In this document: positions 1 through 5,158 of the stretch, piece after piece
How the letters are laid out: each line of letters begins with the position of its first letter
Position numbering within the stretch: position 1 is the stretch's first letter
Source of the DNA: an uncultured bacterium
GTDB lineage: Bacteria > Auribacterota > JACPWU01
NCBI GenBank assembly: GCA_964640155.1
Contig: CAZXEQ010000014.1
Coordinates: 1-5,158 of the forward strand
DNA length: 5,158 bases
Direction of reading: 5' to 3'
The notes under the pieces: model-generated
The model's input: the letters and a program-made list of their open reading frames with translations, nothing else
Database searches by the model: none
Told to the model about the DNA's origin: nothing
Position numbers and translations under genes: made by a program

Positions 1-62
1 TTGTCGCAAAAATCAGTTCCAATTTTAATAAATATTTGAGATTGTCTAATTAATACAAGTCA

Positions 63-533
63 ATGTCGCAGAAAGGAATATTTTATATGCCAAATATGAG
101 CAATAAAACTTTTGAAGAACAAGAAAAAGAATTAAAACAAAAAGAAGAAGCCTTAGAGGGATTACGTCCAAGACAGAAAGCCTTTGTAAGAGAGCTATCA
201 AAACATAATTCAATTTCTGGAGCTGCAAGGGCAGCGGGATATGCCAATAAGACAGCAAATATAACTATATATCGTCAGATCAAATCTCCAAAGCTTCAAA
301 AGGCTATTGCCTTATATCACCAAATTGGAGACTTAGGATTGGCTGAGTTAGGTAGCGCGACTATTGCAGATCTTCTAACTTCCTCAAAAACCAAAGATGA
401 AATTCGTGCAAATGCAAGTCGATTGGCTTTTCAAGTTACAGGTAAGCTCAAGAACTTTAATGTTAATACTTCAACAAATCTAAATTTTGATGTTACAGAT
501 GAAATTATGAAGTTGTTGTCTGCTGATGACTAG
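63..533 (+). CDS. terS: Terminase small subunit-like HTH protein (Terminase_2-type pattern)
   Basis: 156-aa ORF. The segment RPRQKAFVRELSKHNSISGAARAAGYANKTANITIYRQIKSPKLQKAI fits the N-terminal HTH signature I know from Terminase_2-type small terminases (..kQ..Fv.eY....n...AA..AGYs.ktA......l....v..aI). The later SRLAFQVTGKL resembles the family's ..kAlEllgK.. segment. The start is uncertain. ATG 63 has no SD. In-frame ATG 87 is preceded by AAGGA (73-77, 9-nt spacer), and ATG 96 is also possible. Recognition is from memory of the family pattern, not a database search. Confidence 0.65.
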   Translation: MSQKGIFYMPNMSNKTFEEQEKELKQKEEALEGLRPRQKAFVRELSKHNSISGAARAAGYANKTANITIYRQIKSPKLQKAIALYHQIGDLGLAELGSATIADLLTSSKTKDEIRANASRLAFQVTGKLKNFNVNTSTNLNFDVTDEIMKLLSADD

Positions 534-535
534 TA

Positions 536-556
536 GGGGGTATAGGGGTAGCCCCC
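536..556 (+). terminator. Possible weak stem-loop or terminator immediately after the terS-like stop
   Basis: GGGGG (536-540) or GGGG (545-548) can pair with CCCCC (552-556). This is the only G/C-rich island in an AT-rich spacer. There is no canonical downstream U-tract (aagatactttgcttt follows), so terminator function is doubtful. Confidence 0.25.
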
Positions 557-701
557 AAGATACTTTGCTTTAAAGAATGTTTTAGGCTGATTTGAGACAC
601 GTGAGAATTTTTTGAAAAATAATTGAATTTTAATTCTGTTGTTTTTTTATTATTTCATGTCTTAAATCGCCTTCACTAATAAAATAGGTTAACAAGATGA
701 T

Positions 702-1583
702 ATGAAAGAGACCGAGATTATTCGTACTATTGTTCTTTTCCTTTATCAGAGTAAAAATAACTATGAAGACAAAAATATCAAACTTTTTAGCTCTAGTTTT
801 AGTCTATTGAAAGACAAGAAAGATTTTAAAGAAAACATTCAATTTCTAAGAAAATTTTATGGTGTATCTCCCTCGAGTTTTAACAAGGATCTTAATAAGT
901 TAAGAAATCTCACTAAGAAAATAAGAAAGACAGAGCGTCAAAAGGGAGAACAGCTCAAAAATAATAATCTAGATCCTTCATCGAAGGAGTTTCACGAAAA
1001 GTGGTTACATGTTCTTGAGAAAGATAGCCAATATCAAAAATTTAAAACACAAGAACAACCGATTTGGGAGAGAGTAAAATCTACTGTAATTAAGATGCCT
1101 GATGAAAAGATACTGGACTTGATTCGTAGATTTGGTTTATGGGGAGGATCGTTAGCTCTACGTTTTTATATTCTTACTAATGCTTTTTTACCAGCGTTAA
1201 TAAAAAAGGATAGAGTGAGAGCCCATTTAGGTTCTAATGATTTAGGAGAGCCAGAGGTGATTATTCATTTATCGCCATCTGTATCTAAAGAAGAGTTTAC
1301 GGATTTCTGGAAAGTAGTAAAAACTCTACAGAAGGATCTTCAAGGCGGAGAACTTAAACATAAACGTCTATCTCGCATCCCTGCACTTGATAGCTTCTTG
1401 ATTAAACACAAAAATTTAAAACCTAAATATATAATAATGCTACCCGAGTTTGAAAATATAGAGGAAAGATATAAAACAGAAGCCAAAAAAATAGATAGAA
1501 ACAAAAAATTTGACAAAAAAGATCCTTTTTCTATACAAGCGATTACAAAAAGACGTTCCAGATTAAAAAGAAAACTTTCATAA
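702..1583 (+). CDS. Hypothetical protein, 293 aa, Lys-rich, strongly basic C-terminal tail; no family recognised
   Basis: This is a long uninterrupted ORF on the same strand as its neighbours. Its composition is Lys/Glu/Asn-rich and it ends in KRRSRLKRKLS. No P-loop or catalytic motif is recognisable. A weak HTH-like stretch (NIQFLRKFYGVSPSSFNKDLNKLRNL) is only suggestive. There is no clear SD before ATG 702 (upstream aggttaacaagatgat). The next in-frame Met is about 130 codons downstream, so 702 is the likely start. Confidence 0.6.
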   Translation: MKETEIIRTIVLFLYQSKNNYEDKNIKLFSSSFSLLKDKKDFKENIQFLRKFYGVSPSSFNKDLNKLRNLTKKIRKTERQKGEQLKNNNLDPSSKEFHEKWLHVLEKDSQYQKFKTQEQPIWERVKSTVIKMPDEKILDLIRRFGLWGGSLALRFYILTNAFLPALIKKDRVRAHLGSNDLGEPEVIIHLSPSVSKEEFTDFWKVVKTLQKDLQGGELKHKRLSRIPALDSFLIKHKNLKPKYIIMLPEFENIEERYKTEAKKIDRNKKFDKKDPFSIQAITKRRSRLKRKLS

Positions 1584-1653
1584 AAATTCTTCTCTAGTAT
1601 TTCTTCTAACGGCACTCCTCAACTTCGTATTTGTGACATAAAACAATCTGCTT

Positions 1654-1664
1654 TCATGTCATGA
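1654..1664. promoter_or_regulatory. 11-bp palindrome TCATG-T-CATGA, a candidate operator upstream of the DUF5659-like gene
   Basis: Seen in the 121-bp spacer between ORF2 and ORF3. A TGACAT half-site is also present at 1634-1639, inverted relative to ATGTCA at 1656-1661. A related copy lies at 1986-1995. Confidence 0.25.
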
Positions 1665-1704
1665 AACCTATCTAGTGAAATGCAATACTCAAGTTAGATT
1701 TTAA

Positions 1705-1971
1705 ATGATGCTGAAAAATAAAGGGCTAGATATGAAAACAAATGAACTTTCAGATTTTACAACCGCAGATATCCAAGTAGCTGCATATTTGAAATCCAGT
1801 AATCTGGCTTTGACTGCAGTCCAAAAAGATGTCTCTGGACGGAGTAGATTCATTTTTAAGGACAAAACCAATTGTGAAGAGAAACTTGTTGATTATGCGA
1901 ATAATGCAAAAGTGCCAGTCAGAACATTGCTTTCAAATTTAAGAGATCTAAAAGGTTTAACACTTTCTTAA
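1705..1971 (+). CDS. Small DUF5659-like protein (phage/mobile-element protein of unknown function)
   Basis: 88-aa ORF. FTTADIQVAAYLKSSNLALTAVQKDVSGRSRFIFKDKTNCEEKLVDYANNAKVPVRTLLSNLRDLKGL matches the pattern I recall for DUF5659 (t.Dl.lAAyL..kg......r...gr..FvFed..e....i..y.n....V.a..f.nalr.LK.l). A better-supported start may be ATG 1732, which has AAGGG at 1721-1725 and a 6-nt spacer. That start gives 79 aa, whereas ATG 1705/1708 have no SD. Confidence 0.6.
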   Translation: MMLKNKGLDMKTNELSDFTTADIQVAAYLKSSNLALTAVQKDVSGRSRFIFKDKTNCEEKLVDYANNAKVPVRTLLSNLRDLKGLTLS

Positions 1972-1985
1972 TAATAAACTCAAAT

Positions 1986-1995
1986 ATGACATGAA
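1986..1995. promoter_or_regulatory. Second copy of the motif: ATGACATGAA, the reverse complement of TTCATGTCAT at 1653-1662, abutting the replicase SD
   Basis: This is a 10-bp exact inverted match to 1653-1662. Its last two bases overlap the replicase SD (AAGGAGA, 1994-2000). Confidence 0.2.
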
Positions 1996-2000
1996 GGAGA
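1994..2000 (+). promoter_or_regulatory. Shine-Dalgarno site of the replicase gene (AAGGAGA)
   Basis: It is complementary to the canonical anti-SD sequence and has a 7-nt spacer to ATG 2008. Confidence 0.6.
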
Positions 2001-2007
2001 ATATGAG

Positions 2008-4239
2008 ATGAATGCATCAATGGATGACATTAACATGCTTGAAGAAGCATTAAGTTATGTTAAACGCGGTTATAAAATCTTCCCACTACATACCCCCAAT
2101 ACTGAAGGCCTATGTTCTTGCGGTAACCTAAAATGTGAAAATATAGGGAAGCATCCAAGATATGAAAGCGGAACTCTAGAACATGGTTTAAAAGATGCAA
2201 CATCTGACGAAAGTAAAATTCGACATTGGTGGAGGAAATGGCCTGATGCAAATATAGGATTATTAACAGGTGAGATTGATAATTTAGTTGTATTAGATAT
2301 TGATAATGAAGAAGGATATGAGGCTCTTGCAAAACTTATTCAAGCCCACGGTCAAATTCAATCGACCTATAAAGTTAAAACTACAAGGGGAGAACATCGG
2401 TATTTTGCCCATCCTTTAAACGGAACAAAGATAAAAAGTATTTCAGCCTTAGGAGGATTCAAAGGACTAGATGTTAGAGCTGACGGAGGATATGTTGTTG
2501 CGGCGAATTCTCTTAGACGTGATGGAAAACGATATTCTTCAACACAATCTCTTCTAAAGGATAATCTTGCTGCAATCCCTGAGTGGTTACTTGGATTAAT
2601 GCAATCTAGTCATACAACTTTATCTGGTTTTAATAAATCTTTAGATTGTACTCTATCTGATAGCAAGAAAAATGTCCCTGTAGCAGAAATTTTAGAAGGG
2701 GTTAAGGAGGGAGAAAGAGATAATTCTATTTTTCGTTTGGCTTGTAAGCTTAGACGTGCGGATATCCCAAAAGAAATCGCGATCAAATTAGTTTTAGATG
2801 CTGCCTCTAAATGCACGCCGCCTTTTCCAATAGACCAAACGATAAAAAAAGTTGAAACCGTGTATACCCGTTATCCCGCAGGAACTTATTCTTCCTCGCT
2901 TTTGACTGAGAATTATGGAGATTTGTCGTTTCGGTCGTTTATGTCGTTGGATTCACTTCATGATTTTACTATTACGGATAATTGGCCAAAACCGATTCCT
3001 GAAGAGGGATATTATGGAGTTGTAGGTGAAATAGTTCGATTAATTGAACCGCATACAGAATCTGATGTTTCGGCATTGATGCTTCAATTACTGATAGCTT
3101 TTGGAAATGTTTTAGGAAGACATGCGTACTTTTTAGTTGAATCAACTCGACATTATACAAATTTGTACGGTGCATTAGTAGGTCAGACAGCAAAAGGAAG
3201 AAAAGGAACAGCTTGGGCACATGTAAAAAGAATTATCACCGAAGTAGATGCATTCTGGGCGCAAGAACGTGTTCTGGGAGGATTATCAAGCGGGGAAGGG
3301 TTAATACATTTTCTTCGTGATGTGAATTTAGGTGAGTCATCTACATCTGATAGTTCCGTTGAGTTAAATAATCTTGATCGTAGAATGTTAGTTGTAGAAT
3401 CCGAATTTGGCGGTACATTACAAATTCTACAAAGAGATAAAAATTCCTTAAGTGCAATACTAAGGCAAGGTTGGGATTATGGTGATTTAAGAGTTTTAAC
3501 GAAAAATTCCCCTTTAAAAGCTACAGGCGCACATCTTTCATGTATTTTCCACATCACTAAAGCAGATCTAACAAAGTATTTTACAAACACTGATGCTGCA
3601 AATGGTTTTGGAAACAGAATTCTATGGGTGCTTGTTCGTCGTTCCAAGTGCTTGCCTGAAGGGGGAGATGTTACATCAATAGATTTTTCAGTGATTATTA
3701 AAAAACTTCATAAAGCTATAGAGTTTGCAAACAACCCTTCTAGGATAGCATTCGATAAAAACGCTAAAGCAATTTGGTATAGCGTGTATCCAGAACTTTC
3801 AAAAGGTGCTCCTGGTTTATTCGGCTCCGTGACCTCAAGAGCCGAAGCTCAGGTTATTCGACTTGCCTTGCTATATGCTCTTTTAGATACCTCTCCTTTA
3901 ATCAGCAAAGAACACCTTTTAGCTGCTTTGGCCATTTGGGAATACTGCGAAGCTTCATCACGGTGTATTTTTGGAAGCTCAATCGGGGACTCTATTGCAG
4001 ACAAAATATTAGGTGCCCTGAAAGATAGTGAAGCTGGAATGACTAGGACTGACATACGAGATCTTTTTAAGAACAATAAAAACTCTTTAGAGATTGATAG
4101 AGCTCTTCATTTTTTATTAGAAGCAGATTTGGTTTTTTTTAAATTGGATGATTTTTCGAACGGAAGACCTGCAGAAAGATGGTTTACAAAAAAACAATCT
4201 ACGACTGAAACGACCGAAACGACAGAAGGACAACATTAA
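2008..4239 (+). CDS. Multidomain replicase: bifunctional primase-polymerase (PrimPol) N-domain + PriCT-like + DUF3987-like helicase-related region + C-terminal winged-helix-like domain
   Basis: Strong SD AAGGAGA (1994-2000) lies 7 nt before ATG 2008. (a) PrimPol, aa ~12-195 (nt ~2041-2592): YKIFPL, GKHP, DATSDESKIRHWW, the acidic metal motif VVLDIDN (D97/D99, nt 2296-2304), GEHRYF, and GLDVRADGGYVVAANS. (b) PriCT-like, aa ~225-288 (nt ~2680-2871): GERDNSIFRLACKLRRADIPKEIAIKLVLDAA. (c) DUF3987-like, aa ~324-625 (nt ~2977-3882): NWPKPIPEE...YGVVGEIVRLIEPHTESDVSALMLQLLIAFGNVLGR...NLYGALVGQTAKGRKGTAW...LVVESEFG. (d) wHTH-like tail, aa ~676-725: GMTRTDIRDLF...IDRALHFLLEADLVFF...NGRPAERW. The protein ends in a (TTE)x3 tail. 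Confidence 0.9.
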   Translation: MNASMDDINMLEEALSYVKRGYKIFPLHTPNTEGLCSCGNLKCENIGKHPRYESGTLEHGLKDATSDESKIRHWWRKWPDANIGLLTGEIDNLVVLDIDNEEGYEALAKLIQAHGQIQSTYKVKTTRGEHRYFAHPLNGTKIKSISALGGFKGLDVRADGGYVVAANSLRRDGKRYSSTQSLLKDNLAAIPEWLLGLMQSSHTTLSGFNKSLDCTLSDSKKNVPVAEILEGVKEGERDNSIFRLACKLRRADIPKEIAIKLVLDAASKCTPPFPIDQTIKKVETVYTRYPAGTYSSSLLTENYGDLSFRSFMSLDSLHDFTITDNWPKPIPEEGYYGVVGEIVRLIEPHTESDVSALMLQLLIAFGNVLGRHAYFLVESTRHYTNLYGALVGQTAKGRKGTAWAHVKRIITEVDAFWAQERVLGGLSSGEGLIHFLRDVNLGESSTSDSSVELNNLDRRMLVVESEFGGTLQILQRDKNSLSAILRQGWDYGDLRVLTKNSPLKATGAHLSCIFHITKADLTKYFTNTDAANGFGNRILWVLVRRSKCLPEGGDVTSIDFSVIIKKLHKAIEFANNPSRIAFDKNAKAIWYSVYPELSKGAPGLFGSVTSRAEAQVIRLALLYALLDTSPLISKEHLLAALAIWEYCEASSRCIFGSSIGDSIADKILGALKDSEAGMTRTDIRDLFKNNKNSLEIDRALHFLLEADLVFFKLDDFSNGRPAERWFTKKQSTTETTETTEGQH
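2924..2950 (+). repeat. Three tandem 9-bp units TGTCGTTTC / GGTCGTTTA / TGTCGTTGG (GTCGTT core at 2925, 2934, 2943)
   Basis: Read directly from the sequence. It is in frame and encodes LSFRSFMSL (aa 306-314), in the linker between the PriCT-like and DUF3987-like regions. Positions 2924-2940 are the exact reverse complement of 4208-4224. Confidence 0.85.
4201..4227 (+). repeat. Three tandem 9-bp units ACGACTGAA / ACGACCGAA / ACGACAGAA, the inverted partner of the 2924-2950 array
   Basis: Read directly from the sequence. It encodes TTETTETTE (aa 732-740), and the units differ only at one synonymous third position. Positions 4208-4224 (AAACGACCGAAACGACA) are the reverse complement of 2924-2940 (TGTCGTTTCGGTCGTTT). 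An AT-rich spacer (4240-4264) follows the stop codon. Confidence 0.85.
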
Positions 4240-4272
4240 GCTTAACTAACATAAAAATATTAAAGAGGGAAA

Positions 4273-4473
4273 ATGGGCCGCTATCTTAACATTGCACATG
4301 AAGTGTTGGCAAAGATGACAAAAAATGAAAACGATGAACAGAAAGTAGTTAGTAGAGAAGAACAAATGATAAACGATCCTTTAGTTAAATATGCATTAGA
4401 TCTATTTCAGGGCGAAATAATCTCGATAGAATCCAAAGATACAGCTCTCAATTCCAAGGAGTTTCAAAAATAG
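4273..4473 (+). CDS. Hypothetical small protein (66 aa)
   Basis: SD-like AGAGGG (4264-4269) lies just upstream of ATG 4273. The ORF exactly fills the gap between the replicase and the methylase, and its TAG stop overlaps the methylase GTG start (TAGTG, 4471-4475). No family is recognised. Confidence 0.5.
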   Translation: MGRYLNIAHEVLAKMTKNENDEQKVVSREEQMINDPLVKYALDLFQGEIISIESKDTALNSKEFQK

Positions 4474-5132
4474 TGATCACCCAATCTGAAAATGGTATTA
4501 ACCAACCACTGGAAGAAATAAGCACTACTGAAACGAGTTTTCCAGAGGGCAGATACGAAATCATCGTCATCGATCCACCTTGGCCTTACGGTACTTTTTA
4601 TGATCCAGTGGGGAGAAAGGTGGCTAGTCCTTATCCTGAAATGAGCTTGCAAGCAATTGAAGATATTCTTGATCCAACGCTAATAGCAGATGACTGCATC
4701 CTATGGCTTTGGTCCACACATAAATTTCTGTTCGATGCGAAGCAAATCTTAGATAAATGGGGGTTTAAATATAAGAGCCTCCTAATTTGGAATAAGGGAA
4801 AAATGGGGATGGGCTACTGGTTTAGGATGCAATGCGAATTCTGTTTTTTGGGGATTAAAGGTAAACCTGTTTGGGGTATTACTAACCTAAGAGATATTAT
4901 AGAAGAGCCGAGAAGAGAACACTCCCGTAAACCAGAAGGCTTCTACAAGATGATAGATAGTTATTTCCCAGGAAGGAAGAAATTAGATTTCTTCTCTAGA
5001 GAACAAAGACCTGGTTGGGACCAGTATGGAAACGAAACAACAAAGTTCAAGAATCACCTAGCCTTTCAGGGCAAAGGAGGTATAGAAATCAGCTGGAAGT
5101 CGCAGGAAAAACAAGATGCTATTTCTGCTTGA
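4473..5132 (+). CDS. MT-A70-family N6-adenine DNA methyltransferase (orphan within the window)
   Basis: Catalytic motif IV, DPPW, sits in IIVIDPPWPYG (D34-W37, nt 4572-4583). The typical MT-A70 C-terminal block is present: EHSRKPEGFYKMIDSYFPGRKKLDFFSREQRPGWDQYGNE (consensus as I recall it: HSrKP...y..ie......rlELFaR....gWd.wGne). The only in-frame start upstream of DPPW is GTG 4473. AAGGAG at 4456-4461 lies 11 nt upstream. Confidence 0.9.
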   Translation: MITQSENGINQPLEEISTTETSFPEGRYEIIVIDPPWPYGTFYDPVGRKVASPYPEMSLQAIEDILDPTLIADDCILWLWSTHKFLFDAKQILDKWGFKYKSLLIWNKGKMGMGYWFRMQCEFCFLGIKGKPVWGITNLRDIIEEPRREHSRKPEGFYKMIDSYFPGRKKLDFFSREQRPGWDQYGNETTKFKNHLAFQGKGGIEISWKSQEKQDAISA

Positions 5133-5158
5133 GTAGGGCTTGAAGAGTCCAGATCACA

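Follow-up and report, generated by a model that had tools for sequence, protein, structure and literature searches.

The question raised by this locus is what two matching sets of short repeats, placed in opposite orientation, are doing inside the coding sequence of a replicase. The window (the whole stretch of DNA that was analysed, 5,158 nt) contains a replicase gene at 2008–4239 on the forward strand, and the two sets, each a triplet of 9-bp units, bracket the half of the gene that encodes the helicase. A first-pass annotation had offered three readings of this arrangement: initiator-binding iterons read by the C-terminal winged helix of the replicase, a substrate for DNA inversion, and two arms that pair in the mRNA. 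The comparison described here points to the first of these. The most likely role of both triplets is that of iterons, on which the C-terminal winged helix of the primase-helicase encoded by the same gene would dock, and the family-wide patterns make it very probable that they are the cognate iterons of a PICI-type origin. The fuller statement, that a PICI/SaPI-type origin at the 3′ end of the gene has had its opposite half moved into an interdomain linker, where this half would serve in looping or in an auxiliary role, is regarded as probable.

The Replicase and Its Predicted Structure

The replicase is a 743-aa protein in which Prim-Pol (aa 14–193), PriCT_1 (228–286) and DUF3987 (453–656) domains are recognized with Pfam E-values of 9e-35, 2.4e-6, and 7e-16, respectively, followed by a C-terminal winged helix. 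This architecture places it among the PrimPol-PriCT-DUF3987 primase-helicases (AgaPH-like, MCM-like AAA+), and helicase activity has been demonstrated for a DUF3987 protein (PMC11724360). Its invariant residues include a GxTxKGRKGT motif (K399, G400) and the acidic pair E464/E466. An AF2 model of the protein (pLDDT 88) matched MCM2-7, archaeal MCM, and the pRN1 primase in Foldseek, and a phmmer search with the replicase sequence matched no PDB chain. The model predicts a disordered linker at aa 293–323 (pLDDT <50) and, at aa 660–728 (coding region 3985–4191, forward strand), a winged helix made up of helices 662–673, 680–686, and 693–705 and a β hairpin at 709–727. This domain, which has a conserved GRPxERW wing, is the putative iteron reader.

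Two Arrays of One Site

Both arrays lie inside the open reading frame. The right array (4201–4227, forward strand; ACGACTGAA ACGACCGAA ACGACAGAA) consists of three 9-bp units of the form ACGAC-nG-AA that vary only at a synonymous position; it encodes aa 732–740 (TTETTETTE), the low-confidence C-terminal tail of the model, and ends 9 nt ahead of the stop codon (4237–4239). The left array (2924–2950, reverse strand; TGTCGTTTC GGTCGTTTA TGTCGTTGG) consists of three 9-bp units with the inverted core GTCGT, the reverse complement of ACGAC, and encodes aa 306–314 (LSFRSFMSL), 12 codons ahead of the conserved WPxP with which the helicase module begins. Translation and pLDDT thus place the arrays where the first-pass annotation had put them, one in the interdomain linker and the other in a (TTE)3 tail.

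Both arrays were also detected by TRF, and together they form the top-ranked inverted repeat of the window, with 24-nt arms (2924–2947 and 4201–4224) that are 92% complementary and 1253 nt apart. The perfect 17-nt core of this repeat (2924–2940 and 4208–4224) is the longest perfect inverted repeat in the window, a length reached by 1 of 300 dinucleotide shuffles, and the heptamer GTCGTTT occurs four times against 0.34 expected, a count reached in none of 200 shuffles. By inverted-repeat search, TRF, and shuffling, then, the triplet arrays and their 17-bp inverted match are real. Because the iteron consensus of the family (see below) fixes seven of nine positions, only ~3 extra matches are needed to produce the perfect 17-mer, which is accordingly a by-product of two arrays of one site and no separate feature. 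The looser copies that had been listed at 3638, 4524–4537, and 5029–5035 fared less well, being single one-mismatch matches that are unphased and not above chance; at up to one mismatch the window contains 22 matches against 12.6 ± 3.4 expected, and four of the 22 are exact array copies. A motif scan allowing up to one mismatch found no opposite-orientation array in 4228–5158. In the composition profile of the window (36% G+C), neither an AT-rich unwinding element nor a skew switch stands out, beside 2924–2950 or elsewhere, and a promoter and terminator scan of the window gave counts at shuffle level, with nothing at either array.

A Conserved Array at the 3′ End of the Helicase Gene

The whole window had no megablast match in the phage and plasmid collections, the 90% cluster of the replicase has a single member, and viral contigs yielded only two distant relatives, at 27–28% identity. 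Since close relatives were not found, a deep comparison was used in place of a synonymous-site test, and the comparison set comprised 160 distant loci at 35–55% identity. Scanning 128 complete loci, without regard to frame, for 5-mers that recur three times with a 9-bp period showed that most of these loci have arrays of this kind where the helicase gene reaches its stop codon. Array density was 2.37 per kb within −200 to +250 of this stop vs. 0.031 per kb elsewhere, a 76-fold enrichment. Under the strict three-unit criterion, an array occupies the position of the right array in 83 of 129 complete loci; relatives have it at −40 to +10 relative to the stop codon.

The consensus of 432 iteron units is RCGAM-nw-AA, in which seven of the nine positions are conserved. 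The core varies among loci (ACGAA, GCGAA, ACGAC, GCGAC, GCGCA, ACGCG, GCGGA, GCGAG, and others), and within one locus it is common to the arrays, which present it in opposite orientation. Co-variation of the arms among homologous replicase genes had been suggested as a check on the first-pass annotation, and the family displays it: cores change between loci and match within a locus. The usual partner of the 3′-end array is an inverted array 38–79 bp downstream. Most loci have such a same-core pair, + then −, with ~15–55 bp between the arrays and a spacer that is often G+C-rich, not AT-rich; strict three-unit arrays are present on both sides in 34 loci. The start-to-start spacing in the + then − layout is quantised (38–40, 47–51, 58–59, 71, and 79 bp), in steps of ~10 bp.

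The encoded tails differ greatly among loci (TKETNETN, AEKAEKAEK, AHKAHKAH, ARKARKARK, ESEESEES, VVNVVSVV). Some arrays cross stop codons or sit entirely outside open reading frames, and many lie downstream of stops or in the neighbouring gene. Because the encoded peptides vary so widely and the arrays cross stop codons, the constraint falls on the DNA and not on the peptide. At the two variable unit positions, + and − arrays of a locus match at an identity of 0.33–0.53 vs. ~0.38 by chance, a pattern that marks a protein site, not a stem. One further candidate element, a conserved G-rich motif (GGGGAC) on the 5′ side of the inverted arrays, was dropped, since its profile contains only C-TT, at the unit boundary, and weak G+C richness.

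Winged-Helix Residues Co-vary With the Iteron Core

Two residues of the winged helix co-vary with the core. Residue 690 (Asn690 in the window; codon 4075–4077, forward strand) follows iteron position 1: it is Asn in all 47 loci with A at this position and His in 38 of the 46 with G (MI 0.98 of 0.98 bits), and six exceptions to this rule are mis-registered ACGC[CG] arrays. Residue 684 (Arg684 in the window; codon 4057–4059, forward strand) follows position 5, being Arg with C (25 of 30 loci) and Ser, His, Asn, or Tyr with A (MI 0.79 of 1.53 bits). All four combinations of N/H with S/R are found, each with the matching core, and the window replicase, with R684 and N690, predicts ACGAC, the core that is observed. 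On a tree restricted to the helicase core, residue 690 underwent 18 parsimony state changes, a count that depends on a crude NJ tree. The protein-DNA co-variation could be inflated if the tightly linked C-terminal domain and origin were co-transferred as a cassette. The AF2 model predicts a winged helix in which Arg684 belongs to helix 2, whereas the canonical recognition helix is helix 3.

The Linker Array in Relatives

A linker array like that of the window is present in about 10% of loci (L024, L030, L060, L096, L117, L140, L152/153, L157, and L011), with three units in nine loci and two units in one. These loci are dispersed and are not mutual nearest relatives. The array is located 3–25 codons ahead of WPxP in most of them and further upstream in L011 and L157; it is in the same reading frame except in L030, and its core is always that of its own locus. 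It is also always inverted, two or more units in the other orientation being found in none of 65 loci. The position of the left array corresponds to the junction at which stand-alone helicase genes start (query aa ~310–325), and in stand-alone helicase genes, too, the array is kept within the open reading frame. Left-type and proximal inverted arrays are negatively associated (47/7 vs. 3/6; Fisher p = 0.0015, rising to 0.005 when a duplicate pair is counted once), which suggests that one substitutes for the other. A more extreme dispersal is seen in L163, where lone inverted arrays lie 6–8 kb from the gene and clusters are up to 7.7 kb apart.

These patterns bear on a division of labor in which the right array would be the origin half-site and the left array an autoregulatory or copy-control site, acting as a roadblock, an operator, or a device for handcuffing titration as in iteron plasmids. 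Its location at the start junction of stand-alone helicase genes is consistent with an ancestral 5′-proximal operator, L163 demonstrates that arrays away from the origin do exist, and no more than about 10% of loci carry the left array. The negative association with the proximal inverted array, however, suggests substitution and not an added regulatory layer, no promoter-like site was found near 2924–2950, and the array stays within the open reading frame, nearly always in the same frame, in stand-alone helicase genes as well; this reading is considered unlikely.

The proposal that the repeats are initiator iterons read by the C-terminal winged helix is strongly supported by arrays at both positions across the family and by co-variation both between arrays and with the winged helix. 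It needs one refinement. The conserved anchor is the right array, and the left array, a partner or auxiliary site, recurs in a minority of loci, so that a linker-embedded origin is not the general design.

A Candidate Split Origin

From these comparisons we infer binding by the winged helix, origin activity, and possibly looping. The right array (4201–4227) would be the conserved half of an origin that the family keeps at the 3′ end of the helicase gene, often within the coding sequence itself, and the left array (2924–2950) would be the half in opposite orientation. Most relatives have that half 38–79 bp downstream of the right array; in the window and in about 10 other dispersed lineages it lies instead in the linker that leads into the helicase module, 1.2–1.3 kb upstream. 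The winged helices of a helicase oligomer would probably bind the 9-bp-phased sites through direct readout, with Asn690 contacting A at position 1 and Arg684 the G opposite C at position 5, and the two opposed sets of sites would recruit or position helicase complexes. As the sets are 1.25 kb apart, either protein-mediated looping would be needed, as for P4 ori and crr, or the left set would be auxiliary or regulatory; the split-origin and looping step is offered tentatively, its probability falling a little short of even. Because the sites lie in coding DNA, they would have been placed in disordered segments of the protein, where they dictate the peptide.

A broader generalization is judged somewhat less probable than not: that DUF3987 primase-helicases share an undescribed, family-wide origin design, with iteron triplets in disordered coding segments, a two-residue readout code, and a recurrent split variant that brackets the helicase DNA and is joined by looping. 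In this code, Asn or His at residue 690 would specify A or G at position 1, and Arg vs. Ser at residue 684 would specify C vs. A at position 5. The split variant would be a bipartite self-loading helicase origin with the helicase gene as its spacer. If true, this would give a predictable origin to a large and almost uncharacterised family, common in integrative islands and phage satellites of many phyla, with origin specificity readable directly from two protein residues. Thousands of metagenomic elements could then have their origins annotated, predictions could be made about which satellites are incompatible or cross-replicate, and orthogonal self-loading replicons could be designed. The locus would also offer a natural example of dual coding, in which DNA-binding sites in a disordered linker and tail dictate the peptide sequence, and its split layout would be a tractable system for studying how an MCM-like helicase is loaded jointly by opposed iteron sets separated by 1.25 kb.

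Relationship to Known Origins

The closest likeness is to the origins of SaPIs and PICIs (SaPIbov1, SaPI1, SaPI5 PriRep5, and EcCICFT073 of E. coli), which are located directly 3′ of rep, carry opposed sets of penta- or hexanucleotide iterons, and are read by the C-terminal winged helix of Rep, an initiator that is a helicase and is sometimes fused to a primase (PMC9371898, PMC6092414). Inspection of the validated EcCICFT073 ori sequence revealed that it begins right after the stop codon and contains 9-bp-phased iterons (TGTCTACC) in opposed sets. The window shares the 3′-of-initiator location, given its right array just before the stop. Its predicted winged helix, in which residue 684 co-varies with iteron position 5 and residue 690 with position 1, may read the iterons as the Rep domain does. 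The window differs in that opposed sets around an AT-rich center are not found, the opposite set being 1253 nt upstream, a separation without direct precedent among PICI origins. The helicase of the window family is DUF3987/MCM-like AAA+, whereas that of EcCICFT073 is D5-like SF3 (D5_N/DUF5906/Pox_D5), and SaPI Rep types differ too. Furthermore, the arrays of the window family have strictly three units and overlap the coding tail, unlike those of PICI/SaPI origins. On sequence grounds, the design would be a PICI/SaPI-type origin with a DUF3987 (MCM-like) helicase, unusual in its coding overlap and split layout.

Iteron plasmids (pPS10 RepA, F RepE, R6K π) likewise use winged-helix initiators and direct iterons, with inverted copies for autoregulation and handcuffing (PMC4980987). 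Unlike the window, they have iterons of ~17–22 bp, an initiator that is not a helicase, and an origin upstream of rep.

Other parallels are partial. Phage lambda ori lies inside gene O, so that initiator-binding repeats occupy the initiator’s own coding sequence in a segment for a flexible interdomain linker, and the left array of the window is likewise found where an interdomain linker is encoded. Lambda O is not a helicase and requires P and DnaB, and its four 19-bp direct-repeat iterons lie beside an AT-rich region; the repeats of the window, by comparison, are 9 bp long and form two opposed triplets, each at its own place in the gene. In satellite phage P4, the C-terminal domain of the alpha protein, a DnaG-type primase joined to an SF3/D5-like helicase, reads the same short repeat (octamers, TGTTCACC) at two separated, cis-cooperating sites, ori and crr, which are ~4.5 kb apart and neither of which brackets the helicase-coding half of alpha. 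The window resembles P4 in having two separated clusters of the same repeat, and by analogy its primase-helicase might bridge them. At the origins of SV40/polyomaviruses and papillomaviruses, opposed pentanucleotide sites (GAGGC for LTag; E1 sites) direct the assembly of self-loading hexameric AAA+ helicases. The window family similarly has a short core, putatively read directly, that is repeated with fixed phasing; these eukaryotic viruses differ in having non-coding sites and an OBD N-terminal to the helicase, where the winged helix of the window is C-terminal.

Inversion, RNA Pairing, and Coding Repeats

Inversion of 2941–4207 would switch the gene between a full-length primase-helicase and a 313-aa PrimPol+PriCT protein, and the earlier translation of the inverted state (..LSFRSFQS*, 313 aa), in which the frame stops after two codons, is arithmetically correct. 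A 17–24-bp inverted repeat does bracket the segment, as in phase-variation switches, yet the window contains no recombinase or invertase gene, the helicase matches of homologous loci are all colinear, and the arms share just ~3 bases beyond the iteron consensus. In most relatives, moreover, the inverted arrays are ~25 bp apart or the partner is outside the gene, so that inversion would yield no product, and the winged-helix co-variation is left unexplained. The inversion proposed in the first-pass annotation is consequently very improbable.

Pairing of the arms in mRNA, as a long-range structure governing translation or stability, is similarly improbable. The 24-nt arms are predicted to form a stable duplex (−36 kcal/mol), but both arms are translated and ribosomes would therefore unwind it. 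In the family as a whole, complementarity at the variable unit positions is about what chance would give, and many of the arrays are found past stop codons or in the adjacent gene, outside the transcribed reading frame; the window has no Rfam match, and both the spacing in 10-bp steps and the co-variation with the protein indicate that duplex DNA is what is recognized.

The presence of an array is not diagnostic on its own, because three ACGACnnAA units recur in unrelated viral contigs: a ACGACnnAAACGACnnAAACGAC scan gave 28 exact matches, all simple tandem repeats, mostly coding and usually with identical units, and none had an inverted partner or a nearby helicase in this collection, which has no power for the DUF3987 replicase family. 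That the arrays of the window are likewise ordinary low-complexity coding repeats, (TTE)3 and (SF-x)3, arising by slippage or peptide selection and complementary by coincidence, would accord with these matches and with the purely synonymous variation of the right-hand units, but this least probable of readings is already contradicted by the family comparison, given the 76-fold enrichment at the helicase stop despite changing peptides, arrays that pass through or beyond stops, inverted partners that share the core in each locus, co-variation of this core with residues in another domain, and a 17-nt inverted repeat matched in just 1 of 300 shuffles.

Genomic Context

The genes of the window, a 5.2-kb contig, are a TerS-like gene, DUF5659, pri-rep, and MT-A70, with no integrase among them. 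In PICI-like satellites the genes run int–(alpA/xis)–pri-rep–ori, and terS and phage-interference genes may be added; the window shares the TerS-like gene with many PICIs. In the relative L163 the gene order is integrase, HTH_17, PrimPol-DUF3987, and together with the TerS-like gene this fits an integrative satellite or island. Downstream of the replicase, a spacer of 33 nt (4240–4272; 24% G+C) has neither room for nor trace of the inverted array typical of relatives. It is followed by a small gene (4273–4473, forward strand; 66 aa, MGRYLNIA...) that is syntenic with the gene after the origin in relatives (MGxYLxxA...).

Two opposed 9-bp arrays in the replicase gene

The replicase gene of the window (2008–4239; 743 aa; Prim-Pol, PriCT_1 and DUF3987 domains) contains two arrays of a 9-bp unit, both of which can be read directly from the sequence. 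Three inverted units on the minus strand make up the left array (2924–2950; TGTCGTTTC GGTCGTTTA TGTCGTTGG), and three units on the plus strand make up the right array (4201–4227; ACGACTGAA ACGACCGAA ACGACAGAA). Together they form the top-ranked inverted repeat of the window, with 24-nt arms that are 92% complementary, lie 1253 nt apart and include a perfect 17-mer. The feature is real and was correctly spotted in the first-pass annotation, whose two 9-bp triplet arrays with a perfect 17-bp inverted match were recovered exactly as described from the sequence, a repeat search and, for both arrays, TRF. The heptamer GTCGTTT occurs four times in the window, vs. 0.34 expected, and a perfect 17-nt inverted repeat was reached in 1 of 300 dinucleotide shuffles. 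The looser single copies listed in the same annotation are ordinary one-mismatch matches, the count of which is not above chance.

In an AlphaFold2 model of the replicase (94 sequences; pLDDT 88), the PrimPol domain is followed by the helical PriCT domain, then by an AAA+ module and, at the C-terminus, by a winged helix (helices 662–673, 680–686 and 693–705, and a β hairpin at 709–727). In Foldseek, the helicase together with the winged helix matched MCM proteins, and the N-terminus matched the pRN1 primase. The only long low-confidence segments are 203–221, 293–323 and the extreme C-terminus; the left array encodes residues 306–314, within the 293–323 linker, and the right array encodes residues 732–740, within the C-terminal tail. 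Synonymous codons could encode the left peptide, LSFRSFMSL, with no CG core. Helicase activity has been demonstrated for a DUF3987 protein (PMC11724360), and a literature search turned up no account of iterons or a replication origin in this family of primase-helicases.

Conservation of the 3′ array across the family

No DNA-level relatives of the window were found in phage or plasmid collections, and the nearest proteins to its replicase share 45–48% identity. Because close relatives are absent, the comparison was made with 160 distant loci encoding related proteins, half of them (80) metagenomic and the other 80 drawn from GTDB genomes across many phyla; many encode stand-alone helicases that start at approximately query residue 310–325. 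Protein alignment revealed tails rich in T/K/E/N after a conserved GRPxERW motif. When the loci were scanned, irrespective of frame, for 5-mers occurring three times with a 9-bp period, most proved to have arrays that lie at the helicase stop codon or extend over it. Strictly defined arrays lie within −200 to +250 of the stop in 83 of 129 complete loci, and array density there is 2.37 per kb vs. 0.031 per kb elsewhere, a 76-fold difference. The consensus of 432 units is R-C-G-A/c-A/C-n-w-A-A, in which the 5-nt core varies by locus (ACGAA, GCGAA, ACGAC, GCGAC, GCGCA, ACGCG, GCGGA, GCGAG).

Most loci possess a second, inverted array of the same core, which usually starts 38–79 bp after the first. 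In 34 loci with a plus array followed by a minus array (e.g., L003, L017, L045, L062, L149), start-to-start spacings fall into classes of 38–40, 47–51, 58–59, 71 and 79 bp. These classes step by ~10 bp, about one helical turn, which suggests a face-of-the-helix constraint between two bound complexes. The reversed layout (minus then plus, 79–265 bp apart) is found in a minority of loci, in several of which (e.g., L027, L156, L141) the small downstream gene contains the plus array. More elaborate arrangements were also seen: seven arrays, three minus and then four plus, span 530 bp in L110 (5287–5817), a second plus/minus pair lies 760 bp downstream in L123 (6021–6091), and a third array is present in L022 (5574–5596).

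Co-variation of the winged helix with the iteron core

Between 71 and 106 distinct C-terminal domains were aligned against the iteron cores of their own loci. Cores starting with A are accompanied by Asn at residue 690 (window numbering) in 47/47 loci, and cores starting with G by His in 38/46, six cases of G with Asn being mis-registered ACGC[CG] arrays; the mutual information of residue 690 with core position 1 is 0.98 of 0.98 bits. Where core position 5 is C, residue 684 is Arg in 25/30 loci; where it is A, the residue is Ser, His, Asn or Tyr (0.79 of 1.53 bits). Asn or Asp at residue 681 accompanies xCGCG cores. All four combinations of N/H with S/R occur, each with the matching core, and on a crude neighbor-joining tree of the helicase core alone, 18 changes are needed for core position 1 and for residue 690 alike. 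Direct readout of adenine by Asn and of guanine by Arg or His is textbook knowledge. The C-terminal domain of the window (TRTDIRDLFKNNK) has Arg684 and Asn690, which predict the core ACGAC, the core observed in both window arrays. These associations suggest that the winged helix binds the arrays, with the caveats that a linked C-terminal domain and origin could move as a cassette and that Arg684 lies in helix 2 of the predicted fold, not in the canonical recognition helix.

A recurrent array upstream of the helicase module

Nine further loci besides the window carry an inverted array of their own core upstream of WPxP, the motif that opens the helicase module. There are three units each in L024, L030, L060, L096, L117, L140 and L152/153, two exact cores in a three-slot frame in L157, and two units in L011. 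The array lies 3–25 codons upstream of WPxP in most of these loci (12 in the window), and further in L011 and L157. All but L030 share a reading frame that places CG at codon positions 2–3, giving xSxxSxxSx (TCG) or xAxxAxxAx (GCG); L030 has CG at positions 1–2 and reads SAFTASTAY. The left cores (GTCGT, TTCGC, CGCGT, CGCGC, GTCGC) are the reverse complement of the 3′ array of the same locus, edge-to-edge distances between the two are 1178–1289 nt, and the opposite orientation, with two units or more at this position, was found in 0/65 loci. The loci concerned are not mutual nearest relatives; thus, the left array is either old and often lost, or has been gained repeatedly.

The left array is negatively associated with the proximal partner, the inverted array shortly downstream of the 3′ array, which is present in 47 and absent from 7 loci without a left array and present in 3 and absent from 6 with one (Fisher p = 0.0015; 0.005 with the duplicated L152/153 pair merged). 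The window itself has only the left and right arrays, its 33-nt intergenic spacer leaving no room for a proximal partner. The left array may stand in for that partner. The comparison locus L163, an island with an integrase, HTH_17 and a PrimPol-DUF3987 gene, has a plus array at the rep stop codon with no adjacent inverted partner. Its lone inverted arrays, at 18390–18412 and 19860–19882, are intergenic, near a DUF433/PIN pair, 6.2 and 7.7 kb downstream of the 3′ array; one is the same 23-mer (GTCGTTTCGGTCGTTTATGTCGT) as in the left array of the window, in spite of proteins only ~44% identical. L163 also contains an unrelated 9-bp array at 17002–17026 (CACGAAGGA x3).

Relation to known replication origins

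SaPI and PICI elements encode a primase and an initiator-helicase, sometimes fused, with an origin directly 3′ of rep in which penta- or hexanucleotide iterons form two opposed sets; these are bound by the C-terminal winged helix of Rep, a self-loading protein (PMC9371898, PMC6092414). For comparison, the EcCICFT073 replicon, which has been validated by experiment, was located in E. coli CFT073 (L167). Its Pri-Rep is a D5-like SF3 helicase (D5_N/DUF5906/Pox_D5) rather than a DUF3987 protein, yet its origin (38997–39284) resembles the DUF3987 loci in starting right after the stop codon and in having opposed sets of TGTCTACC iterons with a 9-bp period within clusters. Phasing at 9 bp may be a design that origins of self-loading helicases share or have reached by convergence. 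By this analogy, the window system would function as PICI origins do, but with an MCM-like helicase in place of theirs, and appears to be a variant of the PICI/SaPI-type self-loading origin. It differs from the PICI definition in the overlap of iterons with coding sequence and, in the window, in an opposed set that lies inside the gene, 1.25 kb away. In its linker position the left array resembles lambda ori, which lies inside gene O, and the presence of two separated clusters is reminiscent of P4 with its ori and crr; the first-pass annotation drew both parallels.

The in-gene initiator-binding iterons or origin put forward in the first-pass annotation appear essentially right in light of the family arrays and of the array–array and protein–DNA co-variation found computationally. 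The arrays are probably cognate iterons of a PICI-type origin, which they would together constitute. A split origin, in which looping would bridge the left and right arrays, is a more tentative proposal, about as easily doubted as accepted. This reading would imply a predicted origin written into the disordered coding segments of its own initiator, a simple residue–base code across a large uncharacterised family of more than 1000 members, and a recurrent split layout with arrays bracketing helicase-coding DNA.

Alternative readings and the level of constraint

One serious, if unlikely, alternative is that the left array serves for autoregulation or handcuffing. Long-range mRNA pairing of the two arms, offered in the first-pass annotation, would yield a stable duplex (−36 kcal/mol) but is not supported. 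Identity between plus and minus arrays at the two variable unit positions is 0.33–0.53 vs. ~0.38 expected from composition, indicating that the arrays are not under selection as a stem, and many are untranslated or in another gene; the perfect 17-mer of the window results from two arrays of one site constrained at 7 of 9 positions plus about three extra matches. Inversion of the intervening segment is likewise unsupported: the reading-frame arithmetic presented for the inverted state is correct on recalculation, but there is no recombinase gene in the window, and related loci are colinear with it and usually separate the two arrays by just ~25 bp.

A peptide repeat or chance is contradicted by the 3′-end conservation, the DNA-level constraint, the recurrent left array and the residue–base co-variation, even though a scan of viral contigs showed that a plain coding repeat can by itself supply three ACGACnnAA units. 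Exact ACGACnnAAACGACnnAAACGAC matches in IMG/VR contigs (L168–L195), several of them in giant-virus MAGs, are simple tandem repeats such as (TTE)n, (DEN)n and (TTK)n, some reaching at least 10 identical units, with no DUF3987 helicase nearby. Apart from tracking the local core, the encoded tails of the family bear no relation to one another (TKETNETN, AEKAEKAEK, AHKAHKAH, ARKARKARK, ESEESEES, VVNVVSVV, RVNRVNRV). Many arrays cross the stop codon, the helicase TAA coming from the wAA at unit positions 7–9, as in ACGAATTAA x3 (e.g., L149 5285–5311, L083, L051, L085, L107), and others lie wholly outside the ORF. The window frame stays open through the right array because position 7 is G in 3/3 units (GAA, Glu). 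Judged from these sequences, the constraint acts on DNA and not on peptide or RNA.

Neighboring genes and element type

A small gene directly downstream of the predicted origin (4273–4473; MGRYLNIAHEV at its start) is syntenic across the family (from 12218 in L163), with a conserved M-G-[KR]-Y-L-[DEN]-[IL]-A start and no Pfam or PHROG match. Its stop codon overlaps the GTG start of an MT-A70 DNA methyltransferase gene (4473–5132). The gene that immediately precedes the replicase (1705–1971) encodes a DUF5659 protein; relatives carry an HTH_17/AlpA-like gene in that place. A gene resembling the terminase small subunit (TerS) is found at 63–533 (weak Pfam match; PHROG 7e-9). No integrase was found on the 5.2-kb contig. 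This gene content, including the TerS-like gene, is consistent with a phage satellite or small integrative element. An imperfect 12-bp tandem repeat at 785–806 (TTTTAGTCTAG, 1.9 copies), inside an unannotated 293-aa ORF, is probably trivial.
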